A DNA stretch of 64,000 nucleotides, from contig OX597820.1 in the NCBI GenBank assembly GCA_951406725.2, positions 55,490,001 through 55,554,000 on the forward strand. The letters are read 5' to 3'. Position 1 is the stretch's first letter. Each line of letters opens with the position of its first letter. A program made the position numbers and the translations under genes. This stretch comes from Octopus vulgaris. Its lineage: Eukaryota. Positions 1 to 64,000 of the stretch are shown here, piece after piece. The notes under the pieces are model-generated. The model saw only the letters and a list, made by a program, of their open reading frames with translations, had not been told where the DNA came from and ran no database searches.

Positions 1-786
1 AAAATACAGGAGGATATTTCGAATAGGAGAATAATCTATAAGACATTCAGTATAACAAACAGAGCAATCCAAAAAATAGAGGAAAAAAAGATTGAAAACT
101 GCTTAAAGCCAATAATGGACAAAATTACGTATATCAATCGAGGGAAGAAATACGGCACAGTGGAGGTGAGATTCACGTCAGAGGAGGTAGCAAAGAAGCT
201 ATCCATGGAACCCATAAAAGCAGAGGATTTTGTTCTCCTACCCCTGTATAAAGGCAAGAGAACTTCCAAAATCACTATGAACAACATCCCGCCAGAAGCG
301 GATGCCGAAGTCCTAGTGGCAGCAGTTATGGTAGGCCTGGAGGAAAAAATAAACATCCTCCAGGCCACCGTAGAAGAAGAAGAATTCTGGAAAGGGCAAA
401 AGATAATAATAGCCATACAAGCAGAAGTACAAACCCTGGAAGAGATCCCAGAGACTCTTAGGATAAGCGAAGATGAAAGAGTCACAGTCTTCGTAGAGGG
501 CAGAAAGCCGAGGTGCTTCGGCTGCGGTAAGAAGGGGCATGTAAGGGCGGAATGCCAGCCCCAACCCAAACCGCAGGAAGCACCTAAGCCAAAAGGAAAA
601 GAAGACAATGTGTCACCAGAAGCAGCGTCAGACGGCCCAGAAGGGAAGACTGAAGGTGTGGAGGTGATGGTAACAGCAGAACCAGCGGCGGAAAAAAAAA
701 AGAGCGAGGAAAAGATAAATGAGGAGGGGTGGGCAAAAATTATCGGAAAAAAAAAAGAAAAACGGAAACCACCCCTCCCAGAGTAA
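1..786 (+). CDS. Tx1-type ORF1 (gag-like nucleic-acid-binding protein), 5' partial
   Basis: Frame open from base 1 (KIQEDISNRRII...) through the annotated M at 115; CX2CX4HX4C knuckle CFGCGKKGHVRAEC; basic C-terminus. Confidence 0.85.
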   Translation, partial: KIQEDISNRRIIYKTFSITNRAIQKIEEKKIENCLKPIMDKITYINRGKKYGTVEVRFTSEEVAKKLSMEPIKAEDFVLLPLYKGKRTSKITMNNIPPEADAEVLVAAVMVGLEEKINILQATVEEEEFWKGQKIIIAIQAEVQTLEEIPETLRISEDERVTVFVEGRKPRCFGCGKKGHVRAECQPQPKPQEAPKPKGKEDNVSPEAASDGPEGKTEGVEVMVTAEPAAEKKKSEEKINEEGWAKIIGKKKEKRKPPLPE

Positions 787-1096
787 TTTTAAAAAAGAAA
801 AAAGAGTCAATAAACTCATATATGGCCGTAAAAGCATCAAATAGCAGACTCGGAAACGTGTTGGCAGCCATGGCCAATGTGAAGAGAGTAGAGAAAAAAA
901 TGACTTTGCAATTTACAAAATAGACCGGAAGGATTACGGGCGGATAAAGTCAGATTTCTTCCATGACGTAGGCCCACTTAGGTTGGATGTAACATCTCCA
1001 CATATATTCGAGGGCCTACGTCAGACTCCCCCACGAGGCCCAGAAAAAGAGAAGGAAGAAGAAGAAAAACCGAACCACTGATATAAAAGGTAAGTA

Positions 1097-4000
1097 ATGG
1101 ATTACATTTATGTTGGTTGTTTAAATGTGCGCGGCCTGGGAGCAGGCTGGAAGCAAGGTCGCTTCCTGCATGATATCAGGTCGCGTAATTTAGATGTTAT
1201 TGTTGCTACAGAAACCCGGCTAGAGGGGCCAAGAGGTCTACTCCCGCTGTTTGACGGCTACGAGAGTTTTTTCTCTCCTGGCAGTCCTACAGGCGGGAGT
1301 GGGGTGTTGGTCCTATTAAAAAGAAACCGGGTTTCTGAGAAAAAGTTAATTTTTGCAGATCCAGAAGGTAGGCTGGTCGTCATGGATTTGACGTTCAGTA
1401 ATGGTAAAGTTATCAGACTGGTTGCAATTTACGCACCCAACCATACAGGGCAAAGTGATTATTTTCGTGAACTAGAAAACTTTCTTGGTACTTCGCATTC
1501 ATTAGTGGTGCTAGGAGACTTTAACACAATTTGCAAAGCGGATGTAGATTATGTTGGCTCGTGTCCAGATAGAAAAGGCAACAGTGGCTTCATGGAACTG
1601 CTAAGCCGCTTTGAGCTAGCAGATCCTTATAGGCTGGAATTTCCGAACGCTCCATTGTGGACATGGTCAAACAGCGACGGATCTTCCAGGTCGTATCTAG
1701 ATAGAATACTAATTAGAAAAGTAGACAGTAAAATAGCTAAGTGTCCACAGTTTTACCCGATCAGCTACAGTGATCATAAAATGGTCACTTGTAAGCTTGA
1801 CATAGATAAGGTTAAAAATAGAGGATCCGGTTACTGGAAACTTAATACGTCCCTTTTGGCGATTAAGGAGTACAAAGACCGGATTAGGAATATAATTCAG
1901 AGGGCACTATCTGGTACCATCATTAATAACAAATGGTGGTACGCCCTCAAACGAGCCATCAAGTTTGAGTCTATTAGATATAGCATAGGAGTAGTGGCTA
2001 GAGAGGCTAGAAGGGAAACTACTCTAGTTAAGGAATTAGAGGAAGCCATGAAAACTGGCTCTGCGGCTCAGGTGGCGGCCAAGAGACTGGTGTTAAACCA
2101 GCACCTCGAGGCCAAACACATGGGCTGCATTGTCAGGGCTAGAATCCGTCATATGGGATGTGAAGGAATCAACGCCGTGAGATGGGCCCGAGTGGTGGAA
2201 GCTCAGCATGGTAACGATGCCACGATTCGATCTTTGACGAACCAACAAGGTGAGTTGATAAACGAACCCGAGGAGATGTGTGAGGCCTTTCAGGAGCACT
2301 TCGCTCAGCTTTTCGGTGAGTGCGGCGGACTGGATAGGAGGAGGGCCTTTACGGACCTACTCGACGGTCTGCCGCGCTTATCGGGGCGAGATGCGGAGGG
2401 CTGTGAAGGGCCAATCACGCCTGAGGAGGTGGTTGAGGCAATGGCGGACTGCGGCGCGGGCAAGGCGCCGGGTTTGGATGGTCTACCCTATGAGTTATAT
2501 AAGAGTATGCCAGACTTGTTCGGGCACCTACTGGCGGAGGTCTACGCGAACTGGCAGCAGAACGGGCTTATACCCAGATCTGTGCGCCGGGGAGTAGTGA
2601 CTCTCGTCAGAAAGGACCCGAGCAAGGGGGAGTGCATTGATAATTTCAGGCCCATCACTCTGCTAAACACAGAGTTGAAGATTTTGGCCAAAGTGTTATC
2701 GAAAAGATTGGCGCGTGTCGCGGATGGTCTGATCGGAGGGGCACAGACATGTGCCGTTCCGGGCAGATCCATTCAGGATAATCTCCATCTAATGCGGTAC
2801 ACTATAGAGGGGTTTAATAGTGATTCTGGCAAGGGTGGGGCACTGGTCCATTTAGACCAATCTAAAGCTTTTGATAGGGTCGACCATCGTTACCTGGTAT
2901 CTGCCCTGGCACAGTTCGGGCTGAGCCTTGGATTCCTCAGGTGGATTATCGAAATTTATGATAACATCGACTCGGTAGTTCGGGTGAACGGCTTCTTGTC
3001 GAAGCCGTTCAAAATCAAACGCTCGGTTCGTCAAGGGTGTCCGCTCTCCCCGCTTTTGTACGTGATGGCTCTTGAGCCATTACTGCGAAAACTGAGCGGC
3101 ATCCCGAGACAGCCAGGTAATGGAAAATCAGTGTCAGCGTACGCGGATGACATCACCATCATCGTAACCGAAATGGACCACCTATGTAAAGTAGGCAAGG
3201 CCATAGAGGTGTACGAGACGGTGACAGGAGCAAAAGTTAATCGCGAAAAGTCAGTCGGCTTGCAACTCGGCACCTGGAGAGGCAAGTCGATGCCTCCTGA
3301 CAGCGTCGTGGGACGTTGGACGGAGGGTCCGATTAAACTGCTAGGGGTCTGGTTCGGTCCAGACCTCCAAATAGAGAAGAATTGGGGCGAGGTAACGAGC
3401 AAGGTGGCTGCAGTAGCCAAGACCTGGTCTTGGCGGTGGCTATCCCTGAAAGGGAGGGCGGAGGTGGCCAATGTGTTTATCGCATCGGTTATCACCTACC
3501 GCCTTTCCGTCGTTCCTTGCCCTGATTCGTGGTTGATCAAGTTGGAAAGACAGCTCTTCTACTTCTTGTGGAAGGGCGGGAAACCACTTGTGAAACGCTC
3601 TACTTGCTGTCAACAACCGTTAAAGGGTGGGCTAGGGATGCCTTGGCTGATGATGCGCAGACATGCGCTGAGGTTAAGACATCTGTGGCTCTACCTGGAT
3701 GGTGAACGGGTGTGGTCTTCGCTAGCAAAACTGATGTTTCCCAAGTTCACTAGTTTCGGTGGATGGGAAACCTGGCTGAATCGTAGATCGAAACTTGGTA
3801 CTTGGTACACGGAGTGTCGCAAGGCTCTCCTGCTATTCCGTCGCTCGGGCAACGCCTGCGGTGGGGGTTCCACCACATTCTTCTATAGAGGGTTGGTAGA
3901 GGCGGAATGTGAAGATACCTTGGGGGAAACCCTAGGTCTCGACGATAATCAGCTGGCCAGTCTGTTCCGACGTACGTTCGAGCCAAGGACACTGGACAAC

Positions 4001-4492
4001 TTCCAGAAGTCTCTGGCATGGCAATGCTACAGAGGAGCTCTACCTGTTCGGGATAAACTCGCAAGGCACGGTGGCCAAGACAGTCCGATATGTCCAAGAT
4101 GCGGGCGGGATAGGGAAACCGTCCCGCACGCGATTGTTCATTGTCCGGACGTGTCTGAGGTGTGGGTTTATGCCGAACACCTGTTGTCAGGTACACGAAG
4201 AGTACAGCTGTCGACTGAGTCGATTACAAAAATTGACCCACCGGATTTCCTCGTGAATGAAGGTAAGTTTCGTTTTCTCGTTGTAGTAGCAATCGCGAAA
4301 GAGGTGATATGGAAGACGAGAATGAAAGGTTTACAGTCAGGCAAGTTCATCTCCGGCCCTGGTTTGATGAATTATTTCATCTTTCACCTGAAAAGGAAGA
4401 TAGGGCTGGAGAGAATATGCCTGACTAGGAGAGCGTATGAAGAACGATGGAAGGATGTAGCACGGAAGTTGCGAATGAAAGTTACAACATAA
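1097..4492 (+). CDS. LINE ORF2: apurinic-like endonuclease, reverse transcriptase, C-terminal zinc finger (1131 aa, uninterrupted)
   Basis: APE motifs LNVRGL, TET, IYAPN, GDFN, LDRI, SDH; RT motifs KAPGLDG, FRPITLLN, DQSKAFDRV, RQGCPLSP, YADD; C-terminal CPRC..H..HC. Confidence 0.97.
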   Translation: MDYIYVGCLNVRGLGAGWKQGRFLHDIRSRNLDVIVATETRLEGPRGLLPLFDGYESFFSPGSPTGGSGVLVLLKRNRVSEKKLIFADPEGRLVVMDLTFSNGKVIRLVAIYAPNHTGQSDYFRELENFLGTSHSLVVLGDFNTICKADVDYVGSCPDRKGNSGFMELLSRFELADPYRLEFPNAPLWTWSNSDGSSRSYLDRILIRKVDSKIAKCPQFYPISYSDHKMVTCKLDIDKVKNRGSGYWKLNTSLLAIKEYKDRIRNIIQRALSGTIINNKWWYALKRAIKFESIRYSIGVVAREARRETTLVKELEEAMKTGSAAQVAAKRLVLNQHLEAKHMGCIVRARIRHMGCEGINAVRWARVVEAQHGNDATIRSLTNQQGELINEPEEMCEAFQEHFAQLFGECGGLDRRRAFTDLLDGLPRLSGRDAEGCEGPITPEEVVEAMADCGAGKAPGLDGLPYELYKSMPDLFGHLLAEVYANWQQNGLIPRSVRRGVVTLVRKDPSKGECIDNFRPITLLNTELKILAKVLSKRLARVADGLIGGAQTCAVPGRSIQDNLHLMRYTIEGFNSDSGKGGALVHLDQSKAFDRVDHRYLVSALAQFGLSLGFLRWIIEIYDNIDSVVRVNGFLSKPFKIKRSVRQGCPLSPLLYVMALEPLLRKLSGIPRQPGNGKSVSAYADDITIIVTEMDHLCKVGKAIEVYETVTGAKVNREKSVGLQLGTWRGKSMPPDSVVGRWTEGPIKLLGVWFGPDLQIEKNWGEVTSKVAAVAKTWSWRWLSLKGRAEVANVFIASVITYRLSVVPCPDSWLIKLERQLFYFLWKGGKPLVKRSTCCQQPLKGGLGMPWLMMRRHALRLRHLWLYLDGERVWSSLAKLMFPKFTSFGGWETWLNRRSKLGTWYTECRKALLLFRRSGNACGGGSTTFFYRGLVEAECEDTLGETLGLDDNQLASLFRRTFEPRTLDNFQKSLAWQCYRGALPVRDKLARHGGQDSPICPRCGRDRETVPHAIVHCPDVSEVWVYAEHLLSGTRRVQLSTESITKIDPPDFLVNEGKFRFLVVVAIAKEVIWKTRMKGLQSGKFISGPGLMNYFIFHLKRKIGLERICLTRRAYEERWKDVARKLRMKVTT

Positions 4493-4736
4493 ATGTAATA
4501 CCAAGTGCAACCAAAAGTATCAGTGGGGAGGCGGGGCTCGTGGGGTCCGAGCTAAACCCGCACCCACTCCACCCGTAATGTCTTCCGGTCTGTCCTATCA
4601 CTCGATTTCTGTCCATTTATTGTAATTCATGAAAATTTTTAAACCCGATTTATTGTAAAAACCCATTCGTTTGTCTGACCCCATCATCAGATTGTATTGT
4701 CCCATCTGTGTTCGCCCCTTGTGGGTAATAATAAAA

Positions 4737-5055
4737 CAACATGGAGGAAAGCACCTTCGAAAAGTGTCTTGGTGCGACTATGATAGATATCTAATAAGAG
4801 GCGGTAAATTCGCCACAATAGAAGCAAGGTTTGAGTCAACGGAGCGTGCAAGGCAGTACTCGACTCGAACTTGCAAAGTGGAAATATTTTATTTTTACCT
4901 TTATATCTGGGATGTAGGACGTCCCGGAAAAAAAATTAATAATCCTCCCCACCCAGAAGTAGAGGTAGGCTTGATTGTAGCCACACTTCTATACAAGAGG
5001 GAGGACAAGATACAATTGAACGAAATTACAAGAGACGGGCTAACAATTCCAGTCT
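4737..5055 (+). pseudogene. Degenerate ORF1 fragment of a related, older Tx1-like element
   Basis: Frameshifted translation MEESTFEKCL..RGGKFATIEARFESTERA..LPLYLGCRTS..PEVEVGLIVATL aligns to ORF1 IEEKKIENCL..RGKKYGTVEVRFTSEEVA..LPLYKGKRTS..PEADAEVLVAAV. Confidence 0.75.
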
Positions 5056-5282
5056 GTTATATATTTTGAGTATTGTTATCACTACCGATATCAAGATATA
5101 ACTTTGTATTTTGTATTTTATGTGTAGATGTATATATATATAGATGTACATGTAATATGTACACATATATATACACATACATACATGCACTAGCACTATG
5201 ACCCGGCATCGACGGGTCTTTAATGCAAGTATATATATACATGTATGTATGTACGTACGTATATATATCTTTTTTTATCTTT

Positions 5283-5715
5283 TTGGTGTTTCAGCTCAGA
5301 GCTGCGGCCATGCTAGGGCATCGCCGTTTTGCTACACTGTTATTACTGAGAGCCTCCTCGAATATATGACACTTGGTGAAGAATGAAGTTTGATGCTGCT
5401 ACCCTCATTTGCACCTCTTGCCATGAGGTAGGTTCATCTGGGACTCTCAACATGAAGAGGTCCAGTTTTGCTTTGAAAACACCTATATCCACTTTATGTA
5501 GGTCTCTCAGGATCTTTGGGAAAATATTAAAAAGCTATGGGCCCCTGAAATCCAGGCTGTTGCAGTAACTGGTCTTGAGGCACAAGAGCATTGCTGGGAT
5601 CTTTGGCACTGTGTAGTGTCAACCCATTCTGGCATTGGTGCGGCTTTCAATGCCAAAATTTGGTACTATTTCTTCTAGGATCTACCAGATGTGTATTACT
5701 GCATACTTCTTCCAC
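5283..5715 (-). mobile_element. 3' fragment of CR1-clade LINE (same family as 15536..18510)
   Basis: Collinear, diverged similarity to 15570..16000 including the terminal CAGCTC..GAGCTG hairpin. Confidence 0.8.
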
Positions 5716-5737
5716 CTTTACTTCAGGGAGTAGTCTT

Positions 5738-6070
5738 CTGGCCCCCGTGCCGGTGGCACGTAAAAAGCACCATCTGATCGTGACCGTTGTCAGCCTTGCC
5801 TGGCCCCCGTGCCGGTGGAACGTAAAAAGCACCATCTGTCCGTGGCCGTTTGCCAGCTCCGTATGGCACCTGTGCGGGTGGCACGTAAAAAGCACCCACT
5901 ACACTCACGGAGTGGTTGGCCACGGACAGAAGGACATCCAGCCGTAGAAACACTGCCAGATCAGACTGGGCCTGATGCAGCCTTCTGGCTTCACAGACCC
6001 CAGTTGAACCGTCCAACCCATGCTAGCATGGAAAGCGGACGCTAAATGATGATGATGATGATGATGATGA
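5738..6070 (+). mobile_element. RTE-type LINE 3' UTR fragment with (GAT)n tail
   Basis: GTGCCGGTGGCACGTAAAAAGCACC subrepeats; CCAACCCATGCTAGCATGGAAAGCGGACG; (GAT)n. Confidence 0.8.
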
Positions 6071-6087
6071 TAATATATATATATATA

Positions 6088-6123
<36 letters not shown>

Positions 6124-6126
<3 letters not shown>

Positions 6127-6560
6127 TCATCATCATCATTTAACGTCCGCTTTCCATGCTAGCATGGGTTGGACGATTTGACTGAGGTCTGGCGAACGAG
6201 ATAGCTGCACCAGACTCCAATCTGATCTCGCAGTGTTTCTACAGCTGGATGCCCTTCCTAATGCCAACCACTCCAAGAGTGTAATGCCACCAGCACGAGG
6301 GCCAGTAAGGTGGTACTGGCAATGGCCACGCTCAAATGGTGCTTTTTATGTGCCACCTGCACAGGAGTCAGTCCAGCGGCACTGGCAACGACCTCGCTCG
6401 AATGTTTTTTTCATGTGCCACCAGCACAAGTGCTAATAAGGTGACACAGGTAACGATCACGCTCGTATGGGGTTTTTAATGTGCCATCGACACGGAAACC
6501 AGCTTGTTGCTCTGGCAATGATTTCACTTGTATGGTACTCATAGCGCTCCACTAGCATGG
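6124..6560 (-). mobile_element. RTE-type LINE 3' UTR fragment
   Basis: Reverse complement of the same family, starting with (CAT)n TTAACGTCCGCTTTCCATGCTAGCATGG. Confidence 0.8.
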
Positions 6561-6563
6561 ATG

Positions 6564-7987
<1,424 letters not shown>

Positions 7988-8026
7988 ATGACTTCATATG
8001 AGTCAACAGCTCTTCACAAGCACAGT

Positions 8027-8515
8027 TTATTGGCCAATATTGAAGGGTACTCCTAAATGAGCTGGTTATGCTGCACTGACCACAGCCATGGCCTATGCCA
8101 GTGCAGCATAACTGGCCCATTTAAGGGTACCCTTCAATTATTGGGCAATAAACTGTGCTTGTGAAGATCTGTTGAGTTAAGTGAAGTCATTGTTGTGGCC
8201 AATACCAGTACTGCCTGATTGGCATCCATGCCAGTGGCATGTAAAAAGCCGCCCGACTGGTCCTGTGCCAGTGGCACATAAAAAGCACCATTAGAGTGTG
8301 GTTATTGCCAGTGGCACCTGACAGACTCCCATGCTGGTAGCATGTAAAAAGCACTCACTATGCTCCCGCAGTGGTTGGCGTTAGGAAGGGCAGCCAGCTG
8401 TAGTAACTTTGCCAGATCAGATTGGAGCCTGGTGCAGCCTTCTATCTTGCTAGTCCTCAGTCAAACTGTCCAACCAATGCCAGCATGGAAAGCAGACATT
8501 AAATGACGATGATGA
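8027..8515 (+). mobile_element. Diverged RTE-type 3' UTR fragment
   Basis: GGTTGGCGTTAGGAAGGGC motif, subrepeats, (GAT)n tail. Confidence 0.75.
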
Positions 8516-8639
8516 TACACACACACAGATATATATATATATATATAATACATACACATATACATACATACATACACATACATTCATAGATAAATACACA
8601 TATATACATATATATATATATACATATATACATACATAT

Positions 8640-8706
<67 letters not shown>

Positions 8707-8718
8707 TACATACATATA

Positions 8719-9962
8719 TAATGGGGTTGGATAAATTAATGGAAACACCTTAAAATTTCAAACAAATTAATTTTAATATGGGTCAGGGCGGCCTTTGGCA
8801 GTAATTACAGCTTGAATTCTATGAGGTATGGGCTCGTACAAAGTTTGAATTGCTTCCAAAGGAACTTTTGTCCATTCTTCAGCTAAAACAGTCTCCACTT
8901 CTTGTAGTGATGATGGTGGAGGATATTGACTCCTTACTTGTTTTCCTAAAATGTACCGTAAATGTTCAATAATATTGAGATCTGGGGACTGTGGTGGCCA
9001 GATAAGATGTTCAACCTCACTAGAATGTTCCTCGCGCCATTCAGTAACAATTTTAGCTGTGTGAATTGGTGCATTATCATCCTGAAAGATTGCGTTTCTC
9101 TCTGGAAACAGTTCCACAACCATAGGATGAATTTGATCAGATAAAATAGTCTTGACTATTAATTCTGTCATGAAGGGAAACCACTGGGCTGGAAGATTTC
9201 CAAGATATAGCTCCCCACCCCACCCAGATCATCTTAGATCCTCCTCCATGTTTAACAGTTGGAAGAAGGCAGTCTGGGTCAAATGCTTCCTTTGGCTGTT
9301 TCCACACATATACTCGGCCAGTGGTTGGAAATAAGGTAAAGGATGACTCGTCTGAGACAATAACATTCTTCCACTGCTCTAGAGAGCTATTCTGTAGGTT
9401 TTTACTCCACTCTAAATGCTTTCCAACATTTGTTTTTGAAAGTAGTGGTTTTCTGATTGCAGCCCTCCCGTGAAATCTGGCTTTGTGCAGCTCTTGGCAA
9501 ACAGTTTTTGTGGAAACTGGGTTCTCGAGGTGGTCATTAAGCTCTGCAGTAATTTTGAGAGCTGTACTTTTGTGATCCTTTGTAACAATTTGCATAGGAG
9601 TCTGACAGTCCCTATCTGAAAGTTTTGGTTTTCTTCCAGAATTTTGTTTTGACATGGAGGTTTTTCCCTCTTTCTCAAAGGCTGTCATTACTTTCGAGAT
9701 AGTACTTCTTGATACACCAAACATTTTGGTTGTTTTTGTTACACTAGCACCTGCCACACGAGAATCATCAGTTTGACCTCTTTTAATGAATTTTGATTAC
9801 CTTTTTCTGATGATATCAGAAAAGAAACAGCAATTTTAGCTAAACATATTAAGCAGCACTAATAATAAATAAAAAAACACAAAATAAAGAAGCTTTTGAT
9901 GGTTTTATAGATATTTCAAAATTATGATGGTAGGTGTTTCCATTATTTTGTCCAACTCATGT
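8719..9962 (-). mobile_element. Tc1-family DNA transposon, full length but decayed
   Basis: TIRs GGGGTTGGATAAATTAATGGAAACACCT / AGGTGTTTCCATTATTTTGTCCAACTCATG in TA context; internal transposase. Confidence 0.93.
8773..9790 (-). pseudogene. Tc1 transposase (DD36E), frameshifted
   Basis: HTH with GRKPKL, SDES, TVKHGGG, FQDDNAPIH, WPPQSPDLNIIE; split over ORFs 9137..9757 and 8773..9171. Confidence 0.92.
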
Positions 9963-10682
9963 ATATATACGATATTAGAACACACCCAAAACTTTTGGAG
10001 GAGGATACAGTTATGTAATTCTTTCTCCAAATGGATGAAACAAAACTTGGCAGGATTTGATTGATCTCAGGACGCAAAGGTATGTAATGTAAATAAAAAC
10101 CGTGAAGCATTTAACCTGTTGTTCTACTGTTTCTTTCACTATATTAAAAGCAAAATATTAACTAATTTATGATGATGATGATGAAGATGATGATGATATA
10201 GCTGATGATGAGTTATCATGATGGCCACGTGTAGTGTCCACGTGCAAGAAGCAAATAGTTGAAAAAGAGAGGCGGGAGGGAGGAAGAAACTAAAAACCCC
10301 CACCATAAAATCCTTTTCCTGGTTTACTCATCAAATACTCACTCAATGCAAAACACAATGTCGAAATTTCTTTGTCACCAAAAAAGAATGCAGCAAACTA
10401 TACTTTTCGAAAGGTAAATAAGCTGGGACATTCAGGTAATATTTTTTACATTTTGAACACACAAACACATACAAAGCAAAACAAAACACAAATCCTCTGT
10501 ATTCTTGTAGAACATTTCCGTGACTTCTTTTCTTAGGGAGTAGCATAATCAGTAGTGTGTCAAATGAAATAACTTGCAGTACCAGTTTTGTCTCTGAGTT
10601 CCGATTTCAAGTCTCACTGAGGTCTTTTATCTTTCAACATTCCAAGGTAAATAAAATAAAATGCCAGGACTTTATTTTTGAA

Positions 10683-10808
10683 GTCAGGTACTAAGTTACA
10701 GGAACATAAACAAACGAACAATGGTTGCTGAATGGTACAAAGCAAAGAGACAGACACATACACTCACACACATGATATATATATATATATACACATAGAT
10801 ATATATAC

Positions 10809-10854
<46 letters not shown>

Positions 10855-11010
10855 CGGGCTTTTTCAGTTTCTACAAAATCCACTCACAAGGCTTTGGTCA
10901 AACTGAGGCTGTGGTAGAAGACACTTGCCCAAAGTGCCATGCAATGGGACTGAACTTGGAATCATGTGGTTTGGAAGCAAGCGTCTTACCACACAGCCAC
11001 ACGTATGCCT
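10683..11010 (-). mobile_element. tRNA-derived CORE-like SINE (family A)
   Basis: Reverse complement of GTGGCTGTGTGGTAAG..GTTCAGTCCCA..TTGGGCAAGTGTCTTCTAC..GAGTGGATTT; internal (TA)n. Confidence 0.8.
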
Positions 11011-11839
11011 ATAGTAAGTGATATTGCTTTAGATTTCCTCTGTCTACCTGATATGTTTTACAGTACATTATAGTTTAGCCCCAGGTCAGTCCTGGTCCAG
11101 TGGACTTTGATGAAAAAATGTTTCAGTGCCACAATCCTTTATTCTTAGTTTTCCTTTTTATTATTATTCAATAAGTCCTTTTGTAAGAAAATAGAGTGTG
11201 GTTTGAGTTAGTTGTGGCTACTTTTTCTAACATGAATAAAAGAATTTCATAGAGCCTCGCCTACTGGATCAACATCTTTTAGTAGGTGGAAAGGTAGGGG
11301 CATGTTATCTTAAAACGTTGGTGATAACAAGTCCCCACCCTCCAAATTTGGTGCTTAGGAAAATAATCAGGTTTTCCTCCTTGAAACAAAATGTGAGGCA
11401 TTTGTTGAGAAAGATTTTATATCCTACACTGTTTAAGTTAAAATGGCTGTGAGAGAATCACTTGACCAGTTCACTTTACTTTCCATTCAATAAAAATCTA
11501 ATACATGAAAGCCATATTAGTATAGATTTTGTTACCAAATCTATATTAGTCTGAAATAGCTTTGAAGAAGTCATTATACAATTACAGATGGTTAACACGA
11601 ATATTGGGAAATTTATATGCATAAGAAGTAATTTATTTTTACATGAGACAAGTAACAGAATGAGGTCAATGGTCTTGTAAGATGGTGGAGCCTCTACCTC
11701 TCTCTCTTGTCTCCCCACATGACTGGTGTTAGGCCAGGCCTGACATTTCTTTCTTGGTTGGACTACTGTCCTTGCAACATCTATATTCCTTCCTGCGCTT
11801 GTTAAATCTTATGTCCCCACCGTAAGGCTTTATTTCCAC

Positions 11840-12200
11840 ACACACCAGTTTAATTTAATTCATCCTCAGTCGAAAGACACCTGTTGTTATGTTCTCTTAT
11901 TTGTATAACATTTCTCTGGGGTTTTTTTCCGTCCTTGTTTTCATATACATTCGCTGCTTTCTTCCAAGGAATGTAATTCTCTTAGTTTATTTTTCCTTGG
12001 GGCTGGCCAGATTGGAGCAATCTCGAGTATAACCAGCTGAAATTGCAAAGATAATCTGGAACTCGACTGAGGAAAGAAAACTTCGAATGACCCGTCCTTG
12101 TTTTCTTTGTATCGTCTATCTGGATGTTTTGTTGTCCCTTTTTTGTATCACCTATCTGTCTGGATGTTTTGTGTTCTTGTCCCATTTTTGTATGTTTTAT
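11840..12200. repeat. Unclassified element-like segment with 11-bp inverted repeat TCCTCAGTCGA/TCGACTGAGGA
   Basis: IR at 11862..11872 and 12063..12073; T-rich TGTC/TTGT tail. Confidence 0.35.
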
Positions 12201-12252
12201 ATATACATACATAAATATATATGCATATACCATATGAATCAATGGTTATGTA

Positions 12253-12291
<39 letters not shown>

Positions 12292-12770
12292 TTAAACATT
12301 TATCTATAGATGCTGACTGCCTTTTTCTCCCTCTTTCACACAAACACATTTACACACATATTTACTGCTGTACTAATAGAATGTGAGCTATGAATAAATT
12401 ACTCGGTATTAAGTCATATCTATATGAGTAGACTTCCATCACTCTATCTCAATATCTTTAGGATGGGAAGCAAGCAGAAGCAGATTCTGATAGGATGTTG
12501 AATGGAATTAAAAGAAAATCAGTCAGTTTCCAATGCCAAGCTGCTCATAAGATAGTGACATTAAACCCACATGAATATGATTCCAGCACAGATATGTATG
12601 TGTGTGTGTGTGTGCGTGTGTGTGTGACAGGCTTAATAAATTTTCCACCCATGATATTCACCCAGGAGGCTTAGGTTGGGTTGGACATAATAGGATAATA
12701 GTAGAAGGCACCTGAAATTACATGGTTGAGAAGCAAACTTCTTAACTCCATAACCATACTTGTAGGTATG

Positions 12771-12806
<36 letters not shown>

Positions 12807-12827
12807 CATATGTATCAGATATATATA

Positions 12828-13063
12828 GGTGCAGGCATGGCTTTGTGGTAAGAAGCTTAGTTCCCAGCGTCATGGTTCTGGGTTCAGTCCCACTGCATGG
12901 CACCTTAAGCAAATGTCTTCTACTATAACCTCAGGGCCAATCAAAGCTTTATGAGTGGATCTGATAGAGAGAAACTGAAATCCTGGGGTTGATTTATTCA
13001 ACTAAAACCTTTCAAAGCAATGTCCTGGCATGCCCAGTAAAATGGCTGAAACAAGTAAAAGTT
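12828..13063 (+). mobile_element. SINE family A, internally deleted
   Basis: tRNA-like head with A/B boxes, CORE-like segment, GGCTGAAACAAGTAAAAG tail. Confidence 0.75.
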
Positions 13064-13341
13064 AATATATATATATATGTGTGTGTGTGTGTATTTTTCC
13101 CTTGTTAACAATTAACACGGAAAAAATAGATAAATAGTTACCAGGGTAGCAAAAAAATCACGCTAGTAAAAAGGTTGTAACTTCTTGTTTTTAAAGGTAG
13201 ATCCCTCCTCTTTCTATAAGCTACATCTGACGTTATATCCTATAACGTTTTTTTTTAAACAATATTAATAGCGTTCAATCAATCACTATACATATCCATC
13301 ATTTTCTGTTAAAATGTCTTATTGACGAGTTTCATTTCTTC

Positions 13342-13430
13342 ACTTCCCCGAAGAAAAGATTACATTGTTTTACACCATTTTATTCCTTTGGAATAATATC
13401 AATGATATCTTCGAAACATGTGTTGGAAGT
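13342..13430 (+). ncRNA. Degenerate type I hammerhead ribozyme
   Basis: Stem I ACTTCC/GGAAGT, core CCGAAGA (consensus CUGANGA), stem II AAGAT..CATTG/CAATG..ATCTT, GAAA, palindromic stem III ACATGT, GTT cleavage triplet. Confidence 0.6.
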
Positions 13431-13694
13431 AAAAGAATTTGAATAACACCTGCATTTAACTCAATTTATATATATATATATATGTAAACATTATCAACTG
13501 CACATACTCAATGTATGTCGTTTAGTGCTGAGAGTTAAAACATTTGAAAGTCATAAACAGGCAAGACAATTCGTCCAAATCCCAGGAGCAATGGACATTG
13601 ATGTTTTACTAGTGTTGTGGCTTATCAACATCAGGTACCTGAACTGAACTGGGGGTGAATTGAATCACTTAGTCTATGACTATCTAAAAAAGAG

Positions 13695-14025
13695 GAAAGA
13701 TCCCCTTTGGTCATGAATGACCATAGGATTGCAGCTACAAAGTTGCCCTCTGAGACACAAGTTCAGGCAAGATTGTTTGTGGAAGACCAGCAGTCGCCTA
13801 TGCATACCAGTCTCCTCTCTACCTACCACCGATGATATCCAAGGGAAAAGGAAAGGCTGATACAGCTTGGCACCAGTGACATTGCAGCTCATTCCTACAG
13901 GTGAGTGAACTGAAGCAATGTGAAAACAAAGTGTCTTGCTCAAGAACACAACACACAGACCGGTCCAGGAATTAAACTCACTACCACATGATTGTGAGAC
14001 CAACGGTCTAACCACTAAGTCATGA
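13695..14025 (-). mobile_element. tRNA-derived SINE (family C1)
   Basis: Reverse complement of CATGACTTAGTGGTTAG..TTCTTGAGCAAGACACTTT..GGTCATTCATGACCAAAG; homologous to 31185..31510 and 38022..38355. Confidence 0.8.
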
Positions 14026-14557
14026 CTAGATACAAATAGTGTAAAAACTATTTGCTGGCATGCCATAGTGATCCATACGTAAGACTAAATTCAATTATGA
14101 AATAGAAACAGCACTAGTGTTGCAAACATTATTGACCACACATACTCAATGTATGAGACTTGCTTGTTTGCCAGTAGGCTGCTGTTTGACAATAATAAGA
14201 ATGGAGAATATCACATTATTATTTGATGGTTACACCATACAGGACTGAAGATTGTTTGTATTGTGCCAGCATATTATAGAAAATGATACAAAATACCAAC
14301 CACTTTAATATCCAAAATTTATGGTGTTATTATCAAATAAAGGATGTGATATTCACCATTCCTGTTGTTATAATATACACTGGATTTCTTCCAATTCTTC
14401 TAAGAATTTGGTTTTACTTATCATACCAGAGGAATTAGCATGGGTGTTAATTCCATTTGGATCTAATGGTATCTGGTTGTTTGATGTAGTTAACCAAGTC
14501 TGTTAACCAAGTTTGCTTTCTAGATAGCTGTCTGAAATTATTAATCCATATTCCCTG

Positions 14558-14612
<55 letters not shown>

Positions 14613-14626
14613 AGTATGTATGTATA

Positions 14627-14838
14627 AGGCAGCGAGCAGGCAGAATCGTTAGCATACCAGACAAAATGCTTAGAGGCATTTCATCTGTCTTCACATTCTG
14701 TGTTTAAATTCTGCCAATGTCGACTGTGCCATCTGTCCTTTCAGGATCAATAGATAAGTAACAGTTGAATACTGGGATCTATATAATCAACTAAGCCCCA
14801 TCCCAAAATTGCTGGCCTTGTGCCGAAATTTGAAACCC
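14627..14838 (+). mobile_element. tRNA-derived SINE (family B)
   Basis: GGCAGCGAGCAGGCAGAATCGTTAGCA head; GGCCTTGTGCCGAAATTTGAAAC tail. Confidence 0.8.
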
Positions 14839-14865
14839 TTATAAGTTTACTCACTCATCTATATA

Positions 14866-14896
<31 letters not shown>

Positions 14897-15087
14897 TGTA
14901 GTAGGTACATGAAAGCAGTGTTGTGAATAAACAAAAATTTTGATCAGTTCAAATGTGTTTGGAACATATTTGACCTGTAAAAGGCTGTATTCACTATGGT
15001 CTATCACGGACAAAACATTCTCTCTTGAGAGTGAACATTAAAATGATGATGATGATACCTCTGTGTGTTTGTGTGTATGTATATATA

Positions 15088-15136
<49 letters not shown>

Positions 15137-15139
15137 ATA

Positions 15140-15340
15140 TATGACCTCGTGAGTACCGCTGGCGATTTTTCCTCTGTCTTCCCTTCTCGGGATCTTTCCG
15201 TCTCCTATGCTTCCGACGAAGAGCTCCGCTCGAATTGTTAAACCCTCCTTCTTCCCTTAGCGTCCAATAATACTTTATTTCTTCCACGTCCCCGCATTGT
15301 TGTGTTTTTTTGTTTTTTTGTGTTTTCTTGTTTGGATTAA
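15140..15340 (+). repeat. Penelope-pLTR-like relic with degenerate minimal hammerhead
   Basis: CCGACGAA-GAGC-TCC-GCTC-GAATTGTTA at 15213..15240. Confidence 0.4.
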
Positions 15341-15360
15341 CTATATATATATATATATAT

Positions 15361-15449
15361 ATATAAATTATATTAGAGATAAAACCACTATTAGGCAAAT
15401 CCCTGTTTGATTTGCCTAATAGTGGTTTTATCTCTAATATAATTTATAT
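15361..15449. repeat. Perfect 41-bp inverted repeat with 7-nt spacer
   Basis: ATATAAATTATATTAGAGATAAAACCACTATTAGGCAAATC-cctgttt-exact reverse complement. Confidence 0.95.
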
Positions 15450-15533
15450 TTATACTGTGAAATTTGATTTAATCTTAAATCTAATTTTTCCCTGTAAATT
15501 TGGATTTACTCCCTAATATTATTATTATTATAT

Positions 15534-15535
<2 letters not shown>

Positions 15536-15567
<32 letters not shown>

Positions 15568-18507
15568 CTAGTTTCAGCTCATGAGCTGTGGCCATGCTGG
15601 GGCACTGCCATTTGGTGTTGCTACTTGGTTTTACTTCACGAAAGCTTTTTAGCAATTGCCATTTGGTGCATGAGAGAGTTCGATGCAGCTGCCCTCATCT
15701 GCACCTCCTGCCGTGAAGTTGGTTCATCTGGGACACCTGATAGGAAGAGATCCAGTTCCATTTTAAAGACATCTGCATCCACCCCATGCAGGTCTCTCAG
15801 GTTCTTCGGGAGGATATTGAAGAGCTGTGGGCCTCGGAAGCCCAGGCTATCACAGTATCTTGTCCTACATCTTGATGGCAAATTTGGAGTCCTAGGCACC
15901 ACGCAGTGGCGCCCAGTTCTGGCATTTGTGTAACTCTCGATGCCAAAGTTTGGGACACATCCCTCAAGGATCTTCCAGATGTATATTATGGCATATCTCT
16001 CCCGCCTACGCTCCAAGGAATATAGTTTTAATCTCTTGAGTCTTTCCCAGTAGCTCACATTCTGCATAGAGGCTATCTTCTTTGTGTAGCTACGCTGGAT
16101 CGCCTTGAGCTCTGTGATCAACTTGACACTGGATGGTGACCATAACTGAGAGCAGTAGTCAAAGCGGCTTAGGACAAGTGTCCTCCAGAGGACCATCATG
16201 GTTTCTTGTTCTCTTGTTCTAAAGGTTCTGAGAATCCATCCGGCCAGACGTCTACATTTCATTGCCAATTTAGCAACATGTACACGAAAGGTTGCATCAT
16301 CACTCATGTAAATACCCAGGTCACGCACTGATTGTGCCTCTGGGATTGCTATTCCTCCGGGTCCAGTGTATTCATTGGGTATTGCATTCAGTTTTGCATG
16401 CTGATAGTATAAAGCTTGAAACTTTTCAGCATTGAACTGCATGCTATTCTTTTCAGCCCACTTTTCAGCTCACATTGCAGGCGTTTAGTGTCCTCAGGGT
16501 TCTGTATTGCCTGTGAAACTTTTGTATCATCTGCATAACTTGTGATCGTGGCTCTCTGCGTGGCTGAGGGCATGTCTGAGAGGGCCATTATGAACAGTAG
16601 TGGTCCCAGAACAGTGCCCTGCGGAACACCGCTCACTATTTGCGTGTTAATGGAAGTGGCCCCATTGGCTACTACCACCTGACTTCTATCTTTCAGAAAG
16701 TCATGAAGCCATTCTCCCAGTTTTCCAACTATGTTGAGATCACGCAGTTTGTGACATATCATTCCATGATCGACTTTATCAAAGGCCTTTGCAAAGTCGA
16801 GATATATCACTTCCACATTTGAGTGGTTGAGCAGCCGTTTCAGCACCCAGTCATAGTGTTGTAGGAGCTGAGTTAAACAGCTTCTCCCTGGTCGGAAACC
16901 ATGTTGGGTGTCGGGCAGCAAGTCATTTTCTTCAAGGAAGGTGATCAGTTTCCTTCTGACTATTCGTTCCATGACCTTGCTGATGTGTGAGGTCAGAGAG
17001 ATAGGTCTGTAGTTCTTGGCCTCCGCTCTGCTACCTCCTTTATGAATGGGGCATATTTTACCTTCCTTCAATTTTCTTGGAAGTTTGCCAGCTGCAAGGA
17101 AGCTCTGAAAGAGGAACTGCAGTGGTCTTGCTAGGACTCTCTTACATGCTTTTAGGAGGATTGCCGGGAATCCATCGGGGCCAGTAGCTGAGTCTGTTTT
17201 CATTTCATCTATAGCCTTTATTACATCGTCTTCCTTTATATCGATGTAATTTATCGTCACCGCCTCTGATTTTATATCTGCAGTGGTAAAGAAGTCAGTT
17301 GGATTGGTGATTTGGAAATGCCCAAGGGGTGGAGTGAAAACACTCTTGAATTGCTCATTCAGTATTTCACTTACCCTCATTGGTTTTCCTGTGAGTGTGC
17401 CATCCTTTTCAAGGAGTGGCCCTATTCTACAGTGCACCGTAGCTGTCTCTTTGGCATACCTGTAGAAAGCTCTGGGGTTAGATTTTATGTTGTCTATAGC
17501 CCAGGCTTCTTTGTCTGCTCTTTCCTTTTCATGGGAGAGTTGCAGACATTTTTCAATTTCCACCAGTTTTATTTTTAGGCGGGACTTTTCACTGCTTTCA
17601 ATCTGTTTGTTTAGGCGATTTGAAATTTTTGTACGCCGTCTCATTAAAATTTTCCTCTCTCTGGGGATTTTGTTCTTGTGTACAGTGGCCTTTCTCTCTG
17701 GGACACATTTGTAGCATATGGCTTGCATTACAGACATGAATTGTTGAAGTTTCACGTCGATGTCTGGCGAGGAGAGACATTTAGACCAGTCTTGTTTGAG
17801 GATCTCTTTCTCAATTTGTTTCCAGTTTGCCTTATGGTAGTTCAAGCTGGAAAGATTCTGAGGGTTTCTTGTAGGCTGCATGTCCGTGCTCTCTTTTGGC
17901 CCGTACATGGTCAGCTCTACCATGTTGTGATCCGAGAGTAGTGTCGGTGTCACTTTCACATTATGGATGAGATCCATGTCATTTGTGAAGCAGAGATCCA
18001 GTGTGTTACCTGCCCTGGTTGGTTGGAGTATTACTTGCTCCATGTACAGGGTGTTGATGAGGTTCAGGAGGGACCTCGCCTGTCCTCGTTCACATCTTGT
18101 CATTCCTGGGAGAGAAAGGCCCTCGGGCCATCTGACATTGGGTAGATTGAAGTCTCCCATAAGAAGTACACTTATGTGTTGTTCTAATGTGATTAGAACT
18201 TCTATTTTTATAAGGCAGTCTTCAAACTTGCCCACATGGCTTGGGGCATCTGGAGGGCGATATGTAGCACACACAACTACATCAAGTTGCCTTATATGTA
18301 CAACTAGTGTGTCACACACCGAGTTTGAGTATGACAGGAGGACCTGGGGTGTGAGGTCCTCACGGATGTACATAGCAACTCCTCCATGACTCCTTTCTTT
18401 TCTGTCGGTCCGTAGTACAACATACTGTGGTATGTGTAACTCCGCATCTGATATGTCCGGTTTCAGGTGCGTTTCCGTAAGTGCTATGCATAAGGCTTGA
18501 TTGCATG

Positions 18508-18510
<3 letters not shown>
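15536..18510 (-). mobile_element. CR1-clade LINE, 5'-truncated, with (AATC)n tail
   Basis: APE motifs (LTETHL, GGVAMY, YRPP, GDFN, LDL, SDH), RT motifs (NYRPISLTS, QHGFR, DFAKAFDKV, GVPQGTVLGP, YADD), CR1 C-terminus YCSQLWSP..SLERRR; (GATT)n on + strand at 15536..15567. Confidence 0.95.
15636..18510 (-). pseudogene. CR1 ORF2 (APE-RT) with one frameshift near 16460
   Basis: ORFs 16388..18373 and 15636..16442 together give a nearly complete ORF2; EN motifs continue upstream to ~18510. Confidence 0.9.
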
Positions 18511-18545
<35 letters not shown>

Positions 18546-18869
18546 CGTAAGGTGTATTAGCCATCTGAATGTGGCTAGCCACTGGGGGGGGGTTACTGAT
18601 GCTTTTAGCCCCAGGCGATCAACATCACCAGAAGGACTTTAGACACTATCTCAGTGCCCTTGTGTTATTTGCAAAGGGAGGTCATCCTCCCTCGAAGACC
18701 CGAGTACTACATACGGACTATAGTTTCAAGGTAATTGCCTCTCGTCAACGCATGGTAAGTACCAGTTTTCGATGAAGGAGTCCCCTTGCAAATAAATATA
18801 TAACGTTTTTCACAGCAACCACTGCTAGTTCGAATGAAAAGGAATTGTCACAGCAAGAAAAGTTGGACC

Positions 18870-19705
18870 TAAGAAGCATCAGATGTGGTGTGCAAGAGAG
18901 ATGACTGTGCTGGTTTGGTCATGTAGTGAGAATGGATGAGGATAGCTGTGTGGAAATGTGCCACACCCTAGCGGTTGAGGAAACCTGTGGGAGAGGTAGA
19001 CCCAGGAAGACCTGAGATGAAGTGGTGAAGCACGACCTTCGAACATTAGGCCTCACAGAGGCAATGACTAGCAACCGAGACTTTTGGAAATATGCTGTGC
19101 TTGAGAAGACCTGGCAAGACAAATGAGACCATAACCTCGTAGCCAATGCCAAGGGTGTAGCTAGCCCATGCGTACCTTTCCTTCATTGGACACTAAACTC
19201 TGCTTGCGAAGACCTGTTGAGGCAAGTGAAATCGAAATTAAATTCGATGACTGGCATCCGTGCTAGTGAAGCACTAAGAGCACCATCTGAGCATGATCAT
19301 TGACAGAGCGGCTAACTGGCTTCTGTGCCAGTGGCACGTAAAAAGCACCATTCGAACGTGATCATTACCAGTGTCACCTTACTGACACTCATGACACATG
19401 AAAAAACATTCGAGTGAGGTCGTTGCCAGTGCCGCTGCACTGGTTCCTGTGCAGGTGGCATGTAAAAAACACCATTTGAGCATGGCCATTGCCAGTACTG
19501 CCTGACTGGCCCTCGTTCCGGTGGTACGTAAAAGCACCCACTACACTCTCGGAGTGGTTGGCGTTAGGAAGGGCATCCAGCAGTAAAAACTCTGCCAGAT
19601 CAAGATTGGAGCCTGGTGCAGCCATCTTGTTTGCCAGTCCTCAGTCAAATCGTCCAACCCATGCTAGCATGGAAAGTGGACGTTAAACGATGATGATGAT
19701 GATGA
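18870..19705 (+). mobile_element. RTE-clade LINE 3' end (ORF2 C-terminus plus 3' UTR)
   Basis: LCWFGHVVRM..RGRPRKT*DEVVKHDL typical of the RTE C-terminus, followed by subrepeat UTR and (GAT)n. Confidence 0.85.
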
Positions 19706-20761
19706 TATATATATATATAGATGATGATGTAATATATGAATCAGAAGAAAACAGCATTGGTTGCAGTTTATTAGGTTTATTAGTCAGATTAGTTCAGGAA
19801 ACAATTTTTGCACTTTTGTTTTGCTTTAAATGTTTTACATCTATAATGGGTTAGTTTGTCCTAGAAACAATTATTTACATTTTGTAGCTTATTTTTCTGT
19901 GTATGCAATCATTATTTGGCTAATTGGTCTGTTTGTTTTGTCTGAGAGGGAAACTGGAGCAAGTAGGATTAAATACTTTGCAAACAGTGCTACACGGGAG
20001 TTTAGATAGATTTGTATGAAGTGTGGAGAAGGGGGAATCTGATGTTTGTTTTGTAGTTGTCCCTTCATTGAGAGAGAGAGATTTGTATTTTTAGGCAAAG
20101 AATGGAACAGCAGCGACAGATCAGATATTTTTTGTTGCATTTTCATCAGAAGTCACTCCCAACTAAATAGCAAACAAGCAGAAAAAAAAAAGACAAGCAA
20201 CCACTTCATTCATTAGGAGTTACAAAAAGAAAAAGACAAAGAAAATGAAGAAAAATCAAATTAAAAACATCCTAAGAATCGTAAAATAATCAACTAAGGA
20301 TTTAAAAGAATTAGGATTGTATTTTACCGAAGAAACAAGGAGGAAGAGAGTTCCATAAAACAGTTGTTCACGGAAAGAAACTATAAGAGAATAGACACTT
20401 CTTAGAGGGGGAGAGAACATCAGTGAAAAGATGAGAATTAGCAAAAAGCTGAGTCACTTGATAAGTAACCTTAAGAGGAAGTTACAAGAGAAATTTGGCA
20501 GAACAACATATATGGAAGTATTTATAAACTCGAGATAAAGAAGTAATGACACACACAAGAAGAGAGTGTTTCAAGATTAATTGCCGAAACTGGACAAATA
20601 ACGTTAGATCCTGCTTCTGAACTTGATTAAGGAGAAAAAGAAGCCCAGTAGAAACATCAGCTTAGGTGTGGCAACAATATTCCATATCATCATCATTTAG
20701 CATTCCATATAAGGATGAATAAAAGACTGGTAGAATTGAAAATTACATTGAGAGTAAAGAT

Positions 20762-20980
20762 AATCCTTTCCCCTATAGGCACAAGGCCTGGATTTTGTGG
20801 GGAGAAGGACAGTCGATTACATCGACCCCAGTACTCAACTGGTACTTGATTTATCGACCCTGAAAGGATGAAAGGCAAAGTTGATGTCAGCAGAATTTGA
20901 ACTCAGAACGTAGCAGCAGACGAAATACCATTAAGCATTTCGTCCGGCATGCTAACGAGTCTGTCAGTTTGCTGCCTTAT
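20762..20980 (-). mobile_element. SINE family B
   Basis: Reverse complement of TTTGCCTTTCATCCTTTCAGGGTCGATAAAT..GTACCAGTT. Confidence 0.8.
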
Positions 20981-21293
20981 TGAGAGAAAAGATAATGAAG
21001 CCTAACCCTCAAGGTGGTGGATTTAGCAATATATGTCTAAATATATGGTAGAATGTACAGTAGAATGATTATATTTTACCGTAAAAACCCATGTAATTTA
21101 TGCAAATTTTTTTCGCAAAAACAAAAAAAGCTTTAGTGAGTGCATAAATTACATGAATAGATTGGTTCCAGAATTTTTTTAGAAATTTTTTTTGTTGAAA
21201 AATGTCATACAAATGTGAACATTCATACTGGAAGTTGACTCATTTAATGTCAGAATAGGTTTTTACAGAAAAAATACAATGAAATTGACTTTT

Positions 21294-21829
21294 AATAATG
21301 AAAAATTTAGTAGAATAACTTTGTCATTTTAATGGGTTTGGGGAACATAAATTAAGTTCTGATGGAAGATTTTAATTCAGAAAACGAGATATTTGTAACA
21401 CAGTGCAAGGAGCAGTCTGAAGTCAGATGGTATCAAAAGGGTTAAGGATACTGTCAAGCAGAACCTAAAAGATCTGTCTCCTCTACTCACAAGTGGTGCC
21501 AGCTAGCTAGTGATTGCGACACCGGACCAGATATGATATATGTATGTATGATGATGATGATGATATGTATACATACATACATATATCATATCTGGTCCGG
21601 TGTCGCAATCACTAGCTAGCTGGCACCACTTGTGAGTAGAGGTAGACAGATCTTTTAGGTTCTGCTTGACAGTATCCTTAACCCTTTTGATACCATCTGA
21701 CTTCAGACTGCTCCTTGCACTGTGTTACAAATATCTCGTTTTCTGAATTAAAATCTTCCATCAGAACTTAATTTATGTTTCCCAAACCCATTAAAATGAC
21801 AAAGTTATTCTACTAAATTCTTCATTATT
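21294..21829. repeat. Long near-perfect inverted duplication (~257-bp arms, ~21-bp microsatellite spacer)
   Basis: 21294..21550 is the reverse complement of 21572..21829 with ~3 differences. Confidence 0.95.
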
Positions 21830-21891
21830 TTCAAAATTAAATGAAGTAAAGAGAGAGTGTCTCAACAGAAATATGGTAACAAAAGGGTTAA
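21678..21891. mobile_element. piggyBac-type MITE
   Basis: TTAA-CCCTTTTGATACCA ... TGGTAACAAAAGGG-TTAA. Confidence 0.8.
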
Positions 21892-22358
21892 ATCTCAATT
21901 GGGGTGGACCAATCTTTCAATAGCCATTTGCCAATTGTAAGAACAGGACTTTTGTTGGGAGTCTGTCATTGCCAAATCTAGCAATGTGGCCTATATATAA
22001 ATTTGAGAGTAAAGAATGAACTGAAATGGTTTCATATGCATTTGTCCACACACCTGCCTGATGACCGGTATTGGTGTGTTTACATCCCAGTCACTTAGTG
22101 GTTTGGCTAAAGAGGCCAATAGAATGAAGTTTCAAGACATCATCTAAGAGGTTCAGGCATGGACTAAAAACCACTCTTCTTGTCTACATCAATAGATAGT
22201 GTATGAACCGAAAGCTGTATGTGTGTGTGTGCCTGTTTATATATATATATATATCCTAACACATACATACACAAATATAAAACAAGCACTGATACAAACT
22301 GCTTATATTCAGACATAGACAGTATATATGAAACACACAGATATATATATACAGCCAT

Positions 22359-22745
22359 AGGCACAGGAGTGGCTGTGTGGTAAGTAGCTTGCTTACAAAT
22401 CACATGGTTCTGGGTTCAGTCCTACTGTGTGGTATCTTGGGCAAGTGTCTTCTACTATAGCCTTGGGCTGACCAAAGCCTTGTGAGTGGATTTGGTAGAC
22501 GGGAACTGAAAGAAGCCCGTCATATATATGTATATATATGTGTGTCTGTGTTTGTCCCCCCAACATCGCTTGACGGCCGATGCTGGTTTGTTTATGTCCC
22601 CATAACTTAGTAGTTTGGCAAAAGAGATCGATAGAATAAGTACTAGGCTTACAAAGAATAAGTCCTGGGGTCAATTGGCTCGATTAAAGGTGGTGCTGCA
22701 GCATGGCCACAGTCAAACGACTGAAACAAGTAAAAGAGTAAAAGA
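22359..22745 (+). mobile_element. SINE family A, full length
   Basis: tRNA head, CORE-like CTTGGGCAAGTGTC, internal microsatellite, CR1-like tail CAGCATGGCCACAGTCAAACGACTGAAAC(AAGTAAAAG)n. Confidence 0.88.
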
Positions 22746-23799
22746 TATATATATATATATATATAGTACAAAAACATATACACATATAAACAAACTTACA
22801 AAGTAAAGAGAAAAGCAAAATATGATTATAATTATTAAGTCAGGAAGAATATTGTCATAATTATGTCTATCATTATCCCTTCTAACCACACCTAATCTGC
22901 AATTAAAATGATCATTAATATCATCTCAACTTGCACCAAAATCAACAATGAAATTGACTCTGCAAAAATGACAGATATGCTATAAATAGTAGCCAAATTC
23001 TGAGTCACATTCAACTCCCTTTGATAGGGATACATCAGATAATGTAATCTTGAATACAGTATGTCTGGGGTGTTGGGGGTGTGGCAGAGAAATGAGAGAT
23101 GGTTATGGTTAGAGCAACTTTAATCAAAGGTCTGCTTAACTGAAGTGAACCAGAACAAGGCTGCTGCACCAGCAACAATAACAGAAGTAACATCACTGAA
23201 GGTGCCTCTAAAAGATCACTTGATCTGTTCGAAACAGCAGCCAAATATTACTCAATATATACCCAACAGTCAGTCTTGAAGGGTTATGCATTTAATAATG
23301 TATTCCAAGACATAGTATGTCTGAAAATCAAGTGGGATAGACATAGTTGGAATGTTTTTGACCATAGGCTTCCCTGATCAGGACTGTCTTGGAACAAAAC
23401 ATCAACAACACTTTCGACACTATCAACACTCCAACTACCACCAACACCACTATCTACAACAGCATTAACCTCATGTGAACAATGGAACTTCTACATGGTC
23501 GCTCACCCTGCTAGAAATAGCAACCACACACTACCCTCTTAGAAACAGACACAAACGGTAATGCAGTTTGGAGTGCAGGGGTGGAGAAAAGCAACAAAAA
23601 AATAAAGAGAGTGAGGGGTCATCATAGCTTGAATACTTTTGATCACCTTGAGCTAATTAAGGCTAATCAATAACATCGTTATCACCATCCACTACCATAT
23701 TACCATAAACAAATACAGCCTTTATATCTCCCACCATCTTCACGACTGACTTCATATCTACCACCACCACCATCATCATTACTACCAACAAATCAGCAT

Positions 23800-23965
23800 T
23801 ATATCGACCCCAGTGTATAAGTATAACTGGTACTTATTTAATCGACCCCGAAAGGATGAAAGGCAAAGTCGACCTCGGCAGAATTTGAACTCAGAATGTA
23901 GCGGCAGACGAAATACTGCTAAGCATTTCGCCTGGCGTGCTAACGTTTCTGCCAGCTTGCCGCCA
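23800..23965 (-). mobile_element. SINE family B
   Basis: Well-conserved head and central domain on the minus strand. Confidence 0.82.
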
Positions 23966-25134
23966 TCAACCATACCATGTCCACCACAGATTTATCATAC
24001 AATCAACACGAGCACCAAAACCATAATTATGTCAAAGATGTAAGTTGCATAGGTAAGATAGAAGGGGTACAAAAGCAGAAGGGTTTGTTAATGAGAAGGT
24101 CATGATCATGAAGACCCAAGTAGAACACGGAGAATAAGAAGTCGATCCCCAACGACTATATCACTTCCAGTCACCTTAAAAAGCAACAACTACTTTCATT
24201 ACATACAGCACACACATAAATATGCACGCATGCACACACACACATACAAAGAAGGCATTATTACTTGTCTTGAAGTCCCATCCAACACCACCAGTCACCA
24301 TAATCACCAAAGCCACCAATAATTCCACAACAATAAACCATTACTAAGCCCACTGCTACAACCCTTATCCCCATAACGGCGACATCAACAACGGCCGCAG
24401 CTGCTGTCGCCAGCACCACCGCCACCACCACCAGTTTGCTTGCTCCTGCAATCACAACTTTTTTATACAGCCGTTTACTCACTTTCTTTCAACAACAGTA
24501 GTGACATATGACTCACTTCAGATTTACAGGTTGTCTGAGTCATGACATGACCTGCATTTCCTTCTTCAGTCATTGTCATGAGGCCCGGATCAGTCACTCA
24601 GATACGACAGAACCTTGATTCACAGCCCAATTTTGAATCATGCCACACTACACCAACACTCTAAGAAGCTCTGACTTTCTACAAGTCAACTTTAATTTGC
24701 TGGCCAATCCTGAGACATTATCACAAGAAGACTGGTTTTTTAGTCTCTGCCTGTACCTCTGCCAGAAACCCTAGCCTTTCATCCAACCCCAATCTTACTA
24801 TCCACTCCTTATTCAAAACTCCCTACCTCAACCAACCTCGATCTTAGATGACGTCCTGAAACTTCATTCAATATGAAACCATTTCAGTTTATTCTTTACT
24901 CTCAAATCTTTGGCTAACAGTCACATTTATTCAAGTGAACACTGAGTGTGTTGCATCATGACCAATCTCTGAAGTCTTATGAATCTCTAAAGTCTTATGA
25001 AGCCATTAACCGCAGACACTCAGATGCCTGGATTCTTCATCCATCACACCAACACAAGTTCTACAACCAAAGGAGATTTATTTTCATCTATAGTAGTAGT
25101 AGTAGTAGTAGTAGTAGTTGTTGTTGTTGTTTTA

Positions 25135-25360
25135 CTTATGTTTTATTGCTGTTGTTTAACTCCAAATTTACTCTGATCAAACAAACATGATCAAATGTGT
25201 TCCAGTCATGACCACCCAGTCTTTTACTTACAGACACAGTGTATCTAGGTCAACATTATCCAATGTGGCCTTCCTTCTTTTTAAAACTGCAGAATGTTAC
25301 TTAAAGATAATTAGGTCACTATTTCTAGCAGCTTGAACAATTAGACAGAGGCTCATTACT
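25135..25360 (-). mobile_element. Old interspersed repeat with (CAA)n tail (family F; relatives near 11070, 23230, 23500, 34320, 34530, 38420, 39930, 40400, 52100)
   Basis: Recurrent TTGTTTARCCCCAGGT..GATCAAA..TTCCAGTCATGACC..CTATTTCTAGCAG motifs. Confidence 0.55.
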
Positions 25361-25819
25361 TGTGTGCATTATACATAAGTGTAAAGTTATGTACTTGTGT
25401 GCTATATGCATTAAAATGACCATGTGTCTATGTGATTGTAAATGGATAGTGTGTGCACTCTGTACTTTTGAATATGTGTTTATGTTCATATATGAATGTG
25501 TGAGTGTACATGTGTAAATACAATCCTTATATACAGTTGTAAGTACATGTGCATGTATGCATTCAGTAACCATGTTTGATTGCATATAAGATGTACTTGT
25601 TTTTCCAAAAATGTCCCCCAAAATCACCCTGGGGCTTATATGTAAAACTGGACTGTCAATAAGCAAATTTTGTCCATGAATGCCCTAATTACTTTTTTCC
25701 CCCAAATATGTGCAGCTGAAATTTAAGTGATGCCCCAGCGTGGTTGCAGCTCTGTAGCTGAAACTAGTAAAAGAGTTTCTCATATGCCCGTGCATATTTC
25801 ATGGCATCTAATACAGTAC

Positions 25820-26054
25820 ACGTGTGCATGTGTGTATGTGTGAGTGTGCATGCGCATGTGTGTATGTGTGAATGTGCATGTGCATGTGTGAGTGTGCATG
25901 CGCGAGTATGCATGCGCATATGTGAGTGTGCATGCGCATGTGTGTATGTGTGAGTGTGCATGCGCATGTGTGTATGTGTGAGTGTGCGTGTGCATGTGTG
26001 TGTCTGTCAATAAATGAATGTGTTTGTGCATGTATGTTTGTTGACAAATGTATA

Positions 26055-26105
<51 letters not shown>

Positions 26106-26130
26106 ACATATATGTGTATGTGTGTGTGTG
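25820..26130. repeat. Purine-pyrimidine alternating minisatellite/microsatellite (GTGCATGCGCATGTGTGTATGTGTGAGT)n plus (TA)n
   Basis: Directly visible. Confidence 0.9.
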
Positions 26131-26454
26131 TAATCAAAAGTTCAGTAAGTGAAAGAATAATTGTATACATATCAATTATATGAGTTTACATATATTTAAT
26201 CAGCTTCTTACTTTGTAACTAATTCCCTATATCTCCCTATCTGGATGATTTTAAGTCTATTTATTCACCTGGTCATCTTCCACCTCTCTCCTTTTCTCTA
26301 ACTAGCAACCATTTTAAAATATCTTCCAAGCTTATTTCTCCTCACTCTACTTCACCCAACATCTCTCTCTCTCTCTTCAACTTAAAAAACTGTCTTCTAT
26401 TTCTTTCATTCTTTTCCTTTCTTGTTTTGTATGTGTGTGTGAGTACATATACAT

Positions 26455-26497
<43 letters not shown>

Positions 26498-26895
26498 CAT
26501 ACCATATACACATTTACAAACACACACACATAAACACACACACATATACATAAACACATATGTTCAGAATACCAGTTAAGGGAGAAGAAAACTGCCCAGC
26601 AGCTAATGTCATCTGCACACATAAGCCAAGTCACCAAGACACGCAGCACTATTAAACAACAACACTCACGTGTTAATTAACTGATGTCTGCACATGTAGC
26701 TACACTAGAATGATTGTAGAAAAGTTCTCTCTCTCTCTCTGTCTCTCATACACACACACACATGCACACACATACATACACACACACACACACATGCACA
26801 CACATACATACACACACACACACACATGCATGTGTATAGTGATTTATAAAAGTACTATATGTATAATGTGTATATTAGTAAATATACATTTGCCT

Positions 26896-27297
26896 TACTC
26901 TTTTACTCCTTTACTTGTTTCAGTCATTTGACAGTGGCCATGCTGAAGCACCACCTTTAGTCGAGCAAACTGACCCCAGGATTTATTCTTTGTAAGCCTT
27001 AGTACTTATTCTATCGGTCTCCTTTGCCGAACTGCTAAGTTATGGGGACGTAAACACACTAGCATCGGTTGTCAAGCGATGTTGGGGTGACGAACAGACA
27101 CACAAACATATACACACACATACATATATATATACATATATACGACGGGCTTTTTTCAGTTTCCGTCTACCAAATCCCCTCACAAGGCTTTGGTCGGCCC
27201 GAGGCTATAGTAGAAGACACTTGCCCAAGGTGCCACACAGTGGGACTGAACCCAGAACCATGTGGTTCGTAAGCAAGCTACTTACCACACAGCCGAC
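26896..27297 (-). mobile_element. SINE family A, near full length
   Basis: Reverse complement of 22359..22745. Confidence 0.88.
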
Positions 27298-27904
27298 TGT
27301 AGTTAAACCAGTTTTTATTTTCCTCTCAGTGACCAGGGAGGGAGAGCAGCCACTAATTCTCTTTTCTAAGCGAGAAAGTACAGGAAAAGTTCCTATTAAA
27401 GAGCAAACCACTGTAGCTATTAGTTATTGGGTTGTAGAAATGCTTTGATAGGATTCCACATTCTGTAGTCTATATAATAAAACTGGGTGTAAATGAAGGG
27501 TTTTCCAGAGTTATGTAAGCCATATACAAAGATGCTCTTGGCCAGGTGAGTTAACAATGAGTGCATTAAAGAATATAGTGTGCATGTATGTTTCCATCAG
27601 GACTTGGTTCTCAGCTCTGTCCTGTTAGATATAGTTGTCTAGGCCATGGCCTGGACAACAGAAGAGGTTATGGTCAACTGTCCATGAGAATGCTTGTATA
27701 CTAATGACCTACATGTAGCCAAACATGTCAAAGAATTAGGGAAAATATTTCAAAGAGGAGCAGAGCCTGGAATGGTGTTTCTGAAGGTGAGTTACATGCT
27801 ACCAGTGAGGCATAGGATTTCAGAATGGAGTGTTAGTAAATAAAGCAGAAGATGAGTTGATAGGGTGATGGGCCACACATTCCAGAACAGATGGTGTGGT
27901 CAGT

Positions 27905-28330
27905 TGCACCCTGTGGTAATGACCACAATGGTGTTTCTGTGGAGAATGGCCAGCAAAACTTGTTGTAGCACCCAATCTACCTTGTGGGGTTCATTTCTTA
28001 GACAGGCTGCTGTTGTCCCAATTTTGCAGAGGCAATCAGTAGCACAGGGTCCAAGAACATTTGACATCTTGATGGTGATTGGCATAAGCTGATAGCGGCT
28101 GGTTGGGCCCCTGCATTTATTGATTTTTCTCCACTCCACATTACAGGCAGCAACACCTGAGTTTGCAACCAATGCAAAGCAAGGTAGAAGCTGGAGAATG
28201 TGTTACTGCATGTCGCATCCCAGACTATGGATCTGCCTCCCTTGAAGGCCATTAGACTGAGTTTCAAAAATCTACTCAATACAGATACAACAACATTTTA
28301 CCGGTCACTGATGGTCCAGAGCCCCTCATA
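27905..28330 (-). pseudogene. CRE-like non-LTR retrotransposon C-terminal restriction-like endonuclease relic
   Basis: Pieces AFKGGRSIVWDATC..AACNVEWRKINK..VLGPCATDCL..WVLQQVLLAILHRN resemble the WD.T..AE..K..KY..QR.S.AIQRGN pattern. Confidence 0.6.
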
Positions 28331-28555
28331 ATCTGCACTAATTTATGAGCAGGAACTACAAATTCCTGTGATCATCAGACTAGTACCATGCACAGTGCAG
28401 TACTAATAAACTTGTATCATTTATACCGATGTACAGATACCTATATTTTGCTTAATTTCATTCTTTCAACTTTGTCTTGTTTCAGTCATTGCACTGTGGT
28501 CATGCTGGGGCAATGCTTTGAATAATTGAAATAAATTTAATATTTGTTTCATTTA

Positions 28556-28742
28556 AGGCAGCGAGCTGGCAGAAATGTTAGCATGGAATGGCTGTGTGGT
28601 AAGTAGCTTGCTAACCAACCACATGGTTCCGGGTTCAGTCCCACTGCTTGGCATCTTGGGCAAGTGTCTTCTGCTATAGCCTCGGGTCGACGAAAGCCTT
28701 GTGAGTGGATTTGGTAGACGGAAACTGAAAGAAGCCTGTCGT
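28556..28742 (+). mobile_element. SINE B head fragment followed by SINE A 5' half
   Basis: GGCAGCGAGCTGGCAGAA then GGCTGTGTGGTAAGTAGCTTGC..GAAGCCTGTCG. Confidence 0.8.
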
Positions 28743-29310
28743 ATCATCATCATCATTGTTTAACGTCCGCTTTCCATGCTAGCATGGGTTGGACGGTTCA
28801 ACTGGGGTCTGGCAAGCCCGAAGGCTGCACCAGGCCAGTCAGATCTGGCAGTGTTTCTACAGCTGGATGCCCTTCCTAACGCCAACCACTCCGAGAGTGT
28901 AGTGGGTGATTTTATGTGCCACCGACACAGGTGCCAGACGAGGCTGGCAGACGGCCACGCTCGGATGGTGTTTTTTATGTGCCACCGACACAGGTGCCAG
29001 ACGAGGCTGGCAGATGGCCACGCTCGGATGGTGTTTTTTATGTGCCACCGACACAGGTGCCAGACGAGGCTGGCAGATGGCCACGCTCGGATGGTGTTTA
29101 TGTGCCACCGGCACTGGTACCACAAGGATACAAATTCCATTGATGTTCATCTATTTTGATTTGGTTTGATTTGATTTGATTTGATTTGATTTTCACTTGC
29201 CTCAACAGGTCTTCACAAGTGTCACAAGAAGGAAGGTATGCACAGGTGGACTGACTACGTCCCAGGTAGGGGCCACGGATTATGGCTTCACTAGTCTTGC
29301 CGGGTCTTCT
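28743..29310 (-). mobile_element. RTE-type 3' UTR copy with 3 x 63-bp tandem array (28913..29113)
   Basis: Near-identical units TATGTGCCACCGACACAGGTGCCAGACGAGGCTGGCAGATGGCCACGCTCGGATGGTGTTTTT. Confidence 0.85.
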
Positions 29311-29559
29311 TACGCACAGCTCTTTCTTCCATCCTCTTCAATTTTGATGTGTCTCACCTTCCTTATCCTACCTTAAACACATCAACCAAAAGTTCTGCTC
29401 CTTGAACTGTTACAGAGAAACGCCTTCCATTCCCAAGGCTTTCCAGCTGACATTAAACTACAATTATTCAATGTAATCATCAGCTTCACTGTTCTTTCCA
29501 AGGCTTCCCATCCCTGCTTTTCTTTCTTTTCTTTTTTTTTACCCTTGTTTTTGTCATTA

Positions 29560-29850
29560 GACTGTAATAATGCTGAGACACCAACTTGAAGAGACACAGA
29601 CACAGCAACACCGGTAGTCAAGCAGTGGTGGGGGAGTAAACACAGAGACAAAGACACACATAGATTTATGTATATTTAATACACACACACACATGGCAGG
29701 CTTCTTTCAGTTTCTGTCTACCAAATCTACTGACAAGGCTTTGGTTGGCCCTGGGCTACAGAAGAAGACACTTGCTCAAGGGGCTATGCAATAATACCAG
29801 GACCATGAGGTTGGGTAGCAAATTTCTTACCACACAGTCACACCTGACTT
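29560..29850 (-). mobile_element. SINE family A, diverged
   Basis: CTTCTTTCAGTTTCTGTCTACCAAAT..GAAGACACTTGC. Confidence 0.7.
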
Positions 29851-30384
29851 ATATATAAAAAAAATTTCAATATTTTTGAGCTGTACCTGTTTGGCAAGTC
29901 AATTAACCAGAGAGTATGTAGTGAAACTGAAACTATTACATGGTAAAAGAGATATTTTGGCCATTTAAGAACACACAAAAACTGTTGTATTCAATTTTTG
30001 CTTATTTCTTCAAAGTAACATTTATTATCACAGAAGTTGCAGTATCAACCACACCATCAGATGCTGTTAAACACCACTGCTGACAATGCGCTTCCAGTTC
30101 TATCCTAGTTGCACTATTGTTTTCCACCTTGACCAAATTGTCTTCCTATTATCCCGAAGGCCTTTCAAGTGTTGTTTTCCCATATCTTGGATGCCATTCG
30201 GCAACTACATGACCCTTTGTGTTGTGGCCAATCAGTATTCTGTTCTCTTTGTAGCTGATTGTGTTTCACCTGTATATAAGAATGCAGGTAGGATGCGGAT
30301 ATTGCTTTCAGTACTCTGCAATCATTGTTGACTCCACTCCATTCTTGAATAACCTCATTTTAAATCTGCTCTCTTAATGATATT

Positions 30385-31010
30385 CCTAGCTGTGCAAAGA
30401 ATTGCTGATCTCCAACTGTGGAGAGAACCTGTGGTAGAGATGGACCCAGGAAGACATGGGATGAGGTGGTGAAGCATGATCTTCAAACTTTGGGCTTCAC
30501 AGAGGCAATGACTAGTGATCAAGACCATTGGTGATATGCTGTGCTTGAGAGACCAGTCAAGCTAAGCGAAAGCATAGTAGCGGCTGATGCTAGTGTCATG
30601 TAACTGGCACATAAAAAGCACCTTTCAAGCATTGGGCCTCACAGAGGCAAAGTAGCCAATGCTGGTGGCACATGAAAAGCTCCTTTCAAGTGCTGGGCCT
30701 CATGGAGGCAATGCAAAATGACTGAAACCTTTGGCATTATGTTGTGCATGAGAAGAAAACCCATTAAGCCAAGTGAAATCACAGTCATGGCAGTGACCGG
30801 TATCATGCAAATGGCACCCATGCCGGTAGCACGTAAAAGCACTTGTTACACTCTCAGAGTGGTTGGCATTAGGAAGGGCATCCAGTTGTAGAAACCATAC
30901 TAAATCATACTGGAGTCTGGTGCAGCCTTCCAGCTTGCCAGCCTTAGTCAAACCATCCAACCCATGCCAGTATGGACAATGACCATTGAATGATGAAGAT
31001 GATGATGATG
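30385..31010 (+). mobile_element. RTE-clade 3' fragment
   Basis: GRPRKTWDEVVKHDL-like coding remnant plus the same 3' UTR and (GAT)n. Confidence 0.78.
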
Positions 31011-31184
31011 AGGAATCTTTGCATGACCCTTTGCATGATTGTAGCAAATCCATGTTCTACCTCTTTGTAGTAGCCAACATCTCACTTGCATATAAGAGCA
31101 TGGGTAGGACAGTGTTATAGTAACTATTGTGAAGAATCAAAAGGTTTGTTTTACTTCTACAAACTGCTTTATTGATACAAGTCA

Positions 31185-31510
31185 CATGGCTCAGTGATTA
31201 GGGCATTAAGTTTACGGCTGTGAGATTGTGAGTTTGATGTCCCAGACCAGGCTGTGTGCTGTGTTCTTGAGCAAGACACTTTATTTCATGTTCTTCAGTT
31301 CACTCAGCTGTAGAAATGAGTTGTGGTGTCACTGGTGCCAAACTGTATAGGTCTTTGCCTTTCGCTTGGATAACATTAGTGGCATGGAGAGGGGAGGCTG
31401 GTATGCATTGGTGACTGCTGTTCTTCCATAAAACAACCTTGCTGGACTTGTGCCTCGGAGGGTAATTTTCTAGGTGCAATCCCATGGTCATTCATGACCA
31501 AAGAGGGTCT
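31185..31510 (+). mobile_element. SINE family C1
   Basis: tRNA head, TTCTTGAGCAAGACACTTTAT, GGTCATTCATGACC tail. Confidence 0.8.
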
Positions 31511-32833
31511 TTATTTATATAATTCCAAGTGCAATGCAATCATGAGCATAACTTGCTTGCAGAAGTGCAAGGAAACTTTTTGATATTAAGAAAACAAAAA
31601 GAGAATATAACAGTTTTGTATATTATTAAATGGCTATTATGACTTTTGACAATGCAATTACTCCAATATTCACTGTAAACAATCTCATATATTTACATTT
31701 TATTTATATAACCACAGGTATGGCTGTGTGGTAAGAAGTTTACTTCCCAACCACATAGTTCCAGGTTCAGTCCCACTGCATGACACATTGGGCAAGTGTC
31801 TTTTGCTGAACTACTAAATTTCATGGACATAAATACACCAACACAAACACCTAAGTCTATATCTTATGCACAGAATATCATAAGGCTATAATATTTCATG
31901 AACATAATACAGCAATATTTCTTGTATATGATACCATATGCTTATATTTTCTATATACAATATGATATAGCTGAAACCAATACACAAAGAAGAGCACGTG
32001 TAAGAAAATAGTGTGAAAATGGAAGCATATCCATGAGGCTGTACCACCACCACCACCACTACCACCACCATCCTCTCCACTGTCACCATCAACATCAGCA
32101 CTGCCAGGACTGAAAACACAGAAAATTCAACAGATGGCAACAACAGTAATGCACGCTGTAGTGATAATTAAACAATTATGCATTTCACTGTTGGCTGCGT
32201 CTCAATACAATTATTGTAATACTACAATTGCAACAAATGTGACAAAAAATAAATAAATAAATAAATAAAGGAAGAGAAGAATAAATGAAAACAAACAGCA
32301 ACAAAAGTAACATTCTAACAGAGAAGAAATATGCAAAGATGAGTTAAACAGATTGCTGACATAACAGTCCCAAACTGAATGCATAGCCATGAGGAAAGGA
32401 AAATTTGAAATGATGAAGATTCTGAAATTAGCATCATTAATTTAATTCACATGCAAATACACACATACACACACACACAAACACAAATGTACATGCATAC
32501 ACACTATGCATGTGTACATGCATACACATACACACAAATTGTTAGGAAATATTTTAAGACTTATTTTTTTCAAAGAAATTATATTGTCTCGTTTGTACAA
32601 AACATGCTTGGTAAATCACATGGTTTACTTGTGCTAATTAAGAAACTCATTTCAGTTACATGGTTTCAGCAAGATAATTGGAAGGGTCTGTTGTTCACAT
32701 GACTGATGGGAATTAAAGATAATGTAGGAGTAGACACGTGAATGAGAATCAGTGTTCACAGATAAGGTAAGGTCCCAGTAAACTAAGTCGGTGATCCTGC
32801 TTTTGACTTGTGGTTGTGGGTACTTTACTTTAC

Positions 32834-33062
32834 TTAACCCTTTCGTTACCAACCCGGCTGAAACCGGCTCTGGCTCTGTAGTACAAATGCCTTGTTTTCA
32901 TAAGTTATGAAATAAAATCTTCCACCAAACCTTAGTCACAATTTATGTTCCTAACACTAGCTTAATGATAACTAAGTTATTTCACGAAATTCTTTGTTAT
33001 ATTTAATGTAATTGAAAGAAACACAGAACCCCTCAAAATAAATTCAGTAACGAAAGGGTTAA
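32834..33062. mobile_element. piggyBac-type MITE
   Basis: TTAA target duplication; perfect TIR CCCTTTCGTTAC/GTAACGAAAGGG. Confidence 0.9.
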
Positions 33063-33128
33063 GTGGCCAACTCTAAAAATAGCACTTACCAAATCCATCA
33101 TTTCCCTTCTCACTAGCTACACAAAAGA

Positions 33129-33452
33129 TTAATCCTTTGGCATTAAGATTACTCTGTCAAATGTAATGCTTATATAGTCATATTGTTTTGAATTAATCAT
33201 GCATTATCTTGTAGCTTCAAGATTTTGATGGTGTGAATGTTTATTTTTAAAATCACAGTGTAGGGTAGATGTGAGAGGTAAGATCTGGTTCATTTGAAAA
33301 GAAAACAGGTGGAAGATTTGGGCCAGATATAGCCAGTTCATCCCTTTAGCATTTAAACTGGTCATATCCAGCCAAAATAATCTACCTGTTTTATCTTTAA
33401 GCTAACCAGATCTGGCCTCTCACACTTCCCTTACAATATTATTCTAAAAAAA
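33129..33452. mobile_element. Two oppositely oriented copies of a TTAA/CCCTTTAGCATT MITE (further copies 44717..44938, 47536..48225, 49415..49656)
   Basis: Shared CAGATTACTCTGTCAAATGTAATGCTTAT and CAGATCTGGCCTCTCACAC segments. Confidence 0.7.
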
Positions 33453-33454
33453 AT

Positions 33455-33815
33455 GACGCTGCCGTGGTGATCTCATTCTCGCTCACAGCATCATAAGCGG
33501 AAAGTGTAACCTCTCGAAAGAGCTGTTCTTCACTCCTGCTCCAGAGCATCGGCTGCGGGAGCACTCCGAAAAGCTATATCTGCGACGATTTCATCTCAAT
33601 CGAAGGAGAGGGGCTTTCTCTGTCCGGGTTGTGGATCCGTAGAATAAGCTGCCGGACGAGATAGTGAAGATGCCGATGACCGCTCAGTTCAAAGTCTCTC
33701 TTGACCAGAAATGGCCTGAACTCTTTGCATGAACATCTTCCCTGTACATAACTCCATGTCCCCCTACATAGCCTTGCTTTTTGCTTTTTGAGCCAAAAAA
33801 TTAACTTAACTTAAC
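33455..33815 (+). mobile_element. CR1/L2-type LINE 3' fragment with (TTAAC)n tail
   Basis: EHSEKLYLRRFHLNRRRGAFSVRVVDP*NKLPDEIV matches the RGH..KL..FS.RVV..WN.LP C-terminal motif. Confidence 0.75.
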
Positions 33816-34110
33816 TATAAACAGTCATGTCATTGCTATTCAAAAGAATGGCCCAATTACAACCTTAGGGTGGTAAATCTAACATACCACTCACTTTATA
33901 ACATGATTTGGTCCTAGGATGCCTAGAGCTGAGTTCACTTTGTTGTAAGCCTTCAGCTTTGACTCTGGTTCACTCCCTACTTGCACTTTTCTGGTAGATT
34001 TACAATCTCATTAGTTTTGAAAATCACAATTTCATGTAATTTAATTAAATGAAAGCATGTTTTCATTTAATTAAATTATGCTACAATAATTACATTATTA
34101 TGTTTTGTTA

Positions 34111-34305
34111 AGGGACGGAGCTGGCAGAATTATTTGTATGCTGGGCAAGATGCTTAGTAGCATATCATCTGTCTTTATGTTCTGTGCTGAAATTCCACTG
34201 CCTTTCATCCTTTTGCGGGGTCGATAAAATAAGCACTATTGGGGTCAATGTAAACGACTTGCCCTCTCCCCTAAAATTGCTGGCCTTGTGCCAAAATTTG
34301 AAATC
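34111..34305 (+). mobile_element. SINE family B
   Basis: GCCTTTCATCCTTTT..GGGTCGATAAAAT; GGCCTTGTGCCAAAATTTGAAA tail. Confidence 0.75.
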
Positions 34306-34999
34306 TGGGTCCATTCTGTAGTGTTGTTTAGTTGCAGGTCAACCCTTATCCAGAAAATCTATAAATAAAGAGTGCTCCAGTTGTGACCATCCCATGTGGC
34401 CATTGTATATCTAGGATTATGTCATCTAATGAGTCATTAATTTTGTAAGTTAGTAGGATGCAATTTGAAGATTTAGTTGGTGGTGTTGATATTATTGCAC
34501 TAAAATAATGTTACTGGTGGAACGATAATGTTGTTTAACCCCAGGTTAGTCCTAATTAGGCAGACCTAAGATCAAATGTGTTCCATCTTTCGTATTCAAA
34601 ACTATGTGGTGTATTGAGGGCTATATTACCCAATGTGCTCTTCCATTTAAAAAATTTTGTCATAATTGTGGGAGAAGAAAATCCCAAAACCCCAGTTTTT
34701 AGTAATATGACAGTCATAATAATACAGTTGGTAGGTTGAAATGGTTGACCCTTCTTGGAATTGCCTTCATATTCCGCCATAGTAAATAAAGTAGAAAAAA
34801 AACTTTTTATTTTTTACACTTTTATTGCCAGGATTGTGGCATGAGCTAAACCAAAGGTCCAGTCTTCAGTTTTGTGATTGCATTAACAAAATAGTCTTGG
34901 TGTTTTTAATATAATATTAGGAAGGGCATCCAGCTATAGAGAGAGAGAGAGAGAGAGACAGCGCCACCGCCACCACCACCGCCGCAACCACTGCCACCA

Positions 35000-35210
35000 C
35001 CACCATTTAACATCTGCTATCCATGCTAGCATGGGTTGGATGATTTGACTGAGGTCTGGCAAACCAGATGGCTGCACCAGGCTCCAATCTGATCTGGCAG
35101 AGTTTCTACAGCCAGATTCCTTTCCTAACGCTAACCACTCCAAGAGTGTAGTGGGTGCTTTTACGTGCCACCGGCACGAGGGCCAGTCAAGCGGTACTGG
35201 CAATGGCAAA
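35000..35210 (-). mobile_element. RTE-type 3' UTR fragment
   Basis: CCATGCTAGCATGGGTTGG..GGTGCTTTTACGTGCCACCGGCAC. Confidence 0.8.
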
Positions 35211-36192
35211 TATAGAAATGTATTTCTATTTGTTTACTTTTCCCAGTGAAGCTTATAATTTAAGAGCTTTATACACCACACACACATACATGGATGTCCT
35301 TATGAATGAAATTTCCGTATATGTTTATAGGCAGATATGTATCTGTTTGTGTGTACATGCATGTATGTATTTTGAATGTATGTGTGTGTATATAATCAAA
35401 CTGTATGTAAATGTGTGTGCATGTGTATGGGTGGAAGGGTGAGTGTATGCATATACATATATATATATGATCATATTTTTAGTTTTCATAAATATAGTAC
35501 CTACTACTGTTTCATATTTATCTGTGATCCTCTTCCCCACTCCTCAGCACTCATCACTGACTATTACACAGTCTGCCTTCATTTTGCACACCACTCCTTA
35601 CATTCTAGTTCTCACAGAGCATCAAAACCTTTTAATTATATCTTTTTTTCAACAAACTTTCACAAATCCATCATTTCAACCATTCCTGCCAGCACATTCT
35701 TCCATACCACACTGCAGTTGGTCTTGATATCATGTTTATGCTTCTGTGCCATCTCCAAAGTATAGTTATGTCTTTATTTTCTACTACTATGGCAAGCTTT
35801 CGTTCCCATCAATTCTTCTTGTAGTCCAAACTGATGGCGTATGATCTAGCATAAATACTGACCAAGTCTATCATGGCATAAGTATACACAGTTGAAGCGA
35901 ACATAGAGCACCCAGAGATGAAGTGGTCATTTGTTTCTCTGATTGTACCTCAGAAGTGACAAGTAGGATCAGCACCATTTTTAAGAATGTTGGCTGCATA
36001 ATTTTTAGTAAGCAGGTGGCATAGTCAGATAATAGCAGTAATAATGGTCCTTCCAACTAAAAGTACAAAGCCTGAAATCTTGGGGGAGAGGCTAGTCGAT
36101 TATATCGACACCAGTGTGTAACTGGTACTTATTTCATTGATCCCTAAAGGATGAAAGGCAAAGTCAACCTCAGCATGATAATTATTATTATT

Positions 36193-36400
36193 ATTATTAA
36201 CTCCGCCTTTGCTAAGGCAGAGGTATTGTTTTCAGTCGTGTTTGTTTGTTTGTCTGTGGATAAGATATCTCAAGAACCATTGGATGGATTTGGATGAAAT
36301 TTTCAGGGATGTTTGGCCTCGAGACTGACATGAACTGATTATATTATCGGAATTGATCCGATACTGAACAAGGATTCTGGATTATTTTTTTTGTTTTTCT
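36193..36400 (+). mobile_element. Helentron/HINE-like non-autonomous fragment
   Basis: CTCCGCCTT..AAGGCAGAGG sub-terminal hairpin, (GTTT)n, GGATTTGGATGAAATTT motif. Confidence 0.45.
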
Positions 36401-36427
36401 ACTTATATATATATATACATATATATA

Positions 36428-36808
36428 CTAGCAGTATCGCCCGGCGTTGCTCAGGTTTGTAAGGGAAATAACTATATAAGCATTTTTAGAGAATTATAGC
36501 CAAAAAGTAGCAAAAAAATGCATTAAAAATGGGAAAAAAATGGTAAATTTTTTTTTAAATCGTTGACTCATCGTAGACACTTTTAGAGAGTTACTTCCCT
36601 TATATAATAGCGAAAAAATGCATTAAAATGGAAAAAAATTATGGTAAATTTTTTTTTAAATCGTAGACATGCGCTAATACCCAGAAGGGCTCAGTATGAA
36701 TCACGACTATAAGATACCCGTTTTTGGTTAAACTGCACCGCAAAATGTGGGAGTAGTTAGGAATCTAAATCGTAGGAGACAGACACACAACTTGACTTTT
36801 ATATATAA

Positions 36809-36811
<3 letters not shown>
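36428..36811 (-). mobile_element. Non-autonomous Helitron
   Basis: Minus strand begins TC(TTTATATATAAAAG) and ends with hairpin CCTGAGCAACGCCGGG then CTAG; inserted at A|T in (TA)n; internal ~100-bp duplication. Confidence 0.78.
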
Positions 36812-36850
<39 letters not shown>

Positions 36851-36864
36851 GCGTGTAAGTATAT

Positions 36865-37051
36865 GTTTTTGTGTCTGTGTTTGTCCCCCCCACCAACATC
36901 GCTTGACAACCAATGCTGGTTTGTTTATGTCCCCGCAACTTAGCGGTTCGGCAAAAGAGTCCGATAGAATAAGCCCTGGAGTTGATTTGCTTGACTAAAA
37001 GTGATGCTCCAGCATGGCCACAGTCAAATGACTGAAACAAGTAAAAGAGTA
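36865..37051 (+). mobile_element. SINE family A, 3' half
   Basis: TGTGTCTGTGTTTGTCCCCCC..CCAGCATGGCCACAGTCAAATGACTGAAACAAGTAAAAGAG. Confidence 0.82.
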
Positions 37052-37924
37052 ATCCCACGAGTTTGAAACACAGTTTGCTCTTGATAGCCTTTTGTAACTG
37101 CCTCAGCAAGCATTCATGACGTGGTTCTTTTCAAGATAGTCAATAAACACAATGCTTTTTGCATCCCAAATATGAGGCCATCACCTTTCCAGTAGATGAA
37201 ACAGACTTGGCTTTCTTCGGATCAGGTGAGAAGTGTTTCCTCTGTATGGATTGTCTCTTTGTCTTTGGTTCAAAGTGATGAACCCAGCACTCACCCTAGT
37301 TTAGGAAATGTTCAAAGAAACTAGCTGGATCTGCCTCAATAAATGTTAGATTATCCTGTGATGTGATTAACCTAGTATTCTTTTAATCAGTTGTCAGAAA
37401 ATATGGCATCTGCCGAGCAGAAACAATCATCATACCAAGCTCATTGTGCAGAATATTCTCAGCTATCTCACGAGATCTGCTAATAGCATTGATTATTTGA
37501 TCTATAGTCAATTGCCTGTCATCCATCATCATGTGGTGAACACAATCAATGTTTTCCTTGGTGATAAGCAGTTGCAGAATGTCCAGAGCTTGGATCATTT
37601 TCAAAACTCTCCCTTCCCCTCCAAAATTCAGCTGTCCCTTTTCCACTGTTGATAAAGCTGGAGTGTCATCCCCTAATGTCCTTAGGGGATAAATGCGTTT
37701 TCTGCAGGTACTGATGACAGCATGATGTCAAATTTTGTCGATTTCAAAGAGAAGTTGCTACTAGTTGCTTTTGAAGTCTTCTTTGAACAGTCAGATGTCA
37801 GTTTACCAAGAGAGAAACAATGCATTTATTAATAAAGAGAATTGAAATTAATGCATGAAACATTTCACAGCTCTAGCATCACTCCGTATTAGTCAGTGTG
37901 TCAACTTTCTAGCCAACTCTTGTA
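37052..37924 (-). pseudogene. mariner transposase relic (5' part) with one TIR
   Basis: ENIDCVHHMMMDDRQLTIDQI..ILHNELGM..SAR; WVHHFEPKTKRQS; GKVMAS..WDAKSIVFIDYL. Confidence 0.8.
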
Positions 37925-38021
37925 AGGCAATATCTTCTCACTTATCTAAACTTCAAGTAAAACTGAAGAGTTGAAACTTTCACAAATATTTCATATAATT
38001 TCATGTCTAGATTTCTGTGAA

Positions 38022-38355
38022 GGTACATGGCTTAGTGGTTAGAGCATTGGGCTCACAATCATGAGGTAGTGAGTTTGATTCCTGCACTGGGCTGTGGGTT
38101 GTGTTCTTGAGCAAGACACTTTATTCCACATTGCTCTAGTCCGCTCAACTGTAGAAATGAGTTGTAATGTCACTGGTGCCAAGCTGTACTGGCCTTTACC
38201 TTTCTCTTGGATAACATCAGAGGCATACAGAGTGGAGGCTGGTATGCATAAATGACTATTGGTCTTCCATAAACAACCTTGCCCATACTTGTGCCTTGGA
38301 GGGTAACTTTTTAAGTGCAATCCCATGGTCATTCATGACCAAAGGTAGGGTCTTT
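38022..38355 (+). mobile_element. SINE family C1
   Basis: GGTACATGGCTTAGTGGTTAGAGC head; same body as 31185..31510. Confidence 0.82.
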
Positions 38356-39524
38356 ACTCTTTAGTATGCAAGAGTTATCAAGTGATACAAGCCAATGAAC
38401 GACAAAACCATTACTTAGTCTGTGATCTGCTAGAAATAGCAGTAAAATCTCAACCACTTCGTAATCATACCTTACTCCCTTGAAAAAGAATTATATCAGA
38501 AAAAAGAAGGGTTGCAATAGGTACATTTTTGATTACATGTCTATTGAATCATGGCTGATCTGGAGCAAACAATAACCCAGCAACAAACATCAACAAAAAC
38601 CCACCATATTATGGCCATAGCACACTAACAATATTGGTTCTTGTCTGATTACTAGATTTAACCCTTAAACTGTAGAACTGAATTTACTGTTATTCCAGGA
38701 ATGACATTAAATATCTACCGTAAAACACAATTGGTATTTTTTGCGAGTCATGTTGCCCCAGTAAACTTGACATATCTCAACAGAAAATAGTGTCAAACAT
38801 GACATTCCTCGACAAAAGGTAGATTGCTATGTGGCAAGACTTGAAACCAAGTCATCAAATTATGAAGTTTAAGTCATACATAACACAACCTTGTTCATGT
38901 GAGAGATTGAGTTATTGACTAATCAGCAGCCACACTTTATGTGATAGGTTCTTCTAGATCCTTCTGGAATGTCTCAGTATAAATGTCATGTAAAGGTTTG
39001 TTTTTAGTGTCAACTTCAAAAGTGCATGGTAACCTGTGGTCCAGCTCCACACACTCTCTTGCCATTAATAATATTTGCTTTAATGACTTTCTGTTAAAAT
39101 TGGATATATATCGATACAGTTGATTGATATGAATCTATTGTGTATATTTTTTCCTGTCTTGATAAACTTCAGTACAGAACCTTTCTAATCAATTATTTAT
39201 GAATGCAACTGAATTATTCCTTCAATTGTGTTGACTTGGTGTGGGACTTTATAATTCATGACCAACCTCAATATTACCTGTGCAGTGAAATAAAAGTTAC
39301 CGTTAAATGTTTGCTTGGTATTGTCATATCATTCACAAGCAGCCTCACATGCCTATCACTCAAGCAACAGGTATATAAAACTGCTTCATACAGTTAAGAA
39401 TAATAAAATTTCGAGTGGATATACCTGATTTTTACAGTAAAAGGTTTAAGTAACAGTGAGCCTAGTAAGAACATAGATGAATGTATGAACACTTAGGAAA
39501 TCTAGGTGCCATTAACGAATAAAC

Positions 39525-39905
39525 AAGCATGTAGGCCTCATGGAGGCAAAGCGGCTGAGTTCCTTTTGAGTGTTGGGCCTCACAGAAGCAATGCTCAAGA
39601 CCTTTGGCATTATGTCATGCTTGAGAAGAAGACCCATCAAGCTGAGCAAAATCACAGTCATGACAGATACTGGTGTCACACAAATTAACATATAAATGCA
39701 CCCCAGTGTCATGCAAATGGAACCCGTGCCAGTGACATGTAAAAGCATTCATTACACTCTTCGAGTAGTTGGCATTAGGAAGAGCATCCAGCTGTAGAAA
39801 ACCATGCCGAATCAGACTAGAGCCTGGTGCAGCCTTCCAGCATGCCAGCCCGGTCAAACTGTCCGACCCATGCCAGTATGGACAATGGACCTTAAATGAT
39901 GATGT
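39525..39905 (+). mobile_element. RTE-type 3' UTR fragment
   Basis: GTTGGCATTAGGAAGAGCATCCAGCTGTAGAAA; (GAT)n. Confidence 0.75.
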
Positions 39906-41534
39906 AGGGGCTCCTAACATGGTTGCTAAACCTGATAGAAACAGTGGTAAAATCTCTCTCAAATTACACAGTACTGTCTTTAAAAAAAAGGAAAGACATA
40001 TTAGACAATGCAGTTCTAAATACATTGTCTAAAAAAGCAAAAAAAAAAAAGCGGGATGGTCACAGCTGGAATGTCTTTTGATCATAAACCTGAGGCTAGC
40101 CAACAAAAACTACCTACCCCCACCTACCCACCCCATTAACATCATCACAACTATGAACAATACAAGCATCAACACTCACCCTCCCAATCATTATCAGCTG
40201 AGCTGTTAGTGGAAAAGAGAAGTTAGTTAAATTACTAACATGGGGTTTTTAAATACAGAGAGACAGAAGACAGAGGAGAGAGAGAGAGAGAGGAAAGCAA
40301 GAGCATGAATGAGGGAATACAGATGGGCATGGGGGGTGAGGAGTGACAAAGAAAGTGAGATGTGTCTAAGGAATAACAAAGAGCATTCTTGGGCTGCTGT
40401 TGTTGTATAGCTTCAGGTCAACCCTAATTGAGCAGACCTCTGACGTACATAGAGGATTATATTGCAGACATAATCCGCTATGCAGCTTTCCCTTTTTGTA
40501 AGTCAAGCATTGTGTAATTCAAGGGATACTTGACTGCTATTTCTAGCAGGTGGGCTGATGGTTGGAACATAATGATATGCTCAGGAACAGCATCTTGAAC
40601 ATCAGCAGGAACCGTCGTGTCTCTTCACCCTATTATTTGCTACTCTTCACACCACCATCACCACCACCACCACCACCACCACCACCACCACCATCATCCA
40701 CTGTTCCAATGCCTTATAAACAATCAGAGCCCTAACCTGACAATGAGATGGGAGAAGAGGAAGGACTGAGAGAAGTCTCTTGGCAAAAAAAAAAGTAAGT
40801 AAAAATAAAATAAAATAAACCCTGCCATCACCTGAGATGCCAGTAAAGGCGGAAATAGCAAAGAGAGGACAAAATATGAAGGAAAACAAGAGAGAATGCA
40901 TTCCAAAGTAGATAATATGGAGCATGTAAAGAGTGCTTGGTGGTGAGAAGAGAGGAGGAGGAGGAATATTAAAATAAATAACCCCTCTCCCCACCACTAC
41001 CACCACCACCACCATCACGTCAGCATCATACCCTCTTACAACAAAAGCAAAATTAAATAGCCACCCCTTCTGCATAGGAGGGGGAAATAGAGAGATTCAC
41101 CTACTTCTATCAGCACCCATCCCACCCTCATCCTGCCACCATTACGTTGTTGTTGTTGTTGTTGTTGTTACGTTACAGCAATCACTGTTACCATCACAAC
41201 CACAGTCAATACAACCGAAATTATTATAAACATCATCACCTGTCACCGCTAGGACTGCTGTCACCGCCATCATACCATCATCGGTGGGGTTATCTACAGC
41301 TACTGTAACAACCATCAGCCACAACCAGGCTGTCACCATCACCACTAAAATGTCTGGAATTATTTGAGTGTGATAAGTCAGGTAGAGAATGCTGTGATGG
41401 AGTAGTGTGGTAAGTGGTACTGACAGGTGTTAGAAGAATTTCACAAAAACCCCCAAAAAACATCAATAACAAAAACATAAAGGTGAGGGGTGAAAGTAAA
41501 ACTTTGTATACTTTTAACATGTATGTGTGTGTAA

Positions 41535-42435
41535 GATGGCAAGCTGGTAGAAACGTTAGCATGCCAGGCAAAATGCTTAGTGATATTTCGTCTGTTTTTA
41601 TGTTCTGAGTTCAAATTCTGACGAGGTCAACTTTGCCTTTCATCCTTTCGGAGTTAATAGATTAAGTACCAGTTGCATACTGGAATCGATCTAATCGACT
41701 GGCCCCACCTCCCCCAAAATTTCAGCCTTGTGTCTAGAGTAGAAAAGAACATGTATGTGTATGTAAGATGGTGAGCTAGCAGAATAGTTAGCTGGCAAAA
41801 TCGTTAGGACAGCAGGCAAAATGCTTGGCGGCATTTCACCTGTCTTTATGTTATGAGTTCAAAATTCCGCAGAGGTCAACTTTACCCTTCATCCTTTTGG
41901 GTGGGGTTGATAAAATATGTACCCGTTGAGGAGTGGGGTTGATGCAATCAGCTTAGCCCCTCCATGACATTGTTGGCCTCAAGCTAGAATTTCAAACCAA
42001 TATGTACATGCATGTAGGCACAGCAAGCTCACAGTATCATTAGCACACTGAACAAAAACACTTAGCGGCATTTCATGTCTTTATGCTGTGAGTTCAAATT
42101 CTGCTGAGGTCAACTTTGCCATTCATCTTTTCAAGGTTGATAAAATAAGTACCAGTTGAACACTGGGGTTGATATAATATTGTAATTGACTTATCCCTCC
42201 CCTAAAATTGCTGGCCTTGTGCCAAAATTCGAAACTACTATGCATGTACATGGGAGTATGTATCTGCATGTATGAGGCAAACTTTGTCTTTTAAACATAT
42301 TTTTTTCTAAAGGCACAAGGCCTGAAATTTTGGAGAAGGGGTTTCTTAATTGCATTGACCCCAGTGCTTGACTAGTACTTATTTTATCGACCCAGAAAGG
42401 CTAAGTTGACCGCAATAGAACTTGAACTCAGAAGA
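41535..42435. mobile_element. Cluster of SINE B copies (three + strand, one - strand)
   Basis: Repeated GAGTTCAAATTC..GAGGTCAACTTTGCCTTTCATCC units at ~41535, 41765, 42020, 42305. Confidence 0.82.
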
Positions 42436-42545
42436 TAAAAAAACAAGACACGTGAATATTTTTATGTGTGTAGTTTGTTTGAAACAGCAAAATTTCCAAA
42501 TCCATCATCAATGTTTCTAGACCTTCAAGGTCTCATCTTTTAGAT

Positions 42546-42676
42546 CAGTCATGGGCAAACTGCAGCCTGTGGGATTTTCTGAAAGGCACATCAAACGAAT
42601 GGATTTTCTTTAGTAGTGCAGCCCATCTGATGATGACCCATGTAGCCCACTTTTCAAAAACGGATGTCCATGTCTG
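42546..42676. mobile_element. hAT-type MITE (131 bp)
   Basis: TIR CAGTCATGGGCA/TGTCCATGTCTG; 8-bp target duplication TTTTAGAT on both sides. Confidence 0.8.
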
Positions 42677-43694
42677 TTTTAGATGAAGTGATGTTAGCAT
42701 GCATGTTGCTGCCTTATAAAACTGTAGACAGAGCCAATGAGATGGGTGTTGATATTAAATTAATGCTGGAATTAGAATTGTTGTCAGATTAATACATCAA
42801 TTACATGTTTGTGAATAATGAATGTTATCCAACTTAATTTAATATTGTGAGGTGTTATGAGTATAATGTCCATCACTGATCATCTACTTTTGTGGGGAAT
42901 TATCTGTACTATAAGCATGTTGTTTATAAATGTTTTCCTATCATGTTTTATAATATGATTTGTGATGTGCATTGCAACTGCTCCTTGGAAATGCATGAAC
43001 AGTTGGCAAAAATTGCTCTATTTGTACCATTATTATCATCATCATTTTAACATCCACTTTTCCATGCTTGCATGGGTCCAACAGAGTTTACAGAGGCAGA
43101 TTCTTTATGATCAGATGTTCTCCCAGTTGCCAACCCCATCTGTTCCCAAACAAGATAATATATTTCCCTATGGCCAGATATGTTCTTGCAGAATGTTGGA
43201 AATGAATGACACTGCTAGTATGACAGTGGAAATCATTTTAAACTATCACAAAAAGACTCGTGCACACAGACACACAACAGGCTTCTTTCAGTTTCTGTCA
43301 ACCAAATCCACTCGCAAGGCTTTGGTCGCCCCAGGGCTATGGTGGTAGACATTTGCCCAAGGTACCACACACTGGGACTGAATCCAAGACCACATGGTTG
43401 GGAAGCAAACTTCTTACCACAAAGCCAAATCTGTGTCTACAAATAGTCACACACCAGCACCTAAACACAATCACGCCAGTATGAGTAACACCATAGTTAA
43501 AATCACAGACTGTACAACTTTCAGTACTTGCGATCAAATTTGAACATCCCATTGTTTATGCATGTTATTTATAGGTTTGAGTGCTAGTAGTTTGTTGTTG
43601 GTAGGCATGTTTTTAATCTGGGCTCTTTTTTTCTTAGTATATTATTAATGTTAGTTTATAGTTAAGTATAATACATTTTATGCTCTATTTTATG

Positions 43695-44276
43695 CGTGAC
43701 CCGACTTTTCGTCTGATATCACTTTTGGTCCAATGTCTTTTTGTCCAATGACTTTTTGTCCAATTTTAAATAAAATCTTTAGAAATCAAAGTGAATGTCA
43801 TGTGAATTCGAAGTGAACACAGCCTTCTTTTCTCATATCTCCAGTATTCTTTTCCTAGTTTTGTATTGCTTGAATGAAAATCGTAGATGTAATTACTTTC
43901 ATCAACTACTTTTCTTTTGCATTTGGTTGATACTATAAACTTGTCATTTCGGGATGGGTAAATAAAAATATGTACACTAAATTTGCTGTACACTCTATAC
44001 ACAGTACCATACTTAAGGGAGAGAAAGAAAAGGAGAAAGTAAAACTGTTAACAGAGAAGGAAAAAGAACGATAGTAACGATCCTATAATGAGGCTCGTTA
44101 TAGTTCTGTGAATATATTATTAGAGATATTTCACCTTGCTTTCTAAAGAGTTTATTTAAAATTGAACAAAAAGTCGTTGGACAAAAAAAAATGAATGAAC
44201 AAAAAGACGTTGGACGAAAAGATGTGGACAAAAAGACGTTTGACAAAGAGACGTCGGACGAAAAGATGCAGCACCG
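43695..44276. mobile_element. Foldback/Mutator-like non-autonomous element with modular TIRs
   Basis: TIRs built of ~15-bp units (TTGGACAAAAAGACG)n plus TTTAAATAAA-TCTTTAGAAA; flanked by 7-bp direct repeat TTTTATG. Confidence 0.72.
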
Positions 44277-45032
44277 TTTTATGAGGTTTTTAAAAATGTG
44301 TGCATCTATCCTATAGTTAGTTCATTTGTTTAAAGTTTGTTTTTCCATGCTAGCATGGGTGTAGACAGATATTTATCTGGGGAAGGATTTTCTTCCCATT
44401 GCCAACTTTTACCTGTTTTTTAAGTAAGGGATATCTTTATTTCACAGGTCCTTGAACAGGCAGAATGACTGTGTTAAGATCAGTACTGTTTTCCTGTGGT
44501 AGTGATAAGCATGGACTATAGAAACATGAATGTACATTTGTGCATGAGCACACATACATATGTGACAGACTTCCTGTAGTTTGCACCCACCAAAATCCCT
44601 CAGTTGGCACTGGTCGACTCAGAACTGTACTCAAAAACTGCTTGCATTTGTTACTGTATATGCATTTAATTCATGTAAAACACTTTGTGCACATGCATTA
44701 TCATCATCAATAACATTTACCCCTTTAGCATTTAAACTGGCCATATCTGACCAAATTATAGTACCTGATGTTCAAAGTGACCAGATCTGGCCTCTCACAC
44801 CTATCCTGTAATGTAATTTTTAAACTAAACAATCACATTATCAAAATCTAGAACTTATAAGATAAAGCATTATTAATTCAAAACAATGTGAATAAATTAC
44901 CATTATATTTGACAGAATAATATGAATGCTAAAGGTTAGTTTCCATATTCCATGCTGGCATATGTTGGATGATTTGACAGGATCCAATAGGTCCAAGGAT
45001 TGCATTGTGTTCCAGTGTCTACTTTGGTATGG

Positions 45033-45170
45033 TTTCTTATTTCTTTATTGCCCACAAGGGGCTAAACACAGAGAGGACAAACAAGGACAGACAAACGGAT
45101 TAAGTCGATTATATCGACCCCAGTGCGTAACTGGTACTTATTTAATCGCCCCCGAAAGGATGAAAGGCAA
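45033..45170 (-). mobile_element. SINE B 3' part with Tx1-like tail
   Basis: Reverse complement of TTTAGCCCCTTGTGGGCAATAAAGAAATAAG. Confidence 0.82.
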
Positions 45171-45306
45171 ATTATTTCTAGCTAATTCTTTCCAAACAAT
45201 GCCAATCAATAAAGTCAAGGCTCAATTCAGATTTCTGCTGTGTTAAACTGATAAGGGATAAATTTTCCTCTGGAAAGGATGCTAGCTTATGTAAATCTCC
45301 TTACAA

Positions 45307-45725
45307 GAGGTGGCGAGCTGGCAGAACCGTTAGCACGCCAGGCGAAATGCTTAGCGGTATTTCGTCTGCCGCTACGTTCTGAGTTCAAATTTTGCCAAGG
45401 TCGACTTTGCCTTTCATCCTTTCGGGGTCGATTAAATAAGTACCAGTTACGCACTGGGGTCAATACAATCGACTTAATCCGTTTGTCTGTCCTTGTTTGT
45501 CCTCTCTGTATTTAGCCCCTTGTGGGTAGTAAAGAAATAGGTATTTCGTCTGCCGTTACGTTCTGAGTTCAAATTCCGCCGAGGTCGACTTTGCCTTTCA
45601 TCCTTTTGGGATTGATTAAATAAGTACCAGCTACGCACTGGGGTCGATATAATCGACTTAATTTGTTTCTCTGTCCTTGTTTGTCCCCTCTGTGTGTAGC
45701 CCCTTGTGGGCAGTAAAGAAATAAG
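45307..45725 (+). mobile_element. Young SINE B head-to-tail dimer with Tx1-like tails
   Basis: Full copy 45307..45540 then 5'-truncated copy 45541..45725; CpG-rich; each ends GCCCCTTGTGGG.AGTAAAGAAATA. Confidence 0.88.
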
Positions 45726-46246
45726 AGGTAGTGTACTCACTAATGCAAGCTAATACACATCAGGCCTGCTACAAATTACAGCACAAGGTAATATAACTCT
45801 GTGGTTCCTACTATCAGTTAAATAGACTCAGCTATCAAGAGTTAATCCTATAATATCTATTATAAATACCATCAATTCTGCGTAATTGCAGACTAGATAA
45901 TTGCATAATCAGTAAATTGCATAATTTGTTTTTTAAACAGTGAACTATTTTAGCAGCAAATTGATGTAAAATTGATTGGCTTACTGCATACACAAATATC
46001 AATTTAGTTAAATGCATATGCAAATATTATCAATTTCAGCATGAAATCAAACACTTATTTAGTTTGATATAAATAAGGTGTTTTGGGAGCTTCTATTGTT
46101 ATGGCACCAATCAGTATTTCGTGTTTACAAACAATCAACATCAAGAGTCAAATGTACTCAGGTTATTATCACCTTTCCAATGAATATAAAGATAATGAAA
46201 GTTCAGATTCCAGTACATTTTTATCTGTGTAGTTTCTATTGTGCAG

Positions 46247-46565
46247 GGGCGTGGCTTAGTGGTTAGGGGCATTCAGCTCACGAGCGTAAGGTCATGAGTT
46301 CAATTCCCCGGCAACGCATTGTGTCCTTGAGCAAGACACTTTATTTCTCATTGCTCCAGTCCACTCAGCTGGCAAAAATGAGTAGTACCTGTATTTCAAA
46401 GGACCAGCCTTGTCACTTTGTGTCATGCTGAATCTCCCTGAGAACTACATTCAGGGTACACATGTCTGTAGAGTGTTCAGCCACTTGCACATTAATTTCA
46501 CAAGCAGGCTGTTCTGTTGATTGTATCAACTGGAACCTTGTCGTCATAACCAATGGAGTGCCAGT
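46247..46565 (+). mobile_element. tRNA-derived SINE family C2
   Basis: Homologous to 61328..61654. Confidence 0.82.
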
Positions 46566-46919
46566 TATAGTTATAAAATTCTTAGATAAAATTTGTAGAA
46601 AAAGAGTTTGGAATCATGTGGCAAACATGATATTTTTTCATCTTCAAGTACATCAGTGGTTCTTAACCTGAGTGATAGTACCCCCTTGCTGTTAGTTTAC
46701 AAGGGAATGGTAAATGTCATGGGGGGGGGGGGGGTATGAAGGGTGGTGGGTATTTAGAGGGGCTTGTAAGTTTTTTTTTTTTGTTTTGCCACTTCAACAT
46801 GGCTGTTCTGTACAGAACTACATTTCTACCATTTTTTTTAACCTCAGGAGGACATCTCCAGCTGGTTAATGACACAACCTGTCTGACATATTACAAGCAG
46901 GGGAGCAAGCCCCGACCAC

Positions 46920-46995
46920 CTAGCAGTGACAAGATCAGTATACCAGACTGGTTTCAGGGTATTTCCCTTGTCAGTACTGGACACCTGTCTGCTAG
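46920..46995 (-). ncRNA. Type I hammerhead ribozyme (G8->A variant)
   Basis: Minus strand: CTAGCAG-ACAGGTGT-CCAGTA-CTGACAA-GGGAAATACCCT-GAAA-CCAGTCTGG-TA-TACTGA-TCTTGTCA-CTGCTAG. Confidence 0.8.
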
Positions 46996-47199
46996 ACATG
47001 GCAGTTGTTTGTCCTAGCTTGCAATATATAGAAAAACAACAGCCATGGTGAAATGGGAACAAACATTATTTTTCAGTATTGTTACTACTTACAACTCTTA
47101 TAGAGATTTTAGAACTAGCTACTTTGCTTGTTGCAAAATCAGCAACTGAATATAGCATGTTTTTCAATATGTTGCGAGCTAGGCCAAATGGCTGCCATG

Positions 47200-47278
47200 T
47201 CTAGCAGACAGGTTTCCAGTACTGACAAAGGAAAATATCCTGAAACCAGACTGGTGTACTGGTCTTGTCACTTCTAGA
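47200..47278 (+). ncRNA. Type I hammerhead ribozyme (degenerate)
   Basis: CCAGTA-CTGACAA-AGGA/AAATA/TCCT-GAAA-CCAG/A/CTGG-TG-TACTGG with extended stem I. Confidence 0.78.
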
Positions 47279-47591
47279 TGGTAGGGGTTCACTTCCCTGC
47301 TCATAATATATCAGACACAGGTTGTGTTATTAACCAGCTGGAGGAGATGTCCTCCTGGGGTTAAAAAATGGAAGTAATGTAGTTCCGTATGGAACAGCCA
47401 TGTTGGAGTGGCAACAGACATTACTTTTCAGTATTGTTACTACTTACATTTCTTATAAAGATTTAGAACTAGCTACTTTGCTCGTTTGTAAGTTTTCTTA
47501 GAAATAAAATATTTAAACCAGGTACAATATTCCATTTAACTTTTTAACATTTCAACCAGCCATATCCAGTCAAAATATTCTACCTGTTTCC

Positions 47592-47775
47592 AGGCAACAT
47601 GCTCAGCAATATTTCGTCTGTCTTTATGTTCTGAGTTCAAATTCAGCTGAGTTTGACTTTGCCTTTCATCCTTTCGGGGTTGATAAATTAAGTACCAGTT
47701 GCATACTGGGGTCAATCTAATCGACTGGCCCCCTCCCCTGAAATTTTGAGCTTTGTGCCTAGAGTAGAAAAGAAT
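47592..47775 (+). mobile_element. SINE B nested in a TTAA MITE
   Basis: Family motifs; AATATTCTACCTGTTTC duplicated on both sides. Confidence 0.78.
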
Positions 47776-47811
47776 ATTCTACCTGTTTCATGCTTAAACT
47801 AGCTAGATCTA

Positions 47812-48080
47812 GCTTCCATGACTTTCGGAAACATATTTTCATGCTAAGAGTTGCTGAAGTATGGAACAAACTGCCGGCATCAGTTGTTAGTTGTTGGAGA
47901 ACTGCATCCTTCAAAACTTCCATGCTTCTGAGATTTGCCAACACTACACCTGATTTTCTCCCGTCCATACACACACTTCCCAGACATTTGTACATTACTG
48001 CATATGTTTTATACGCACTTTTGACAAGTTGTGGTGCACCTGAGCACTGTATACAATAATTTCATTTTAATTATTATTAT
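47812..48080 (+). mobile_element. CR1/L2-type LINE 3' fragment with (TTA)n tail
   Basis: FRKHIFMLRVAEVWNKLPASVV motif. Confidence 0.75.
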
Positions 48081-49056
48081 TCACACCTACACTAACGTAT
48101 CACTTTACAAATAAACAATCATAGCATTGAAATCTCAAAACTGTCAAACAATGCAAGATTAATTTAAAATTATGTGAATGAATAAGCATTACATTTGACA
48201 GTGTAATCTGAATGCTAAAGGGTTAAACACATTTTCTAAATAAGTCTTTGTTGGGATTAGAATATGTGCCAGACCAATGTTAGAAAAACATGATTGATGA
48301 TGCACCAAGGTCCAGTATCATTATCTTTTAACATCTATGTTCTATGCTGGCATGGATTGGTCAGTTCGACAGGATCTGACGAGTCCAAGGACTGCAACGT
48401 CTGCTTTGGTATGGTTTGTATAGTGGGATATCCTTCCAAATTCTAACCACTTTACAGCTTGTACCAGGTATTTTTATAATTTTTTTTTCTAAGACTTTAT
48501 CTTCTTTAGTAGTTTCTATGAAAATTTAACATTGTCACTGGTGTAAGCAAATATTTAAAAAGCAGACCATGCTGGATGGGAAAGTATAAGGGAACATAGA
48601 TAATAAACTACTGTACAAAATTAGTCGCTGCTTGATTAAAATAATTGTTTTAAAAATCAAAACACATGAAGAAGGTGTCTCTAAAACAACACTGGACGAA
48701 AGGAGTGCGTTGTTGAGTTAGAAATGGTTGAGAACCACTGAAGTACATTAACCTGTAATTAACCTAATTATTTGTTTCTAAACACACAGCTCCCCACCGA
48801 CATATATACACACAACAGTTGTTATCATTGTGTAATTCAAAGTGTATGAAAGTCATTGTCAGAACATATGAGTCTAGCTAAGTTTGAGTAATTAGAAATC
48901 ATAATTAGAAAATATAAAACAAATTCAATATCCTTATAGGAGCTAAGTCAAATGCTTGCCATGCTGATAGATAAAATAGGTGGTACTGGGTCAACCAGAA
49001 GTGAATTATGTGTACACAAGATGTACTTTTAATATATAACTCTTCTTGTTTTATTT

Positions 49057-49273
49057 AGGGTAGTGAGCTGGCAGAATTTGTTAGCATACCAGGTAAAATG
49101 CTTAGTGGCATTTCGTCTGTCTTTACATTCTAAGTTCAAATTTCAATGAAGTCTATTTTACCTTTCATCCTTTCAGGGTTGATAAAATAAATATCAGTTT
49201 AGTATGGGAGTTGATGTAATCTACTAAATCTCTTCCCTGAAATTGCTGGTCTTGTACCAAAATTTGAGACCAA
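49057..49273 (+). mobile_element. SINE family B, diverged
   Basis: Family head, central and tail motifs. Confidence 0.75.
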
Positions 49274-50276
49274 TATGTAAATATTTTATTCTTGTTTAAT
49301 TAAATAATCATGCATGTGTAACATTACTACAATACCTTACTATTTTTTATCTTATAGTCCATGACACTTTGCAGAGCCTCTAAGACTGTGGAAGGAAGGA
49401 AAGGGGAAGATATTCTTAAGCATTTGGTATTCAGATTATTCTATCAAATGTAATGCTTATATATTCACATTGTTTTGAACCAATCACGTATTACTTCACA
49501 GCTTTGAGATTTTGATGTGATTGTTTTACCTTTAGAATAACATTGTGTTAGAATGACAATTCAGGGTAAGTGTGAAAGGCCAGATCTAGCCAGTTTGAAT
49601 ATAAAGCAAGTAAAACATTTTGGTTGGACATAGCTAGTTAAAATGCTCAAGGGTTAAACCAGAAACCGGGCCCAAATGTTTCTGAGAGAGTGGATCTACT
49701 GAAGAACACTAAGGTTCTTAAACCGGGTGACAAATTAAGCCTATCACTGAAGTAGGCTGTGGTGGGATTTGAACTCAAAATGAAAAAAATTTAGAACAAA
49801 TACTACAAGGTATTTGGTCCAACAGCCTCACTGTTCCACTAATCTACTTCTTTTTCTTGTTTTAATAATTTTGACTGTGGCCATGCTGGAGTACTGCCTT
49901 TTGGTCGTAGATATTGACCCCTATTGACTCTGAAAAGATGACAGAAAAAGTTGACCGTAGCAGAATTGGAACTCAGAATGGAGAGAGCTGGGCTAAATAG
50001 TTCTGAGGTAGTCTATCCAACATTCTATCAATTTAACCAATTCACCTACTAACAATGTATAGCAATTTCTCAATTTATTGATTACTATGGGAAGTGAAAG
50101 TAATTGCTTAATTGCAATTAAGCCAAATTAACTGTAAAATGCATTTATAGAAACAAAAAAAATGAGAGAATTTAAGACTCGGGTGAGTTCTAAGGATTCT
50201 TTAAGTTTATACTTTAGGTAACAACCTGGTTTTTGTTACAGAATTAATGACAGAGTAATTTGTTTGATTGTTTGTA

Positions 50277-50308
<32 letters not shown>

Positions 50309-50554
50309 TTCATTATCATTTAACGCTTACTTTTCTATGCTTGCATAAGTGACATAGAATTTGTTGACACATATTTTCTATGACCAGACGCCCTTCCTGT
50401 TGCCAACTTTATCTGATATCTCTCCATGGCAAGACATATTTTTTACAGAAAGCAGAAAATTAATAACCTTGCTTGTATGATTTTGCTCATTCACAACCAT
50501 CATGTGATGACTAGGCAAAGGTACATTACACACACACTAACATATATATTTTTC

Positions 50555-50905
50555 TTTTATTCTTTTTCTTGTTTTAATAATTTTGACTGTGGCCATGCTG
50601 GAGTACTGCCTTTTGGTCGTAGATATTGACCCCTAGACTTATTCTTTGTAAGCATGGTACTTATTCTATCAATCTCTTATGCCAAACCACTAAGTTACGG
50701 GGACGTAAACACACCAGCATTGGTTGTCAAGTGATGATGGGGAGGACAAACACAGACACAAAAATATATACATATATATATATATATATATACAATGAGC
50801 TTCTTTCAGTTTCTGTCTACCAAATCCATCCAAAAGGCTTTAGTTGGCCCAAGGCTATAGTAGAAGACATTTGGTCATGGTGACAGGCTGTGGAACTGAA
50901 CCCGT
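50555..50905 (-). mobile_element. SINE family A
   Basis: TTTGACTGTGGCCATGCTGGAG..CTTCTTTCAGTTTCTGTCTACCAAATCC. Confidence 0.8.
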
Positions 50906-51764
50906 CGTTGTCATCATCATCATCATCATCATTATTATTATTATTTAACGTCTGGATGCCCTTCCTAACACCAACCACTTTGCAGAGTGTGCCGGGTGCT
51001 TTTTACATGCCACTCGCATGAGTACATTCATGTAGCACCAACATGAGTGTCTCTTATGTGGCACCAGCACCTTAAAGAAAAGGCCTGTATGTATAGATAT
51101 CAGTGAATTTATTTAGCTTGATGCGTCTTCTCGAGTACTGCAAACCACCACAACTCCTGGTCCCTCATCATTTCCTCAGTGAGGTGCATCATCCAAAGAT
51201 CTTTTCTCACCACTTTGTCCCACGTCTTCCTAGGTCTATCAACTGCCACAGGTTTCCTCTACAATTAGAGCTTAGTACTTCTTTATGCAGCTGTCCTCAT
51301 ATCTCTCTCTTTTACACACACACACACATACACACAGAAAAAAAACCCAGGTTTTTTCAGTTTTTGACTACCAAATCAATTCAAAAGTCTTTGGTTGGCC
51401 CAGAGGTACAGAAGATACTTGCTCAAGATTCATGCAAGGTTCACAGCTATAGAAGATACCTGCTCAAGTTCATAGAAAAGATACAGGATTATACAGTACG
51501 TATAAGGCAACCACCTAAGCTGCTGCCCATGATTCTGAGTCCCTGCCCTACCTGGTGTTGAAATTCCATGGTGCTAAGCAGATGAGTGAAAAATCTTTTC
51601 CTAAACAAGATGCTGGTTGCTTACAAGCATGGGCATCCTGTCAAGAGATTTTCCCCTCATCTGCTTAATAGTATGAAATCAGAGCAAAACACCAACTTTT
51701 AAAAGTTTGTCAGGATTCAGGTGTAACAGTAGCTTGTATTGAGCATTGTATTGAGGCATTTTTT

Positions 51765-52065
51765 ATGCCTCCTTTTCAAGCCTAGCCAGGCTAATGGGCC
51801 CAGTTTCCCAGTTTCTATGGCATATGTGTTCTCCCCAGCTGGACGGGACGCCAGTCCATCACAACATTACTCAAAAAACAGGAAGAGTGAGAGAAAGTTG
51901 GGGTGAAAGAGTACAACAGGGGTTGCCACCACCCACTGCTGGAGCCTCATGAAGCTTTAGGTGTTTTTGCTCAATAAACACACACAACGCCCGGTCTGGG
52001 AATCGAAACCGTGATCCTCCAACTGTGAGCCCGCTGCCCTAACCACTGGGCCATTGCGCCTCCAC
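51765..52065 (-). mobile_element. tRNA-derived SINE family D
   Basis: Reverse complement of TGGAGGCGCAATGGCCCAGTGGTTAGGGCAGCGG..GGTTTCGATTCCC; homologous to 62901..63205. Confidence 0.85.
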
Positions 52066-53148
52066 AAAACCAATGCATATTTGACAGTTAATTTTGTTAC
52101 AGTTTAGCTCCAATTCAGCTTTGACTGAGAAAACCTATGATCAAAAGTATTTCATCCTGTTTTTCTTTTAGTGACATCTAGCGCTACATTATTTAATATG
52201 CCCTTTCAAATTTAAGACAATCGTCTTGATTTGAGGAAAATTTGGCTGGTATTTCCAGCAGGTTAAACAATGACATAGATACTTCCTCATTGGCTTACAT
52301 ATGTTTAATATATCTGGAAACCAAAATATCTTTCCCTGATATTCTTAGAAAATTAAAACTATTCAGGAAGAATAAATTTGTAGTTTACTGCGTAAAAAAA
52401 ATTCAAATAGTTAAAAAAAACAACTCTCATAAATTTTTGTGCTTCTTTCCTTGACAAAAAATATATAAATAAAAATAGCTTGAAACATCAGATTTCTGTT
52501 CTTAAGAATTTTATGAAAAACTTTCACTTTCAATATGTCACAGTAGCTTAGCATAATACTAAGAATAAGTTGGGATACAGAGCATTTTAAAAATGGAGAC
52601 ATTGAGGATATAAGAAAATACACCAGCTTGTAGGTAATTTGGAAGTATTACAGATCTCAAAACAGATATACCTTGGAATTGGTTGAAGAGAGAAACCAAG
52701 AGCTTGGTAATTTCCTAAGTTCACATAACACTTGGATTTTTGCCAATGCAAGAGATTTACTTCATTTAAAATATCTCTTTTGGTTTTTTTCAACAATACA
52801 GAGGGAAGACTAATAGATATGATACTGCTTAGTAAATTGAACATTACACTCAGTTCCTGAAAATACTGCGATACTTGAAACTGTAAATATCTGTAAATAG
52901 CTTCAAGACCCTACTTTCATTTTCTAACAGTTAAGAATTACACTATTTTTAACATATAATTATATATATATATTTATCCCATATTTATACACAAGGGGCA
53001 GGAACAGGCAGTTGCTTAAACTGGTCCCAGTATCAGGTTGGTACATATTTTATCAACTCCCAAATAACAAAACAGAGCAGAGTGATGGGTGAAATACCAC
53101 TAAGCATTTCGTCCAGCATGTTAATGATTCTGCCAGCTCGCCACCTTA

Positions 53149-53180
<32 letters not shown>

Positions 53181-53184
53181 AAAT

Positions 53185-53518
53185 GTACAAGCTCCAAAAA
53201 AGATGAGATTGCATGAATGTGGAGAATGAAGAAAGTAACTGTTATCCTAGTAGTTGTTGGGGCATTAGGAACATTAACAATCAGAAATTAGTTGGAGAAA
53301 TTGGGATTGACATGAGTATAGAATATGCTCTGAAATCTGCTTTATCGAGAACAGCAGGGATTTTGAGACTAGTAAATTGATGTTAAGTGTCGTGGAAAGA
53401 GACCCTGTGAGACCCTTGACAACAGGTTGTTGTCCGTTCTTACAGAATCAGCCAATTAACAGGAGCAAGTGAAATAAAGAGCCCTGAGAAGAGATGTACA
53501 ATAACAATAAAAATAATC
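53185..53518 (+). mobile_element. R4/Dong-like LINE 3' relic (restriction-like endonuclease)
   Basis: MWRMKKVTVILVVVGALGTL..KSALSRTAGILR resembles the PVV.GALG..QK.ALLGTA.ILR motif; (TAA)n-like tail. Confidence 0.65.
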
Positions 53519-54340
53519 CTTTCTACTAAAGGCACAGGGTCTGAAATTTTGAGGGAGGGGGACTAGTTGATTACATCAACCCCAGTGTTTCACTGGTACT
53601 TAATTTATCGATCCCAAACGGATGATAGGCAGAGTTGATCTCGGCAGAAATTGAACTCAGAATGTAGTGACGGGTGAAATACAGAGAAGCATTTCATCTA
53701 GTGTGCTAACGATTCTGCCAGCTTGTTGTCTTAATAATAAGAATCCTTTCTACTAAAGTCACAAGGCCTGAAATTTTTGGGGAGGGGACTAGTCGATTAC
53801 ACCGACCCCGAAAAGATGAAAAGCAGAGTTGATCTCGACAAAATTTGAACTCAGAATGTAAAGATGGATGAAATGCTGCTAAGGGTTTTCCCTGGCATGC
53901 TAAAGGTTCTGCCAGTTCACTGCCTTGTTAATGGTTACAAATTTTGGCACAAGGTCAGCAATTTCGGGGGCAGAGGTAAGTTGATTCTATTGACCCCAGT
54001 ACTCAACTGGTGCTTATTTTATTGACTCAGAAAGCATGAAAGGCAAAGTCAACCCAGGCAGCATTCAAACACAGAACACAAAATCGGAAAAAATGCCATT
54101 AACTATTCAGCCTGGCACAGTAACGGTTCAGCTAACAATCATAATAAATTAGAGTTGTAAGGTGGCAAGCTGGCAAAAATATTAGCATGCTGGGCGAAAT
54201 GCCTGTCTTCCACCGAGGTTGGCTTTGCCTTTCATCCTCTCGGAGTCGATAAATTAAGTACCAGTTGTGTACTGGTGTTGATCTAATAGACTGGCTCCCT
54301 CCCCAAAAATTTTAGGCCTTATGCCTAGAGTAGAAAAGAA
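53515..54340. mobile_element. Cluster of SINE B copies (three - strand, one + strand)
   Basis: Repeated family motifs at ~53515, 53740, 53940, 54158. Confidence 0.8.
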
Positions 54341-55800
54341 TAAATTAGAGTTGTTTGCAGTATCTTTGCCCTTCTCCTGTGTTAGGGTGGGATAATTTAA
54401 GGAAAGTAAAATGAAGTGTTATGGAAAAGGTAATAAATGAAAGAAACAAGTACAGGCAGGTAAGGTCATAACTGCTGTACACATGGTCAGACTTCTAAAA
54501 AAACGTGACCACTTATCGAGGTGTAAGTGTGTGTGTGTGTGTGTGTATGCGTGTTGCCTTCTTTTAAGATCCTTTGTTTCCACAGAGGAAAACAAACAAT
54601 TATTATTCTTATTATTGAAAATGTTGTACAGTATTATTATTATTATTATTGTAGTTGCCATCGGCACTATCATACTACTACTACTACTACTACTACTACT
54701 ACAACTACTTTTACAACTATTACTATCACTACTACTATAATGGCTATTAATGATAACGAAGACAGAGAAGGAGGAGGAAGATAAAAAGGAGGAGAAGGAG
54801 GAAGCAGAGGTAGTAAAGGACAAAAAAGGGAGAAGCATATAAAGAAGGGGAGGTGCTGAAGGAGAAGAAGAAAAAGCAGAATGACACCACATACAATAAA
54901 ATCCCAGCCAGAAACGTGACCAGAAAGAGACATTCCAAAGAAGGAAGCAAGTAGACCAAAGAAATCACCAGTACCAGAGCTGAAGGGGAGAACTGATGGT
55001 GGGAGTAAGAACATTATGTGAAGCAAAATGTCTCTCTCTTCCTTCATATGCATGCAACAACCATAAGCTTCACCACTATCGCCATGGCTACTATAAAAAC
55101 TATAACCACCAATACCACCACCACCACCACTACCTCCTATATTTACAATCATTTTGATCACATGTACCACTAGTATCATCACCACAATGACCAGATACAT
55201 TCAAATCCACCACCACTACTACTATTACCACCAGCACCAGCACCACCACAACCACCACCACAACAACCACCACCACCACTTTCACACCTGAACTACATCA
55301 CCGGCTACAATTACAACCATCATAATCACATGTAACACCACCATAACCACCACCACCATAATCACCAGCCTTAGTAATGATGATACAATGCAAAATAAAT
55401 ATTTGGCAGAGAAAAGAATAATAATACAGACTACAATAACAAACTTCCATGTCATCAAATAGTGTCATATTTTAAGTAAATAGTAAGACAGGCCTTCATA
55501 GCTTCCGAAAGTGGGAAGAGTAAGCAGGGAGTCCTCGCTTTAGATTGCTTAACTTGCCATGAGTTCAGGCAATGTTATAAGCCACAGGTGATTTTTTTTA
55601 CTATTTTTTTTAATATTTGGAATGAATAGTACAACTCTCAAGGAAGAAGGGTAACCTGATAATGGTTAAAGATCATTTCACCTTCACCTTCACATGTCCA
55701 CAGCCACAATAATGATTCCCAATGACTCAGCTTACCTATAAGGAGGTGCTGAAAAGTTTTTGGGCTTTGGGTAAAAGAAAATACAGGAAGATCAGTTTAA

Positions 55801-56550
55801 TTATACAGTGGTAGATACCATGAGAAAAACCCTCATATTAGATTTTAGTACAAAATGCACACTTGTTTATATTGCTAGCAGTTCAGCAAAATGAACTGAT
55901 AGTAGTTACTAGGCTTGAAAAAATAAGTCCTGGGGTAAATCTATTTGACTAAAACCCTTCAAGGTGGTGCCCGAGCATGGCCACAGTCAATTGTTTCAAA
56001 CTAGATAAATGATAAAAGATACAAGATAATGCCACCTAAAATACAGTATAGCAATATAAACAAATGTACTTTTTGCACCAAAAACCAATATTAGAGGTTC
56101 TCTTATGGTATATACCACTGTATAACTTGTTCTAACAGAACAACCACATTTAAGTAGGGATAAATATTACTGCTCAGTATTAACACTACATAGGACACTT
56201 ATATATATTTCTTAACAAGCTCACTGGCTATCATGACACCAGTGGCTGTTCTGGCACTGTTTTTCCTATATATCATTGGTGGGAATGGGGAGATGAGTCA
56301 CTGCTATCTCTAGCAGTCGAGTGTCCATCACTGATGAGACCTGGGAAGGTCAAAATCATGTGATCTGATGGTATCAGTGCTGGAGATAGCAGAGATTTAG
56401 CTCCTCATTAGAGATATAAACATGCCTGCATTCTGAACCAAAAACCAATATGAGGGTTTCTCTCATGGTAACTACTGAAGAATAGTTTGTTCTAAAGGAA
56501 CATCCATGTTTAAGTGGGGATAGATATTCCAGCTCAGTATTAACACTGTC
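55801..56550. repeat. Second locus of the hammerhead-containing ~360-bp repeat (inverted fragment plus ~1.4 tandem monomers)
   Basis: 55801..55877 is inverted relative to 56049..56125; 56065..56190 is repeated at 56426..56550; homologous to 47038..47491. Confidence 0.8.
56301..56392 (+). ncRNA. Type I hammerhead ribozyme (G12->A variant) with long stem I
   Basis: CTGCTATCTCTAGCA..CCATCA-CTGATGA-GACC/TGGGAA/GGTC-AAAA-TCATGTGA-TC-TGATGG..TGCTGGAGATAGCAG. Confidence 0.82.
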
Positions 56551-57270
56551 TCTATCGCTAATATATATCTACCCAAAAAGGGCTCAGCAAATGATAACAA
56601 TGTCAACGATTAAGTAGAGTGACATATATATATATAATGTCAGTGACCAGTTTATATGAGTACACCACAGGATTTTGTACTATTAATGAAAAACTAGTGG
56701 AATATCAGTAATCAGGTGATGGGAGTTTAACAAAATGCTTCCATACTGTTAACTCTGAAAGATAACCTTAATTTTCATTGCTATGCACTGTGTGTAAATG
56801 TGTTTGTCAGTAATTGTATGTATGTGTTGTTTAAATGGAAAATATAATGAACAGTGAGGCTAGACAATGTCAGATACTAGGAAGCAGATAAACAGAGACT
56901 ATGAACTGTGTGTATGTGTGTGTGTGTGTGTGTGTAATATTTAATATAACAACCAAAGTATAACATAATGTTTCAAAATTCAAGTTCATTCCACAGCATG
57001 GCACCTTTGGTAAGTATATCTTCTAATATAGCCCCAGGTCAACCAAAGTCTTGTGAGTGAATTTGGTATGCAGAAACTGAAAAAAACTCATTGCATATAT
57101 ATCATGATCATATAGTGTCTGTTGTCCATGCTAGCTTGGATTGGACAGTTTGACCAGGGCTGATAAGCTGAGGGGCTGCACCAGACTCCAGTCTGATTTG
57201 GCATGGTTTCTACAGCTGGATGTCCTTCCTAATGCCAACCACCCTGAGAGTGTAATGGGTGCCACTGGCA

Positions 57271-57313
<43 letters not shown>

Positions 57314-57671
57314 CAAATATTAAAGGAAATAGAGAAATACAATTGACATATTAAACATTCATTTACATTATAATAATATACTATAAAAAGATATAATATA
57401 ACAAATAATTAAAACAAATATAAATCTAACAATCTGTTTCAACTCATAACCACTAGTGAATTTAATAAAAATTCCATGCAAGGACTATATATGTATATAT
57501 ATATATACTGGATCACTGAAATCTAACAGGTTTTTTCGCTTTGTTTATTTTCTCTTATTCCTTTCTGTTGAAGAGTGCTGGCTAGAAATGTAAAAGACTT
57601 TTTCATTTTTCCTGAGGGTCAAATTAATATACTTGCTTGTCTTAGTCTTTTGTTTTTCTATAAATTTCAAC

Positions 57672-57736
57672 TATATATATATACACACACACACACTCAC
57701 ACATACATATATACATACACATATATATACACACAC

Positions 57737-57769
<33 letters not shown>

Positions 57770-58042
57770 TGTATATATGCATGCATGCATGTATGTATAT
57801 ATGCATGCATGCATGCATGCATGCATGTATGTATATATGCATGCATGCATGCATGCATGTATGTATATATGCATGCATGCATGCATATATGTATATATGC
57901 ATGCATGCATGCATGTATGTATATATGCATGCATGCATGTATGTATGTATGTATGTATGTATGTATGTATGTATGTATGTATGTATGTATGTATGTATGT
58001 ATGTATGTATGTATGTATGTATGTATGTATGCATGCATGCAT
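57672..58042. repeat. Compound microsatellite (TA)/(CA)/(TATG)n/(TGCA)n
   Basis: Directly visible. Confidence 0.95.
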
Positions 58043-58047
58043 ATCTA

Positions 58048-58195
58048 CAACAGGCTTTGTTCAGTTTCTGCTCACCAAATTCCCTCACATGGCTTTGGTT
58101 GGCCCAGGGCTATAGTAGAAGACACTAGCCGAAAATGCTACATAGTGGGGCTGAACCCAAGTTGAGAAGCATACTTCACAATCACACAGTCACAC
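58048..58195 (-). mobile_element. SINE family A 5' part
   Basis: GGCTTTGGTTGGCCCAGGGCTATAGTAGAAGACAC. Confidence 0.7.
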
Positions 58196-59130
58196 CATAA
58201 ATAGTGAAATACATAGCATCAGTGATGTGATACAAACTATTAACCGTTTGGCAGGTTTTCTGAAATCCTAACAACTTGACCAGCCATGCTAACAAATAAA
58301 TGACTGCTCCCACAACAAACCAAAACAAAACAGCACCATGTTATTGATAGAGCCATGCTAAAAGAAAATGGATGTAAACAGAAAATCTAATATTAACTTC
58401 TGAGATCTTTGTCTAAATATGGCAAGTCAAAGTAGACAGAGGAGTATCAATAATGTTTAAAGAATTTTCTTTCTTTTTTTTTTTATGGATTTCCTGAATT
58501 CTCCAATGGCAAAAGGAACTGTGCCAGATATCATTCTTTACTAAGTGGAGAGGTTCACTGAGGTCCAGTCATTGATGTGGTAGCTTTTGTGCCTCAATGA
58601 CCCCGAGAGTTCTGCCAGCAGAGTGCAAGCTGAACAGGTCAAGGGATAGAGACCAGATTAGTATGAACCAACACTCCCCAAAAGTAAAAATGGGTTTGTA
58701 CCTCTACTAAGTTAAAGTGCAAAGTTACAGATGCATCAACAACAATTCAAAACCAACAAGGCCTGAGAGAGGAAGGTTTTTCTTCAGAGAACTGTGATGC
58801 AGTGTAGCAAAATCTAAAAAGGAGGCAGGAGGGAGGACATTCTAAAAACAGCTGAAAGCAGTATACTGCAGCAGAACTGAAAAAGCAGGAATCCAGATGG
58901 AGCAATGCAGAAAAGACAGTCCAGAGTCAAGAACAGTGGAGAAGTGCCATCAATGCTCCATAGACATAGAATGAAGGCCTTACGTAAGTATGAGGAGAGG
59001 TGATTTCCTAAGACCCTTAGGAGGGGTTCACTGAATTCCCTTTCTCCACATGAGGGTCTATATATCATATAATGATACACACACACATATATGTATACAT
59101 GTTATATATATATATATATATATAATTATA

Positions 59131-60031
59131 TACAAGGTGTTATCAAAAGGTTCCCAGACTAGTTATGTTTAATAAAAAATAACTTATTTACCTAAGTTTT
59201 AACATCATCTTCTTTGAAATAGTCTCCTTGTGCAGCAATATACTGGTGCCAGCATTCCTGTCACTTTTGGAATCCAGCCTGGAAATCATTTTCTGTAAGC
59301 GAGTCAAGGACCTTCTGCAATTATCTCTGGATCTAGACAATGGTATTAAGATAGCAACCTTTGAGCTGCATTTTCATCTTGAGGAAGAGATGGAAGTCCA
59401 CAGGTGCTAAATCTGGGGAATTGAGTGGATGTGGAAGTGATACCATGCTGGTTTTGGCAAGAAGCTCACAGGTAAGGAGAGCTCAGTAAAAAATCCAATT
59501 CTTTGCACTCTTCAGATCCAGTCGCTTTCACTGAATGTCCTCCCTTAAATGCTTCAAAACACCACAATAGAACTTTTGGTTGATGGTCTGGCCCTGGGAG
59601 AACAAATTCTTGAGGCACAATACCACATTTCCAAGGGTGATGCTTGTGGCAAGTCTTCCAGATCGCTCATCTTCCAGGGATGTTCTTCAGATTCTGAAGA
59701 GCCCGTGCTGCTTGAAACATTGTGTACAACCCATTGCCTTGTCACTGTAAGCTTGCTGAAGCATGATCAGTGTCCCTGTAGCAGATTTTCCAAATTTAAT
59801 GCAAAATTTCATACTGGCTCTTTGTTCTTGAGCTTGACAAAATTGCAGACTACAGCATACACGTGATCACAAAAACACAAATTTCACAACTTCCAAAATA
59901 AACACAGCGATATCACTTGGCACACCACCTCATGAAGGTCACCGCTAGCGCTCAGTGTGTATGCAAGCATGTACTGCAATCTGTTGGTGCTCTACAGAAC
60001 TAGTCTGGGAACTATAGGATACTGCCTTGTA
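59131..60031 (-). mobile_element. Internally deleted mariner element
   Basis: TIRs TACAAGGTGTTATC..GTTCCCAGACTAGTT and its imperfect reverse complement; minus-strand SPDLAPVDFHLF and WHQYIAAQGDYF remnants. Confidence 0.85.
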
Positions 60032-60864
60032 TATAATGATATGTATGGTTTCAAAATCCATGGTAGAGTATACCGAAAGACCTAACATGCAATATATTCA
60101 GAATAGAATTATCTATTATAGTAATTAGCATCTCAGTAGGGGCTGAAACCGGACATGGTTCCTCCTGATGATGTCTTGAGCTAACTGGATCCTATAAAGA
60201 AGCTGTTGTGGTAGCAGACCACGAAACATGGTTGAAATTCCTCAGCCCCTCAAACTTAATCTCTACTTTCAATGAGCAGGTTGTTGATAATTTTAGTAGT
60301 TTTTCTCTCTCTCTCCCCAAGTCTATCTCAGCTGAGGTTTAATTTGCCAAGAGTAATGATCTCTCAACTCGGCCAAAAGCAAAAACCCTCAGACCACTAA
60401 AATTATAGAGGGGAGTTAAGATGGTCAAGTAGATAGCTTTTGGAGTCATAGATGACTCAGCAGAAATTCAATGTTGCAATGTTGAGTTGAAGCCATTTCA
60501 TATTTCCCTGGGGTTGTTCCATACATCTAGTTTATGTAGATATGTACGGTTAATAATCCCCCACAAGGACCAATCCTTGTTGTTGTACGCTAGCCTGTGA
60601 GCCTCAATGACTCTAAGAGCTATGCTAGGTCCCTATGCTGGACAGGTCAAAGGATAAAGACTAGTCTAATATGGCTTACTGTCAGATGCTGTACAATAGT
60701 GAAACAAGAAAAAGATCATGAAGCAGCTAGAAACTGAGAGACATATCAAGTACATGTGAATAGGGAACACATGCAGAGAACAATAACATAATGTTAGCCT
60801 GATGTGGATGAAGAAGGCTATGTTGATGGTGGTGATGATGATAATGATGTAATTATTATAAGTA

Positions 60865-61254
60865 CAGTTGTGGCACTTGTGCCCCGTGCTAGTAGGGTGC
60901 TAGGAGCACTATCCAAGCATGATCGTTGCCAGAGCAGCTAACTGGCTTCCATGCCAGTGTCACGTAAAAGGCACCATTCGAGTGTGATCGTTACCAACGT
61001 CGCCTTACTGGCACTTGTGCTGGTGGCACGTGTAACAACATTTGAGTGAGGTCGTTGCCAGTACCGCCTGACTGGCTCCTGTGCCGGTGGCATGTAAAAG
61101 CACCTACTACACTCTCGCAGTGGTTGGTGTTAGGAAGGGCATCCAGCTGTAGAAACTCTGCCAGATCAAGATTGGAGCCTGGTGCAGCCATCTGGTTCAC
61201 CAGCCCTCACTCAAATTGTCCAACCCATGCTAGCATGGAAAGCAGACGTTAAAC

Positions 61255-61288
<34 letters not shown>
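60865..61288 (+). mobile_element. RTE-type 3' UTR copy with (GAT)n tail
   Basis: Collinear with 19250..19705. Confidence 0.85.
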
Positions 61289-61327
61289 TCCCCAACTACC
61301 CATATGCAATATTTCTATAACTAGTGT

Positions 61328-61654
61328 CGTGAGGGCGCGTGGCTTAGTGGTTAGGGCATTCGGCTCATGATCGTAAGGTTGTGAGTTCGATTCCCGGCGA
61401 CGCGTTGTGTCCTTGAGCAAGACACTTTATTTCACGTTGCTCCAGTCCACTCAGCTGGCAAAAATGAGTTGTACTTGTATTTCAAAGGGTCAGCCTTGTC
61501 ACTCTCTGTGTCATGCTGATTATCTCCGAGAACTACGTTAAGGGTACACGTGTCTGTGGAATGCTCAGCCATTTGCACGTTAATTTCACGAGCAAGCTGT
61601 TCCGTTGATCGTATCAGCTGGGACCCTCGTCGTCGTAACCGGCGGAGTCTTTAA
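61328..61654 (+). mobile_element. Young tRNA-derived SINE C2 with target-site duplication
   Basis: A box TGGCTTAGTGG, B box GAGTTCGATTCC; 11-bp TSD ATAACTAGTGT at 61317..61327 and 61655..61665. Confidence 0.92.
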
Positions 61655-62900
61655 ATAACTAGTGTGTTCTTTTCACAATGTATCTGGAGGCATTAAATTA
61701 AATTTATTGTGCTCTATCTACTGACAAATGGGAAACATAAATGGTATGTTAGCAGATGGGAAACATAAATGGTATGGTATCATAATGGAGGAAGCGTGAA
61801 ACTTTGAAGCTTTATGCAGAAGACATATTTGCATTGCCCACAAAATTTTCTATTTCTGTTATCAGACAGCTGAAACGTGAATGTGTGCACGTTGTTTTTT
61901 AATCTATTAATAATGCATGGCTACTATAATAAGATAAATTGAGATAAAATTAAATTCTACTGCCACCTCACCTGCCAGACCCAGAAATTATTACCTTACA
62001 CGAGACCAAAATTTGAAATTGCCTCTTTATTCAGTCAGCTGCAAGTTAGTTCTGCTGTTATGGACATCATCTTTTGCAGAGTCTACGTTGACATTTTTAA
62101 TTAGCAAGGTTTTCCCTTCCCATTATAACAACTAACACCATGCAGCCTTTGGTCAATTAATCATCCAATTAGTCAGTTGGCATCTCATTATTTTGCAGAA
62201 AACAGAAAGTAGAAATTTTTTTTAATTTCCAAGTAAAAAGAAGCATGTTGAATTTGGTGTGACAGTTGACAAAAATAAACAAATAAATAAATATAAATGC
62301 ATAAAAAAAATAGTCTTATTGTGTGGGGAGCGTTTATAAAATGTTTAAAAAAAACAAAAACAAAAGAAGGAAATAGTGTACAACTGTAAAAGTACAGTAA
62401 AATGAAGGAATACTGTAAACCTCTATTAGACATAATATAAAAAACAAACATAAGGGATATTTTAAGAAAAAATGCTTGGCTATAAAACTAATCTATTGCC
62501 CAATTTAATAGCCCCACCTGACCCTTGGTTGTTTTTTAGCAACATCTATGTAACGAGCGTTCAGAACAAGTATCTGGCCAGAGGATAACTTTTCCCCTTC
62601 CTTCAACCAGCCTTGGAGATGCTGAAATGAGTCGGACACTGATATTTATGCTCTGATTAAGTGATAAAAAAATAGACTGCTTTGAAACCAGACCAACATC
62701 ATTTAATAAAATTTTTATTCCATGTTATACTGCAGTGGCCCTCAGTCTTTTCTGCACCATGAACTGGTTTCATGCAAGACAATTTTTTCATAGACTAGGG
62801 GATCACTCACATGACAAAACACAATAAAGTACATAACATGCAATTGAATTATTACATATATAATGCAAATGTAATTATTACATTGTATATTATGCACAAG

Positions 62901-63205
62901 TGGAGGTGCAATGACCCAGTGGTTAGGGCAGCGCACTCGTGGTTGGAGGATCGCGGTTTCGATTCTCAGACTGGGCATTGTGTATTTATTGAGCGAAAAC
63001 ACCTAAAGCTCCACAAGGCTCTGGCAGGGGGTGGTGGCAACCCCTGTTGTACTCTTTTGCCCCAACTTTCTCTCATTCTCTCTTCCTGTTTCTTGAGTAA
63101 TGCTGCGATGGACTGGCGTCCCATCAAGCTGGGGGGGGGGCACATATACCACAGAAACCGGGAAACCGAGCCCATGAGCCTGGCCAGGCTTGAAAAGGGC
63201 ACATA
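62901..63205 (+). mobile_element. tRNA-derived SINE family D
   Basis: A/B boxes, GGCTTGAAAAGGGCACATAAA plus A-rich tail. Confidence 0.85.
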
Positions 63206-64000
63206 AATAATAAAAAAAAAAATTATGCATAATATTTCTACTATTATTACATGATAATAGTTATAATACAACTAAGGCAGCAAGCTGGCAGAATTGTTAG
63301 CATGGGAGGGATTCTTTGGGGTTTGAATAAATGTAACAAAAGCAAAGTTTAAAGGAAATATTAGCCATTTTTCATAGTTTCTAGCAGTAAGCAAATAGGA
63401 AATAACAGTAGCTACACAAAGACAAAAATGTAATGGACTTAGCTTTATGAGAAACTGTACTGATGGTCATTAAGGAAAGAACAAGAACAACGTTACTGCA
63501 CAGCTAGAGTAAGAATGGTGAGGAAAATGTTCAAGAAGCTATTACCTCTGCTGGTAACAAAGGTATTCTCTCTCTGAATGAGGGAAAGATTACATAATAT
63601 TTGAATATGAAGTGTAATGTTGCATATTAACAAAACAAGAGCTGTGGCACTGAACCTAGAATCATGTGGTCAGGAATATCAAAAGTTTTGCAAAAAAAAA
63701 TAAAATAAAAACTTCATACAAACACAATATTCAAAGAAAGATTTTTTTTTGTTTTTAAAGTTAACTACATTAAGAAAAATTATGAAAAACAAAATGTCAC
63801 AAACTCCTGGGGAAGTTTTCATAGAGTGTTTTTGAAAAGTTGGACAATGAAAGCACTTACACACGAAATACCCACTATATACAAACTTCTTCTCTAAGGA
63901 TTTGTCACACTCTCCTTTTATACACGCACACATCATTGTCATCATCATCATTTGCTGACCTGAACCATCATTAAAAGTCCTTCCCAGAGCTTATAATACT

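What the first reader, a model, noticed from the sequence alone, without database searches (positions are those of the whole stretch)
46786..56550. Retrozyme-like family: ~355-360 nt non-coding monomer with a type I hammerhead ribozyme, at two diverged loci
Seen: loci 46786..47491 and 55801..56550 share homologous monomer sequence (AACAGCCATGGTGAAATGGGAACAAACATTATTTTTCAGTATTGTTACTAC vs AACAACCACATTTAAGTAGGGATAAATATTACTGCTCAGTATTAACACTAC). They also share the period (~355 vs ~360 bp) and the layout (partial tandem plus inverted copy), with a hammerhead fold at the equivalent position. The stems differ in sequence yet keep pairing: stem I CCAGTA/TACTGG vs CCATCA/TGATGG, stem II AGGA/TCCT vs GACC/GGTC, stem III CCAG/CTGG vs TCA/TGA. 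Established: tandem repeats of a few hundred bp with type I hammerheads define metazoan non-LTR retrozymes, which yield circular RNAs and are linked to Penelope-like elements; tandem plus inverted truncated copies typify Penelope insertions. Inference: a self-cleaving, possibly circRNA-forming mobile RNA family in this genome. The copies here each carry core substitutions and are probably dead.
Basis: partly seen in the sequence, partly recalled or inferred. Interest (0 to 1): 0.85.

Follow-up and report, generated by a model that had tools for sequence, protein, structure and literature searches.

The report
Hammerhead retrozymes bearing Penelope insertion footprints
Two decayed copies of a family of ~355-base non-coding jumping elements built around a hammerhead ribozyme fold, whose insertion ends match those left by Penelope-like retrotransposons, so they were likely copied around the genome by borrowed Penelope enzymes, and younger intact-looking relatives in the same genome make that idea testable.

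Summary
Both loci are old copies of two related, dispersed, ORF-less repeat families (A, 355 nt; B, 360 nt). Family column counts give a full type I hammerhead core, with stems that differ between families but keep pairing. All three hammerheads at the two loci carry core changes, and neither locus has two same-strand ribozymes. All four families end at two fixed sites about 170 and 205-235 nt past the cleavage site. Inverted-arm insertions usually have the long end on one side only (25 of 29), the Penelope 'tail' pattern, also seen in this genome's own Penelope-like elements. No copy examined is attached to a Penelope ORF, and the helper element was not identified. Cleavage, expression and circles are untested. 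Verdict: new members of the known non-LTR retrozyme class, with unusually direct genomic evidence for Penelope mobilisation. The scan had not noted this DNA before; it noted a hammerhead pair in a rotifer retroelement.

The parts
46786..47046 (-). Family A inverted arm (monomer position 113 through the unit boundary to about 22); ends a few bases short of end site 1, beside a T run
46935..46980 (-). Hammerhead on the inverted arm: one core base lost at positions 8-9 and the outer stem I pair broken; likely dead
47038..47486 (+). Family A direct arm, 1.27 units (period 355), ending at end site 2 (tail included)
47216..47262 (+). Type I hammerhead with G8 changed to A (CpG decay) and G at position 17; inferred cleavage point after 47256; likely dead
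55799..55878 (-). Family B inverted arm (monomer 264-343), no hammerhead, stops short of end site 1
55879..56048 (.). Piece of an unrelated abundant SINE-like repeat lying at the exact centre of the family B palindrome
   Evidence: 5 other hits in the window; the SINE label is my recall
56049..56568 (+). Family B direct arm, 1.45 units (period 360), ending at end site 2
56325..56371 (+). Type I hammerhead with G12 changed to A (CpG decay); inferred cleavage point after 56365; likely dead
18545..18824 (-).
18710..18754 (-). Family D type I hammerhead with the family's unaltered core (U3 and G8, a wobble in place of C3-G8)

Best explanation
The two loci are decayed insertions of two related non-coding repeat families of 355-360 nt with a type I hammerhead fold, and they were likely mobilised in trans by the reverse transcriptase and endonuclease of Penelope-like elements. 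Steps: (1) A tandem source locus is transcribed (inferred). (2) The unit folds into a long rod ending in the hammerhead (predicted; pairing is kept across families). (3) Paired hammerheads would cut the RNA into units that can circularise (inferred from the class, untested). (4) A Penelope protein nicks AT-rich or (TA)n DNA and starts reverse transcription inside the RNA at one of two fixed sites about 170 and 205-235 nt past the cleavage site (the fixed ends are shown; the enzyme is inferred). (5) It reads through the cleavage site into further units, giving 5'-truncated head-to-tail copies, often with a second inverted arm started from the other site (shown). The template is more than unit length. 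An uncleaved tandem transcript fits part of the record; I put a circle step at about 55%. A and B are extinct waves (median 14-16% from family majority); C and D are recent (about 2-4%).
For: Dispersed families: 2113 and 1727 first-look candidates, 40 scored each; these are not copy numbers. Core counts, A (39 motifs): C3 36, G8 31, G12 38, H17 non-G 37. B (63 motifs): U3 43, C3 19, G8 34, A8 26, G12 46, with the G-to-A losses at CpG sites. RNAalifold on 26 copies of A, B and C gave 26 pairs, 23 with a two-sided change. Circular fold z of family majorities -7.7 to -9.6, window copies -2.4 and -3.1, flank controls -0.3 and +1.2. 3' ends at two sites: A 33 of 52, B 49 of 61, C 33 of 38; D ends at 173-177 and 221-222 nt in 17 of 18 segments. 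Opposite ends in inverted-arm insertions with both ends assigned: A 6 of 7, B 6 of 7, C 8 of 9, D 5 of 6 (one duplicate locus counted once). The same two-end pattern occurs in this genome's autonomous elements (9 short and 9 long of 18 shown). PMC8557442 describes the tail as not observed in non-LTR priming; PMC11167929 maps it to two RT start sites. 5' junctions are not enriched at the cleavage site: 0 of 52, 3 of 61, 1 of 38 against 3.1, 3.6, 2.2 expected. Longest open frame 52-82 codons. Young RT plus GIY-YIG ORFs of 781 aa are present.
Against: No helper was identified: no significant tail similarity to 7 sampled Penelope lineages (best p 0.06) and no 3' UTR homology. Family A has no arm with two hammerheads among 36 loci. 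B has 16 of 50 arms spanning two or more cleavage sites, but only 1 with two intact motifs. U3 with G8, common in B and fixed in D, departs from the consensus core in PMC3088659, so activity is uncertain. In D, units of one insertion are not identical and some variants are unit-specific, which a single monomeric circle does not predict. The end windows were chosen after seeing the data. Loci were best hits or pattern hits, not a random sample. Covariation rests on only three family lineages.
Confidence: 0.78

Rival explanations
1. They are plain 5'-truncated pLTR remnants of an autonomous Penelope-like element that I did not sample.
For: The insertion anatomy is that of Penelope elements, and pLTRs carry hammerheads (PMC4209133). 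Searches score only 40-150 candidates, so a rare parent could be missed.
Against: Arms longer than one unit continue into the same monomer with a fixed period, up to 2.9 units in B and 3.5 in D, rather than into unique sequence. Penelope protein hits lie near 2 of 111 loci: L027 (unattached) and L143 (the locus through which C was found). None lie within about 4 kb of 10 multimer loci. The four shared 5' flank pairs are common repeats found in 16-70 held loci.
Confidence: 0.08
2. Classical model only: a monomeric circle is the sole template, copied by rolling-circle reverse transcription.
For: Fixed period, read-through of the cleavage site and a stable circular fold. Units within one insertion are closer than units of different insertions (D 1.7% against 3.8%; C 2.2% against 3.6%). 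Mussel retrozymes of 350-390 nt form circles (PMC7229834).
Against: Unit-specific variants are shared in register by both arms of L244, and by two of the units in L242, L243 and L247. This fits a multimeric template or later gene conversion; 10 loci only. In vitro, the uncleaved RNA was the dominant substrate of a Penelope protein.
Confidence: 0.3
3. SINE-like elements mobilised by an ordinary LINE, or a satellite that expands by unequal crossover.
For: LINE ORFs are present (window 1094-4492 and 16388-18556). Mosaic variant sharing between units suggests some local conversion.
Against: Two fixed internal 3' ends, a one-sided tail and inverted arms. No long arrays among the loci read. Copies are dispersed over many chromosome-scale contigs.
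Confidence: 0.05
4. A chance fold or a palindromic DNA element with no ribozyme ancestry.
For: Rfam gives no gathering-level hammerhead hit; its best hit at locus A is a hairpin model, MIR2630.
Against: A conserved core with different but paired stems in four families, and 0 hits in shuffled windows.
Confidence: 0.02

Closest known systems
Metazoan non-LTR retrozymes (PMC7229834; mussel 350-390 nt, axolotl 330/350 nt)
   Same: Unit size, GC under 50%, type I hammerhead, head-to-tail units, no ORF, self-paired predicted circle, coexistence with Penelope-like elements.
   Different: Here insertions are short (mostly 1-3.5 units) and show two fixed 3' ends and inverted arms, which the sections I read do not describe. 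U3-G8 and U3-A8 cores are common. Circles are not shown here.
Retrozymes as non-autonomous Penelope derivatives (bioRxiv 10.64898/2026.07.22.740005)
   Same: Same conclusion on dependence on Penelope-like elements.
   Different: That work rests on co-occurrence and pLTR similarity, mainly in vertebrates. Here the evidence is insertion footprints, and no pLTR similarity was found to the lineages sampled.
Penelope-like elements with pLTR, tail and inverted arm (PMC8557442; PMC11167929)
   Same: Two RT start sites, one-sided tail (here about 40-60 nt), 5' truncation, inverted arm, microsatellite targets (C 29 of 38 ends; A 8 of 52; B 4 of 61), hammerhead.
   Different: No RT or GIY-YIG ORF; the repeating unit is about 355 nt, not 3-4 kb.
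Non-autonomous Chlamys elements such as MRC1 (PMC8557442 passage)
   Same: Non-coding, head-to-tail, Penelope-mobilised.
   Different: Those generally share 3' sequence with their helper, and most Chlamys lack hammerheads.

Membership tests
Metazoan non-LTR retrozyme | Type I hammerhead core and three helices | tested here: met
   Family counts; not met by the three copies at the reported loci; no Rfam gathering hit
Metazoan non-LTR retrozyme | Head-to-tail units of 150-450 nt | tested here: met
   Periods 355, 360, 361 and 355
Metazoan non-LTR retrozyme | No protein coding | tested here: met
   Longest open frame 52-82 codons for A, B and D; C not tested for frames
Metazoan non-LTR retrozyme | [quoted passage not shown] | tested here: inconclusive
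   Not met at either window locus or in 36 A loci; 1 B arm if U3-G8 is allowed; met by several D arrays on the same condition
Metazoan non-LTR retrozyme | Self-cleavage | not testable with these tools
   Needs in vitro transcription
Metazoan non-LTR retrozyme | Accumulation as circular RNA | not testable with these tools
   Only contig runs with a guessed RNA label were available
Penelope-mobilised element | Two RT start sites with a tail at one end, and an inverted 5'-truncated arm | tested here: met
   in-genome control
Penelope-mobilised element | 3' sequence shared with an autonomous partner | tested here: not met
   7 lineages sampled, best p 0.06; sampling incomplete
Autonomous Penelope-like element or its pLTR | RT plus GIY-YIG ORF joined to the repeat | tested here: not met

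The most novel reading that the evidence does not exclude
A free-standing lineage of ~355-nt ribozyme RNAs has parasitised Penelope enzymes through at least four amplification waves, recognised by structure (a hairpin just before the first RT start site) rather than by pLTR homology. Its youngest families, C and D, are still mobile and give the first system in which retrozyme retrotransposition can be reconstituted with a Penelope protein from the same genome.
Probability: 0.4. Interest if true: 0.72.

Novelty: new member of a known kind. Interest (0 to 1): 0.5.

Why it matters
A 2020 review says animal retrozymes show no conserved motif pointing to their helper (PMC7761336 passage), and a 2026 preprint argues for Penelope elements from co-occurrence and pLTR similarity. 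Here the insertions themselves carry the Penelope two-start-site footprint at mapped positions. Young copies and intact helper ORFs coexist in one genome, so the helper question and the circle-versus-uncleaved-template question become directly testable. The two reported loci are themselves fossils.

Tried and rejected
Rfam: no gathering-level hammerhead at either locus; the microRNA hits come from hairpins and microsatellites. Helper search: GIY-YIG family search and two protein searches, profile scans of 30+20+60+4 Penelope loci and tail alignments gave only separate nearby insertions, no shared pLTR. One resemblance between a Penelope tail and family A failed the shuffle test (p 0.06). Covariation between core positions 3 and 8 within B was not supported (Fisher p 0.40); A8 follows CpG decay. 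Clustering of 5' ends at the cleavage site was not found. Expression: no RNA holder listed; two runs guessed to be RNA held only short family-like pieces; no conclusion drawn. No empty site was found for locus A, so target-site duplications were not assessed. Earlier scan notes: none for this genome or this sequence. Literature searches found no description of these families or of the tail in retrozymes; the only cephalopod item was 235 Rfam hammerhead hits in the giant squid genome (PMC6962438 passage). The library lacks most subscription papers and Repbase. The supplement of PMC7229834 could not be read and the preprint's supplements are closed; either could list related families.

Full report
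Observation. The quoted sequences, periods (355 and 360 nt) and inverted arms are present. Locus A is an inverted arm 46786-47046 joined to a direct arm 47038-47486. Locus B is an inverted arm 55799-55878, a 170-nt piece of another repeat, and a direct arm 56049-56568. The genome is 2.8 Gb in 227 contigs; I take it to be a cephalopod from size and repeat style, which is recall and was not tested.

Families. Searches with each monomer returned dispersed copies, with best non-self hits at 85% (A) and 79-81% (B), from 2113 and 1727 first-look candidates of which 40 were scored. A and B are collinear homologues (profile E 7e-23 and 1e-30; alignments). While sampling Penelope loci I found family C (361 nt, 95-97% identical copies, 2887 candidates). 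A generic scan found family D in the window at 18545-18824 (top hits 92-97% identical, 4156 candidates). Both match the A profile (E 1e-12 and 3e-7); their match to B is not significant.

Ribozyme. In 39 A motifs from 36 loci the majority core is canonical. In 63 B motifs from 47 loci, position 3 is U in 43 and C in 19, and the G8 and G12 losses sit at CpG sites. In C, 27 of 27 have U3-A8, a variant reported in PMC4209133. In D, 27 of 27 listed motifs have U3 with G8, and 25 have an otherwise unaltered core. Intact by my strict rule: A 11 of 39, B 10 of 63 (21 if U3-G8 is allowed), C 23 of 27. The A and B fractions are inflated because 7 A loci and 21 B loci were fetched with intact-core patterns. 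Helix III is palindromic in all four, the form that works as a dimer according to PMC4209133. Stem I extends into a long rod, and 23 of 26 consensus pairs show two-sided changes across A, B and C; this reflects three lineages, not 26 independent events. The window copies carry G8A plus G17 (A direct), a core deletion (A inverted) and G12A (B). That these abolish activity follows from established hammerhead chemistry and was not assayed. Each locus has only one hammerhead per strand, so neither could release a unit. Contigs of two other coded organisms cover the A hammerhead with 0 and 5 differences, and by depth arithmetic they share the A at 47227 and G at 47256. The decay therefore probably predates their split.

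Insertion footprint. 3' ends fall at two sites: A 18+15 of 52, B 27+22 of 61, C 10+23 of 38, at 166-176 and 206-234 nt past the cleavage site. D ends at 173-177 and 221-222 nt. The windows were set after seeing the data, and in C the query favoured the long end on the main arm. Where both ends of an inverted-arm insertion could be assigned, they were opposite in 6 of 7, 6 of 7, 8 of 9 and 5 of 6; 17 of the 40 A-C palindromes had an unassigned end, including both window loci. C and D sit in (TA)n. Autonomous elements in the same genome show the same two ends, with 35-53 nt tails in (TA)n. The 781-aa ORF has RT, GIY-YIG and a cysteine linker of the kind PMC8557442 ascribes to Neptune. PMC11167929 ties the tail to two internal RT start sites, and PMC8557442 says it is not seen in non-LTR priming. 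A short hairpin precedes site 1 in all four families (read by eye); its role is a guess.

Not a plain pLTR. Long arms run on into the same monomer. Penelope protein hits lie near 2 of 111 A-C loci, neither joined, and near 0 of 10 multimer loci with about 4 kb flanks and nowhere in the window. No sampled Penelope 3' region shares sequence with A-D, so the helper is unidentified.

Template. 5' junctions are not enriched at the cleavage site, so cleaved linear monomers copied to their end are not the main template. Units and arms of one insertion share private variants, pointing to one source. Some variants are unit-specific and recur in register on both arms or in adjacent units. That fits an uncleaved tandem transcript or later gene conversion better than a single monomeric circle. 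Because 5' truncation shortens arrays, something must rebuild them; a circle step or local expansion is inferred.

Literature seen. Preprint 10.64898/2026.07.22.740005: parts 1-3 of 5 (abstract through discussion). PMC7229834: parts 2-4 of 6. PMC11167929 and PMC4209133: parts 1-2 of 4 each. PMC8557442, PMC7761336, PMC8969392, PMC6962438 and PMC3088659: passages only. Other papers: search listings only.

Verdict. Real, and correctly read by the first stage. These are new members of a known class. The added value is the mapped Penelope footprint and the young families C and D. Interest 0.5.

Noticed in passing
window 18545-18824 (-): Young family D copy with an unaltered hammerhead, in a (TA)n tract at the upstream end of the LINE reading frame 16388-18556; a better experimental subject than the reported loci.
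   Followed up: yes
L101:3439-3980: Young family C retrozyme-like element with a U3-A8 core, in microsatellite.
   Followed up: yes
L091:3245-6680 and many loci: Young autonomous Penelope-like element with an intact 781-aa RT/GIY-YIG frame, a U3-A8 hammerhead near its 3' end and a 35-nt tail; a second young lineage of about 753 aa appears.
   Followed up: partly
L198-L227, 3' regions: A Penelope lineage whose hammerhead-like motif appears to have A3-U8 in the core and a very short stem II, in 18 of 30 loci shown; read by eye, untested.
   Followed up: no
L101:968-2811: 594-bp unit in three 99% identical tandem copies with an inverted arm; no hammerhead found by my scan; possibly another non-autonomous Penelope-type element.
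   Followed up: no
window 47330-47366: This hairpin segment of family A drew far higher contig depth than the rest of the monomer in all four runs, suggesting it is shared with other abundant repeats.
   Followed up: no
window 55879-56048: A fragment of a common repeat sits exactly at the centre of the family B palindrome; later insertion or capture during the strand switch.
   Followed up: partly
L102:6577-6817 and L108:291-438: Further diverged relatives of A, C and D near Penelope loci, so more subfamilies exist.
   Followed up: no
window 1094-4492 (+), 16388-18556 (-), 9137-9796 (-): Two endonuclease/RT LINE reading frames (1132 and 722 aa) and a Tc1-like transposase fragment.
   Followed up: no
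L244 and L249: The same family D palindromic insertion occurs twice, 250 kb apart on one contig, probably by segmental duplication.
   Followed up: partly
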